From Basidiobolus meristosporus CBS 931.73 (lineage: Eukaryota; Fungi; Basidiobolomycota): a stretch of 64,000 bases of DNA. The notes beneath the pieces are model-generated. The model saw only the letters and a program-made list of their open reading frames with translations, was not told the DNA's origin and did not search any database. How positions within the stretch are numbered: position 1 is the first letter of the stretch; each line of letters opens with the position of its first letter. Location of the stretch: assembly GCA_002104905.1 (NCBI GenBank), contig MCFE01000322.1:1-64000 (forward strand), written 5' to 3'. The translations under genes were made by a program, and so were the position numbers. Below are positions 1-64,000 of this stretch, piece by piece.

Positions 1-1624
1 AGCATATTTTCTTGATTTTTTCACCAGTTTCTCTCTCCACCATGGCTTTAAACTCCCTGAGCTTAGACAGAGCTTCTTCCTTTCTCTCCATGAAGTAGAC
101 CCATGTGTATCTTGTATAATCATCAATAAAAGTGATTAAATACTTCATCCCACCTAAGGATAAATTTTGCATAGGTCCACACAGATCTGAGTGAATTAGA
201 TCTAATTTTTTCTTAGTTTTGATTAACCCAGAGCTCTTGAACGGTTGTCTGGCTTGTTTCCCATATATGCAGGCTTCACAGTGCTCCAAATTAGCTGGGG
301 GATCAATTTTCACTCCAGAAATTAGCTGATCTTTGATCATTTTACGCAAATAATCAAAATTGATGTGTCCAAATCTCCTGTGCCAAAGCATTGGTGTTTC
401 TTCATTTAAGTTACTTATATTGGCTTCCATATATGATGGAATATAAGTCAACTTGTATAGATTCTGATCTCTGATGCCCAAAGCAATATGGGCACCATTT
501 TGATCAGTGATCCTGCATCCAGAATTGTCAAAACTGAAACTGAGTCCTTCTGCTGTGGCCTTGCTTACAGAGAGTAGGTTCTTGGCTATTTCTGGTACAT
601 AGAGTACTTCTTTAAAGGTCAGTGTATGGCTTCCTTCACTGCTTCTAAGGTTTACTTGGATAGTTCCTTCTCCCACTGCATCAAGTGTTCTATCGTCACC
701 CATGAAAACCTTCTTAATTGGAATTTCTTGATATTGGGTAAAAAGTTCTTTTTGGTGTGTAAAGTGTTGAGAAGCTCCAGAGTCAATATACCACGTCTGA
801 GAATCCTTGTATGTGGTCATATTTAGTGCAGATATGAATAGTCTATCTTCAGTTGTTGCAGCATTTCCATATTCAGGCTTCTTTTGCTGATAATCTCTCT
901 TTTTGAAACACCGGTCTGATGTGTGTCCTTTCCTTTTGCAGTAGTTGCAAAATAGGTTGCTGTTGCCTTTGTAGGGTCTTGGGTACCTCCTTTGTTGGTT
1001 ATCATTGCTTATTAAAGCATTTTCTTCTTCCTTCTTATTGGCGCTTGATTTTCTTAATTCTTCATCCAGGAGCCTTCCATATATGTAATTTAAGGTCAGA
1101 TCTTCAGTTCTGGACTCTAGGGCTGATACAAGGCCCTGAAACTCGTCTGTCAGGCTATTCAGGATGGTAACTATCACATCCTCATCAGTAGTTGGTACGC
1201 CCACAGATTCCATCTCATCTACCAGCAGGGTAATTCTGTTAATTAGATTTTTCATTTCTTCTCCTGGCAGCATCTTTGTAGTAAAGAATTTTCTTCTCAG
1301 ATACATTTTCTTGGCAGCTGAACATGACTGGTAGGTGTCTTCTAATGCTTTCCAGGCATTCTTTGCCGTTTTTGCTCTTGAGCATTGAATTAGCAATTTG
1401 TCCTTGACATTAAGGCAAATGCAGTTAAAGGCACTTTGTTCTTTCTTCTGGTACTCTAAGGCCTCCTCTCCCACGTTTTTAGGAGGGCATCCTTCTCCCA
1501 TGACAATATCCCAAAGGCCTCTTTCTTGTAGCAGCATCTTCATCTTCACCTTCCACACTTGGTAGTTAGATCCATCTAACTTTTCAGCAGAGGGAAAAAT
1601 TCCAGTAATAGCAGTAGTAGACAT
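1..1624 (-). CDS. Copia gag-pol polyprotein, N-terminal ~541 aa, open to the window edge
   Basis: Manual translation from ATG 1624 has no stop. Motifs: KLDGSNYQVWKVKMKMLLQERGLWDIV (gag N-term), FCNYCKRKGHTSDRC (zinc knuckle), WYIDSGASQH (protease), LWHRRFGHIN...CEACIYGKQ (GAG-pre-integrase/HHCC), LIHSDLCGPM...FIDDYTRYTWV (integrase core). It is absent from the ORF track, presumably because no stop falls inside the window. Confidence 0.95.
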   Translation of the reverse strand, partial: MSTTAITGIFPSAEKLDGSNYQVWKVKMKMLLQERGLWDIVMGEGCPPKNVGEEALEYQKKEQSAFNCICLNVKDKLLIQCSRAKTAKNAWKALEDTYQSCSAAKKMYLRRKFFTTKMLPGEEMKNLINRITLLVDEMESVGVPTTDEDVIVTILNSLTDEFQGLVSALESRTEDLTLNYIYGRLLDEELRKSSANKKEEENALISNDNQQRRYPRPYKGNSNLFCNYCKRKGHTSDRCFKKRDYQQKKPEYGNAATTEDRLFISALNMTTYKDSQTWYIDSGASQHFTHQKELFTQYQEIPIKKVFMGDDRTLDAVGEGTIQVNLRSSEGSHTLTFKEVLYVPEIAKNLLSVSKATAEGLSFSFDNSGCRITDQNGAHIALGIRDQNLYKLTYIPSYMEANISNLNEETPMLWHRRFGHINFDYLRKMIKDQLISGVKIDPPANLEHCEACIYGKQARQPFKSSGLIKTKKKLDLIHSDLCGPMQNLSLGGMKYLITFIDDYTRYTWVYFMERKEEALSKLREFKAMVERETGEKIKKIC

Positions 1625-1642
1625 TGCAGAGAGTGACAGCTC

Positions 1643-1655
1643 GGGGCTCATAACC
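1643..1655 (-). promoter_or_regulatory. Primer-binding site, half-tRNAiMet (Ty5/copia Hemivirus type)
   Basis: Minus strand reads ...CAACA|GGTTATGAGCCCC directly after the LTR. The same motif recurs at 4050-4062. Confidence 0.85.
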
Positions 1656-2004
1656 TGTTGTAAGAGTCTTGGAGATATTGGAAGTGATTGGGAGAACAAG
1701 TAGATTATGTGGTTTTCACTTAATGATTTATTGAATGTAAAAGTGGTATTTATACTTTTACCTGGTCTTGGCATTACAAACACGTAGAATAGGTTAAGGA
1801 AGGTCCCAAGAACATGTGTGCAAAGTTTGGGGCTGTTTGGACAACTTTGAGAATTTTCATGTTCTGGGTACCTGGTATTTTGGTGAAAATATTCTAAGTA
1901 AATCCCGACAAGGAATTTGGTCAGTATTTTCTAGGATTTGAAGGTAATGATCTAAGTGACTAAGTTAGGTGAATATTTAGGTGGAAATACAAATTTTTAC
2001 AACA
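1656..2004 (-). repeat. 5' LTR (349 bp), family A
   Basis: TG...CA ends with 8-bp inverted termini. Homologous to 4770-5117 and 9309-10120. Confidence 0.95.
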
Positions 2005-3850
2005 GTTTCCTGGCACTGTGGCACATATAACATGGCAAAAAAAAGAAGGTTTTTGCTCAACTCTGAGCTGGGATGGCCTGCTCCCACTTGAACCACGTCT
2101 GTTTAGTGATTCAGATCCACAAATATGATCTAGAATGGTCATCTTTGTCTTCTTTAAATAGCAATAACTTTCTTTGGACTGATTACTTCATATGCGGTAG
2201 ATTCAAAGTCCATTTGCTTCTTGATTTACCCAGTTTGGTATTGGACAACACCATGGGTTGTTTGGTAGCTATTCTTAGAGTGCTTCTACTGATTTGGATT
2301 GATACAGCTGCTTTTGTCTTATCAGAATATACTTGTAGAATAGAGATTGGCGCTTTTCCAGAAGTGAGATTCTCCTCAACAAGGGCTTTGATTATCCTTA
2401 TTCTCCTGATAGTTATTTTCAACCTTGAGCTCAGTTTCCAAGGCTAACTGATCTTCTCAGTGTCTTCAGAATTCATAAAAACCATCTGGTTGATCCTTGC
2501 ACCTTTTTCTTTCAGCTCCATAGACAGCAGACATCAAGACTTCTGCACTAAATAATCTGTTCCAATATATACTACAATATCTAACAGATCCTGTTGAAGT
2601 TTCAAGGCTCTTCTGGGGTTTCTAGCTTGAGAACTTCGTACAAGAGGCTCCATAGAACATATCTGCATTGCCAGATAGTCCAAATATGGCCTACATAAGT
2701 TTTGGCACCATTTGGGAAGTACCCTAGTTTGCGGTAGTAGTATTTTCCATTTTTTCTTCTTTTCTTTTTCTGCTGATGACCCAGGGATAATTCCCTTTGT
2801 GGGGTGGTTCTGGACTTCCTTGCAGGTGGGACCACGGTGTTTTTGAGCACAAGAGTCTCCATGACATCATTGTTCCAGAATATCTGACTATTTGAGAGTG
2901 AAATAATCAAAATTGGCATCCACTTAGATCATTCATAACTTTTGATAGAGTTGACCAAATTTGATCAAATAAACTGCATTTGATAGCTAGCTTCATCAAT
3001 ACTTCGGTATCAGACTCCAATATATCAGTATTTTGAGTTGCAGAACTTGGTGGTGACTTGATCAATCAAAATTCTTGTGATCTGATCCAGAGAAGTTAAA
3101 TATCACCAAGTGTTTTCTCCCACTGTAATAAGTGATATATATATAACAAGTATAAAGTACTATGTTATGTTCTGAGTGGCTCTTAGCTGTGTACTGACCA
3201 ACTGTTGCTTGGTTGTATACTCCAATCAGGCTTGCAATTATATGCTTCACTCCTTTGGCTGGCGGTAGAATCTTCATGAGTTGATTTTGCTAAATTTGTA
3301 TAATACTTTCTCCCACTGTTTTGAGACTTAAACAGAGTGATAGCACATCTAACAGCTCCATATTTAGCTCCTGGTACACTGGTCTCAGTATCAAAACACT
3401 TGATACAATTATAGCATTCTTCTAATGGATTGTGTAGTACATATCCATACTCCAGGTGGATATATATGTATTATATATCATTGGGATCCTTACAATTCAG
3501 GAAGCTTGTTTCTGAGATCTTTTTCCATCAGTAGATAGTCCAGAATGGCGGCTAACAGCTCCAGTATTTGCATTCTCAGCTGTATTTTGAGTGGCAACAG
3601 ATTTTTGGTAAAATCCTCCTCTGGCAATCATTAATAATGATCTATATTTTTTTTTTTGCAATTCAGGATAATATCCTATCCAAGAGCTCATCTAACAGTC
3701 AATTGGGGTCATATGAATACATATTGCAGTATATTTCACTGTAGATCTGGACCCTCAATTGCTGGAATTACGCAATTTTCTTCAGTAGTGGTAGAGCACC
3801 AACATACTATATTTCTTGACACAATTACATGCCAGTTTGATTGACTCTTC
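2005..3850. mobile_element. Unclassified degenerate CpG-depleted repeat relic
   Basis: Same low-CpG composition as the flanking TEs. Only broken short ORFs, no recognisable motif. Confidence 0.35.
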
Positions 3851-4412
3851 TTCATAAATAACTTGGATAGTTACTGAAGGCATCTTTTGAAGGCAAGGCC
3901 TTCTTCTCCACAGCAATATCCTCATAAACATAGTCCTTTAGCAGCGGTAGTCTTCTTTAACCTTAGCAGAGCAATAGTGCGGAAAGTCTTTCTCCAGACT
4001 AGCAGAAAAGGATCCAAAGCATAGTAGACACCAAGAGGACAGCAAGCTCGGGGCTCATAACCTGTTGCAATATTCTGAGGAGTATTGGAAGTGATGTGGA
4101 GAACTAGAAGATTTACATATTATTCACTTATAGATTTATTGATCAAAAGTATGGTATTTATACTTTTGATAAAGTAGAGGAAAACAAACGTGTAGAGTTT
4201 GTTAAGGAAGGTCCCAAGAATATGTGTGCAAAGTTTGGGGTCTTTTGGACGACTTTGAGAAAAATAATAATCTGGGTACCTGACAATTTGGTGAAAATAT
4301 TCTAAGTAAATCCCAACAAGAAATCTAGTCAGGACAGAATGCTAATCACAGAATAAGATCTATGTGACTAAGTTAGCATGAATATTTAGGTGACAATTCA
4401 ATAATTACAACA
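3850..4412 (-). mobile_element. Truncated copia 5' end, LTR subfamily B (LTR 4063-4412, PBS 4050-4062, decayed gag start)
   Basis: 350-bp TG...CA LTR related to 7503-7849. The PBS is followed by ~200 bp resembling the start of the 1624 gag, with indels. Confidence 0.85.
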
Positions 4413-5117
4413 CTTTCTACCACAGAGTCAGAGTATATGGCAGCCTGTGAAGCTACAAAAGAAGCAATATGGCTAAGGAAGCTTTTATGGATTTAGGCTT
4501 TTGTCAAAAAATGTCTATTACTTTATTTCAGCATAATCAAGGATGTATGCAATTAGGTAGAAATCTAATTTTCATGCTAGAGCTGAGCATGTAGATATTA
4601 AGCATCATACTATAAGTGAAGCTGTGGAGAGTTACTTAGTTTACTTAGCTTACTGTCCCACCAATGAAATGATTTCAGACATATTTACCATACCATTGGT
4701 TGTAGGCAAGTCTGAATTTCTTAGGACAAAGTTAGAACTTGTCAGGATGAGAATTGAGTTGAGTGGGAGTGTTGTAAAGACTTGGAACTCCACCTTAACA
4801 CTTGCCTAACTTAGTCACTTAGATCTTTACCTACATATCCTAGAAAATGCTGACTAAATTTCCTTGTTAGCATATACTAAGAATATTTTCACCAAGATAT
4901 TGGGTTCCTGGAACATGAAAGTTCTCAAGGTTGTCCAAACAGCCCAAACCTTGTCACATGTTCTTTGGACCCTTCTAAACCTAATTTATGTGTCTTTTGT
5001 GCCAAGATCATGTAAAAGTATCAATATTACTTTTACATTTGATAAATCATGAAGTGAAAACCACATAATCTACTTGTTCTCCCAATTGCTTCTAATATCT
5101 CCAAGACTCTTACAACA
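4413..5117 (+). mobile_element. Copia 3' end: frameshifted RNase H, polypurine tract and 3' LTR (4770-5117)
   Basis: LSTTESEYMAACEATKEAIWLRKLL / QHNQGC / HARAEHVDIKHH / YCPTNEMISDIFT with two frameshifts. PPT GAGTTGAGTGGGAG lies directly before TGTTGTAA at 4770, and the LTR ends TTACAACA at 5117. Confidence 0.93.
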
Positions 5118-5179
5118 ATTGAGTGTCTGGGATCAGAAAGTGGGAGCATTGGCAGAAGACCAATCAAATGCCACTTAGG

Positions 5180-7250
5180 TATTGTTGTAATGAAAAACTT
5201 GACTATGTTCTTTGTGAAATCTGGGGTGCAATATATTTTTAATGGTCTTTGCATGGTGTCCTGATGGAATCAATACCTCTTAGTTATTGGACTTTAACTT
5301 AGTGATGGCCTTTTGACAGGGTCATCACAATTACTTCTCACAGGGTCATAGTCAAGCCAAGTGCACCTGATCTGTTCCATGAGCATTATCCTGGATTCAA
5401 GCAAGCAAATCAATTCTGGGCCAGTATTAGTATGCTAAGTATGTATCTCAGGCATATCAGAAATATCAAAGGCACAACAAGGGTGCCACAGCTAAAAACC
5501 AGTAGCTTCCTCAAGAGCCTGTTAAATTCAGTGCAGCATTTATCAGGGAAAAAACTTAGTTCTACACAAGAAGCACTCTGTAAAAGTAACAGTGAAGGAG
5601 CTTGCAGAGATAAAAATCCTTGGCTTTCTCAGGAGCCTGTCACAATCAGGGCTGAGAGCTCACAGCAAGTGGCAAAGAAATATCAGGTTGCAAGGAAAGT
5701 GCTTGTATGGGACAAGTAGGCAAAAATGAATGCACCAGTGCGGCACTTATCAAGGAGGAAATCTTGTGAAATACAAGAAGCACTCTGTCACACAAGCAGT
5801 GAAAAGACTTGTTCTGTTGGATAGTGCCACATTGAACCATGAGTGCCAAATGATGCCATTGTGTGCTGGAGAGGCCAAGTGAACCTATACTTGGCCACAT
5901 AGTTTGAAACATAGCTCTGCATCTTCATGCAAAGCAGCCCCTGTGATTCACCTATGATGCAGGGGAAAGTCCATTTCTTGACCTTTTTTTGTGGATCATT
6001 GTTGTGCAGGATGTGTAAAATCACAGAAGAACTGAAGACATGCATCAGGGACTCAATACCCATGGCGCTCTGAATCTAGATCCTCTGGCTTGTAACATGT
6101 CACAAAAATGCATGGCACTATCTTGGTCCACTGGTACTATCTGGCACTATAAGTGCTATGTATAGATCTTACTTTAGGTCTAATAATTAAATATAGTGCC
6201 AGATGGTACCAGTGGACCAAGATAGTGCCATGCATTTTTGTGACATGTTACAAGCCACAGGAGCTAGATTCAGAGTGCCATGGGTATTGAGTACCAGATG
6301 TATATCTTCAATCCTTTTTTGCTCTTACACATCCTGCACAACATTGACCTAAAAAGAAAGGTCAAAAAATGGATTTTCTCCAACACAATGGGTGGAACAC
6401 AGGGGTGGCTTTGCATGAAGATGCAGAGCTATGTTTCACACTCTGTGGCCAAATACAGGCTCACTTGGCCTCCCTGGCACACTATGGCATCATTTGGCAC
6501 TCATGGCTCAATGTGGCACTATCCAACAGAACAAGTCTAAAGACTTGGTAGTGAGAAACATAAATGTAAAGAGAAAACAGCTTACCTAAGTCAGAGACAG
6601 GGAAGCATGAGAAAAAGCTGCAGTTATCACCAATTAACACATTCAGCCCAGAACAGGCTGAGTCCTATAATAGCCAAGAAGAGTTACCAGCAAGACAACA
6701 GCTGTTTTCACAAGAGTTGGAAGTGCAGGCAGTTGAGCTACACTCACGTGAAGTGGATGAGCTTGCAGACAAAGGCAATTAGCCTACCACTGCCTCCATA
6801 TTCTCCACTGTAGACAGTGTGGAGTTCCCACCAACAGACAAAGCAACAATGTCAAGAACTGTAGGGACTTAGAGTTCAGCTCATTTGGCAACTGAGCTAC
6901 ATCTGAAGCTTCAACAGAAACAAACCAATTTGTATGTATGAAAAGTAAAAGCATTAGTTGGGTCAGAAAGTAAGAAGTGTGAAAAAGAGGCAATAGCCAA
7001 TCAGTGTACATAAATATAGGAGGTGATTGAGTGTCAGGAACCCAGAAGTAAGAGAATTGGCAGGGAACCAGTTAGAAGCCACATATGTATTGTTGTGATG
7101 GCATTCTTGACTGAGTTGTTTGTGAAATCTGGGGGCATTTTTTTGAACAGTTGTTGCACAGTGTCTTGATAGGATCAATACCTCTTAGTTGCCAGATTTT
7201 AGCTATGTGATGGCCTTTTAACAGGATTTTTAAAGTTATTTCTCACAGGG
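5180..7250. repeat. Pair of diverged direct repeats (~5180-5345 and ~7095-7250) bracketing the palindrome
   Basis: Shared blocks GTGAAATCTGGGG, ATCAATACCTCTTAGTT, GTGATGGCCTTTT and TTCTCACAGGG in the same orientation. Confidence 0.75.
5805..6538. repeat. Long inverted repeat / fold-back element: arms 5805-6151 and 6192-6538, 40-bp spacer
   Basis: The arms are reverse complements. ORFs 5788..6063(-) and 6280..6540(+) encode mirror peptides. The inner ~98 bp differ at about 4 positions. Confidence 0.92.
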
Positions 7251-7502
7251 ACTAGTAATTACATTGCTGAGCAAGCCCCAAACTAATCATTATACAACAC
7301 AACAGATTCTGCAAACAGATTTGTCAAAACTGATAACAAGTCCTTTGGATGTTGCCTTGCTTACAAATGATAGACTCTTTACTATTTCTTGTACACAGAA
7401 TACTTCTGTACAGCTATGTTGGTGACTTCCTTGATCACTTTGGAAGTTTTCTTGGATGATTCCATTTGCAAATGCTTTAAGTGTTCTGTTTCAACTCATC
7501 AA

Positions 7503-7849
7503 TGTTGTATTATTGAGTTGTCACCTAAATATTCATGCTAACTTAGCCACATAGATCTTATACTGTGATTAGCATTCTGTCCTGACCAGATTTCTTGTTG
7601 GGATTTACATAGAATATCTTCACCAAATTGTCAGGTACTTAGATTATTATTTTTCTCAAAGTTGTCCAAAAGACTCCAAACTTTGCACACATATTCTTGG
7701 GACCTTTCTTAAAAAACTCTGCCCATTTGTTTTCTCAACTCTATCAAAAGTATAAATACCGTACTTTGATCAATAAATCTACAAGTGAATAACATGTAAA
7801 TCCACTAGTTCTCCACATCACATCCAATACTCCTCAGAATATTGCAACA
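7503..7849 (+). mobile_element. Solo LTR (subfamily B) with 5-bp TSD ATCAA
   Basis: TGTTGTAT...TTGCAACA, flanked by ATCAA at 7498-7502 and 7850-7854. Confidence 0.93.
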
Positions 7850-7854
7850 ATCAA

Positions 7855-8900
7855 AACCTTCTTGATAGCAACTTTTTGATGTGGGGTAAAATTTTGCTTT
7901 GGCATGCCTGTTTACTAAATGCTGCAGATGCAAAAAAAACCACATCTAAGAATCCTGGTGTCTTGCTGTATTGAGTGCATATGAATAGTGCAACTGTGGT
8001 GGATGCTGCATGCTCATGATTATCTCTCATTAACATCCCCAGTCTGTTGTTTGTCCTTTGCATTTACAATATTCCAAGAAAGGTTGCCCTAGCCTTCCAG
8101 GGGTCTTGAGTGGTAGTACTACAAGCATGTGCATGTAGATCCCTGCTGCTACTGTATCCATTCACCACTCCATCTTACCCTGTGTATGGAAAATATTGTG
8201 CCTTGCTTTGCCATTTGGGAGTTTGCTGTAGTGTGGATGTATTCAGAGTTTGGAAGATGATGAAGTTGCAAATACTACCATCTTCCAATCTCATCATGAA
8301 TATCAACTTCAAATCTGTCATGTATTTGTTGAGGTGGCACATGCAGGACAGCTGGGAAGAGTTGGAAAATACTGAGCACAGATGTGCACATGGAGACACT
8401 TAGGCCCTTGGCATCAAGAAGCTAAATAGTCCAATGGATGGGCAATTAGTAAAGCAATACAAGGTTGAGTTGAGCACAACAAGCAATTAACTCTTATGTG
8501 ACAACTTTACCAAGGTATGCTGGGTTTCTGTTGGGTACAAGCCAATTTCTACACCTATCAGTACAGAATTCATACAAAGAGAACCAGAGCACACCTATAA
8601 TGGTGACTAGAATCAAGCATGGAGACTGAATATATTGGCCAAGTACCAAAAAGTATTTTGCAGATATTCAGGAGGTAATCCTGGCCCAAGTGGCAGCAAC
8701 TAAGAATACATTTGCAAGATATATATGTTACCAGCAATACATGGTGTATGGCAACCTTGTAAGTATCACACTGAAAAGCTTTGAAGTCAAGGTGATAGCA
8801 GTGTGTCAATTGCAGTGGGGGTGTGTGTATGCAGAGGTTAGTAAGTAGGGGTTCATAATTTTTTGATTCAAACTCAATGTGCAATAACCATGGTAGTAGT
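7855..8900 (-). mobile_element. Highly degenerate retrotransposon integrase-like relic
   Basis: Broken frames with weak echoes of integrase motifs (CHLGQD, PSIPW, DYL, PNGKAR). CpG-depleted. Confidence 0.3.
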
Positions 8901-9308
8901 GGGTAAGCAAAAAATGAGGGGTGATTCTACAGTTGAATATATGAATAGTGCAAGGGGAGGTAGTAAAAAGAAATACAATTTGGTAAAATGGTAGAGTAGT
9001 ATTGCACAGGACTAGCTATAAGCTGCTGTACTGCCACAATAAACCCAACAGAGGTTTGCATCAATGCTTTCAAACACTGTCTAGTGGTTTGTTGTAAAAG
9101 GTAACTGCATAGATTGGCCAGCTACATCCACTGAAATAAATGTGGACCAGATTGAGATTGTCAAAATGTCATGCAAGTCTTGCCAAACAAGCAGTAAAAC
9201 ACCATCAAGCTTATTACTTTATTTGGCAGTAAAATCAGCAAAACATTGTCACATACCCACCATATGAGTGTGTAAAGGGTCATTAATTCCAAGCTACCAG
9301 CATTATGA

Positions 9309-10120
9309 TGTTGTAATAATGCAATATTTAACCTAAATATTCACCTAACTTAGTCACTAAGATCATCACCTTTAGATTCTAGAGTATACTGACCAAATTC
9401 CTTGTTGGGATTTACTTAGAAAATTTTACCAAAGTATTGTTGTAAAAATTTGTAAATCCACCTAAATATTCACCTAACTTAGTCACTTAGATCATTACCT
9501 TCAAATCCTAGAGAATACTAACCAAATTCCTTGTTGGGATTTACTTAGAAAATTTTACCAAAGTATTGTTGTAAAAATTTGTAAATCCACCTAAATATTC
9601 ACCTGACTTAGTCACTTAAATCATTACCTTCAAATCTTAGAGAATACTGACCAAATTCCTTGTTGGAATTTACTTAGAATATTTACCCAGAACATGAAAA
9701 TTCTCAAAGTTGTCCAAACAGTACCAAACTTTGCACACATGTACTTGGGACCTTCCTTAACCTATTCTACGTGTTTGTAATGCCAAGACCAAGTAAAAGT
9801 ACAAATACTACTTTTATATTCAGTAAGCCATTGAGTGAAAACCACATAAACTACTTGTCCTCCCAATCACTTCCAATATCTCCAAGACTCTTACAACAAG
9901 TACCAAGTACCCAACATGAAAATTCTCAATATTGTCCAAACAGCCCCAAACTTTGCACACATTTTCTTGGGACCTTTCTAAATCTACTCTACATGTTTGC
10001 TATGCCAAGACCATGTAAAAGTATAAATACTACTTTTACATTCAATAAATCATTAAATGAAAACCATATTATCTACTTGCTCTCCAAATCACTTCCAATA
10101 TCTCCAAGTCTCTTACAACA
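9309..10120 (+). mobile_element. Solo LTR (TSD TATGA) interrupted by a second LTR (9438-9898, TSD AGTAT/AGTAC) carrying a 119-bp duplication
   Basis: TATGA at 9304-9308 and 10121-10125. Three TGTTGTAA starts (9309, 9438, 9557) and two TTACAACA ends (9898, 10120). Confidence 0.9.
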
Positions 10121-10149
10121 TATGACAGTCTTAATGTGAGATTGTCATG

Positions 10150-10471
10150 GCTGATTCTGAGTTCTCTGTTGGGACTTACTTATCAAAATTTCACATTCTG
10201 GGTACATGATGCTTTGGTGAAATATTCCAAGTTGTCCAAACAGTAGCAAGCCTTGCACACATGTTGTTGGAACCCTCCTAAGCATATTCTACATGTTTGT
10301 TTTGCTAAGACAATGTAAAAGTTTAAATACTACTTTTATATTCAATGAACATTAAATGAGAAACACATAATGTACTTGTTCTTCCAATTACTTCTAATGT
10401 CTACAAAATTCTTAAAAGAAAATCTACCTGTTCTATCAGCCATTTCCAATATCTCCAAAACTCTCACAACA
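10150..10471 (+). repeat. Older degenerate LTR copy/fragments
   Basis: Diverged matches to the LTR core (GTTGTCCAAACAG, TTGCACACATG, AAATACTACTTTTA) and an LTR-like end CTCTCACAACA at 10471. Confidence 0.65.
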
Positions 10472-10898
10472 AATATAGGCCAAGATTGCAACTGGAGGCC
10501 ATCTGCACTTGCAGAGCATGCAAATTACCCTTAGCTCTATGTACAGCTCCCATTGTACAACCCTCATTTTGTCATGGAACTCTAACAGGATTGATCCAAG
10601 ATATTTGAAGTCAATAAGCTAGTAAGTGGCCATCACACAAATCTTTTAGTTTTCCAAGCCACTTCCAATATACCCCAGAATCATGTAGTAAGGTGCAGTC
10701 AGACTTCAGAGAAAAGTGATAATATAAACAAGAATGAGTGCACCTTCTAACTGTTGGCACATATTCATTATTAGCAATGAATTTTTACATGACTACATCA
10801 AGCAACCTTCTTAGGGTGCACAATAAGTTGTTATTTTATGGACTTGGTTTCATGGACTGCCTATAATAATTTCATCGTAATTGAAAGTGATGCATAAA

Positions 10899-12001
10899 CT
10901 AGTCTCCATGTATGGGGATCTGCTGCATCCTGGAATGTTTTAAGCAGTGCATGAGCATGTTGTTCAGAACAGCAGCAATTCGATAACCAGCCATGGCGAC
11001 TTGTTGCTCAACCACCGGCGCATGATCTAGGTAGTAATCCTCACTGAAGTCCATTGATTTGGGAGCATCATGATCAATCCACATACTTCCACAATTCAGT
11101 TGGCTTGCTTGCAGTGCCCAGGAATGGGGACACAGAAGCCACTGGGCAGTAGGGCTATTTCTGTCACCTCCACAGTCTAGCCATTCATCCCTTAGACTTT
11201 TATAAGCACCCCACTTAATACTGGCGATGATATGATCCCGGAATGCCCCAACACTATTATTGAACATGGTAGAAATCCTTTTCTCAAGGATTTTGGAGTC
11301 CCAAACGTCTAAACCTAGTTAGAATGACCAATCCATTCGGAAGTCCAGTTGCAACATACTCACAGTGAAAATCCACGGTGGTGTTCTCCCAAGTAACATA
11401 CTCATCAACCCCACCGCGGCTTCTTCCGCAGAAGTGAAGGGGCTGGCTGACATCCCCGACCAAATGGGCAACGAATCTCACGGCATCCTGGTTTTCCTGT
11501 TTCCGTTGCGCACTGTAGCAACCAATCTGGTTGCTAAAGTTGGTTAAGGCACCCACAATGCACCAGTCGTTAGGACAATCCCTCGTGTAGGAGAAATCGC
11601 AGCTCCCTAAGGACCGAAAGCATTAGCCCCTCCTCAGTGCGCCGCTGGGAAGTTCGTACCTGGAGGTTGGCTGGCCGGAGAAGCGAAATGTAGGTCTCCA
11701 CTCCAAAGATAATATGGTGAATCTTTGTCGTACTTCACTTGATCTGGAGGTATACCGCATTATGTTCAAACCTCTTGACGAATACCTCTGGCACGCATAC
11801 AATACCTGGCCAAGACGCGACAGCTTCTAACTTTCCTTCGCTCTCGGGTGGAAGTATGCTTGCTAGTTGGTCTTTGGCGACTGAGTTTAAGAATCTGTCA
11901 GCTATAGCACCTGTTAGTCGATGCCCCACTCTTCCCCAGGCGCTGGTCTTCGCGATAACCGTAGATAGTATCCACACCACACTCCATATATATTTAAGCA
12001 T
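10899..12001 (-). CDS. Secreted S1/P1 nuclease (3 introns)
   Basis: Signal peptide then WGRVGH, ASWPD, LHF, CxxxxxRDC...C, HLVGDVSQPLH, HxVWDS, QVAMAGYRIAAVLN. Introns near 11748-11809, 11608-11660 and 11309-11363. Confidence 0.95.
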
Positions 12002-12187
12002 TCTGGCTTGGCTCTTCAAGAAACCCACATCCATTCTATCTTCCCTTGACACTCACATGACTCGTGCGATATCCCCTCTGCATGGGGTGATGTAAGCGTT
12101 TATTACACTGATACAAAATTACTGACAATTGCCGTGAAGTCAAATTAAGTCTTCATTCTGATCAGCAATGCTGAGCAACTATGCGGT

Positions 12188-14988
12188 CTATTCATCCAGC
12201 AGTGGGAATATGCTCTCTTCCCAGGAGTCACCTCGGTTTGTGGGTGGATCAATTGGATGCCGATTCTCAAAAATAGGGCTACATCCAAAATGATCCCACA
12301 CATTAAACGCATTCCCCGTAGCCTGGATCAGTTGCTCGTTGTTACCATAGCTTGGCGAGGAATTTGCCGGTGATTTATGCGCAACTCTAGATAGTGAGCT
12401 CCGCTGGACTATTAGCTCCGGGCTTTTTCTAAGACAGAAAACCGTATCTTGTAAGAAATATCCCTTGCTTGGTGAGATGAAACCTACACTACCTATGTCT
12501 AATGTCAATATTCTCAGGGCTAGAGTCGGAGCTTATCCGTTGCTTTTTGTGATTGGACTTCTCGCTTGAGATCTCTTCCTCCGTCGTTGATTCTTGCCCG
12601 TTCTGGTCTTTAAATATAACTTAGTCACTACACCAAACCGATGATTACTCAACGAAGTACTTGTCAGGAAGCGCATGCAGCTAAACGGCAAGTAGGATTT
12701 GAAGAATACCCCCCAGTATTTGGAGGACTAGTATATGCATCATTAATAACATGACGAGCTGTATGGGTCGCAGGTGAACTGTATGAATGTGAATATACCT
12801 CGAATTTTGAAAACTGCCTCCGTCGAACGGTAAACTCGTTGATGCGATTATGAAATTCAACTGAAGGGGAGATCTTAGCAAGGTCTTGAAGGAGAACGTC
12901 ATGCTCGGCTTGAAGCGGGCGAAATCCTCTGACTTCAATGTCCTCCTTCAGCAACACATTAGACAAATACTCTGATCTATCTGACTCCACTGTGTTTTTC
13001 GCATGGTATAGGAACTCATCCCACTGTTGAAAGAATTCCTCCATTGTTTCGGATTCTTCTTTGGAAAACTGGGGAATCACGTGTGTGTATGTGTGAAGAT
13101 TGTTTATCAGCCACCGGAGGCCGAGCCGGAGACTAGGAAGCAACCGCCTGATATGAAACGGGATGTCGAAGGGAGTGGCTTTCCAGGATCTGTTGCTGAT
13201 CGAAAGAAAAAGGATGAACACCTCAATATTGAAAAAGAACAGGTAGTCCTCAGCAGCTCCAGTGCTCTTCTTGAGGTCTCCTGTAGAAGCCCTTTTTCCG
13301 TGGAGGTCTTGGATACGTAGGCAGTACATCAATACAAGACATCATAGCATGGACATCTATTTGGAAAAGGAATTACCTCTCGCACCACTCAAATGCAAAC
13401 CAATAATATTAATAACGGTAATTTTCAGAATCTGGTCAGGAGATAGGCTTCGACTTTCAATACAGTCTTTAAGGTCGGCCGCAAAAGAGGACTTCAAAGG
13501 ATCGAATGCTGTGGCCATGTAACTAAATGTAGAGTTAGAACCACGAAATAGTTGGGCTTTTTTGCTTAGAGGATATTACTTAGATTCTGTGAAAGCCAAG
13601 CCATGTAAAACAATTAGATTCTCGATCAGCCTGTCAAATATAGATTCGCTGAATGGCGTGGAGCTATCAGCATTGCTTCGTCGGAAATATGCCTTAAGCG
13701 CTTTGTTAAACAAAAGCATCACATTATCTCTCGATGTAGGAAAAGGCTCCAAAGTAGTTAAGCTGGGTAGGAAACAGATTTCAATAAATATATATCAGGG
13801 TACTCGAGGTTGCTATGTTACCTTCTAAAATAATGATAAATCGCTGAGAGTTTGTCGCCGGAATAAGTATGGATAACAGCAAGTTGGTTATGAGAATTCC
13901 CTGCAATTCCCCCAAGATATGTTGTCATTAATCGCAATAAACACTAAGTCAGTTATCCAAAGGGAAATACCATTGTCAGGATTACAATTCAAAGCTTCTT
14001 GATAGTAGCTGATTGCGATAGACCAATTCCTAATCACTCTGTTGCTTTGCATTTCGTAATATCGAGCTTGGATTTGGAAGGCTTCAGTACAACGTAGCAT
14101 GCCAACATATGCTGTAAACCCTACCGAGATCTCCTAGGTATATTAAACATCTGAAGTAGCTCAGACGCGCTTTAGCTGTGATATCCTCAGTTTCTGTATT
14201 TTGGTTGGCTTCTGCTTGCTGCAATTTGAGTAACTAGCGAATTTGTGATGCTGAAGTGAGTTTCTTACCCAAGTCATGGTATGAACAGCATAGAGGATAT
14301 ATACGGTAGCGTTCTGCAATCTTGGCCTTGAAACCGGAGTAAAATTCGATAGCTTCTCTTAGAGCCTGACGATAGGAACGCCTGACAGCTCTGTACTGTT
14401 TCTTTTTCGATTTGATTTCCGACTGCGAAAACTACAGACAAGAACCCAAGACAAAGCAAACTAATAAACAGCGATTCAAGCTTATACTGAAGGGGCCTAT
14501 CAAAATTTACAGCCTGGTGGGTATGGCTGAGAGAACTAACCGATTTTAACCGCCTTTTATATTCTTCAAATACTCTGTAAAAGGCACTTTTCCACAGTTT
14601 TCCTTCGACGTCTTTACTATGAGCATACGCCAGATCTCTAAAAATGATCTCAAGGTATCTATCTCTTATTCTAATGAGCGGAAAAAAGTCGTATGAATAC
14701 ACCTCACGTAGGAACCAGCAAGCCTCTATTCGGGCTTTGATTCCGTTGCTTTCTCCTGCAATCTGAATAATAACGTACTACCTAACTCGCAAACTCTCGG
14801 CCTGCTCTGATACGGGCCCTGAAGAGGCAATAATACTGCGGGATTCTTTCTCGAGTTCAAGAACTGATCTTTGATATGAATCGAAAAATTCATCAGTGGA
14901 AGAACCGATGGGTAATTTATCAAACAACATACTTCAGAAGGTTGTTGGCTTGTGTAGACTTCTTTGTCCTTGGAATAAATGTTCCCAT
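12188..14988 (-). CDS. EST1/SMG7 (Ebs1)-family TPR-like protein, multi-exon; 3' end uncertain
   Basis: RDRYLEIIFRDLAYAHSKDVEGKLWKSAFYRVFE, NWSIAISYYQEALNCNPDNG and LLKEDIEVRGFRPL are EST1/EST1_DNA_bind motifs. No PIN domain is visible. Start ATG 14988 was inferred by splicing. Confidence 0.8.
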
Positions 14989-15699
14989 GATATTGAAAGC
15001 TTTATTCTCCAATATGGTGTCTTATATTTACAACAACGGTATCTATGTGATTGTTATTATTGTCAAAATATCTGCATTACGCTTCAGCAAATCAAAAAAC
15101 ACCAACGATTTTGGTGGTGGATTCTTCGCCAGCTCCCAGCGGCTGGCATCTCAGCTAATGTAGTATGTATGCTAGGTGATTAGCTATAATTCTTGGTACA
15201 TGACTAAATGCGTTCACATCACATGGATCTTTGGAATGTCTGCACCAAGAGTCACAAGCTATTGAGTCATATAAAGGACTGGATCTAAACACTCATTGGA
15301 CTGCTCATTCAATGGGCAATTGAAGGTGGAGCAGAATGATTCCATATACACGATTCACCCATAGCTTCGAAATAGCCGTAATCTCAAGCGATGAGAGCGA
15401 AACTGGGTGGTATCATTCGAACTGTAAAATAGTGATGATTAATTCGATATGTAATTGGGATATATATGGGAGGTTTCTCAATCAGCTTTGATAATCTACA
15501 ATCGCTGTAGGCAGCATGAGAAATTCATTTTGGTGGAGACAGTGATACTCTGCCATACCTCAACAAAATATCGCTGATTGCAATCAAGTACCTACCAAAC
15601 TGAAAACACGGTAGTATCAGCGGTACTAGAGTATTTATCGAGATTCATTTTCAACACCGCACTGAATTTTCCCAAGCTATCACTTCTCAGAGCGGACAC

Positions 15700-16421
15700 A
15701 TGCGCTTGTCGAAACGTTTTGTGTATTCCGGAATTGCAACGGTAGTTACTGCTGCTGTTGTGACCGGGGCTTGGTGGTGGTATTCTTCCGATTCTTCGGA
15801 TGATGAGAGCTCAGATGCTGAAATAACCGATTCTTTGAACGTAGGTCTTGTTCTATGGTTGGTGCCTAGATTTCTTATTAATCCTATCTTTGAACACAGT
15901 CCGGAGGCCCCGCTGGGCACCCTATCCACAAGCCCAGATTGACTCTATCCGGAAACGAGGTAGGTCTAAATCCCCAGCTCCATCTGAGGAAACAACTAAT
16001 TTACTCTCTATCCATGAAGTTACTGTTTGATCGTGAGCTACACATACTCCCAGAGAGTTGGAAATATTTAGACAAACTTCGACATCAATTTGATGTGTAT
16101 CTCATTCTCACAGTCCAGGACCAAGAACAAGCGGACAGTATCAAGAATGAACTTCAGCACGCAAATTTCTTTAGCTTACTTGATATCCAAAAGTTACTTT
16201 TCAGTCAGACCACCGAAGGGCGAGGGCATATGGTTCGCCATATTGAGCCATATATTCATATAGACTCTGATATAGCAATCGTAGAGAAGGTAGCCCCATT
16301 CATCCCGAGATGTATTTATCTTGATCAAAATGCTTCAGCTCTTGTGGAGACCGAGGCAGTGTTTAAGCGAAACAATGTGGAGCATCTGCAACGATTGGCG
16401 GATTCTTCCCTTCTAAAGTGA
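15700..16421 (+). CDS. PEX22: PEX22-like peroxisomal membrane anchor (plant-type C-terminal domain)
   Basis: N-terminal TM (IATVVTAAVVTGAWWW), acidic linker, then KLLFSQTTEGRGHMVRHIEPYIHIDSD, resembling the plant PEX22 motif KVLFCSTEIGRTSFVRQLEPDWHID (recalled). 1-2 introns. Confidence 0.65.
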
Positions 16422-17138
16422 GCCATTTTGTGGTGCCCGGATGTGTTTTTCTCTTCTTGATTCTATATTTTCGTCATATCAAGATCACTCCACATTTCGC
16501 CTGGTGGTGGGCCAGCATGAGCCATGTTGACCATTTTCCTGACTTCGATACCTAACCAGACTAGCTCTGTTCTGTGTACTCTAGCCGAAGAGATTGGAAG
16601 CCAGGAGTTCTAGCATTTTACTTTGATAACATACAGTACAAATCCACATTTTCAATAAACACTCCCTTACAAACTTCATTGTTTTCATCGGAAAGGTGGG
16701 CGGTGGGTTCTCCGGAATCAGTGCCCTCTTTTCGAAGTCGAAAGTTGATGTTGAAGCATCCTAATGGCTATAAACATATTCTGAACGCCTGTTGTCCATC
16801 TTGTTCGCCGATGCCGACAATTTGGTGTATGCTATGAATCTTTGTTTTTGAAAGAATCATGCCCCAGAAAGGCGGCCAACCTGTATTGTGGGTAAATATC
16901 ATGTATATTGGGAAGCCGAAAATTTCATTGCTGGTGTATAGATGGGGTCCAGCAGGTTTTCTATACCCTGATCTGGTATCATTCCACTTGGCGATCCGGA
17001 ATATGATTACAGTTTCACATTAATAAATAACTGCTTGGGCTGCTTGCTCAAGCATATAGCCATAGCCAATCCAATATTCATTCCCTGTTTCCATAGTTAT
17101 TCTGAGGAAGCCTATTTCTTGTTTCATCAAACACGACC

Positions 17139-18531
17139 ATGGCTTACATAACGCGTATGCCAAGGGTACTTCGGCTTCCAACGTCGCTGAAGTACGTGTT
17201 AGCCTTTACCGGAGTAGCTACTCTTTCTGGGTTAACTTTGGTTTATTTGCTCCAATGTAAGCTCATTTATCCAGCCAACTTTCCCTCAGGTTCCAGAAAA
17301 AAGGTTAGTTTCGTTAGAATGCCTCAACTGAAGATACTAAAGCGCTCTATGGCTCCATCTTACACAACTCGAACTTGCTTAGGTTGATTATCCCTCATTG
17401 TATGACATGGATAATTACGAGGAGGTGATTTTGGCAACGCCGGATGGCGAAGAGCTCCAGGCATATCTTATAACACAGGAAACAGAGGATATAACCCGCA
17501 AGGCCCCCACTCTATTGTACCTACACGTGATGTCCATATTTTCCTTCAATATACGTTACTAGACGAAATATTAACTCTGGCATCTCTTCTATAGGCCAAC
17601 GCTGGAAATATGGTACTTGTTTTGTCGAATACCTCATCAAGTGAGCGATAAGCCTGGTAAACCCAATCTAAGTCTTTGCATGGGTTATTTTAGGGTCATA
17701 GATTACCAATTGCCAAAAGATTCTACCAGCGTTTCCAATGTAATATCTTGATGTTGTCATATAGAGGGTAGGGTGAACGTTGAGAGCTCATTCACTGCAT
17801 ATCGCCTATTGACGCTGTGATTACAGATATGGATTCAGCACCGGAAGCCCAAGTGAAAGTGGACTGCGTATAGATGCACAGGTTTTTATTCACAAGTTTC
17901 GAGTTGGTAGCGAAGACATATTTACATAGAGTAGACTGCTCTGGATTACATCTTGGAGCATCCTCTGCTAAGAGATACCAAAATTGTAGTATATGGACAA
18001 TCCATCGGAGGAGCAGTGGCCGTGGATTTGGTAGCAAGAAACGAGGCCAAAGTAAAAACCTTGGCTGTATTGGATGACAGACTCGAAAATAACAATCTTC
18101 AATTGTAGGTGAATGCCCTGATGATTGAGAATACATTTCTAAGCATAGTAAATGAGGTTCACTACACCATTGGCTTGAGTATTGCCTTACTGATGCATGT
18201 TGTATCGAAATAGCCGAAGCTTATCCCTCACCTATTCCCGTTCCTGGGCCTCTTCACGTTCCTATGCCATCAAAAGTGGCAAACGGAGGAAATCATCTCG
18301 GAAATCCGGAGAACGCCGGTGCTGTTTCTCTCCGGAGTACGGGACGAATTGGTTCCCCCACAGCATATGAAGATTTTGCATGCGAAGACTTTGACCACTG
18401 GTGGAAAGTATTTCAATGAATTCAACGCCCATCACAACGATACCTGCCTGTCCGCCGGTTATTTTGAGGTCATCGATGATTTTTGGGCTCGTTGCATAGA
18501 AAAAAAAGTTCGTCGTCCATTTTCTTCCTAG
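17139..18531 (+). CDS. bem46: BEM46/ABHD13 alpha/beta hydrolase, multi-exon
   Basis: N-terminal TM + LIYP, YLHANAGNMGHRLPIA, MLSYRGYG, YGQSIGGAVA (Ser), SGVRDELVP (Asp), AHHNDT (His). Confidence 0.93.
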
Positions 18532-19147
18532 TAGAAACCAATGTATGTTTGTAAAGGAAACCTGATCAACGGGGCTCTCCGCCCTTATGAGTTTTTTTGA
18601 AGGAGCAATATGATATTGCCTAGTTCCAGTAAAGCCCTATGTTAACATTAGTATGCCTTTATGGATGGAAAGCGAGCTGCTCGTGAGTATGTCATTTACA
18701 CTGGAATTCATGATGCATAGACTGAGGAATATCCTCCACGGCGAAATATGCCTGGACCCACATGCCATGAACTTAGGCAGGCAATAGGAGAGATATCAGC
18801 CCAAGCACGTCTCCCTACAGAAGTAACTTGTACCATTCTCCGCAACTCATCTTGACAGCATCCAGGCATATCGAGATCAAACAGCTCTTTGTGAATATGC
18901 TTAATACCCAAGTTCATGGCATTTCGGCGATGAATGGTCTTGAAGTCATTGTTCTCAGGCCCTCAGAATGCTGACCACTACTTTAAATCCATTTGCTTCC
19001 AAAATTAAGTACATAAATAGGGGGTTTCATTCGATGTAGTCCGTTGGAATGGAAAATGGTACATGGTGGGATATGGGGGTAGATACCAAATTCCGCCAAA
19101 ACTTGACCACATGTGCCACTGGAGGATTCTAAGGGAAAGCACTCGAT

Positions 19148-20400
19148 CTAATTATATGTGAAGTACAGAAGCTTGTCCTGATTGATATGGCCAATCTGTT
19201 TGCGGAATCTAATGCTTGCCTCAAACTCTGTGCATCCGTTGGAAACTTTGATCACGGGGGAAGGAGTACACTCGCCTATGACAGTTGAATTCAAGTCCAA
19301 CTTGTCATATGAGTTGGCGAACTTTCCATGATGCTTCTTGGCATACTCCATTTGCGAGTAATAGAGTTGCATCAATGCAAATCGCGTATAGACACTGGGA
19401 TCCTTGACGTAGGGTTTGTAAGTGTTTGTAGTATCCCTAAACATTATGCTACCCCATAGCTCTGGATTATTAGGGTCGTTTGAATACTGTGGTGTCCAGG
19501 AGAATTGGAACCTGGCGCCCACTTCATGGCGTTTCTGGAGCGACTGACCGTTGCTTGCGTTACTGGGGTTGACCCCGAATAAAAAGTAGCTCGGCGATGT
19601 ATTGCCGGTTGGCTGTGGAGCCAAAGTAACTATTCCTCTTGGGGGGAAACCAGTTCTTAAGAATTGGAAGTTCATATAGGAGGGGATCCCCATGGTTCCT
19701 CGCTTTTGGAGTGTTTTGGGGCTCAACTTGGCTAGCGGAATCTGCCACTCCAGCGACCAATATCCACCCTCCACTGGCTTCCAATTCGGATCATTTATCT
19801 CCCCATTGACGAAGATCTTGTACTTGAAGTCATCACCCAGGTCCCACAGTCGTTCGGTCCCATTTTGACTGGGTGATTTATCTAGTATAACAGATTTGTA
19901 GAGGCCAAGTGCGTTCATCTGTAGTACCTTGTAGTTCTGATTAGAACGATCATAATCCAAATATAGCCGAAAATCGTTATCCTGGTATGCTGCATAAAGA
20001 TTAGGAAGGAGAGTCATCTCGTCAGATACAGCATTTACATTCAGAGACCCATAAGATAAGACGTACGTTTACCAACCACCGGCTTCTCAGTGCTAGCTCG
20101 AATCATTGGATCGTGCATCACCGCACCCACATATAGATACTCATCATCCCACATCGTCTTCACTCGCGTACTAATGGAAGGCGGAGGGGAAGGTCCGTCA
20201 GACCCCTGGATATTTCCAAAGTAGTCTGTCCACGGAACTTTATCCCACGCTTCATCATCTAACACCCCGTCCAGAACAATCGGTTGAGTCGAGCGATACG
20301 ACACATGGGACTTTGGAAGTGGAATATCGCACTCGCAGGCCCAAGTACTCGGAAAGCATGTCCAAAATAAACCGAATCCCAAAGTGGCGGTTAACTTCAT
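19148..20400 (-). CDS. Secreted carbohydrate-binding family 9-like (DOMON-fold) protein, paralog 1; intron 19990-20066
   Basis: Signal peptide; LDGVLDDEAWDKVPWTDYF, TRVKTMWDDEYLYVG, DNDF, QMNALG, WSLEWQIP, PELWG, ALMQLYYSQ. These match the bacterial CBM9-like family as recalled. Confidence 0.85.
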
Positions 20401-22013
20401 GATTGACAAAGGAACAGATGACTATGACTATGTCTAGGAGCGCGTATATGGATGCCAAGCTGTGTTTCACTGCCGAAAGAGAGAGAACTATCCAGGGTGG
20501 AAGAAGGATGAGATATGTGATAGACTGGGAACTTGTGCAATATAAGAACGAAACACCTTTTATCTAGCTTGATGTTTGAAATATGAAACAGCCTTTAGGT
20601 AGGATCGCGTATTGTACCTTTGATGTTAGCGCCGGAAAGGAGATTATCTCCGTAGGAATAATCCGCCCTGTGTCGAAACAACATGGAATCTACCGATTGG
20701 ATATAATCTCGTAAAGATCGCTCGTTGCCAATGTAGCGGATCCTCACACATGGGCTTGAATTTGGCCGTTGGTTTGCGCGCGATACAATGGACAAGGTGA
20801 GTAGGCTCAATGAAACCCAGCATCTGTCGTTCAGTTGCAGGTCTGGCTCGATCAATGAATATGAGTGGCCACGTCTGAAGCTCACATACTTTGCGAGGTA
20901 CAATTACATCACAATACGTTTAACCCGTCGCATTCTTCCACTGGGTAGCCAAGACATCACATTCCGAAGGAGCACTAGGGCAATGGATAGAGCCCACGTA
21001 AAACATACACTATTAGATATATATATCTATATTTACTAGCATCTCTCCTTGTAAGGCTGCATTTCTCGGCAGTAACTTCCATACATGTTCCTAAACAGCC
21101 GAGCAATGAAGAGTTAATCACAACCGCAACACCGCTGGGCCTCATTTTATGGTGAACACCTAACTATTGCTTACTCGGTCCCTGGGTAGCCTGAATTGGT
21201 GATTACCAATACATTCATGGCATTGAGTCGCAACTATGTTGTCGCTTCAGTATGCAATATCCCCCGGATACCCGAATCAGCTTACAAATGATACCAATGC
21301 TAGGATAGGCGTCAGAATGCACCCATTGTTGGATTCAACTTTGGAAAGAGACCCGACGTATTGATCACTTGCGCACTTTCCAGAAGCTCTCCAGGACAAC
21401 CGTATTTCCTTTAGAGGTAAGAGCTTGGACTGTACATGGTCTTCCATATCCGGATAATCAGCACCAAATCCCCTTTCCACATCGACCCCATTATCTCTGC
21501 TTTAGTCAAATAGCCAGTCACAACCTTTATGGGCCCCATCCTCAAAGCATTTTCCCATGCCCCAGTCTTCCAGATCCCAATCTAGATCAGGGTTATGATA
21601 TCCAGGTCTATTGTTGGTTTGGGCCGGCTGAATCAAGTACGAGACGGACTTGATTTATCGGATGTCATATCGAAATAGGAACGCATTCCTTGTTTGGCAA
21701 TAATACGGGAAGCGCACTCTAAACCACAATGAGTTGGATCAGAAATAAGATTCTCAACCAATGTCTGAACTTTATTGTTAATCGTCAATAAGGAGAGGGG
21801 AGGTAGACTAATCGCTGTTGTGATCATCAATCCAAGCGAACTCCTCAACCGGGTAACAGAATCACTCGTGTTTGGCGATGTATTGGTTATGCACAAATGC
21901 TTTATGAAATAACAAAGTTGGGTCTCCATTCATCTGACATTGTTGCAAGTTCGTAATCGCGGAAAATTCATCGAAAATGCACACTTCCGAGCAAATGCTG
22001 CATTGTTGATTGC

Positions 22014-23232
22014 TTAGTTATAGGTGAAGCTCAGTAATTTATCCTGGTTGATATGACCGGTCTGGTTGCGATATTTGATGGATGCCGTGAATTGAGTGCA
22101 ATTGTTGAAGACCTTGATTTTAGGGGTGGGTGTACATTTTCCGATAACCTTGGAATCGATACCAAGTGCGGCGTAGGTATTCGCATATAGTCCTTGGTTC
22201 TTTTGAGCATACGCCATCTGTGCATAATACAATTGCATCAGTGCATAGCGTGTGTAATAGACGGGATCCTCGACATAAGGCTTGGAGGTATTGGTAGTTG
22301 GTCTAAACATAACGCTTCCCCAGAGCTCCGGATTATTCGGGTCATTAGAATACTGAGGAGTCCAGGTGAATTGGTATTTCGGGCCAACGTCATGTCGTCG
22401 CAGTAATGTATTAGCATTGACTGGGGCAATTCCAAAGAATAACGAGGCTGTGTTGGTCTGAGGCTGCTGAGGCAGATTTACTACGCTAGAAGCCGGGTAA
22501 CCGCTGCGCAAATACTGCATGTTGGAGTAGGCTGGCACATCATTGGGGCCACGCTTGGTAAGATTCTTGCCACTGAGTTTGCTCAAAGGAATCTGCCATT
22601 CCACTGACCAGTATCCACTATCGACTGGAGCCCAACGTGGATCATTCAATTTACCATTGACATACACCTTGTACTTGAACTCGGATCCCAAGTCCCAGAG
22701 CTTCTCAGTACCATTTTGCGATGGGGATTTATCCAAGATAACCGACTTATAGAGGCCCAAAGCGTTCATCTGTAGTACCTTGTAGTTCTGATTGGAGCGA
22801 TCATAGTCAAGGTACAAACTAATGGTGTTGTCATCAAATGCTGGGATTTGAGATCGTTAGCAAAAAGAATGATTAACGCTACAGCATTGGATACTACATA
22901 CGTTTTCCGACAACTGGCTTTTCAGAGCTAGCTCTGATGATAGGTTCGTGCATCTCCGCACCCACGTAATAGTATTGGTCGTCCCACATCATCTTCACTC
23001 TGGTACTGATCTGCGATGGTGCATCGGGGGCATCTGCTCCGGCGATATTACCGAAGTAATTGGTCCATGGAACCTTCTCCCAAGCCTCATCGTTCACTTT
23101 ACCGTCAAGTATGATCGGTTTGACAGCGCGGTAGGAAACATAGTTTTTGGTGGTTGGTATGTCACAGTCGCAGGCAATTGTGGCAGATACCAGAGCTACC
23201 AATAACGAAGCGGTCAAGTGTGTGAATCGCAT
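22014..23232 (-). CDS. Secreted carbohydrate-binding family 9-like protein, paralog 2; intron 22841-22901
   Basis: Same architecture and same intron position/phase as paralog 1: LDGKVNDEAWEKVPW, TRVKMMWDDQYYYVG, QMNALG, PELWG. Confidence 0.85.
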
Positions 23233-24129
23233 TTTGAATAGTGACACTGAAAACAACAAACAAGGAAAACGGTAATACACGAAAGCAACAATAAACAGAA
23301 CTATAAACACAACTTCAAGTCGGGTGTAAGCCTCCAAATTTTGGCAAGCGAAGAGGAACTGTGATGAGCAATCAAGCTACGGGAACAGCAAGCTTTTAAG
23401 TGAGTTAGGGCCCCGAGTTTGGAGGTAAAGGATAGTGTGAAAATTTACGGTTCTGACTTATCTTGGAATTACTGGGATCTGAATAATACAATTAAAACAA
23501 AGAAACCCCAAAAGAAGCAACGTTTCCGGCAGCAGGATTCCGAATTGGTTTATTTTTATTGATATTAAATCCAAATAGATGAGGTGAGGCCTGCGAAACA
23601 TCATAACACTTTCAGGTCTCCTCACTCATGGCAACAGTTACCCAACTTTTTATGGACTTCAGTGAGGTCACCGTCGTCAAAAATTCTAGCGAAGTCGACT
23701 TCACTTGGAATGGCCGTGCTATTCCACAAAATTCCGCTTCGTAATCAGCCAGAATTCGTGAACCTATTATTAGTGATCAATAGCTTGCTAGAAGGATCCG
23801 TATACAATACACGTTGGGAAGCTCGGCGAGGGAACTACTAAGAATGGCTTAGGCCGTATGGGTTCCTTGTGCAAGCCGTCAGTCAACTAATCCACAACAA
23901 TGCGCCAACCAAAGAGTAACCAGGTGACTGCACCCGTAGTGCCAAGCCTTACTTTGTATATATACATGCACCTGCCTCCTTGCCAAGATGAGCGAGGGAC
24001 CTCAGCAGCTGTAGGAATCAAAAGCATGTTGTGGGGTGTTGGCCCCACCTACCACCCAAGACAGTATCAATGTGAAATTCAAATATGGAAGGAGCTTTCC
24101 CCCATCGTACAGCAGAATTCGTTCAACTA

Positions 24130-24950
24130 GCGTGCCCATTTCTATATCCAGGAGCCATCATGTGAATGTGGTAAGCCTCGAGGCAACACCTATCCAAGCT
24201 GCACATCCATAAAGGTAAAATCGTTTAGAATCACTCGTTTCTTATTGCAATTTATACAGGATTGTTCTACCAATCCCGAAATGGTTTAACTCCGCACAAT
24301 AGCACACACAACTCCAGATATCAAAGATCGATTACAGTCATACGTTACAGCAAATAGACTTGCAGTATCTGAAGTTTGGAGAGTAGGAGTGATATATTTG
24401 GCTTGAGGCACCATCAAGATTGATTCCCCCTCTGGTTGATCCATATTCATAGATTGGAGTTTTGATGAAACAAACCCCCAAACTATCTCAAAAATAGATA
24501 CCTTAGTAGGCCCAGCTGCCATGTATCTCCGAAGATCCATAATTGAAGCAATCCATTATTGTAAAAACACTGAACACCAGACCCTCTAAATCGATTTAGA
24601 AATTCTTTCGTATTATTTCTGTATCATGCCAGCAGCTCTTTGAACATATTATGGACGTTATGGGTTTCTAAAAAATATAATCTTGATGCATTGAATCGAT
24701 GTATTGCCCAACTAAATTAATCAAATAGAACTTGCCTGGGATCAATATAGATCTGGTATATTTCGTAGATTGCGTCAATAGGAGACCGTTCGCATTGCGC
24801 CCAATACCATATATTGAAATTGGATTTGCCTGCGCCGGTATACCATTATAGTATAAGCTAAATCACTTGGCTGATTTCATTCTGAAGTATGATGAGCTTC
24901 AACGACGTGAGAGGAGGCGTTTGAGATACTGGATGAATGCATAGAATTTA
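24130..24950 (-). pseudogene. Possible BAHD/Transferase-type acyltransferase relic
   Basis: Interrupted frames give PPLTSLKL...GAGKSNFNIWYWAQCER (like HxxxDGxS..F..W), KVSIFEIVWGF, and MDVQLG*VLP (like DFGWGKP). Confidence 0.3.
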
Positions 24951-25849
24951 GGTAATCCCCCTTGTAAAGGCAACGATTACAATTGAGTAGGAAGTGTTTA
25001 CAGATATCCCAGCATCACCGTCCTCTCCCTCTCTCTCGCTTCCTCTTATGATGATCGTATTCTATTCCACTGTACGTTATATGTTGTTAAAGCCCAGGAA
25101 TAGTCCACTAGCTTATCTCGAGTTCCAGCAGAGGTCCATCAACGAAGTTTGCCTAAGATACATGGACTTTTTCTATACTGTCTAGATATATGCCATCATT
25201 GTTGCCAATAGTCCGTATACGTGCAAAGAATCTGATCAATGGCAATGTTCTAGCACATTGTAGATGAGAAACCGGCATCGAGCCTCAGACTAAACAAGCG
25301 AAATCCAATCGCAAAACCAAGCTAAGTGTTTGTGATGTTTTGTGATTTGATGCATAATCTGATCGCATTCAGATATACCATTACGAACCATCAGTATACC
25401 AAATATTTGTCAACCTTGTATTAATATACTGACATTATAACGAAGTAGCATAATGGATGGGTGATTTTTTGCCCCTCAGATAGCAGGTCATATTACTGGA
25501 TCATATCTGGAGTAATACGGCTTCATAGGGTTGGCTCTGTGCCAGGTTTTGTACTGTCTTTGCGTCAATATGGTTCAACTGAAATGAGCTGGGCCTTGAA
25601 AGTGATTTTAGAGCATCAATATTGTGCTTTCACTTGTCGGCTCTTTGGGTATAAACAAAGTATTTCTGCTTTTGGCCGTACTCTTCAAAAATAAATACCA
25701 GGGTTATAAGGGTGCGTTTGGGAAGGTCATGGAGATGTGGGTGCGAAATTGGCAGTTTTTGGATGGTCTAGAAATGAACTTTGTACGATTTCCTGCAAAC
25801 TGCTCAAAGGAATATACCCTACCAGGAATTCCAAAATTGAGGATTTATT

Positions 25850-26300
25850 AGGTTTTTTGACCGTATCCATACCTTTTTAATATGATCTTATGATGATGCT
25901 CCATCCCAAATTCACCCATAGACCTTAGACTGCTTATAACTTATCAGAAAGTTGATAGCCGGGCTTCATACATTTCCTAGGAATGGTGTGTATGATAGTC
26001 TATACATTGCATGTAGAGCTATGTTTAAACATGGTTCCAAAGCCTCATTTTTGAAAAGCTGAGAGTTTAATCCAGGTTGAGGTTCTTCCAATTTTTCATA
26101 TGATTTCCTGAGGATATCTATCAAAAGGTTTCTAGATGGAATGCTTTGGTTAAGATTTGAAGAGCTCTGTCCACAAATACAAGACATCCTCAAAGCTGAA
26201 TTCCATTAAATCTCAACAACCCTGGCGTGTCTGGTAACTCTAACTCAATGGGTATTTCAGAAATTCTCGGGCTCTCAAGGGGCGCAAGTGTTTTTGGGAA
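25850..26300 (-). repeat. Dispersed repeat, copy 1 (homologous to ~30555-31015)
   Basis: The reverse complement shares TTTxATGGAATTCA...CTTGTATTTGTGGACxGAGCTC...CAAAAATGxGGCTTTGGxACCAT and CATCATAAGATCATATTxAAAAGG with the 30.6-31.0 kb copy. Confidence 0.8.
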
Positions 26301-26627
26301 TTACTTTCCACCAAATTGGCAATGTGTAGGTACAGGATGTACGAATATGTAGGTACAATCACTTGCTAGGTGAATTTAGTTTTTTACAAGTCACTTTACC
26401 TTGTGAAATATAAGTGATGTACTTTTTTATCTATATATTGTGCCGATCTCTATGTGAAAAGAGTGTATCCAGAACACTCGGATACTTTAGCTTAGGTATT
26501 TCCCGTAAGCGATTCAATGCAATACAATAAATGAGGGCGTACCATTAAGGTTAGCCAAGCTAACGAAGGAATTTTTCTACTGATGTACATACATTTACAA
26601 TCACCAAGAATCGGCAGAATCAGTGCA

Positions 26628-27030
26628 CTAAGATCCATTACATAAATCAATCACTATGGTTGTAGCTGCCAACTCAATGCTACAATATAGTACGGTAATT
26701 GGAAATTGCAGCGATTTCAAATAAACCAAACGTATAAATTCTGAGATGTGAGGTTCAGCATCATGATGTTTCTTAGGAAGACTGTGCCATGGACTAGCGC
26801 CGTAATTACTATAGGAAAACTTGCGCTTCTCAGAAGCGCAATGTAGTGTTGATGCTTCCCGCAATACTAATTTAGCAGCCATGTCAAATGATACATGGTG
26901 TAGAAACTTTACCATGATAATGGAATGATACCAAGATACTTTCTGTCATAGGGAGTAGGTGAGAATTCGGAGGGGTACAAGTTCGTCGGTTATAAATTGT
27001 ACTACATCCTTCAAATAAGTATCTCCCTCT
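26628..27030 (-). pseudogene. HHxxxD CoA-dependent acyltransferase / NRPS condensation-domain-like relic
   Basis: DELVPLRILTYSL*...MVKFLHHVSFDMAAKLVLREASTLH...FSYSNYGASPW resembles the C-domain core (HHxxxDG..L.REL..LY...Y..Y..W). In-frame stops lie upstream. Confidence 0.35.
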
Positions 27031-28820
27031 TAACTCAAGGCTTTGATCCAATCAGGACTGAAATGTCAATGAAAGGTATTTGTAATCAGCATAACCCATG
27101 ATTTGATATTTGATTCGGTATTATGTACAATTTATGCTTGTACAAATTTAGCGCGTAACTACCCCTAACGTCATACTTCAAGAATACAAAGACCTAGATA
27201 TAAAAAAGTGTAATATAATATGAATTAAAGCCACAACGGAATCATGCAACTATATAACTACTTTGCATTATCGGGGAAAATGGGATATTCATTGCCACAC
27301 TAGCGCCTCTCATGAGCCACATAGATATAGCAATTGGCTGTCAGATTAATTAAATTCCTTGTAAAAAATGTGACCAAGTCACACGAGGCACTATTACCCA
27401 TCATTACTATTGAATTTTGAATATATTTGAATTACCCGTATTATAGCTAACCAGCCACCCATATTGACGCCGTAAAAAACACCCATGACTATGTGTATGT
27501 GCTCTTATTGTCCAAGTATAACTGTGTATTTGTGTGATTAGACTCTGGGTAGATATTCAGGCTTCGATGGTTTTACATCATTGTCAGATAATATCCTGAA
27601 ATATGCTGAGTGGTACCTGATTCAGTACTTGGCTCCGTACTTGTATAAGACACACGTACAATTGAACCTCCACTACCATTAAGAGATTACGTATAAAAAA
27701 TAGACCTCCCAAGTCAAGATAAAGCGTGAATCTGGGATAGAAATCCTGCTGTTGAGCAGAGTGTCAACTGACTGTCAGGTCTAAAACATGGTCTTGATGA
27801 TGAATTAAGTAAGCTTGCTAGAATGTCTTGGGTTTAATGATTGGAGTTTATGCAAATTTCTTCGAAAATTGCCAGGATCGGCAGCTGTGAAATTTCGGCA
27901 GCTTTTCGGTTTACCGGCAAAAGGACGAATAGTGTCAAAGGAGATACGGGAGTTGGAATATCCCTGTTCACGGCGAAAACAAATCCAAGATTTTTGATTT
28001 TCCCACGGCCACCATTATACTCTGACTTTTGTAATAGAAGAAACTAGTCTTCCGTTTTTGGAGAATGGATTTGTTACAATCAAACCACCATCCAATGGAT
28101 GCGGTCTATTTCCCCCTGTCAGTTTGAGAATATTCCCAGCAATATTACACGGCTATTCATCTCTTTGGCAACTATAATTTGACAGGATGCAAGCAATGCT
28201 TATTGGGTTTGATAGCTTGGAAACAGCGTAGTCGTGTAACCATTTCGTTCATGTATTGGGCCCATTATACAACGTCAATAGGGGCTCTGGGTTTTCTGGA
28301 TTCGATGAGGAACGTGGCTGCATTTCTCCCACATTCCAGGAATATTGGTTGGCTATGGGTAGGGATTTTTTTGCTACAGAGAAGCAACTATGGCCAGTGT
28401 GCAACAGTGTCTTGAGAATTGAGGCGCTCGATCCATCAAGCACGTTAGTCTTCATAGTTGAGGAGGAGGAACAATCCCACAGATCATCAGCTTATCTGGT
28501 CACCAGCTCAGTAGGTCCAGCAAGAAGGTGGATATTCTGAGTCCATCAGGATTATGGTCATTAGAATGCTGTTGCTCTGAAACGCCTAGTAGCTTGCAAG
28601 ATAGACCCAACGGGCCATTGTATATATTAGGGAATTCAACTTCAAGGATCAGGCAATTGGTGGTTGGTACGATTCCAACAATCGATCTTTATTGATCTGT
28701 ATGTATAAATCCCTTGACCAATACGAGTAGTTATGTCCCAGGGTTTTCGTATAAAACGACTATATGCCGCTCTATTACTCCTCTATCATATTCTTGCAAA
28801 TTTGAGCACAGGAATAAATC

Positions 28821-30011
28821 ATGATTGTTACTAGAAATATTCCTTTAATTCGTAATTACCGCTTTTCTCCCAGGCTTTTGCCAAGCCACTTTAATACCTC
28901 CCGCTTCTATCACTCACCACAAGCCCTTCCGCGTGGCCTTCTCCATCGTAAAGTCCATACCAGCAACTCCATTGCCCCTGTCCCCCGAATTCTTGTCACA
29001 GGTTCTTTGGGACAGCTTGGCTCCGGCTTAGTGAGACTCTTGCGTGAAAAGTACGGTGATGAAAATGTGGTTGCCTCTGATATCCGTAAACCCAGAGAAC
29101 AGAATCTTGGCTATGGACCCTTCGTCTATGCTGATGTTTTAAATTACCAACAGCTTGAGAGCCTTGTTGTCGACTTCCACATCGATTGGATCGTTCATCT
29201 TTCAGCCATCCTTTCAGCTGTCGGAGAAAAGAATCCTGCCCAGGCCCTCGCCGTTAATGTTAATGGTTTCCAAAACGTACTTGATTTGGCCAAGATCCAT
29301 GGCCTTCGCATATTCTCCCCCAGCACCATTGGCGTTTTCGGTCCCTCCACCCCCAAGGACAACACTCCTGACTTGACCATTCAAAGGCCCAACACCATTT
29401 ATGGTATCACCAAGGTTCACATGGAGCTGATGGGTGAGGCAAGTTGTTCATGAACCTAGCACTGGTCGGTGATTTCCGTACTAATTTCTCTATCTTAACA
29501 GTACTATCACGAGAAGTATGGAGTCGATTTCCGTTCCGTTAGATATCCCGGTATTATCAGTGCTGATACTCAGCCAGGAGGTGGAACCACCGACTATGCC
29601 GTCGAAATCTTCCACGAGGCTCTGAAGACCGGCAACTATCAATGCTTCCTGTCCAAGGATACCGCTCTCCCCATGATGTACCTTCCAGATTGTTTGAAGG
29701 GTACTGTCCAACTACTTGAGGCTCCTTCTGAGCAATTGACGCAGCGTACCTATAACATGGCAGCTGTTAGCTTCACCCCTGCGGAGATTGCAGATGAAAT
29801 CCGTGCTCATATTCCTGGTTTCAATGTAACATACTCACCTGATTTCCGCCAAGCCATTGCTGATTCGTGGCCCCGATCATTTGACGACAGTAAAGCTCGT
29901 CTTGATTGGAACTGGAAGCATGACTATGACACCTCCTCCATGGTTCAGGATATGCTAACCAGACTGCGCCCTCATTATACCATTCCCAAAGTTAGCTCCG
30001 TTGTGTGCTAG
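28821..30011 (+). CDS. TDH: Mitochondrial L-threonine 3-dehydrogenase (SDR type); one GC-AG intron 29439-29501
   Basis: Arg/Ser-rich presequence; [75 protein letters not shown]. Confidence 0.95.
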
Positions 30012-30554
30012 AAGGGGATAAACCTTATAGAAAGTTTTTCACCACCACTGAAGGAGTGATTTAATTTATCGAATCTTCCACACCAGACCACGTACATAGT
30101 CTAAAGGGTCAGCAATACTGCCCATCTAATTCTCGAATTCACTCCAGCATGGTGTAAATAAATCTATTAAAGCCTAGATTACAAGAATCACTTGATTTTA
30201 CTGACGCACACAGGAATTACTTGTGTTCATCAAATTAGAATGATTGCAAATCATGTGTTCCATCGCAAATCCAGTGTGATATGCTCAGGTTTTGTGAATT
30301 GGGTTGTATAACCTGCTACGAGGTGTTTTGGGATTTATAGGCAAAATGTGGGATTCTGCTCATGCCTTTTAGTGGATCCAGAATCTGAACTTCTGGAGCT
30401 GTATGTTGGGTAGATAGCCGATTCGTTTAGTGCACTTGAATTGAATGTAAGCGTAGTTGTGGAGGATTAGGGCTGGTTTGATATGTTGAGGGAAGGTCGG
30501 CATGTTGAAATGCTGGCCTGGTAGAGATTCCCTGGGTATTTCATTTGGCCTAAT

Positions 30555-31015
30555 TTTCAAAAATGCCCATACCCTTCGAGAGCCTAAGAATCTCTGTAGA
30601 TAACCATACCAGGGTGTAGAAATTTGATGGAATTCAACTAGGAGGATGGCTTGTATTTGTGGACGGAGCTCATCAAACCTTAACTATAGTATCCCCATTA
30701 GAAATTTTCGATAGACACCATCAGAGAGCCGTATGAAAATCAGCAGAATCCCGACTTGGGTTAAACACTCAACTTCTCAAAAATGTGGCTTTGGGACCAT
30801 AACTTTGCACACGTGCTCTTGGAACATTTCTGAACATATTCAACGTGTTTGTTCAAGTACAAATACCACCTGTACTTTCAATAAATCACCAAGCGAAAAT
30901 CACGTAACCTATTTGCTCTCCCAACCACTCTCAATATTCTCAAAACTCTCACAACAGTATTTAGGGAAGAATATCATCATAAGATCATATTGAAAAGGCA
31001 TGAATAGTATCAAAA
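30555..31015 (+). repeat. Dispersed repeat, copy 2, containing an LTR fragment
   Basis: Homologous to 25850-26300(-). The central part is replaced by the copia LTR 3' half. Confidence 0.75.
30801..30956 (+). mobile_element. 3' half of a copia LTR (same family as the 1-10 kb cluster)
   Basis: AACTTTGCACACGTG...CAATAAATCA...CTCCCAA...CTCTCACAACA aligns with the LTR 3' halves at 9718-9898. Confidence 0.8.
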
Positions 31016-32502
31016 AATTCAACTTGAGCCCAAGTGGCAGCTTTTGGTTTAGGGGCACTGGAGGAGCATATCACTACAACATATGTATCAATCCTTAGAA
31101 GCACCAACTTGAAGCAAAACCTGAGCTTTGGCCACTTCCAATCTCCAAAGAAGCAAGCAGAAGTTTTTGCCACCATGGAGGTATAGAGATGGTGGAAAAG
31201 TAGTTGTGATACCCGAGAACTGAAAACCAGCCCTTGCTTCAAGAATTGCTTGAAATCCCCGGTGTTTAATAAGTATCAAAACTGTTCCAAAAAAAATTGC
31301 TTGGTCTGATGCAGCATTACCACGGTTAATCGGACCAGGTTTTAGCTGACTTTCAGCATTTCGATGCACCTATGCATCGTCTCAGTGTGGTCAAAACAGA
31401 GAACTTTCACGTACCGCTGATGATGCCACCTATCACTTCTGACGATGTTTGGTGATGGAATTCTTACGCCTTTTTTGTACCTGGCTTATTCAAACGAACC
31501 TCATATAAACTTGAATACTTTTCGACATCCCAACTTGAGCGGGCCAACTGCATTTACCATTAGTTGTGGCATCTCCCAGCCCACAATCCCATCAAGAGTA
31601 GTACTAGGTAATGATTGATCTAAAAATACCTCCCTTCGTCTAGGAACGGAATATCACTCATCTGCTGCTTCTTCTATATTTACTTTTGTTGGCAAATCAA
31701 GGTAAAACTATCACATGGTTTCAGTCGCCGAGGATGATACTCTATCATCGCAATCAAGGTACTACACTACTGCAGGTTATGAGGCGACTGTGCTCAGTCT
31801 GTTGAGGTCCATGTTCGACCTATATGATAAACAGGAGTAACACCGGTCAACTATCCGTCCATTGTTGCCAAATTTGGCAAAGAGTTCACGTACACTATTT
31901 ACTCCATCCATAGGCAGTACATTGTCAAACGCTTCATTGAAGTAAATATAGCATTCTTCAAGGATCATAAATACTGATTTTCTGATGTCCTATGTTGGGA
32001 GTGGTACAGAAACAACAAGAAAATTTTACTTCCAACCGCTCAGCAAAGCCATTTACCCCTTATGGATGCTACTATATTTACGAATTGGCTTAGTGAATCC
32101 AGTGGACCAATGTGCAGGGATTTATAGCTTGTAGGGCGCACCGTATCCAGTTTATTATAGCGCCATTTCACTCGATTTCCTTTGCGGCTGATTCGGCTAC
32201 GTCACCAATAGCCTTAATGCTGGGAGGCAAACCTCGTCATTTGACGGAGTCAAAATTTTCAGGGCGAAGTAGCCACGGCAAAACATGGAGCGAGAGTCGG
32301 CGTATTCAATATACCATTATCCACTTCATATGCTTTTGATTGTACTAATGATATTCACGATGGAATCGCCTCATATAGTCATATCACAAATGCTTGTGTC
32401 ATAGGCGCAAGTAAATGATTCGATAAGCGCACCTTGGCTCAGTATATAAGTGCTGCGCATCTACTTCAACAATTCAGATAGGATTCAACAACACCTCCTA
32501 GC

Positions 32503-33132
32503 ATGCACCTCATCAACTCTGCTCTTCTGGTCCTTGGTAGTGCTCTATTGAGCAGCGCATGCGAGATGGACTGTAGAAACGGCATCAATAAGGCCTTCGC
32601 TGATAATTACTCCCCGATCATCGCAAATCATATGGCCGTTTTAGCTGAGGATATCAAGTCCTCATTCGCAGCAGAGGTGGAGAATACCCCAGAACTCGGA
32701 AAAGAGATTGAGAGCAGCATCTCTGCACTGCAAACCACCATTTTGAGCCGACTCCCTAAAGCCGTCGATCGTCAAGTTTTCACCAAGTATCGCGGCCCTT
32801 GCCCTCAAGACATTGAGGGATGTCCCAATTATAATTGCTCATCACTCTGTGGCTCACCTGGATCAGTAATTTACTTTATCGATGACGCTCTTCAACTAGC
32901 CAATGCCGGTGTTGTGGGTCAAGTCCAAAAGGACACCGAGCCCGGTAGAATCTTCCACAAGTCAATCCGTAGTGCTATCACGGCTAGAGTCGGTAACAGC
33001 CAGGTCGACGTTGAATCCAAGTTGAAGCCTATCTTGCGGGACCTGCACGATAGAGCAACCACTATGTGCGACGAATCGTGCTACAACAAATGGACCTCCC
33101 AAATCATCGAGCTGCTTAAAACTTTCGATTAG
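32503..33132 (+). CDS. Secreted cysteine-rich hypothetical protein (209 aa, intronless)
   Basis: Signal peptide MHLINSALLVLGSALLSSA; 8 Cys in CxxxC, CPxxxxGCPxxxCxxxCGSPGS and CxxxC; TATA-like TATATAA upstream. Confidence 0.85.
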   Translation: MHLINSALLVLGSALLSSACEMDCRNGINKAFADNYSPIIANHMAVLAEDIKSSFAAEVENTPELGKEIESSISALQTTILSRLPKAVDRQVFTKYRGPCPQDIEGCPNYNCSSLCGSPGSVIYFIDDALQLANAGVVGQVQKDTEPGRIFHKSIRSAITARVGNSQVDVESKLKPILRDLHDRATTMCDESCYNKWTSQIIELLKTFD

Positions 33133-34471
33133 ACAGATATTCGATGAACCAGCCTTTTTGATCACAATGTGTAAAATTCTCCAATTGACTCATAGTAATA
33201 ATAGCCTCTATGGATGCTTTCCCATTACGCCATCCATACGACACAATAAATATTTCCCATCATAATCGTAGGAGCTGGCTGATGATACATGTATATACGA
33301 GTTCATATCAGAGCTTAGTGGGGTTGAATATGGCTGGATTTGGCACGTGGCTGATTTGAGAGCACGAAAGCATCGAGTGGGGAGTGAGATTTGGTGAAAT
33401 TGCATCACCCGGTGGCTTCGCCAACTACGGGGCCAGGCAAGAGCAGCTTGCTAAGAAACTGGCACTAATATGTTGCTCAGAGATGCATTGGATGGGGTAT
33501 GGCGACAAATTAACCACGTGCGATGTATTCAGGTATCGTTCTCCAAGGTAACATGCTGCAAATGCTATGGTAGTAAGCATCACATTAGTATTGACAAATC
33601 AATATCCATGAACTACTTGGCCCATTGCTGTAGTGCTACCCCCCAGTCGTGATCGGTGAGGAGGGCCTCCATGCAGCGTAGGACTTCCGTGGGTTCAATA
33701 GGATGAGACAAATTGGATTGTATTAACCAACAGCGTACCATTGGGCGGCGATCTGCATCTGCATTGTGTTTTCCTGGAGCTTTTGGATACCTGCTGTCCA
33801 GGCTATTCACATATTAATTTCGCGTTCAGAATACCATTGCTCCGTAGAGTGATGTTCACAGCTACCAAATAAAGGTAAGATCAGAAACATCCAGTCATCA
33901 CCCCCGTAACGGAACCGATTGAGTAACGTTACTCTAACAAATGAATTATACCACGGACAATAGATCTCCGATTGACAGACTGATACCATCTGTTAGGGTG
34001 CGGCCATCAATGTGATCTCCAAGATACCACTCAAACAAGAGATGCATGAATGCGATGACAAGAATTCCATTGCTAGATTCATTTTGAAATACATTGAGTT
34101 AACTCGTAAGCCCTACCTATAACAATATACTCCACGCTGTATGATCCCCCATCGTTTGCAAATTGAGATCGTGCTACCACACAAAAGAGTGATTGCAGCA
34201 TGATGCTACTGCCGCCCACTCTGAGAAACCATCTGATACCACCCTCATATTGCTTCGTTTCAACTTGACAATTACATTTTGATGATGATCCAGGTGAGTG
34301 GGGATTGGGTGGCATCCGTCCGTCACATTATCTAGAACCAACAACCACACTATATATTCTCCTGACGTCTCTGAGAACAACCCACCTTTACATTCTTATA
34401 AGCTCCACCCTAAACATATTCCTTCTCATCTGCTAAACGCCAATATCGACCAACGCACCACTGAGAATAAT

Positions 34472-35417
34472 ATGGATTACCAGAGGCGACGTACACCCTT
34501 TTCAACATGGCTTGGCCTGAACGACTTCGACTTATCTATACCTGTGACTTCGAATTTTGTACCTTCATATGTTCTAATATTCACCAGGGCGATTTCTCTC
34601 ATATATACGCTCACGGTGGCGATTACTAACTTCGTGATTAATATTGGTGATGTATGGGAAGGGTTCTTCGTTTATTTCACTGATCTATCGTTTCTGGGAC
34701 TTATAGCATACTTCATGGTGAGCATATTATTCGCCAGTACCCTCCGTGGATCGATGGTAATCTTGGATATTATAGGTTTCGAGCTACCATTCAGTACGGT
34801 ACTATCGCGGCTCAATCCAGTTCTTGCATTCATCCTGGATAGCCCACTCCAAGTTCCTCCGCTTCATATACTGGCTGCTCTACGAAACCGTAGTAGTATT
34901 CCACGTAGTAGTACCGATCATATACTGGACACTTATTTTCACCCCATCAAACCGCAGTACCCTGCTGTTGTGGGTTAATGGCTCGATACACGGGAGCGAT
35001 TTTTTCTTCATGATGGTTGAGATGATCCTTGGCAGGTGGACGTTGAAATGGAGCCACCTACCATTTGTGCTATTCTTCCCGATCTTATACATGTGTCTGG
35101 CATTCCTCAATTATGCTATGTAAGTGAGCTTGTTTGAATCTCGTACGGTTATTCTCTGTCGACGACTAACCTGCAATCCTTGTCCGGAAAGAAACGGCTA
35201 TTTCGTGTATGGGTTCCTTGATTGGTACGCCAGAAAGCCAGGATACGTTGCTCTGATCTATTTGGGAGTGGCGCTGTTTTTCATCATAGTGTTTTCGGCC
35301 ATGCTCTATATTCACAAGCTAAGAGATCGCATTGGAATCAAAAGAAGACCAGAACTGGCAGAGCGTGAAGGGTTGAGCTCAAACCCGCTGCAAATGATCC
35401 AAGTGGACACCGTTTAA
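34472..35417 (+). CDS. Multi-pass membrane protein, rolling-stone/FAR-17a-AIG1-like (2 introns)
   Basis: About 6 TM segments; FFVYFTDLSF, WLLYET...VVPIIYWTL, IHG, GYFVYGFLDW. Confidence 0.75.
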
Positions 35418-35891
35418 TACACCAGCACCTTAGAATAATATACAACATAGAATCTCGTGATTAGAATTACCAACATTACATCAATTTTTAGCATAGATAT
35501 ATTTTGTATATCTTGGCATGTAATAATATCGTAGCAAGGCTGCACGCTTGCTCTCATTGATAGGTAGAAAAGAATAACAAAAACCTCGCCCACTCCACGG
35601 CCCTTACTGCTAACTGAAGCACGATACATCTGGCAGTTCATGGAGCAAAAATAATAATCCAACATATTTGAGGTTGGCTAGTTGTACTTTATAGAGGTCA
35701 ATTAGGAGTCTTGAATTTACATGTGGACCCTGAACGAATGTGCAGGAAAATGAGAGAAAACCTGAATTAAATTGGTGATTGGGCTCGCTCCGATTTTCCC
35801 ACACATTCACAAATTCTCTTGCGGTATTGACTAATGCAGATTCGGTGGTCAGATAAAAATGATGATGGAACATAGATACACTGCTGCCGAC

Positions 35892-36586
35892 TTAAGCGGT
35901 GGCTTGTGATTCACGAACAACTTGGAGGAAGTAACGATGGAAACGGTCGTCAGAGGTAAGTTCGGGGTGGAAAGATGTACCCATTAGATGGCCTTGTCTA
36001 ACGGCAACAATGGTGCCATCCTCCAATTTCACAAGAGGCTCAACGGTCTCTTCATTAATGTAAGTAATAACTGGGGCACGAATAAAAAAGCACGAGTAGG
36101 GCTTTTCTCCTATGCAAGGGGCGGTCAAGTTGGCCACGAACGAATCGATTTGAGTACCGAAGTTGTTACGATTGACGCTAACATCCAATGCGCCGAGTAA
36201 CTTCTGACCACCCTTCTTGGTCTTGCTGGCTTCCTTGGCCAGGAGAATCAAACCTGCGCATGTTCCCCAGGTTGGCTTGGTCTGAACAAACTTACGGAGG
36301 GGCTCGAAAAGGCCGGAAGCCTCGGCGACCAACGCCATGGTGGTGGATTCGCCGCCAGGAATGATGAGGCCATCTAAAGTAGGGTCTTCAAGTTGTTGAA
36401 CAGTGCGTACTTCGACAGTTTCGGCAACATCGGGAAGATGCTTCAACAGGTTGATATGTTCAGCGAATGCACCCTGTAAAGCTTTGAAACGAAATCCAAA
36501 GTTAATACGAAGCTGATGGAGCAACCATATGTACGAGTCGCTTTACCGAGAACACCAATACGGTATTGTTTAACTTCTTGAACCAT
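35892..36586 (-). CDS. PDX2: Pyridoxal 5'-phosphate synthase glutaminase subunit (1 intron)
   Basis: IGVL|ALQGAFAEH, DGLIIPGGEST, WGTCAGLILL, RNNFGTQIDSF, FIRAP, TSFHPELT. Confidence 0.97.
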
Positions 36587-37851
36587 GACTTCTAACAAAC
36601 CTCTTGACAGTGTGTACAAAGAAGTGTGCTCTCACTCAGCCTTATATATGTCGAAAACAACCACTGAAAAAAGGAATTTGCTGACAAGCATAATTGGTTG
36701 GAAGGGGCATGCAGTTTATTTGGGGATGATTCAAATTTCCATCGTAGATGTTAGGCTACGCCTCATTTCGGCTGGCAATCGGAAGTGTTGCAGAGTTAAG
36801 AAAAGTCGCTATTCAGAAATAAATAATTTCGGAAGCTTGTACACTGAAAATTAAACATAGCCTATCATTGCGTATTGGGACCCATGTACTATTGGCCTGT
36901 ATTCCGAGGTAGATGATCATCATTGGTGTGTGAATCTTGGATCACTGTCTACCAATAGCCTGGATTACCGGAACATAGAAAGTCGAGTTAACCTAAAAGC
37001 GTGATCATCAGGATAAAGATAATCAGAGTACGGCTTTAATAGGCATCTATCTAATCAATTGAATCAATCAGAGCCCTCATGACTCATACTCTTTCGATGG
37101 CATGGCATTGCGGATAATCAAGGAGATGAATCAACTTGTACCTAATCCTCAACGATGCTCAACCTGTGGATATAGATCACCCTCAGGCCATCCAAGCAAG
37201 ATTGCTACTACACCACGAATCTAGGGTTCTAGATCTTAAGAGGGTCCAATCTCGGAATTTCCTTACACCAACGCACACCAAAATTCACCTGATATGATAA
37301 CTAAGCTGCTGCAGAATTTTCTAAATCCCATCGACACCACCCACTGGCTCGCTCTTAGAACAGCAATAAGTACGTTACGGTCGATGTGTATTGACCCTGC
37401 TATGGATATTCTCTGTTGTCGTTGCACCACGCGATGTTTGGAGCTGTCGTTTTCTAAGATACAACCAGTATATAGTATTCTGAGCCTTGAACATGTGATG
37501 TCGCAAGTACTTGGTAGATGACCAATGGACGTGATTTCGACAAATTCCTGATTCCAAGTCAACATCGACTGCCGCTAATCTGGTTTGGATGTGGCACATG
37601 TTTAGATGCTGCGCAAATATGAGATGCTGCTTATTCAATCAAGATCCTAAGCTGATTGTTTTTGATATTTCTATTCTGTAACGTATTTAATCTGAACATG
37701 ATTTCGTATTGGCACCTTCGTTCATCTACCGCAATGCGATTCAAAAATACTCATTCTAGATTGCTTATATCCATGCCCGTTGTTTATTTTCACCATAGTT
37801 TGTGTATTTCGATACTTTGAACTTCAAAGTTTATTTTACGTGGTAGCCACA

Positions 37852-39374
37852 ATGCCATTAACGCCCGACATACCTGATAATGAAGCTACTGGGTTGTCTG
37901 AATATGAAAGAAAAAGGCAAGAAAATATCCGACGAAACCAAGAGATGTTGCTATCCTTGAATTTCCCTCCGGCGCCGGACCTCACACCGACCAAAACCCC
38001 GGCTCGCAAGCGAAAGGCAGAAAATTCCTCAACAAATGGTCCTGCGACGCCGGAGCCTACAAGAAAATCCCTGAGATTGCGTGGATTACCAGCAAGAGCT
38101 GCTTTAACCGAATCCGTCGACGAGGAAAAAAAAGTAGAGGTTAAAGTAGAGGAGGAGGTATCCGACCCAGTATTGGCCCGAGAATTTATTGATCTATTGG
38201 CTTCTTTGAAAGCAGAAAACCCTTCCCCTCGAAGCACTCGCACCAATACTCGCTCTCGAACCAAAACCACCGCTATGGAGGCGCAAGACGAGAAAGAGCT
38301 ACTGTCCAAATTGCAGGGTTTGCGTATTCGTCACCAAGAGCCTACAGTAAAAGTTACTCCTGAGAGGATCTATTCATCTGCTTTTCACCCTTCCAAAGAG
38401 AAGATTCTACTCTGTGCTGGCGATAAGTTCGGGACTCTGGGCATCTGGGATGTCAACTCGGAAGACACCAACGATGGGGAGCCAATAGTGCATCACTATA
38501 AAGCACATCCTTCAACAATATCTACTGTCATGTATTCAACCTCGAACAATCACCGCTTGTATTCCGCTTCTTACGATGGAACTGTAAAATACTTAGACGT
38601 TAATCAAGAGCAATTCGTAGAAGCGTACAGTGCCAAGGCTGATGATAACGCATCAACCCTCATCAACAACTGTTTAGATATTGACCCCAATAACGATCAA
38701 TTAGTGTATATATCGAATGTTGAAGGCCAGTTGATTATCTGTGATGTTAGATCGAAGAGCGGATCATCTACGGGTGTCTACCAACTTCACAACAAAAAAA
38801 TCGGTGGAATCCACATCAACCCCGTAAGGTCCGACATTCTTATCACGGCCTCAAACGACCGCTCCATGCGTGTTTGGGATCTTCGACTAATGAAAAAGAC
38901 CCCGAGCGATGAATACCAATCCGTGGCAAGCTTTGAACACACGAAAGCTGTCACCGCCGCGTACTGGTCTTCTGATGGTGCACGCATCGCAAATACTTGC
39001 TTCGACGATTCAATCCGTATTTTCCAGAACGAAGGCGACAAGTTTGAAAAGCCAATCCGTATCTCACACAACAATCGAACTGGAAGGTAATACACTCTGG
39101 CTCGACCTTTTTCATAGGATACTAATGATTCTCCAGGTGGTTGACATTGTTTAGGCCAATGTGGTGCCCGGTCACATATCAAACCCCTCCCTTTCTTATC
39201 GTTGGGAATATGAATCGTTGGGTTGATGTTTTTTCAGGGACTACTGGCCAGCTACTTCATACCTTATCCGACACTGACAGAATCACCGCGGTTCCCGCTG
39301 TAAACACATTTCATCCAAACATGCCTATCATTGGCTCGGCAAACGCGAGTGGTAGGATGATGGTCTGGAGTTGA
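37852..39374 (+). CDS. CMR1: WD40 DNA-damage-binding protein CMR1/WDR76 (1 intron)
   Basis: LSEYERKRQENIRRNQEML, RKSLRLRG, VKVTPERIYSSAFHP, GDKFGTLGIWD, HNNRTGRW, SANASG. Confidence 0.93.
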
Positions 39375-40228
39375 AGTTTGACCGCAAGCGCCAACGAGCC
39401 TTGTGAGGTTTGTTCTTAACTATGGATAGAATCTTGGAGATATTTATACAGTTCGCTCTTTCATCTTCAATAGACTAAATACGTAAAGGCTCACTATTTA
39501 TACAGTAAAATTCTTCGATACAATATGATAAAACTCGCACCTCTATGTTGTCCAATAACATGGAACTATGGATAAATCGAAGCACTGAACATGATACAGT
39601 CGTACATAATCAGGTTATTCTATACTTGGTGGGAAAGTTTAATATTGACATCTTGGCTCCATGCCCGAGCATGAGCAAAAGCAATATAATAAATCATCAG
39701 CCGCGAAGAATTCAATCAAGTCGGGCAGTAGAGAGTATGAGCCATCGCAAATGCAAGATTTTCCGAGGAATAATGCAGTATGGACTTGGCTATTTTCAAC
39801 CAGCAAAGAAAGATATTATGCAGCCTATCTGTAAAACTGTTTTCCAAGGCGAGAATCCCAGTTTACAAACGCTATTGCTCAACGTCCCTTCCTTAAACTA
39901 AACTTTAATTTCAAATGGCAAGATTATTCAAAGAATTTGAAACCTTTTTGGTTGCACGATAACTGGTTTAATACCTATGCCAGTGCTAGCGACTTTCCAT
40001 GGCAATTAAATATACCATCTAGAATGACAGAACCGCTTATAATCTACTTAAAACCGGAGATTCAAGAGCTATTTCGTTCTTTTCGCTCTAGAGCAAGCTC
40101 TAGGCAACACAGCTGACATTAGGTTCAAATGCCAGTCAACCCATCGTTCTCGCATGAGGGCTTATTGGCGTTGGTTGACCCATTACAAGTGACGAAAACC
40201 AGCAACAGACCACAAAGATATAACCCCT

Positions 40229-40563
40229 CTAACCTAACGTTTCCCTAGTTCCAATGCGTAGGGACCCTGGCACCAACAAGGATGGCATCTGATAACGATA
40301 AATGCTAGCTAAGAAAGTAGGTGGTAGATGTATAAGCCATTGCAGATCAATGCCCAGATCATTCCTTGATATGCACTTCCTGGGTGTACCTTTGCATATC
40401 CCTCGAGGGCTGATGAGCTCTGCTTGTTTACAGCAAGTACGAGCACAATCCTCGACGATTTGAACTAAAAATAAATACATTTCAAACAGTGGACAATATA
40501 CTGTCATTGGCTGTATCATGCACCTGTCCATCGTATATATCTATCTACCAATGGCTCCTGCAT
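40229..40563 (-). CDS. Putative spliced micro-gene (~66 aa), unknown
   Basis: Two GT-AG introns of host-typical size join an open frame MQEPLVDRYIRWTVQIVEDCARTCCKQAELISPRGICKASIYRYQMPS...; a third intron lies in the 5' UTR. Confidence 0.25.
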
Positions 40564-40939
40564 GGCAAGCTGTGTTGCGGAAAAAGGTAGGTTAAATAAG
40601 AAACGTAATAAAAAATGAATATTAGTATCACCTTACATGGAATCCCTACTCCTTATTCTATTCCCTCCCCTTAAAAACAAGTCTTGTGTATCGGTTTTTA
40701 GACCAATAACTCATACTGGATTGTGAAGCTGTAATTATTCAATTGACCTATGATTAATGGTTTTACAACCCCTACCCCGCCCCTTTGCCCCTCTTTTGCT
40801 ATTATACTGACGCTAACAGCCCCGAGGTTGTTTATTTTATACCTACTTCGCACTTGCCGGCCTATCCTCCTTACCTTACGATAATCCCTATCACTTCTTA
40901 GTTGTAGAGAACCAAGCCTACTTTAGATATATCGTCGCA

Positions 40940-42723
40940 ATGCCTCTAGTAAGTGCTTTGTGACAACCGAAGCCTGAAATACAAGTACTCATCGTATACT
41001 TTCTATTGCGTTTCAGGAATACGCCTTACAAAATCGGTTGGTCTTGAGCTTTTTCTGAATTTTCCTTCATCTCAGTATTGCTAAGGTTTTTAGTGGTAAA
41101 TTTGGGGATGCTGGACCTTGGAAACTTCCCACCGCACTTCAGGCCCAGCTTCGAGATGTTCTGGGCATCGAAGCACTCCCAAGACAAATATGCGACCGCG
41201 CCAAAAGAAAGCCGTTCGTTTTTAATATCATGGTGGTTGGTAAGTTCTCTTTAAGTTAGGTGTTTAAAAGTAGTATAGCAGTTCCTAGGAAGCACCCTTA
41301 GCTTGCGAATTATCCTCTTGACTGAATTCAACTTAATATCTATACTATAGGCGAAACCGGTCTTGGTAAAACTACATTCATGAACACTTTATTCAACACG
41401 GATTTGACCGAGGAGATCACCCATGAGTATCCACAGAATAACAAAACTGTTGCCATCACTCCCACCACATATGGTATGGTTCCAACCAGCGTGTTGTATT
41501 GACTCTTGGGCTTAATGTATTTGTCAATAGATCTGGTTGAGGAGGGGGTCTCTCTTCATCTCACAGTTATTGACACTCCTGGGTTCGGAGACCAGTTGAA
41601 TCGAGAGGCCAAGTAAGTTTAGCAACACAAAAGCACCTTCAGGAGATAGATTGCTTAAAAGCTACCCTAGCGTATTCCCCATTGTCGAGTATATCGAGAA
41701 CCAATTTGAAGCCTACCACAATGCAGAGAAGAATACCAATTTCCGTCATGCCATTCCTGATACCAGAGTTCATGCAGTATTGTATTTCATTGCGCCCACC
41801 GGAAAATCGTAAGTGTTGTAGGGGCCATATCTAGATTGTGAGGCTCATTCCTCACATTTTTCCTGCTTAGTCTGAAGGAGCTTGATGTTACTGTACTGAA
41901 GGCCTTGAGCGATAAAGCCAACATCATCCCCGTCATTGCTAAGGCGGACACACTTACTTTCGAAGAGCGCGATGAACTCAAGCAAATCATTCTCCGTGAT
42001 ATAGAGGCTCATCAGATTAAAATATATCCCAAAGAATACACTGATGAGCCAGATATAACTTCTGATTTGGAGGTAATCTTGTTCTAGCTCCCGTTGCTCT
42101 GACAGATGGGACGACTGCTGACACATGGACTTCCTTGTACAGAAATATATTCCTTTCGCTGTAATTGGCAGTGATACATTCATCGATGTGGAGGGCGAAA
42201 AGATGCGCGGTCGTACATACCGTTGGGGCTCTGTACAAGGTAGTTTCCAGTACAATCTTACGGCACTACATCACACCGTCTAACACTACAAAATATGGTG
42301 TCTATAGTTGAAAACGAAGAACATTGTGATTTTATTCATTTACGAGCACTCCTAATGGATTCTTGCTTGCAAGATTTGATCGAGACCACCCACTCGAAGC
42401 ATTATGCTTTATACCGTCGCGGACAACTTCGCACAAAGGGACGACCAGAGTCCATCCTTGAGTGCGACGAAGCGTACGAAAGCAGAATCGAGAATACCAA
42501 GAAAAACCTGGCCGAAGAAATGATGCGGAAGGAGGAGGAAATGCGACAAAACTTCGTGGCCCAAGTGCGCGAAACCGAGGCCCTATTGAGGGAGCGTGAG
42601 GAGCAACTAATCCGAAAGAAGCAAGAGTTCTTGCAAGAAATCGAGGAGAAGAGACGTCAATTACAGCAGGAGGAGCAGGAGATCAACGCGTTATTGAGTG
42701 AGCGCAGCCTCAACTACTCGTAA
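40940..42723 (+). CDS. Septin with C-terminal coiled coil, multi-exon
   Basis: [21 protein letters not shown] (G1), VIDTPGFGD (G3), VIAKAD (G4), [15 protein letters not shown] (septin unique element), [10 protein letters not shown] coiled coil. Confidence 0.96.
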
Positions 42724-43099
42724 GTAGAATCTATCTGCGTATGTCTTGATGCATCACACTAACCGCCGACCATTGGTTTGCAGCTCCACCAAAAAGATCT
42801 TCGGGAAGAAAAATTAGTATGGACCAGTGGTCATCCAAACTTCCTCTCCCAACTTCATTCCACTCGTTGCAGCATAATTCCTCGATAAATTCCTCTGGCA
42901 ATTTGATCAGCGCTTCTAATTGATGCTCATCACACATGCGTATTTCTTATTTTAGTTACATTCACCATTTAATATATTTAAACAATATAAAGGACTTGTG
43001 TGATTATATATTCACAAGATTGCATGTTGGATTGAATTTAATGCATGTCTGATGGTAGCAGTGGAGGACTGTTGTTCCGCGGTATAGAGGTAATTGCCC

Positions 43100-43405
43100 T
43101 CAAAGCGAACCTAGACGTCGCGAATTCATGGCATTCCCGTTTTCAGGGAGCACCTGTACACAGAGCTTGTGGACTTGTTTTCGGAGATCTCGGGCTAGAT
43201 CAAATTGGGACACCGTTTTGGCAGGGCCAAAGCAATACTCGGCCACTTGCACGATTTCGTTGCTGTTGAGGTTTCTAATCCAATGTTGCCGCGAAGTGCT
43301 GGACTTCCTGGCTCTGATGCTTATGACCTCGAAGAAAAATTGCGCGTCCTGCAGGATCATGCTTGTCAGGATGGGCAATGGTGAGTTGAGCGGTGTATGG
43401 ACCAT
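43100..43405 (-). CDS. Orphan 101-aa ORF, possibly a real gene
   Basis: CACCATGG start context with TATAAAT ~45 bp upstream. No recognisable domain. Confidence 0.2.
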   Translation of the reverse strand: MVHTPLNSPLPILTSMILQDAQFFFEVISIRARKSSTSRQHWIRNLNSNEIVQVAEYCFGPAKTVSQFDLARDLRKQVHKLCVQVLPENGNAMNSRRLGSL

Positions 43406-45280
43406 GGTGAGACTGGGCTGTGATGGAGGTCAAGGGCACGGATTTATACTCTAAAGCCCTCTCGAAGGTGGCCTGTATTGGTGTTGGTACAAATACTCGT
43501 AGATTTTAGCACCAGACTGAGAGCTTGCTTCTCATTGGCACGCCTACCCTACGTTACTAAGAATATAACTACGCCTCGAATCAGCTTGCTGTCACCGTGA
43601 TTGTATGCTTCTCGTGGTGTATAATAAACAGCTGTTTCACTTTCATAAAAAGTATGCTACAAATAACTCTTCCGGTCATGTCATTAGAGTTATTTATACC
43701 AACAGTGTATTCAAGTAAGACCCAAATGTTGGTACGGCAACACTCGGATTTATTAATAAGTTACTGGTGTCATTGATGTTGCTGTTCCTCTAGCATTTAC
43801 AACCACGAACGGTATTGGCAGTAACCAGCCTCCATCACCAATGGGTTTGGTGGATTTTCTTGTCATGTACGGACATCTCAGTGGAAGATTGCTTTTATCA
43901 AATCCAAATCTTGGTCAACCAACTGGGATTCTTTCTTGACGTGATATTGGCCATTCTCCATTATTCAGGCTGAGTAATCGCGATTTTAGCCGTTCTGATT
44001 AATTTGTGGTTCGGCCTTCCTGGTCACACTTGACTACTGATGTATCAAGAGAAACAATCCTTTCGCAGAAAACAACAAACCGAGCAAACTCACCTAGGAC
44101 GGGAATTTTTAGAGCTCTTCGGGAAATCCAATTGAGTGGGGTGGTTGGATATCCAGTCGAGTCTCAATTGGATTGGCAGTAAAATTGCAAGCAGCCCCAA
44201 CACTGTAGGTTGATGCATGCTGTGTTGTGTTCGAGACTGAACAAGAGCAGTTCAATACCCTGATTGAACATCCTCAGTAAGTGGTAAGCAGCTCAGACCA
44301 AACATTTGCCAGTCATATGTGCGTTGCGTACTCAAACCCAGCTCCATGAGTATCACGCATAACATCATGCTAAAATCGTCACAAGCAAGAGAGTGTAAAT
44401 CAACGCCCCCCATACATTGCATGCGTCTAATTAAAGGGTTGCAAACGGTTCAACGAACCCTAGATGGTAGTGTATGTTCTAGTTACGTCATTCAGTGAAG
44501 TATTCTTTTTCTGGCCCATGGGGTAGAATTATAGACACTTTGGATCTTGCAAAGATACTACAAGCGGCCTAATATAAGGAACTGAATGAGTTTGAATCAA
44601 CTCCCCATTGAGCACCTAGTTTTCGAAATTTAGGTGATCTTGAGTCACTCACAGGAGGAGTTGCATACTTACTAAAGCAAAGCCATCGTGGCCGATATGA
44701 CATCCCCTGAGGTTTGCACGTTTCATCCAGCTATAGCTTAATATCATCAGAGGTTTTACTCACCTTCATGATTACTCAACAACTGCCTTGAGGCGTCATA
44801 GGTAGTATGTTGTCAACATATTTCACCACATCCTATATCTAACCAAAAACTGGGCGGGGAAGCATTGGTGACCTCTAATGCCCCAGTTGATTTGGATGCT
44901 CTATTAACAATCGGACGATCCAATTAATTACTACAAGGGAGTAATGTGAAGGTTGAATTGGTAATAGAAGTTTACGCGAGCATAGAGCCTAAAATATCCG
45001 ATCTTTGGGGTTGATTCAGTACTTTCCATGCATCGATGCACATGCACATATGCACACCACTCGGATTTAGAGACTTCCAACATCCCTGCTTTGCAATTAA
45101 GTTGCCAACCAACTCAATGTCGTGTTCTTCCTTTCCCTCATTCCCTGACATTCGATTCAGTGCTAACCTTGTCTTCTACCAATAGACTAGCCAACAACCT
45201 CTTCCTTAAAAGCTACGACCTGCATTCTGATAGAGTTCCTTCATAGACTTGGTGTAGAACTGTCTTTATGGCCGTCTAAA

Positions 45281-48200
45281 ATGGCAACTCTGGATACCGC
45301 CAAAAATTATTCACCCACCCTGGTTGGAATTGCTACCCAATTTGGTTTGACAACTGCGCTTTCTTGTGCGAGTTTTGTAGCCTTTGAAATACACCGTCGC
45401 TGGGGACTAACACAGCACCTCTACAACACTCGGTGTCGATTAAAGAGGTAATTGTTTGATCATAGGCGAGATATCAAAATGATGTCGGTTTCTAAACTCC
45501 ATCATAGAAACGCCACACCACAGCCACCGCGGACACCATTCGCCTGGATAGGAACGGTCCTTTCGTTCAAGGAATCCTTCTACTTGACTCATGTGGGACT
45601 CGACTGCGTGATATACCTGCGCTTTCTGAAGATGTCCTTTCAGTTGCTGCTTTTTAGCACGCTCACTATAGCAGCTATTCTTATGCCGCTTAATTTCTTT
45701 GCCCAGGAGGCCGTTTTAATAGATGTGGAGAAAGTCTCCATAGGAAACATCCCGGATGGATCCAACATGCTTTGGATTCATTGGTTGCTTATATACTTCT
45801 TCTCTCTTTCAGTGTTGTACCTGCTGTATAGGAACACTAACGATTACGTCAAGTTGCGGATGAAGTATATCCAAAAATTGGCATCCAAAGGAGCCATCCG
45901 GGCGAGAACAGTCATGGTCACCCACGTTCCTGACACGCTCAAACACGAGGAGAGGCTAAGGGCCTATTTTGGAGGTTTGGGCATCGGGGAAGTCGAGTCG
46001 GTTACCCTGATTAGGTTAACGACCAAGATCTCCCGGAAACTCAAAAGACGGGAGGCCATCCTTCGAGACTTGGAGCTGGCTCACATCGAGTTGATGCTAA
46101 ACCTGCTATCCGATGTTAAGAAGAATGGGATCAAAGCGCTTTACCCCGAGGCTAACGAAAGGAATCTACCCAAGCATATTTCCCACGCCTGGCAATTACT
46201 AGTGGGATACACTCAAAGCAATCGTCATGTGGATAGTGGTTCCGACCTCCCCATAAGCGATCTGCGGCCAATCTGGGACATATTGAATGGAATTGATCGT
46301 CGAATACTGGACAAATACCAACCTGTTCGTAAAACCGGCTTGTTACGAACCGGTGAGAGCGTTATCACGATAGACTACTTGCTGGGAAAGTTCAACAAAC
46401 TGGACAGGCGGATAGCAGAGTTGAGACAAGTTGCCGAGAACGCGCATTATTACAAGCCAACTGGAACTGCCTTTATTACCTTCAGAGAACAATCAGCTGC
46501 ACAATTATGTGCACAAAGTATAGCTAGCTCGAGCCCTCACCAGTGTGTTACTAAACTCGCCCCTGAGCCTCGGGATATCCTATGGGAAAACCATACCCGA
46601 AGTAACAATAACAAATTTATACGTCGGGTGATAGTCAACATCAGCATATGGTACACCTTTGCCTCACTATTGATTGACTACTGCAACGTTGATGCCTAAC
46701 TTCACCTGTTCCTTAGGGCTCTCACCATCTTGTGGCTCTTCCCCTCTACCTACTTCCTAAGCCTAGCTTCGTATGAAAAGCTATCGGAAAAGGTGCCCTA
46801 TCTGGCCATCGTTGTTAGTAATACCCCCTGGGTCAAGTCATTAATCCAAACCGTATTGCCGTCGATTCTGATGTCAACCTTTATGGTCGCTATGCCAAAC
46901 ATCTTCCTCGGTAACTGCTTTGTACGCAACTGATGTCCTCCGCATCCAAGCTAACCAGTGGATCTACAAACATAGGGGTATCCTATCAGCAGTGTTATTC
47001 ATCATACTCCGAGTTGGAGATTTCAACCATCAATCGGTACTATCGATTTATAATTTTCAACGTCCTCTTCGTGTTCCTTCTGGGTTACGCATTTGTGGAT
47101 GTCATCATCGAAGTCATCCAATCCCCCACCCACATAACGAATGTCCTGGCCGATAACCTACCGAAGGTAAGTGGTCTGGGCACGTCTTCGCTTGGGCGTG
47201 ATGTGGCGCTAAGATCACCTTTGCATCTTACAGGGAGCGGCATTCTTTATCAATTATGTGATCCTGCAGACCTCCTCGCACGGATTCGAGATTTTGCAGA
47301 TTGGTGTTCCTCTCTTCTACACGTATCTATTCGGAAATAGGTTCGTGGCCAAAACCCCGCGAGACTTGCAGAAGTGCCAGAAGCCGTACCCGTTCCCATA
47401 CTATTACTACCTCCCAACCCATATCCTTATACTTGTCATATGTATCACCTACTCTATCATCAATCCCCTAATCTTGGTGTTTGGGGTGATCTACTACGGG
47501 ATCGCAATCGTGGTGTATCGCTACCAGTTCGCGTATGCTTATACGAAGCAGTACGAGGCGAATGGTCGTTATTGGAGATACATGTTTAGATATGTGTCGG
47601 ACGGGTTGATCATATTTCAACTTGCGATGATCGGTTTGCTGGCTCTGAAGAAGGCGGTAACTGCCAGTCTGGCCCTCCTACCACTTCTGGGTGGCACGAT
47701 CTACTTCAAATTTTACCATCGGAATACGTTCCGCGCATTAATGAAGTATGTTCCACTCGAGTCCCTGAAGGATCGAACGAAGCCGGCCTACATTTCAGGA
47801 CAACTTCAGCTGGAACTGGACGAATCTTCGCACATCGATATCGACAGCGATAACTCTATGAATAAGAGCACACCATGTTGTGATGTCTCTTATCGGGAAA
47901 ACTATGAGATTGACCCACCTAGATTGCAGCCTAACGTTGTAAGAGAGGAGTCTGAGATACCGCCAGCGATAGCCATCTCACCCACATTCAAGGCATGCTC
48001 GGATACGGATAGTTTGACAATTCCAGACGGCTCTGATATACCAAGTCCAACGATCGGTCCAATCCAGAGAGCCCAACGGATAAGCCGAAGAGGCACCTCC
48101 GAAGCAAGGGGAAAGCGGGCCTCCACGACACTACACTCATCACCGTCCAAACGCCGATTCCAGAGGATTCAAAGCCAAATCCTCTCCAACCCACTTCTCA

Positions 48201-48802
48201 CACTCTTTCTCAGCCCGTTTGCCCACACTTCGAATATTCTTTCCGACCCGGATCGCCTATCCCCAAATCCGGTTCAGCCCAGCCGTGAGATATACCAGGA
48301 CGAAACGAGCGTGTTCGAAACTTACTTGCATCCGGATTTTATCCGGTCTTTGCCGGGTAGAGTGTGGCTTCCGATAGATCCCATGGCAAGACATTTCGAT
48401 TTGGACGAAGGTGTAATCGAACGTGAAGAATGTCTCACCTCCTCCCATTACCCCGAAAATCACACTTCCATAATCTGCTACAGAGGGAACTCAAGTGACA
48501 TGCCACCAATACCGGAGAATGGTGAGGCCGCCAAACTCGAAGCCCATGGGGATACGGTCTTTAATACGATCCATCATCTGGCCTATGCTCCTGACCCCAG
48601 TACCCCTGGGAGTGACTCTGGCTCAACGTTCCGCCAACCGGTCACAACACGTGGTACTGGAAGCTCGATTATGGAGCTAATAGGAGGAGCCATTCATGGA
48701 TTCAATAGTTTTGACCACGAACCCATCAGCCCAACCTTGTCGGCTCAAGTGAAAAAGCAACATACGCGCAGATCATCCATCTCCAGTGGATTAAGCACGT
48801 AA
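45281..48802 (+). CDS. CSC1/OSCA (TMEM63) calcium-permeable stress-gated channel with long disordered C-tail
   Basis: RSN1_TM-like N-term (VGLDCVIYLRFLKM, ILMPLN, WIHW), ARTVMVTHVP, TGTAFITF, LAPEPRDILWEN, YYYYLPTHIL, YSIINPLILVFG, YRYQFAYAY. Confidence 0.95.
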
Positions 48803-49175
48803 GAGTACAAAAGCAAGAGGTATGAACATTGATTTATGTATTTTATTGGCTGTATTAGTGTTTTCATAGCTGCCTCTGCTGAAGAACCCCATTCTCCTCC
48901 GGATTCTTTAGTTGTCGGGCTCGCTTTGCAACTGTAAATAAATGTGTGCAAAATAAATATTTAACGTAGAGCTCACTGCACGCCTTGCCTTCGCATCATG
49001 GGAGAATAGATGGTAAAAGAATATATTGCTAGATTTCAATGAAATATTGGAACGGCGAATAGATGTATAGTTTTTTGTGGGAACGAATCAGAAGAATTAT
49101 TTCTACCATAGCGGTAACTGTTATGTCTTAAGCTCTATGAATCTAACATCGATCTCGAAGCATTGTTTATGACAA

Positions 49176-52100
49176 TTAATTCCATTGGCAATTGCAATGA
49201 CAGTCAGATACTGGACATTCACTGTGTCTTGAGAACCATTCTAGGATATGGGAGGCATGGCCTCCATGTCGGCATTTTTGACACCAAGTAAACCACATGC
49301 CAAAGTTTGTTGGTGAGTTTCCTGCATCACGAGATCAATAGGCGCTCAATTTGTACACAAACGAAGCACATGTTACCTTGGTTTCCATCCGGTTGCCCCC
49401 CAAACGACGACTTCTTGGTGGAATCCATGGGGGTGCCCAGATTCAGCAAGCATAGTGAGCATCTTGGTAGCGGCTTTCGGCAACTAGGGCAGCATGTAGA
49501 CTAAGAGATCCATGATGGTGAGCGCATTAGATCATTGGATATCAGCATGCTGGCCAAATCACTTACCCCCACTCGTTTGTTCGAGTCTCCACTAATCCCA
49601 CCTACGCCCATCCGCCTACCATCTCTACCTCTGTTACCAGGGGCGATGGATGAATGCGCAACGCTCTGACTGCAGAAATTACACCTAACATAGACCTGAG
49701 GAGGAGTAATATCTGCCGATCTGGTACCCATCTTCTTGCCTCTCGCGATGTCGAAATGCGCACGAATGTGGTAGAGTTGCCAACGATCCAATAACAGACG
49801 ATAGCTTCGGTTTTAAATAACAGTTAGACGACAATCATGATTTGCACGAGATTTCAGAGATCTATACTTTTCTGTCCATTCATGAACCCGTTGATCTTTG
49901 AATCGCCGAGGTACACAATAACTCATCACCAAGCTTGCCGTTTGGATGTCTCCAGTATTATTTACATATTGCTCCATTAAATCTGCGCCTTGGCTAGTAA
50001 GTCCGGTTAGGATAAGGCCTTCAACATCTCCGGTGACAAGCATTTTGGAAACAGTCGAATCTACATAGCCAACGAGCTTCACAGACGCTTAATGCAAAGA
50101 ACTATCGGACGAAACAAACAAACCATATATTACCTCATCGTCATTCAAAAATCGGATGGCCACACCAAGGCGGTCTCGCAATGGCAACTCTTCATGCTCT
50201 AGCACCACCTTCCAGTCGCCAGATGAGATGTATCCAAATATAGCTCTTAAATAAGGATCGGATAATTCTAGGCTTAGAGTTCTACAGAGATCCTGCCAGA
50301 TTGTAGAGCTGCGGCCTTCCTTGTTAGAATGGCCAGCAAGTGCAGTAGAAATTAACTTGAGTCTTTCATCTAAAGTGACATTAGTGGATCAGTATTGATG
50401 CTTAAGGTGCTGGAGCGAACAGGATACTTACCTTTGCTGTTGCTCAGGATTCTTATAGCCTTTGTGAAATCCGCATGGAATAAAGCCCAACCGGCAGCCT
50501 TTTCAAATTCCCCGTTGAGCTCCAGGCTATTCCGACAAAGATTAGCACCTTACTGCAAAAACCAAGCCATCAGAGAACCCGCACTTACTTTGAGAGCACT
50601 TTATCAAGCTCGGATCTCGTGAATCCCCAACCACACATAACGAGTGCTAACTTGCGTTGTAAAGTTCGGGAACTTGAGGCCATGTAGATTTCGTCGCTTT
50701 CAGTACTTGTACTGGCTGGCAGGTAGTTGTTGGCTGAGTTTGTGCTGGCGGTAGAGCTGCGTGCAGTAAGTTGGGATCTTCGTTTAGGTGAAAGCGCTAA
50801 ACATTTGGCGGACCATGTTAAACTTCACAAATTGTATTCATGCAAAGTATTCCAGCTTACCCCGTATATCTTCAAGCACAGTTTGGATTCCCTGGAAACT
50901 AAAATCGTAATTCCCGATCTTGGCTTTACCAGCAGCGGTTAGCTCTTCCGCTTCTGTTTTTGAAATTTGGTTAAAGGTCAAATAGTATTGCAATTAGCGA
51001 AAGTACATTCGGCAAATCAAAAAAGATACGAAGCAGCCACTCCCACAGTTCCTTCAAAGGCCGTGATTCTGTGATGATAGGCAGGTTATCGGAGGTCTAA
51101 TAGCACATTGTTAATGGACATCAGAAAATGGCTGATATTAGGAAGAAGTCTTACATTCATGGAGTAGCCTTTGATAGCACGATTTTTCATAATAACCGAT
51201 ATATCAAATTGAAGATCGGAAGTGCCGCTGGATTCTGATGAAATCTGCAATGTTGACTTTGCACTTTTGAACAGCTTTTTCCCACCGATGTTGCTATCAA
51301 GAGCCAGCTGAGCCATAAACCTCCCGAGGGCATCACTGCTCTTCATCTCCTTTCCGTTATCCATATTTGGTGTTTCTTTGTGCGAATTATCCATCGTATT
51401 TTCAACCTCGGTTTCGACCTGGGAGATGTTTTTGTTGCCAGCAATTAGAAGGTTTCCGCTTGGCTTCCACGCAATCTTGAATGATTCTTGGATTGTTACG
51501 TTTTCAATCAACGAATCTTTGTTGACTGAAAGCAGATGATACGTTGAGGAATTCGAGGAGTACGGAACCCAGGTAAATGAAGCAAGCGGTCTAGAAAACA
51601 GTTTTGCTGATAATAGTTCAGTATACGAAGCATCTGGTAGAACAAGAAACATTCTTACTTTGTCTGCATTTCCAAAGTACAGGCACATCGCACTCATCTT
51701 CTGGATTACTATACCCAATTGAGGCAGAGCTGGATTGAACACTGGCCAGTTTATCCGAGACGTTACCAATGCCGCCTACGCCAACTGTAGTTCCCGAACC
51801 CATAACATTCGAGGTACCACCCACCGCAGCTGACTTTATAACGTTGCCAGTATTGATCATATCTCCGGGCAACGGCACCCTAGAAGTATTCAAGGCATTG
51901 CCAGTCATATAGCTGCTACCACCGCTCAAGAGCATGCTATTTGTGTCAGCAAAGTTTCCGTTAACTCCGTAGCCAGCTGAGCTTCTGTTGGGATATAGCG
52001 TGGAGGAAGTATAAACTTTGGTCGTTCCTTCTTGAATATCCCATATGCGAACGTAATTCGATTCCTTCCCAAGTGTAGCTAATAGACCGGATCTACGTGG

Positions 52101-53578
52101 GGAAAAGGCCATATTCGACAGGCCCGCCGACCTGGTTGACCCATTGATTGTTAATACTTGGAAAATATCGTCAAGGACACTACAAAGCAAAGCAATGGTA
52201 TCTGAAATGGCATTGTCAAAAAGGATATTGCTTCAGTGGGCTTTCGGATATCCCAGATCTTTACTATTCCATCTTCCGTGTGTGATGCAAATCTATAAGG
52301 ATGAAATGGATCCACACTAATCCCATATATTGCTTTGGTAGCAAAAATTACACCTGGGGGGCTGCTGGAATCCGCTACAAAATAAAAGCTGGCATCAGTC
52401 AAGTGCCCAATGGTAGTTCAGTTGTTTTGTTGGCTTGCCTCGAACGTCGTACACACGCAGCCATTTTAATCCCATGCCAGCCACTAACTGGGATGGTGAG
52501 TCTGGAAACCATGCGCATGATGTGATTGCCTCCGAAGAGCCATACTGTTGAATAGGCCTGACATCTTCATTACGGGTGTAGCTGAAAAAGGGTAAGAATG
52601 TGCAAGGAGACTCGCAATAAATTATCATATATACTCACGCGGATGAGACCATCTGTTTAAGTGGGTTCGTATCTGACGGCAGTGGATTCATTCCCATTCG
52701 AGCTGGTTCTATTTTGCGTTAGTAATAAAATCAGAAAACTTCCCGGAATATATATAATTACCAAAAGTAGGCTCGTTCCCGTTGGTACGAATGGAAACAA
52801 CTTTCTTGGGTGTCGCGTGAACTCCGTCATTATGAAAGAATGGACTTTTCTCGGCTGGAACACTCTTTCCGACGCTGCCACTGAAGCTGTCTTCCCGGGT
52901 AAGTGTTGGTCTGAAGGTGTTGGATCCGACATTCGTTGGAGCACCACGCGCTTGCTGCACGTCCCATATCATTAAACAATAATCATTTCGTACTTTATCC
53001 AACCCAGTGGCTAGAAGTTTCGGCTCCGCGTCAGAAAACGCCACCACATTACAAGCTCTAGAGTGCCGTATGTTAAAGGAAGGGTACGTTTGCTGCTGTG
53101 CAAATGACAAAGGTCTATTGAAACTTTTATTAGTCGGAGAAGTAATATATGGTGAGGAATCGACGGGCGCGCTGTTGCTCAAACGGACTAGTAAGGTTCG
53201 TCCTGTGGTCAGACCAACGGCTATCAAATCAGGATATGAAGGGTCTGGTGACCAGGCAAAACACTTCACATATTAATAAGCTCTATTTAGCACCAAATCA
53301 CCGGCTAACGTCAGCAAGAAAGTTACCTTCATCAACGGGACGTCCGAATTCACCGCAATCATGGAAATTTCAGGACTGTCTCCAGCCATCTATGAGGAAG
53401 GAACACAAACCGAAGGTTGTTTAGCAGAGGCTACAATGTGCATTATAAGGTTAATAGGTTTCCTACGTACTCTAGGTGCTACCCATTCATAAAGTCTTAA
53501 ATCTGTAGAACCGATAATAAATTGGTTCTGATCTGGGTGTGGAGACCACACCACTCTCTGGTTTCGAATGGTATTCAT
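49176..53578 (-). CDS. MIOS: GATOR2/SEA complex subunit MIOS/SEA4, multi-exon
   Basis: N-terminal WD40 ([35 protein letters not shown]); C-terminal CNFC...[15 protein letters not shown]...HASHILEWF...[10 protein letters not shown] zinc region. Confidence 0.95.
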
Positions 53579-53960
53579 TTCTTCGCTACCACTAATCTAA
53601 GAAGCAACACTACGCTAATCGCCAATAAATGCTCACAAATATTCTCACATTACCCATCTATTTGATTAATGTTCATATGATCGTTCACCCCAGCACTAAG
53701 GCTCCGATTTTCGAAATATCAAGTATCGGATTTATGATGGCACATGATAATCGGTATTCTAGTCTTCGAATGATGAAAGTCAGGCCACGTCTCATGCAAT
53801 ACAATAAGGGAACACGTTAACAAGCTGCATAACATACACCAAAGTTAGACCAGATTCATTCAACCACTGTTGATAAATATTTTGATTGGGCAAATATTTT
53901 TTCTTTAATGGTTTCAAAAGAAGGTGGAGTTCGTTTACTACTTGTTTCTTGAATATAAGA

Positions 53961-54714
53961 ATGACGGTTGCCTTGGCAAATAAAGAATTATTCGGCGGTG
54001 CGATCACCACCTATGTCCCAACCACTTTTATTGACATAAGGTAATCCCATATGGAATTGGACTTGGAGCTGTCTGTACTGATGTATCCTGTTGTATTCAC
54101 AATAGTCAGTTGCGCGAAGTTCCAGACAACCAGGAGGTCTATGTAGATACTAATACGGACCAGAGTGTTATTGTGGAATTATTAGAATTGGCTGAAGAAG
54201 CAGCAGATGCCGATTGTGCTAGGTATTACTTTCAGACTGTTCTTTAAAAGCAAGTTCCTCACACCATATACTTAGCTATCACTTCAAACAAATTGCTGAG
54301 CATAACGATGCTTCGGCAGAGAACCAAATACTCAAGGTAGTTCAGCTAGAAGACTCTGAAGTGCCCAACCTACCGTAAGGAAAAAGTGATATATTCTCAG
54401 GAGGTTTATACTAACTACATATTGTGCTCTAATGTAGTAAGGACGCCAAAAAATATTTACTTGTTGGAAGACAAACTATTTCCAAATATAACGAATCAGA
54501 TCCCAACGCTCGGAATGTTGTGAACATATACTTGGCCGTCTTCCGAATTCCTAAGATCACTACAGATATCATTGTGAGCTACAATCATCCAGTTGTAATT
54601 GGACCTACAAGCAGCAGCCGAGATACTCAAGCAGGTTCAGTAGACGAAGTCGAGAATAACTTCAAGAAGATTCTTGCTTCATTCAATATTAATGACTGGT
54701 CACTCTTTTGCTGA
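53961..54714 (+). CDS. MOG1: Ran guanine-nucleotide release factor MOG1 (3 introns)
   Basis: LFGGAI, S|QLREVPDNQEVY, DQSVIVELLE, YHF, HNDA, AVFRIPKITTDIIVSYNHP, NINDWSLF. Confidence 0.95.
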
Positions 54715-55520
54715 AATAAACATTGAGCTTGACTTTATTGTGTCACGTTGAAACAGATCCCAGGAGATTTGAGTATCTTTGGGTTTCAAGGTGCGTTTGC
54801 TGATGAGAGGTCTGGATAGGATGCTGGACTTTCAAATAAGGGCCTGCGCTGAAGTCGGCTCTATCTTATGACGAGATATAACGTATGATCGATGCTGCTA
54901 ATTAGCTCGAATATTTATCCTGAAAGAATTTCCTGGATGGAGAGCAAAAGGTGCATATGACACAACATTAAAGTAGCATTTGTAGTAGGGATTCCTTTTC
55001 GAGAACAATTGATTTGCTGTGTTGTAATCCGTATTTTATGCATTCCTCTAAGCAGTATGCAACACGTGGCAAAGCTGATTCAAACATAAGCCAGTCTCCA
55101 TTCGACATTCATGCAACTGGTGGGCTCTTACTGTAATAGCACAGGATGCTAACGGTGAAATCTAGCATTCGTTCAATCATTTGCGATCTCCATCAGTCAT
55201 GCATGAAAGCTCCTAGAAAGCGGTGAGCTACAAATTGTGGCACTCAGGCATATCAGATAGCTGCAAAAGAGTATTCACCTAATCAGGCATCTTGGTTAGT
55301 ATGCAGCAATTTATAGACACATCAAGCTCGAAGAATAGTATCGAATCTACTCCTGCAATAGTTGTTTACAAATACACGTGTATTGCTTAATCCCAGTAGA
55401 TCACTGGAGGAGGTATTGTGGAACAAATATTGTTACTATAATCCTTTAAATCTTAGCAGGGAGCCCCTTCAGAACCTATGCTCCCATTTCTAAATTAGCT
55501 CTAACACTAACTTAACCACC

Positions 55521-55774
55521 ATGACTTCCAATCCTTTAATCCGGAGAGTCATCCAGAAGCACTATCAATACGAGCTTGTAACCGCTCTGTATATGTTAGA
55601 GCCATGGGAAAAAGCCATTTTTCGTATCCTTTTTACACATTGATGTTGGTCGTAGATTCTTTAGCTTGATTCCTTGATTTTCTGAATTCAGATACCGTGA
55701 CGCTTCTCATCCTCCTGGTACCGGTGTACTCTGCCTATCTTTACCTCTCCAAGAGCCTGTTCGGGACCTTGTAG
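55521..55774 (+). CDS. SPTSS: Serine palmitoyltransferase small subunit (ssSPT/Tsc3-like), 1 intron
   Basis: YQYELVTALYMLEPWEKAIF, then one TM segment. Confidence 0.9.
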
Positions 55775-56353
55775 CACTTCCACCTGGATTGAAAAGCGAC
55801 TGCTATGACGTCAATGGGTAAAGTAGCGTTCAATCCAATATTTCACGTACCAATCAATTCACCAATGTGGCAAGATTGCACCTGATATAAATTCCGGAAC
55901 AGACCCGGTGCTGACTCAAATGTTGTAAAAGCGGTAACACAATATCTATGGCTTCGGTTGGCGTTAGTGCAGTAAAAGTTATTGTTATTCAAATTGCAGC
56001 AAACTTCACCAAGCACGCAATGCAATGCCTCGCAAACAAGAATCTTGAAAAGATTTATTTACATGAGGGATGGCTTCATTCTGGATGTTAATAAATGTCT
56101 AAGGATAAAGAAATAGCAACTGCTACAACGCACAAGGGTAACTCGCCGGAATGTCCAAATCCAAAGTTAACAGAATCACTGCTTTGAATTGGGTATGGCT
56201 CAAGAGGATAGGAAATTAATGTTTCAAAAGGATTGAATGATGATTTGAGCAATTCATTCGTTTAGAGTTACATAAAGCTTTGGTAAACATATTAAAATCA
56301 TTAGCAATAGATAAACGGATGGGTTGGTATTACCTAGTATGGTAGTGGCATCG

Positions 56354-57852
56354 CTAAACCTTTGCAACACAATCCTTTGGAAATACCCCTTTGAACTGTG
56401 AGTTACGGCTTCGATTGTATCCGTAGAGCATCCCTGCGACCTCATCTAAAACCACAAGCTCGTCTCCCTTGTAAACAAAGATCTCCTCGTCGGTTTGTGG
56501 CACATGTGTTTCTACAGCCCGGATGACCAAATTTTGATCTCCGGTACTGCTTAACTTGGTTCGCGATGAAGGACTGTGTGACGCTTTCATTGGGCCTATC
56601 CAAGCTTGTCAACATAACATTCGAGCGTCTTGGAATGATTAAATAGTTTATCATACCAATTGTAGTAGTTCTTGATTTGAAGCGGAATACCAAGAATCCC
56701 GCAACACAAAGGACTGCTAAAACGCCAACCACTATGCCGATAATCGCCCCTATAGAAAGCATTTTGGTGGGAGTGGACTTTTGTGACCCAGTGGCTGCGG
56801 TCCCGTTCACTATATTCTCATTCATCGTTCCTAGCAAACCATTAGTCAGAGCCACATTGATGGGGATATGACAGTTCACATACCTTGGCACTGTGGGAGG
56901 TACTGAACTCCCTCACAACGAGTGTTGAATCCAGGCGGACGGCACGAGAAGTTGTTATCTTTGAGTTCACACTTGAAGCCACTCATTGTTTGTGTGTCTC
57001 CTGCAAGCTCGAGGTTAATTGCTGGGAGGGGCCCCGAAAGCATATTCCCCTGAAGTCCCCTAATAACGAGCTGCTTAAGAAATGTCTGTCGCCTTCATAT
57101 AGTTTACAAAGAATCCTTACAAGTAATTCATGGTTGTCTTCTTAACAATTGATGTTGGGATGCTTCCAATCAAGCGATTCTGATTCAGGTTTCTAAATAC
57201 ATATTGAACCATTATGAATCTATTGCATCGGCTGCAGCAATGAAACTCACTTACACATGAACAAGGGGAGCATCGAAGAGCTCTGATGGAATTTCTCCTT
57301 GTAGTTGGCATTCAGAGCAACGGCTATGATAGGAGGTAAATACGCATTTGAGGTGGTGTAATCACCATCAGTACTTACAAAACACTAAGTCGTTGAAGTC
57401 TTCCCAATCCTGGAGGGATCTGACCTCTGATAGTCGATACTGATAGATGGCTGGATTACCATTAGCAATAGGAAGTGAGCACAATTATATGAGCATGATA
57501 CTCACAGCTCTGCAAGGTACGATAATTTGAAGATATCATCAGGAATCCTGCCTCCAAGGTTGTTTCGCTCCAGCACACTGAAACAGAGTTGAGTTTAAAA
57601 GAGGATTGGCTCAGCAATGGTCTGTACATACATAGCCGAGACTCGGGTGCCAGCCTGGCAACTCACACCACTCCAAGAGCAGCAGTTTCCATTGTTGAAA
57701 TCGTTCCAGCCGGTTTGGTTTAACCAGCCGGGCCCGGAAAGCGAGGGATAGAGTACGTTGCGAAGATAGTTGCAATCGTCAGATAGGAACTGGGCTCTAA
57801 AGCCCGGTAAGGTCAACAAAGTTGCTGTTATCCAGAATAATAGCCAGCTCAT
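56354..57852 (-). CDS. Receptor-like protein: signal peptide, LRRNT_2, ~5 plant-type LRRs, Cys cap, TM, SH3
   Basis: WNDFNNGNCCSWSGVSC; GRIP/GQIP/GEIP/GSIP/GPLP repeats; TM IGAIIGIVVGVLAVLCVAGFLVF; AVETHVPQTDEEIFVYKGDELVV...GVFPKDCV. Confidence 0.85.
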
Positions 57853-58795
57853 ATCTAGTTATGATGAAGTGAATGAAACCGTTGCGTCTGAGAGAGCTGA
57901 ACATACCTTAAATAAGCGACCAAACTCATCGCATCGAAATTCATGTAAGGAATCGGGAAGCGATGTATCGATCTTCCACCGCTTTTTCGATATAGGTCAA
58001 TGACTTCCATACGCTTGGATTTACCAGACTTTCAGCCCCGCTTCTAATTACAGCGCATAATATGATATGTCTTTCAATTCCATTCTGCTCTTAATATTCC
58101 TGGTACATAACTGTACCTGTGGTAAACAAATGTCATCCTTCTAACTATGTCAAATTGATGGATCCAGATACTGCATTGATTTCCGTTTAGTCATCACCAA
58201 CAGACATCGTGTACTTGGACCACTGGTACGCACATGCATAAGACCAGATTTTCCTGATGGGAAAACGGCTACTATGGTAACGGTAGTATACACTTTGTAC
58301 ACTACTGATATCAACCCTGAGCATCCCTTCAGCCCCCAACCGTCGAGCCTCCTTTTCAACCCTTGCATGTATCTACAAACTCCCTCAATTCAAGCTGTCG
58401 GATCACTTTATGTACTGCAACAACGTAGCCTAACTATTACCCAACAAAAAGGGGAAATCCTGTAGCCTGCACAGCCAGCCTTAACTATATGCCCCTATTG
58501 TACACAATTACTTGTTCAAGCATGCCAACTATTCTATGAAACAAGCCAGGGCCACACAGCCTCGCATCTTGTTTACTACGATCGCAGTAGATTCTTACAA
58601 TCCACTCGCCCATACGTGCGCACAGGGCGCCAACGTCATCTAGAAGCCGAGGGATATTGCTCTCTCATCCCAAGATCCCAATACAATATAACCAATTTTC
58701 GACGGATGACATTGATTCGACTCTAATTGGCTGAATTTTATTTATACATTTCATTATTAAAATTTGCAATTATACAGTAGGCTGACTCTAGTAGA

Positions 58796-59818
58796 TTAAA
58801 TATTTTTAATAATAGTGTCTGCTGGAGCACCGTTGTAGGTAATCTGATAAACGGCGTTGATGAAGGGGAATTCTTGGATTTTCTCCTTGGTCAACAAATA
58901 GTCGTGAACCTTCTGAATTGTAATAGGTCCCTGAAGCTTTTGTCCGTTCAACATCTCGTTCTCAAGCACATCGAACGGTTTGCCGGTTCTGACAAACGCC
59001 TCACCGAGCATACGATTGCGTCCAGCATAATAGAGGGTGATCATCTCCGCAACACCACAGCTTTCGTAGAAAGTTTCCTTCTGCACCTCGGGATAGAACG
59101 TTTTGGCGAACTTGATGATCTCCATCAGTCCAATACGCACAACAGCAGCCTTGGTGTTGCCGCCTAGGTCGAGTCCGTCCACGATACCGGCGGCAATACC
59201 CAGAATATGCTTCAAGGCACCACAAATCTCCACACCGATGATATCGTTGACGATGGTTACTTTCAGGTAGGACGTGCTGAAGAGCTTCTTGAAAAGCTTC
59301 CCGTGCTTCTTCACCAGCGTGCCGATGGTGGTTTCGCAGAAGTTTTCCGAAGCTACCTCAGAGGCCACGTTAGCGCCGGACATGACGCTGACTTCAATAT
59401 CCAAAAGCTCGTGGATAATCTCCGAGAAAAAGCGAATGCTGCTGTGAGAAGAGTCGAGGCCCTTGATCAGCGAAATAGCTCTAGCGTCAGGACGAATCTG
59501 ACCGACCATTCGGCGGAGAACTTCCTTCAGAAATTGAGGCGGAATAACGAACACAAACACAGTGGCATCTTTGATGCATTCAGTGAGGTTGGAGTTGGCA
59601 ACAATATTCTCGGGAAGCTTCACGCCTGGAAGATACTTCACGTTCTCATGCTTGGTGTTGATGATGTCGGTCAGACTCTCGCCGTTGATGAACTCTTCAT
59701 GGACCCACATGTTTACTTTGTCATCGAATTCGTCATACTTGGTAACATTGGTACCAATGATCTTGGCTGCGGTGGAACCCCAATTTCCAGAACCGATTAT
59801 ACAAACTTTCTCAGTCAT
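58796..59818 (-). CDS. GPD1: NAD-dependent glycerol-3-phosphate dehydrogenase, divergent and intronless
   Basis: VCIIGSGNWGS, HENVKYLPG, ISLIKG, MSGANVASEVA, VEICGALK, ESCG, GRNR, GQKLQG. Confidence 0.93.
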   Translation of the reverse strand: MTEKVCIIGSGNWGSTAAKIIGTNVTKYDEFDDKVNMWVHEEFINGESLTDIINTKHENVKYLPGVKLPENIVANSNLTECIKDATVFVFVIPPQFLKEVLRRMVGQIRPDARAISLIKGLDSSHSSIRFFSEIIHELLDIEVSVMSGANVASEVASENFCETTIGTLVKKHGKLFKKLFSTSYLKVTIVNDIIGVEICGALKHILGIAAGIVDGLDLGGNTKAAVVRIGLMEIIKFAKTFYPEVQKETFYESCGVAEMITLYYAGRNRMLGEAFVRTGKPFDVLENEMLNGQKLQGPITIQKVHDYLLTKEKIQEFPFINAVYQITYNGAPADTIIKNI

Positions 59819-61391
59819 GAACAAAAATCAAGAGATTAATAAGAAATATAACGAGAGTGTAGAGGCGAGGTCGTGGAAGCATCCTTTATATAGCCACAGT
59901 AATCTTGGTAAATTGGCATTTTTTAAAACATCCCTATCCACTCTAGAACATCGATGAGATAGCACCAGGTGCATCAAATCGGGAATCATGTATACTATTC
60001 GCCTTCTCTACGTCATCATCATCACCAACGAGGTTGTTCAATCCCAATCACAATCATTAAGGCTGGAGAATTGGGCAAATATAAGGGCCTTTTGGGTGAG
60101 AAAACATCGATTATTCAGGGATTCTGGCTGACACCAGACGTCCCAAAACGTCAGACAGACAATTAGAAGATATCGCATTTGAGGGTCGATCATTGGCCAG
60201 GGCTACTTTGTCTAGGCATGAGGATGGAAATCACCTGCGAGAAGCCTCTAGACTGTCAACTTAGCACTAGCTGGGCCTTGATTATCTAGGAAATCAATAT
60301 CCTTATACCAAGTCTGAAAAACCTTAATAGCAAGGAGCTGGATGGACTCGTTCGTGCTTCCAATGGTTATTGTGAACATAAAACAATCACTGCTGCAAGC
60401 GCGATGGAAAGTCCACCGGCCTATCGGTAGGACCTAGATCTCCAATACAAATTACTACTGATGACAGGTGATTATTCTATCGACCTTCTGATTACGAATG
60501 ACTGCATTCAGAGTCTAAAATCGTTAAGCAATCGCCAATCGCAATCATGAAGCTATTGGTCCCCACCAATCGAGGCATCACGGTTTTTGACTAAAGATCA
60601 GTAAACAGAGCGCACTGTATCAAACATTGGCCAAGGCCCACTCGGCAATACTGGTTTCTGTAGCAGACATGAGATTATCAGCATGTCTTGACAATATTCG
60701 AGCGCGTAAGCGGGAACGGCGCCATCCACGCATGGTTCGGTCAAACAAGCTTCCATAAAGGCTTGCAATCTTGGAAGGATCCAAGGGGCATACGAAACCA
60801 TGTGAGTGCTTTTCTAGCTGAGCGATGGCAAGAGATAGCAAAAATCCACCATTTAGACCAGAGATTGAGCGCTATCGAACTTCGGTAAATTCGTGATTGC
60901 TACAATTCGACCGATCCCATAAATGGCTACCCGTCCAGCATTGCACTGTGTGATTACATTCCGTGATGCCATTGCGTAAGGCCATGTAATATCCCACGTA
61001 TCGATCACTTCCTAACCGTTCAAGTGGTATTCATGCAAATCGACAGAATCAATCCATTTCCAAAACTACGCGGAATCTTGTTTCTACCTCAGCTGCCCTA
61101 CCTTTCAAGACCCCAATTATAGATACACTAGCCTCGGATATTTGGAACCCCAGATCACACGACCTACCTGATGGGTGGCGGCTATGGCGTAATTTGGAAG
61201 TCAGTTTACATTTATTTAGAATCTTAACGATGATACATTTGAAGTCAGAGAGGTACAGATTAAAACGAAGCGTTTAAAATTCTCTTATGAACATAGTGAT
61301 TCTTGCGGATGAATCAGCAAGACATTGATCAGGCTGTAGTATTAAAAGTTCGGGCCGCGTGTAGAAGACTCTGGAGACGTGAGTTAGGGAG

Positions 61392-62180
61392 CTATTTAGT
61401 ATTAGACATACAGGATGTTGCTTCCCACTCTCTAGGCTCGTCATCAACGATGGCGGTTGAAGTGGGGTTTTCTCTATAGCGATCCTTGCCACACTCCCAG
61501 TACCAGTCGTTGCCCCGGAGAATGGCGTATTTGTATTGGATACTAGTCAACTCCCTCTGAGCGACTTCATTGACCCCAACGGAAGCCTCATACACAGAAT
61601 CTACAGCAGTAAGCTCTAGAGCCGAAGCAAGAGTCCAATCCCCTAGTAAAACGTGTCCACCGCAAATAAAGACTCTATCCCCGCTTTCTAAAGATACGCC
61701 CTTCAACCTGAAAGTCAAAACTTTCATGTTACGAACGGCCGATCGAACAATGTATTCTATGGTGCGAGAATAATCCAAGCCATCGCTGTTTTTCAAGTCA
61801 GACAGGCGTTCGCCAATAACCTCGAGGAACTGCTTGTTTTCATCGAGCTGACGCTTATACGAAGCTATCAATACTTCGCTGTCTTCGAGGCGTTGCTTGT
61901 TGGCGGCAATCGAGGATTCGCTTTCTTCTAGGCGACCTTTAAAGGAGGCGACCGAGGTTTTGAGGTTGCTGATTTCTTGCGCTTGCTCGCGAATACTCTT
62001 TTGGTAATCGTGCTCAACGGTTTTAAGTCGGTTGTTTTCTGCTTTGAGCTGCTGCAACTCCTTCTTAATTTGATCGATTTCGGTTCGAGTCTCGGTTAGT
62101 TGGGACACATCTGGCGGAAGGTGCAGAGTTTTGAGACCGTTCCAAGCGTTTGTGAAGAGATAGTAGATTCCGTTAAGCAT
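61392..62180 (-). CDS. Coiled-coil protein with C-terminal CBM20 (starch/glycogen-binding) module, intronless
   Basis: About 100-aa heptad region, then TFRL...GDRVFICGGHVLLGDWTLASALEL...YEASV...IQYKYAI...WECGKDR (CBM20 pattern). Confidence 0.8.
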   Translation of the reverse strand: MLNGIYYLFTNAWNGLKTLHLPPDVSQLTETRTEIDQIKKELQQLKAENNRLKTVEHDYQKSIREQAQEISNLKTSVASFKGRLEESESSIAANKQRLEDSEVLIASYKRQLDENKQFLEVIGERLSDLKNSDGLDYSRTIEYIVRSAVRNMKVLTFRLKGVSLESGDRVFICGGHVLLGDWTLASALELTAVDSVYEASVGVNEVAQRELTSIQYKYAILRGNDWYWECGKDRYRENPTSTAIVDDEPREWEATSCMSNTK

Positions 62181-64000
62181 TAGAGTGTTTTAAGGTGATA
62201 TATCCTTATATCATTCTCGCCGTAGAGCTGCAAAGTTTGAATTCGAAACGCTCACAGTGGTTAATATATGGATTTTGCTACACTCGGCATTCTTTATAAA
62301 TTAATATATCACCCGCATTGCTGCAACGAATCTGGATCCGGTCCTTTGTAACTTGAAAGGCATAGGTGTAAGGAATGGGAAAGCGGCCAAAAAAGGAAAC
62401 GCCACCCCACTGATCCTGCCTCCTAGTGATGTGGGTCATTGTTGTTCTGTTTTGGAGGGGATGATGAAAGGGAAATTCACACAAAGAAATGAAGCCATTA
62501 ACGATCTACGAAGTGCTCCTGAAATTAATAATGCTTGTGAATATTCCATTTCATTGCTATCTACATCATCACGTCTAAATCTGCCTTGACGCGTATCCAA
62601 ACCGAAGTCCGCATACCATCTGCTATCGATATCATCGTCACACATCATTTCTTGATGGATTTGGGATGAGCCGATATATGAGATACTGAAATTACATTTA
62701 CCCACCGCTTCCCAGAGGACAGCAATGGCTCTGCTGCTTCCAATAGCCATTTTTGAATGGCGAAATAAGCCCACACTCTGATTCAGCGGAGGGAATGGCG
62801 GATCTGTCAGATGCTTAGATAAGTGGCTAAAACCTAATATATCGATTAAGTGATGCTCAGGTATGCCGCACAATGCTCCAGGTTGCAAGCATCAGCCTCC
62901 CATTGATGATATCTCAGTATGATTGAACAAGAAACCCTCGTTTCAATTACTGATGGTCTTGGTGCCACACATTTAGCAATTGCTGAGTTCCAGTGGAATC
63001 CCCGATTTGAAGATGATTTATGCAATAGTCCAGTTTCATCCAGTACAGGGCACAGTTAAGATTCCAAGGGATGGAGGTTGGCTATTGGATGGACTCTCTT
63101 CCTTGCCACGCGTAGGTCGGGTTTATACGTCGCATGATAGATGTAAGGATGGAGTGTTTGCTGAATAGAGTAAAATGCTGTTGTCGATCTTTGCGGCCGA
63201 GTGCGCCTTCTAATTGGCCCCTAGAATAGCAGTGATTGGATATTGGTTGATGGAAGTCATGCAGTTCATCGCAGACGTGACTTGGGGTATTTCCAAATGT
63301 CAAAGTTAGATTGCGTCCTTTTTTTGGTCGAGTGGGTGGTTCAGATGAATGTGTATATATCAATGTAGATGTGATGTCGAGTTACGCAGATCAATATCTA
63401 GTAGGCTGGATACAGAGCACAGGGTAGGATGGTGCTTGATGTTGCGGGATACCAATGGGTGTTGTCAATCGCCATATCAATCACCGGGTTGAGCGCTCGT
63501 AAGGTCCCTCTTTGGTATTTCAATGCGCTTCCGGTAATCAATCGGATGCTCGAAATCCACCCAATTGCTTCTTGAAATGGGGGATACAGAGATCAGATAC
63601 TGAAAGAGAGATATCGTTACGTCAGTATATGATCTTTATGCTACACCGGACCTCAAATAAACGTGCACTCAATCTGTGTTGGCAAGGTGATATGTGGCAA
63701 GCGCTTTGGCATCACTTGGCAAGTCAAGTCACTGGTTTACCTCTATCACATTTCATGGGGGGTACTATCACCCTTGGTGTGGAGAAAGCCGGATAGGAGA
63801 TCGCAGCAACATTGCAGCACTTGCAGCTAATTTGGTTCATCATGGGGGTTTGACACCCCTTCATCGAGGACTGGTTGAGGTGAATCGTCAGATGAGACAT
63901 GCATTGATGCAGGTCATCCGTGCTGACAGTTGACTGATTGAACGCACCAATGCAATGCAATACCAGTAGCCAAGCCAGGCTCAGGTGTGGTCACTCGACC

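Follow-up and report, generated by a model that had tools for sequence, protein, structure and literature searches.

To our knowledge, fungi are the textbook case of organisms without LRR surface receptors. When 49 fungal genomes were surveyed in 2010, five proteins combining LRRs with a transmembrane (TM) segment were found and none of them had a second domain (PMC2939053). The first-pass annotation of the locus described here had called such LRRs essentially absent from the surface receptors of Dikarya. The survey agrees with their scarcity, but our host belongs to the Basidiobolomycota and not to the Dikarya. On the cytoplasmic side, membrane-bound SH3 proteins are known from fungi. Fus1 of Saccharomyces cerevisiae is a type I membrane protein with an O-glycosylated ectodomain and a C-terminal SH3 domain (PMC2132759), and this SH3 domain has an off-canonical PxxP surface with Cys37 and Cys54 and binds non-PxxP ligands (PMC5823434). 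For the fungal protein Sho1, PMC4411306 describes a membrane-anchored protein that carries a C-terminal SH3 domain as sole cytoplasmic module and scaffolds a MAPK branch.

At positions 57852..56354 of the minus strand of our window (the whole stretch of 64,000 nucleotides of Basidiobolus meristosporus CBS 931.73 DNA that was analysed), we found an exact coding sequence of 8 exons (1098 nt, 365 codons plus stop). It starts with an ATG at 57852, ends with a stop codon at 56356..56354 and is interrupted by seven introns of 53-62 nt each, all of which are bounded by GT..AG. The locus is K493DRAFT_339378, which is already present in the databases, yet uncharacterised: it is labelled 'hypothetical protein / SH3 domain-containing protein', and the deposited model misses the start with the signal peptide and leaves out exon 5. 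Neither tRNAs nor Rfam features were detected in the window. The gene consists of the following parts:

57632..57852, minus strand: exon 1, encoding the signal peptide, the N-terminal cap and the beginning of LRR1; phase 2 out
57852..57793, minus strand: signal peptide, residues 1-20, in exon 1
57792..57658, minus strand: N-terminal LRR cap, residues 21-65, with Cys27, Cys57, Cys58 and Cys65 and an NQT sequon
57506..57577, minus strand: exon 2, 72 nt, phase 2/2, encoding LRR1 (xVLERNNLGGRIPDDIFKLSYLAE)
57379..57450, minus strand: exon 3, 72 nt, phase 2/2, encoding LRR2 (HLSVSTIRGQIPPGLGRLQRLSV)
57255..57323, minus strand: exon 4, 69 nt, phase 2/2, encoding LRR3 (RCSECQLQGEIPSELFDAPLVH)
57121..57192, minus strand: exon 5, 72 nt, phase 2/2, encoding LRR4 (NLNQNRLIGSIPTSIVKKTTMNY)
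56884..57059, minus strand: exon 6, encoding LRR5 (GLQGNMLSGPLPAINLEL) and then the C-terminal four-Cys cap; phase 1 out
56971..56888, minus strand: C-terminal four-Cys cap (C-x8-C-x8-C-x8-C) with an NFS sequon, in exon 6
56657..56830, minus strand: exon 7, encoding the Ser/Thr-rich stalk (NGT sequon), the transmembrane helix and the stop-transfer sequence RFKSR
about 56756..56685, minus strand: transmembrane helix (SIGAIIGIVVGVLAVLCVAGFLVF), the top Kyte-Doolittle peak, in exon 7
56354..56595, minus strand: exon 8, encoding the cytoplasmic juxtamembrane segment, the SH3 domain and the stop codon
56593..56549, minus strand: juxtamembrane segment PMKASHSPSSRTKLS, 15 residues, identical in B. 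ranarum
about 56530..56357, minus strand: SH3 domain, in exon 8

The intron phases are, in order, 2,2,2,2,2,1,1 and the exon lengths follow the series x/72/72/69/72/.... The split codon of exon 2 is ATT (Ile), which occupies the first position of xxLxLxx. Exons 6, 7 and 8 are separated by gaps of 53 and 61 nt only, and split codons in phase 1 join the transmembrane exon 7 to exon 6 (LRR/cap) and to exon 8 (SH3) with the reading frame kept. The B. ranarum ortholog K7432_007347 (P0151) shares 74% of its amino acids with our protein and is syntenic, a glycerol-3-phosphate dehydrogenase gene adjoining both orthologs. It has an equivalent signal peptide and the identical QFLSDDC end of the mature protein. 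A second pair (P0180/P0070) shows the same architecture and has a JmjC gene as neighbour in each species. Between these four genes of two species, exon lengths and intron phases do not differ, and exon 5, which the deposited model omits, is present in P0151 and in both SH3-bearing paralogs. When the whole gene was compared with B. ranarum, pN was 0.14 and pS 0.79 (saturated), and constraint was seen in every exon. Since the ortholog and the paralog pair share architecture, exon lengths and phases and since pN stays this far below pS, the gene is not a product of chance.

The deposited model is wrong in two places, and one might thus suspect an annotation artefact in which a neighbouring secreted LRR gene and a small SH3 gene were read as one. 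We consider this hardly credible. The gaps next to exon 7 are narrow and both preserve a phase-1 codon and the frame, the order and phases of the junctions recur in the four genes, purifying selection acts on all exons, and exon 8 would otherwise stand there without a promoter or signal of its own. The first-pass annotation had named separate transcripts for the LRR and SH3 exons as the finding that would speak against its proposal; introns of 53-62 nt and split codons argue against such separation. Judged from the sequence, K493DRAFT_339378 is a real conserved Basidiobolus gene and a single transcription unit.

The layout that had been proposed (signal peptide, LRRNT_2 cap, five LRRs with GxIP, Cys cap, transmembrane helix, SH3) was recovered with all its elements, but the N-terminal cap scored 16.3 bits against Pfam LRRNT_2, which is below the cut-off of 20.7. 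This cap shows the Cys pattern C-x29-CC-x6-C with the motif CCSWSGVSC, and it aligns nearly gap-free with bacterial caps that pass LRRNT_2, such as that of P0010. It is followed by five repeats of 23-24 residues in register, each of which carries GxIP or GxLP and fits LxxLxLxxNxLxGxIPxx. Such tandem 23-24-residue repeats place the ectodomain in the plant-specific (PS) LRR class, and the deposited protein (P0001) passes Pfam LRR_1 with 23.6 (cut-off 20.6). In LRR3, the Leu9 and Asn12 positions of the repeat are taken by Cys. When the ortholog was compared with the PDB, plant LRR-RK ectodomains were matched with E values down to 3e-74, and the match to BAK1 formed a single continuous stretch (residues 10-184). 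The AF2 model of the ectodomain reached a pLDDT >90 across residues 30-185, and its top Foldseek matches were the ectodomains of SERK1/2, BAK1 and BIR2/3 (TM by target 0.62-0.83). For the C-terminal cap and the stalk the pLDDT was low. The four Cys of this cap are conserved in the family except for one that is absent from P0070. According to the model, the ectodomain is a small disulfide-capped five-LRR solenoid with the size and shape of the SERK/BAK1/BIR co-receptors.

In the AF2 model of the ortholog, a helix was found at residues 257-279, and the weak Pfam matches of exon 7 were all to transmembrane regions of type I proteins (Syndecan, Podoplanin). The signal peptide, sequons that make sense only on the outside and the positive residues behind the helix indicate, as far as sequence features can tell, that the product is a type I plasma-membrane protein. 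It has a Ser/Thr-rich stalk of ~25 residues and a cytoplasmic part of 86 residues. In this cytoplasmic part, a short conserved stretch rich in Ser and Thr precedes the SH3 domain, and there is no enzyme domain.

This cytoplasmic tail scored 20.1 bits against Pfam SH3_2 (cut-off 21.8). The family SH3 profile matched almost exclusively solved SH3 domains in the PDB (best E 1.7e-5), and the AF2 model (pLDDT about 90) retrieved SH3 matches only when searched with Foldseek, with rmsd values of 1.5-2 Å and TM by target of 0.75-0.87 for isolated-domain entries. The Atlas features gave an SH3 score of 0.92. By profile and by structure the tail thus belongs to the SH3 superfamily. We found no Pfam match to a kinase domain and the stop codon follows right behind the SH3 domain, in agreement with the kinase-less protein that had been predicted; this places the protein outside the LRR receptor-like kinases of the plant, oomycete or chytrid type. 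The canonical PxxP surface is formed by Tyr/Phe8, Tyr/Phe10, Trp36, Pro51, Asn53 and Tyr/Phe54 (PMC5823434). In our alignment, the SH3 domain of K493DRAFT_339378 carries E8, H10, M36, P51, D53 and C54 at these positions, so that one of the six canonical residues (Pro51) is kept, and the B. ranarum ortholog has A, H, M, P, D and C. The SH3-bearing paralogs keep Phe10, Trp36 and Pro51, and Cys54 is invariant in all four Basidiobolus SH3 proteins. By these residues, the SH3 domain of K493DRAFT_339378 does not qualify as a canonical PxxP binder. For this gene, it is doubtful whether the adaptor recruitment suggested by the first-pass annotation could use a classic PxxP pocket, since five of the six ligand-binding residues are replaced (E8, H10, M36, D53, C54). 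Trp36 is among the two most conserved SH3 residues, and an SH3 domain without it may bind nothing or act intramolecularly only.

Many SH3 proteins are components of actin patches, and the matches to our SH3 domain include the actin-linked proteins Sla1, Bzz1 and myosin I. Together with the membrane-near Ser/Thr-rich stalk and its several sequons, which recall fungal wall sensors, these matches would suit a surface protein with a mainly structural or adhesive role, or a sensor of wall integrity, whose SH3 domain merely anchors it to cortical actin patches. However, the stalks of Wsc/Mid2-type sensors are far longer than the ~25 residues seen here, LRR domains of the PS class are known to bind proteins or peptides, and the canonical residues that actin-patch SH3 domains use are missing. 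We therefore regard this explanation as quite unlikely.

The ectodomain of Fus1 is short and is not known to contain LRRs. A dedicated mating or cell-fusion factor, as a functional counterpart of yeast Fus1, would be concentrated where conjugating Basidiobolus cells touch and would combine an LRR domain for cell-cell or wall recognition with an SH3 domain that recruits the fusion and polarity machinery. The layout of a type I membrane protein with C-terminal SH3 domain is shared (PMC2132759), as are the degenerate PxxP surface and the same rare Cys54, and strong purifying selection suits a core developmental role. On the other hand, Cys54 is a single residue and possibly convergent, and a search with the tail of the ortholog (TM and SH3; shared 5-residue words) returned the ortholog alone. 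Taken together, such a role appears rather unlikely.

To these four genes a third ectodomain paralog has to be added, which lacks the SH3 domain and has a tail rich in PxxP motifs. The family so far comprises two paralog pairs in one genus and this SH3-less third paralog. The paralog count proposed by the first-pass annotation gave three ectodomain paralogs; no further one was found inside the window. At the protein level, LRR exons 2-4 and 6 are 88-91% identical to those of B. ranarum (91% for exon 3, 88% for exon 6), and exon 5 is 74% identical with a dN of 0.14 and saturated dS.

These data bear on the proposal that the protein senses microbes or a host. Basidiobolus lives in amphibian guts among bacteria, and a sensor of the innate-immunity type for bacteria or the animal host, with an SH3 domain that recruits a defence pathway, would fit such surroundings. 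The ectodomain has the class and fold found in plant immune and developmental receptors and co-receptors, and fungi are otherwise largely without LRR receptors (PMC2939053). However, each genome holds two SH3-bearing paralogs and one SH3-less paralog without expansion or clustering, and the single-copy orthologs are syntenic. Lineage expansion and a diversified ligand face, which mark pattern-recognition receptors, were not seen; such receptors usually diversify, whereas the LRR exons are 74-91% identical with saturated synonymous sites. Moreover, five repeats correspond to the size of co-receptors (SERK, BIR) and not to that of ligand-binding immune receptors. Because of the few copies and the strong constraint immune sensing is disfavoured, and we found no support for this part of the earlier proposal, which we consider unlikely.

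Since the LRR exons are so similar despite saturated synonymous sites, a conserved ligand is suggested. On the basis of this analysis, we favour, with a probability of roughly 0.55, that K493DRAFT_339378 is a kinase-less receptor or scaffold with a conserved ligand that works in a Fus1/Sho1-like manner. The concave LRR face would bind a conserved partner, for which a wall component, a secreted protein or peptide and the outer domain of a partner membrane protein are candidates. Once engaged or clustered, the receptor would hold its SH3 tail under the membrane, where the tail might dock cytoplasmic partners via its non-canonical surface, much as Fus1 and Sho1 organise components of polarity, fusion and MAPK pathways. 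An adhesion or co-receptor role would suit the five-repeat ectodomain equally well.

The GxIP repeats had been taken for a plant hallmark, but our searches showed that such repeats with this type of cap are not confined to plants. In a HMMER search of 1.84 billion representatives with a query that included exon 1, the best-scoring ectodomain relatives outside Basidiobolus were bacterial modular LRR proteins. These share 31-41% identity over ~150 residues, nearly gap-free from the N-cap to LRR5, and come from Bacteroidota, Chloroflexota, Cyanobacteria, Pseudomonadota, Acidobacteriota and other phyla. Unlike the Basidiobolus genes they have no introns, no TM-SH3 tail and a different C-terminal cap, and their modules recur many times per protein, often within giant multi-module proteins. 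Our tree covered 50 cap-plus-LRR modules, of which 37 were bacterial, 9 came from plants, 3 from Basidiobolus and 1 from a protist; the plant, protist and bacterial sequences entered all had a C-x-W-x-G-[VI]-x-C cap and 122 following residues. Here, the Basidiobolus sequences were monophyletic (100/98) on a long stem and were placed in a polytomy, not inside the bacterial modules. This position gives no ground for claiming an origin from either bacteria or plants.

The phase-2 introns of the Basidiobolus gene fall within the codon for the first Leu of xxLxLxx. The same split has been described for plant LRR kinases, where each repeat occupies one 72-nt exon and the introns are in phase 2 (PMC3050792). 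We rely on this report for the plant pattern since the two plant loci that we compared, one intronless and one with a 3-exon model, were uninformative. The match between Basidiobolus and the plant report is limited to the exact split residue. We rejected 72-nt phase-2 exons as a plant-only feature, as gonadotropin receptors and the ROCO genes of brown algae show the general pattern too (PMC11378527). A speculative and rather improbable scenario is that Basidiobolus retained a SERK/BIR-type ectodomain gene, or captured one from the plant/algal lineage, together with the plant intron position and phase, and then joined it to a Fus1-like non-canonical SH3 domain. This would have given a kinase-independent fungal LRR receptor system, possibly paired with the PxxP-rich third paralog.

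When metagenomes were scanned with an SH3-tail profile, 373 pattern matches were obtained and none was confirmed. An Atlas search with the whole ortholog returned plant and bacterial LRR clusters only and no LRR + SH3 cluster, which is weak evidence since this search covers clusters of 50 or more members. In the literature we found no paper that describes an LRR-TM-SH3 protein. The combination has so far been seen in Basidiobolus only and, apart from the uncharacterised database entry, is apparently undescribed, as the first-pass annotation had supposed. A culturable early-diverging fungus thus holds a small, strongly conserved family with a co-receptor-like LRR ectodomain and an SH3 domain in place of a kinase. 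If these proteins signal, they would represent a third way of coupling LRRs to the cell interior, beside the kinases used by plants and the TIR domains used by animals, and would provide a Fus1/Sho1-style membrane SH3 scaffold with a folded ligand-binding ectodomain. The exons with one repeat, 72 nt and phase 2, and the plant-like split residue, bear on how old this receptor module is and how it spread among eukaryotes, although the narrow phyletic range limits the weight of these considerations.

Among known systems, plant LRR-RLPs and animal LRR adhesion proteins are also single-pass LRR surface proteins that signal via partners only, but their tails are either short or equipped with other motifs, and we found none with an SH3 domain in the literature. 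Sho1 shares the membrane-anchored C-terminal SH3 domain as only cytoplasmic module. It differs in that it has four transmembrane helices, is not known to have a folded ectodomain and carries a canonical, PxxP-binding SH3 domain. Fus1 shares type I topology, a terminal non-canonical SH3 domain and Cys54, and this likeness is one of resemblance only; its Cys37 is missing from the Basidiobolus proteins. Plant SERK/BAK1/BIR proteins share the N-terminal Cys cap and five 24-residue GxIP repeats and gave the best matches by structure (TM by target up to 0.83). Their membrane-proximal region is a two-Cys cap or a Ser-Pro hinge, whereas the Basidiobolus cap has four Cys, and the Basidiobolus N-cap resembles bacterial and protist modules in its 'W-x-N-x-T-G-W' flavour. 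The plant proteins continue into a kinase, the Basidiobolus protein instead ends with an SH3 domain, and the host of this SERK/BIR-like ectodomain is a fungus and not a plant.

Exon 1 served as query in an exhaustive HMMER search, which together with a subsequent named search identified the window gene as K493DRAFT_339378 of Basidiobolus meristosporus CBS 931.73 (Basidiobolomycota). Its database labels are 'hypothetical protein' and, in UniRef, 'SH3 domain...'. Exon-by-exon reading yielded an eight-exon gene on the minus strand (57852..56354). The exons sum up to 1098 nt (365 codons plus stop) and all seven introns (53-62 nt) carry GT..AG ends, with phase 2 for introns 1-5 and phase 1 for introns 6-7.

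Exons of the window gene and parts of its translated product
57852..57632, minus strand: exon 1
57577..57506, minus strand: exon 2
57450..57379, minus strand: exon 3
57323..57255, minus strand: exon 4
57192..57121, minus strand: exon 5
57059..56884, minus strand: exon 6
56830..56657, minus strand: exon 7
56595..56354, minus strand: exon 8
Signal peptide: MSWLLFWITATLLTLPGFRA, followed by Q
N-terminal cap, cysteine-capped: DC...CCSWSGVSC
Five repeats of 23-24 residues: GxIP or GxLP in each
Cap after the repeats: four evenly spaced cysteines
Stalk: short, Ser/Thr-rich
Single hydrophobic helix, then RFKSR
Cytoplasmic segment: 20 residues, Ser/Thr-rich
SH3-like domain: C-terminal

The first-pass annotation had proposed an LRR receptor with a transmembrane helix and an SH3 tail at 56354-57852. 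Since every claimed part is present in the exon-by-exon product, its coordinates and architecture were exact. The deposited model (P0001, 346 residues) starts in an upstream open reading frame (MNFDAMSLVAYL...; region 57793-58010), lacks the signal peptide and omits exon 5 (LRR4, 57121-57192), translating intron sequence in its place. The structures of the ortholog and the paralogs support the 365-residue model over P0001. For database searches and fold prediction, single window exons and database proteins were used as queries, not the joined window product.

The B. ranarum ortholog (K7432_007347, P0151) comprises 367 amino acids, is 74% identical to the window gene and has both the signal peptide and the repeat encoded by exon 5. 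Both genes adjoin a glycerol-3-phosphate dehydrogenase gene. In the window this neighbor is an intronless open reading frame (58796-59824, minus strand, 342 residues), and its identity and the conserved synteny follow from its 340-residue B. ranarum counterpart, which carries the N- and C-domains of Pfam NAD_Gly3P_dh. Comparison of the window gene with its ortholog gave a pN of 0.14 and a pS of 0.79 (pS being saturated), and constraint extended to every exon, with exon 5 and the SH3 exon among them. The introns aligned with 61-72% identity, well under coding-exon constraint.

A profile search retrieved a second pair of like architecture, P0180 ('L domain-like protein', B. meristosporus) and P0070 (B. 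ranarum), both of which adjoin a JmjC gene. All three database proteins mapped to loci showed exon lengths of x/72/72/69/72/152-179/141-174/236-299 and intron phases of 2,2,2,2,2,1,1, identical to the window model. No further copy of the window gene was found within the 64-kb window. A third paralog, P0039 (K493DRAFT_378253), shares the N-cap, and its locus (L004:3001-4940 on MCFE01000310.1) contains unannotated phase-2 LRR exons of 72/72/69/72 nt (L004:3289-3360, 3420-3491, 3551-3619 and 3674-3745). These exons are missed by the deposited model, which is therefore mis-spliced. Behind its transmembrane helix P0039 carries no SH3 domain but a long tail that is rich in proline and contains numerous PxxP motifs, and it is an attractive idea that it might be a partner of the SH3-bearing paralogs.

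LRR and SH3 exons could alternatively belong to separate transcripts. However, no more than 53 and 61 nt lie between the LRR/cap, TM and SH3 exons, the reading frame continues through a split codon at both junctions, and the same junctions are found in four genes from two species. Thus, separate transcripts are very unlikely.

When the ortholog was compared with the PDB, plant LRR receptor-kinase ectodomains including MIK2 and FLS2 were matched (E down to 3e-74), and the BAK1 match formed one unbroken stretch (residues 10-184). An AF2 model of the ortholog, built from 30 sequences, reached pLDDT >90 at residues 30-185. Its top Foldseek matches were SERK1/2, BAK1 and BIR2/3, whose ectodomains comprise five repeats (TM by target 0.62-0.83). 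The GxIP repeats had been taken as a plant hallmark, but this repeat class is not restricted to plants. Beyond Basidiobolus, all examined matches of the exhaustive exon-1 search were large metagenomic multi-module LRR proteins, and single modules scored 75-92 bits versus about 55-59 bits for BAK1. A prokaryotic genome scan confirmed 145 ectodomain relatives in Bacteroidota, Chloroflexota, Cyanobacteria, Pseudomonadota, Acidobacteriota and other phyla; their modules were 29-43% identical to the fungal ectodomain over about 150 residues, and the alignment from N-cap to LRR5 was nearly gap-free.

The bacterial relatives (loci L005-L083, proteins P0002-P0038) consist, across many phyla, of repeated modules of a Cys cap plus 5-6 GxIP repeats. 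Some are longer than 3000 residues and contain as many as 19 modules, and one cluster member is labeled RHS repeat-associated protein. In LRR3 of the window gene and its ortholog (57255-57323), cysteines occupy the positions of Leu9 and Asn12 in the repeat (RCSEC). These two cysteines, which are absent from P0180/P0070, may form a disulfide within the repeat or a metal site.

In a maximum-likelihood tree built from 50 modules, the Basidiobolus sequences formed a clade (100/98) whose position was not resolved. Exons 2-5 encode exactly one repeat each, and each of the five phase-2 introns interrupts xxLxLxx within the codon of its first hydrophobic residue (I, L, F, V, L). In rice LRR kinases, phase-2 introns likewise split the first Leu of xxLxLxx, and 72-nt exons, with 69 nt also listed, were described (Sun and Wang, PMC3050792); intron phase, split residue and exon lengths thus agree with the window gene. 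Symmetric 72-nt LRR exons are also known from ROCO genes of brown algae and from gonadotropin receptors of vertebrates (PMC11378527), so that the pattern can arise by exon duplication. In the ROCO genes the exon begins elsewhere in the repeat. Assuming one randomly placed founding intron, we estimate the chance of an exact positional match with plants at about 1 in 72. This match is suggestive of shared descent with plant LRR genes but no proof. The module may have come from bacteria and gained its introns later, may descend from ancient eukaryotes or may have been transferred from the plant lineage.

Exon 8 scored 20.1 bits against Pfam SH3_2, slightly below the cut-off (21.8), and its language-model features grouped with SH3 clusters (0.92). 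With a four-sequence family profile, solved SH3 domains were nearly the sole matches (best: vinexin, E 1.7e-5; CD2AP, E 2.2e-5). Modeled with AF2, exon 8 reached a pLDDT of about 90 from residue 20 onward and superimposed on SH3 domains at 1.5-2 Å. The canonical ligand surface comprises Tyr/Phe8, Tyr/Phe10, Trp36, Pro51, Asn53 and Tyr/Phe54 (Brown et al., PMC5823434). In this numbering the window gene carries E, H, M, P, D and C, and its ligand surface is unusual. P0180/P0070 retain Phe10, Trp36 and Pro51. Cys54 is present in all four proteins and is shared with yeast Fus1, which was singled out for its cysteines at 37 and 54 and its non-PxxP ligands (PMC5823434). Of the cytoplasmic residues in exon 8, the first 15 (PMKASHSPSSRTKLS, 56549-56593) are predicted to be disordered, yet B. 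ranarum has them unchanged; the stalk outside the membrane, encoded by the neighboring exon, shows just 53% identity between the two species. This juxtamembrane peptide looks like a conserved linear motif and is perhaps a phosphorylation or docking site.

Taken together, the window gene encodes a conserved type I membrane protein with a SERK/BIR-like ectodomain of five repeats and a tail that carries a non-canonical SH3 domain and no enzyme domain. Such a protein would act as kinase-less receptor or scaffold; its LRR face would bind a conserved extracellular partner, and cytoplasmic partners might dock on the SH3 domain in the fashion of Fus1 or Sho1. The suggestion that it senses microbes or a host as an immune-type sensor is disfavored by the low copy number, the retained synteny and the strongly constrained repeats.

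No description of an LRR-TM-SH3 protein was found in the literature searched, and protein, Atlas and metagenome searches, each with blind spots, returned no such architecture outside Basidiobolus. A survey of 49 fungal genomes listed five LRR-plus-TM proteins, none of which carried another domain (PMC2939053), and a 2026 paper still reports just a few LRR kinases in chytrids and zygomycetes (PMC13618815). The range is narrow. In comparison with known systems, the Basidiobolus protein combines two known kinds, the LRR receptor-like protein and the membrane SH3 scaffold.
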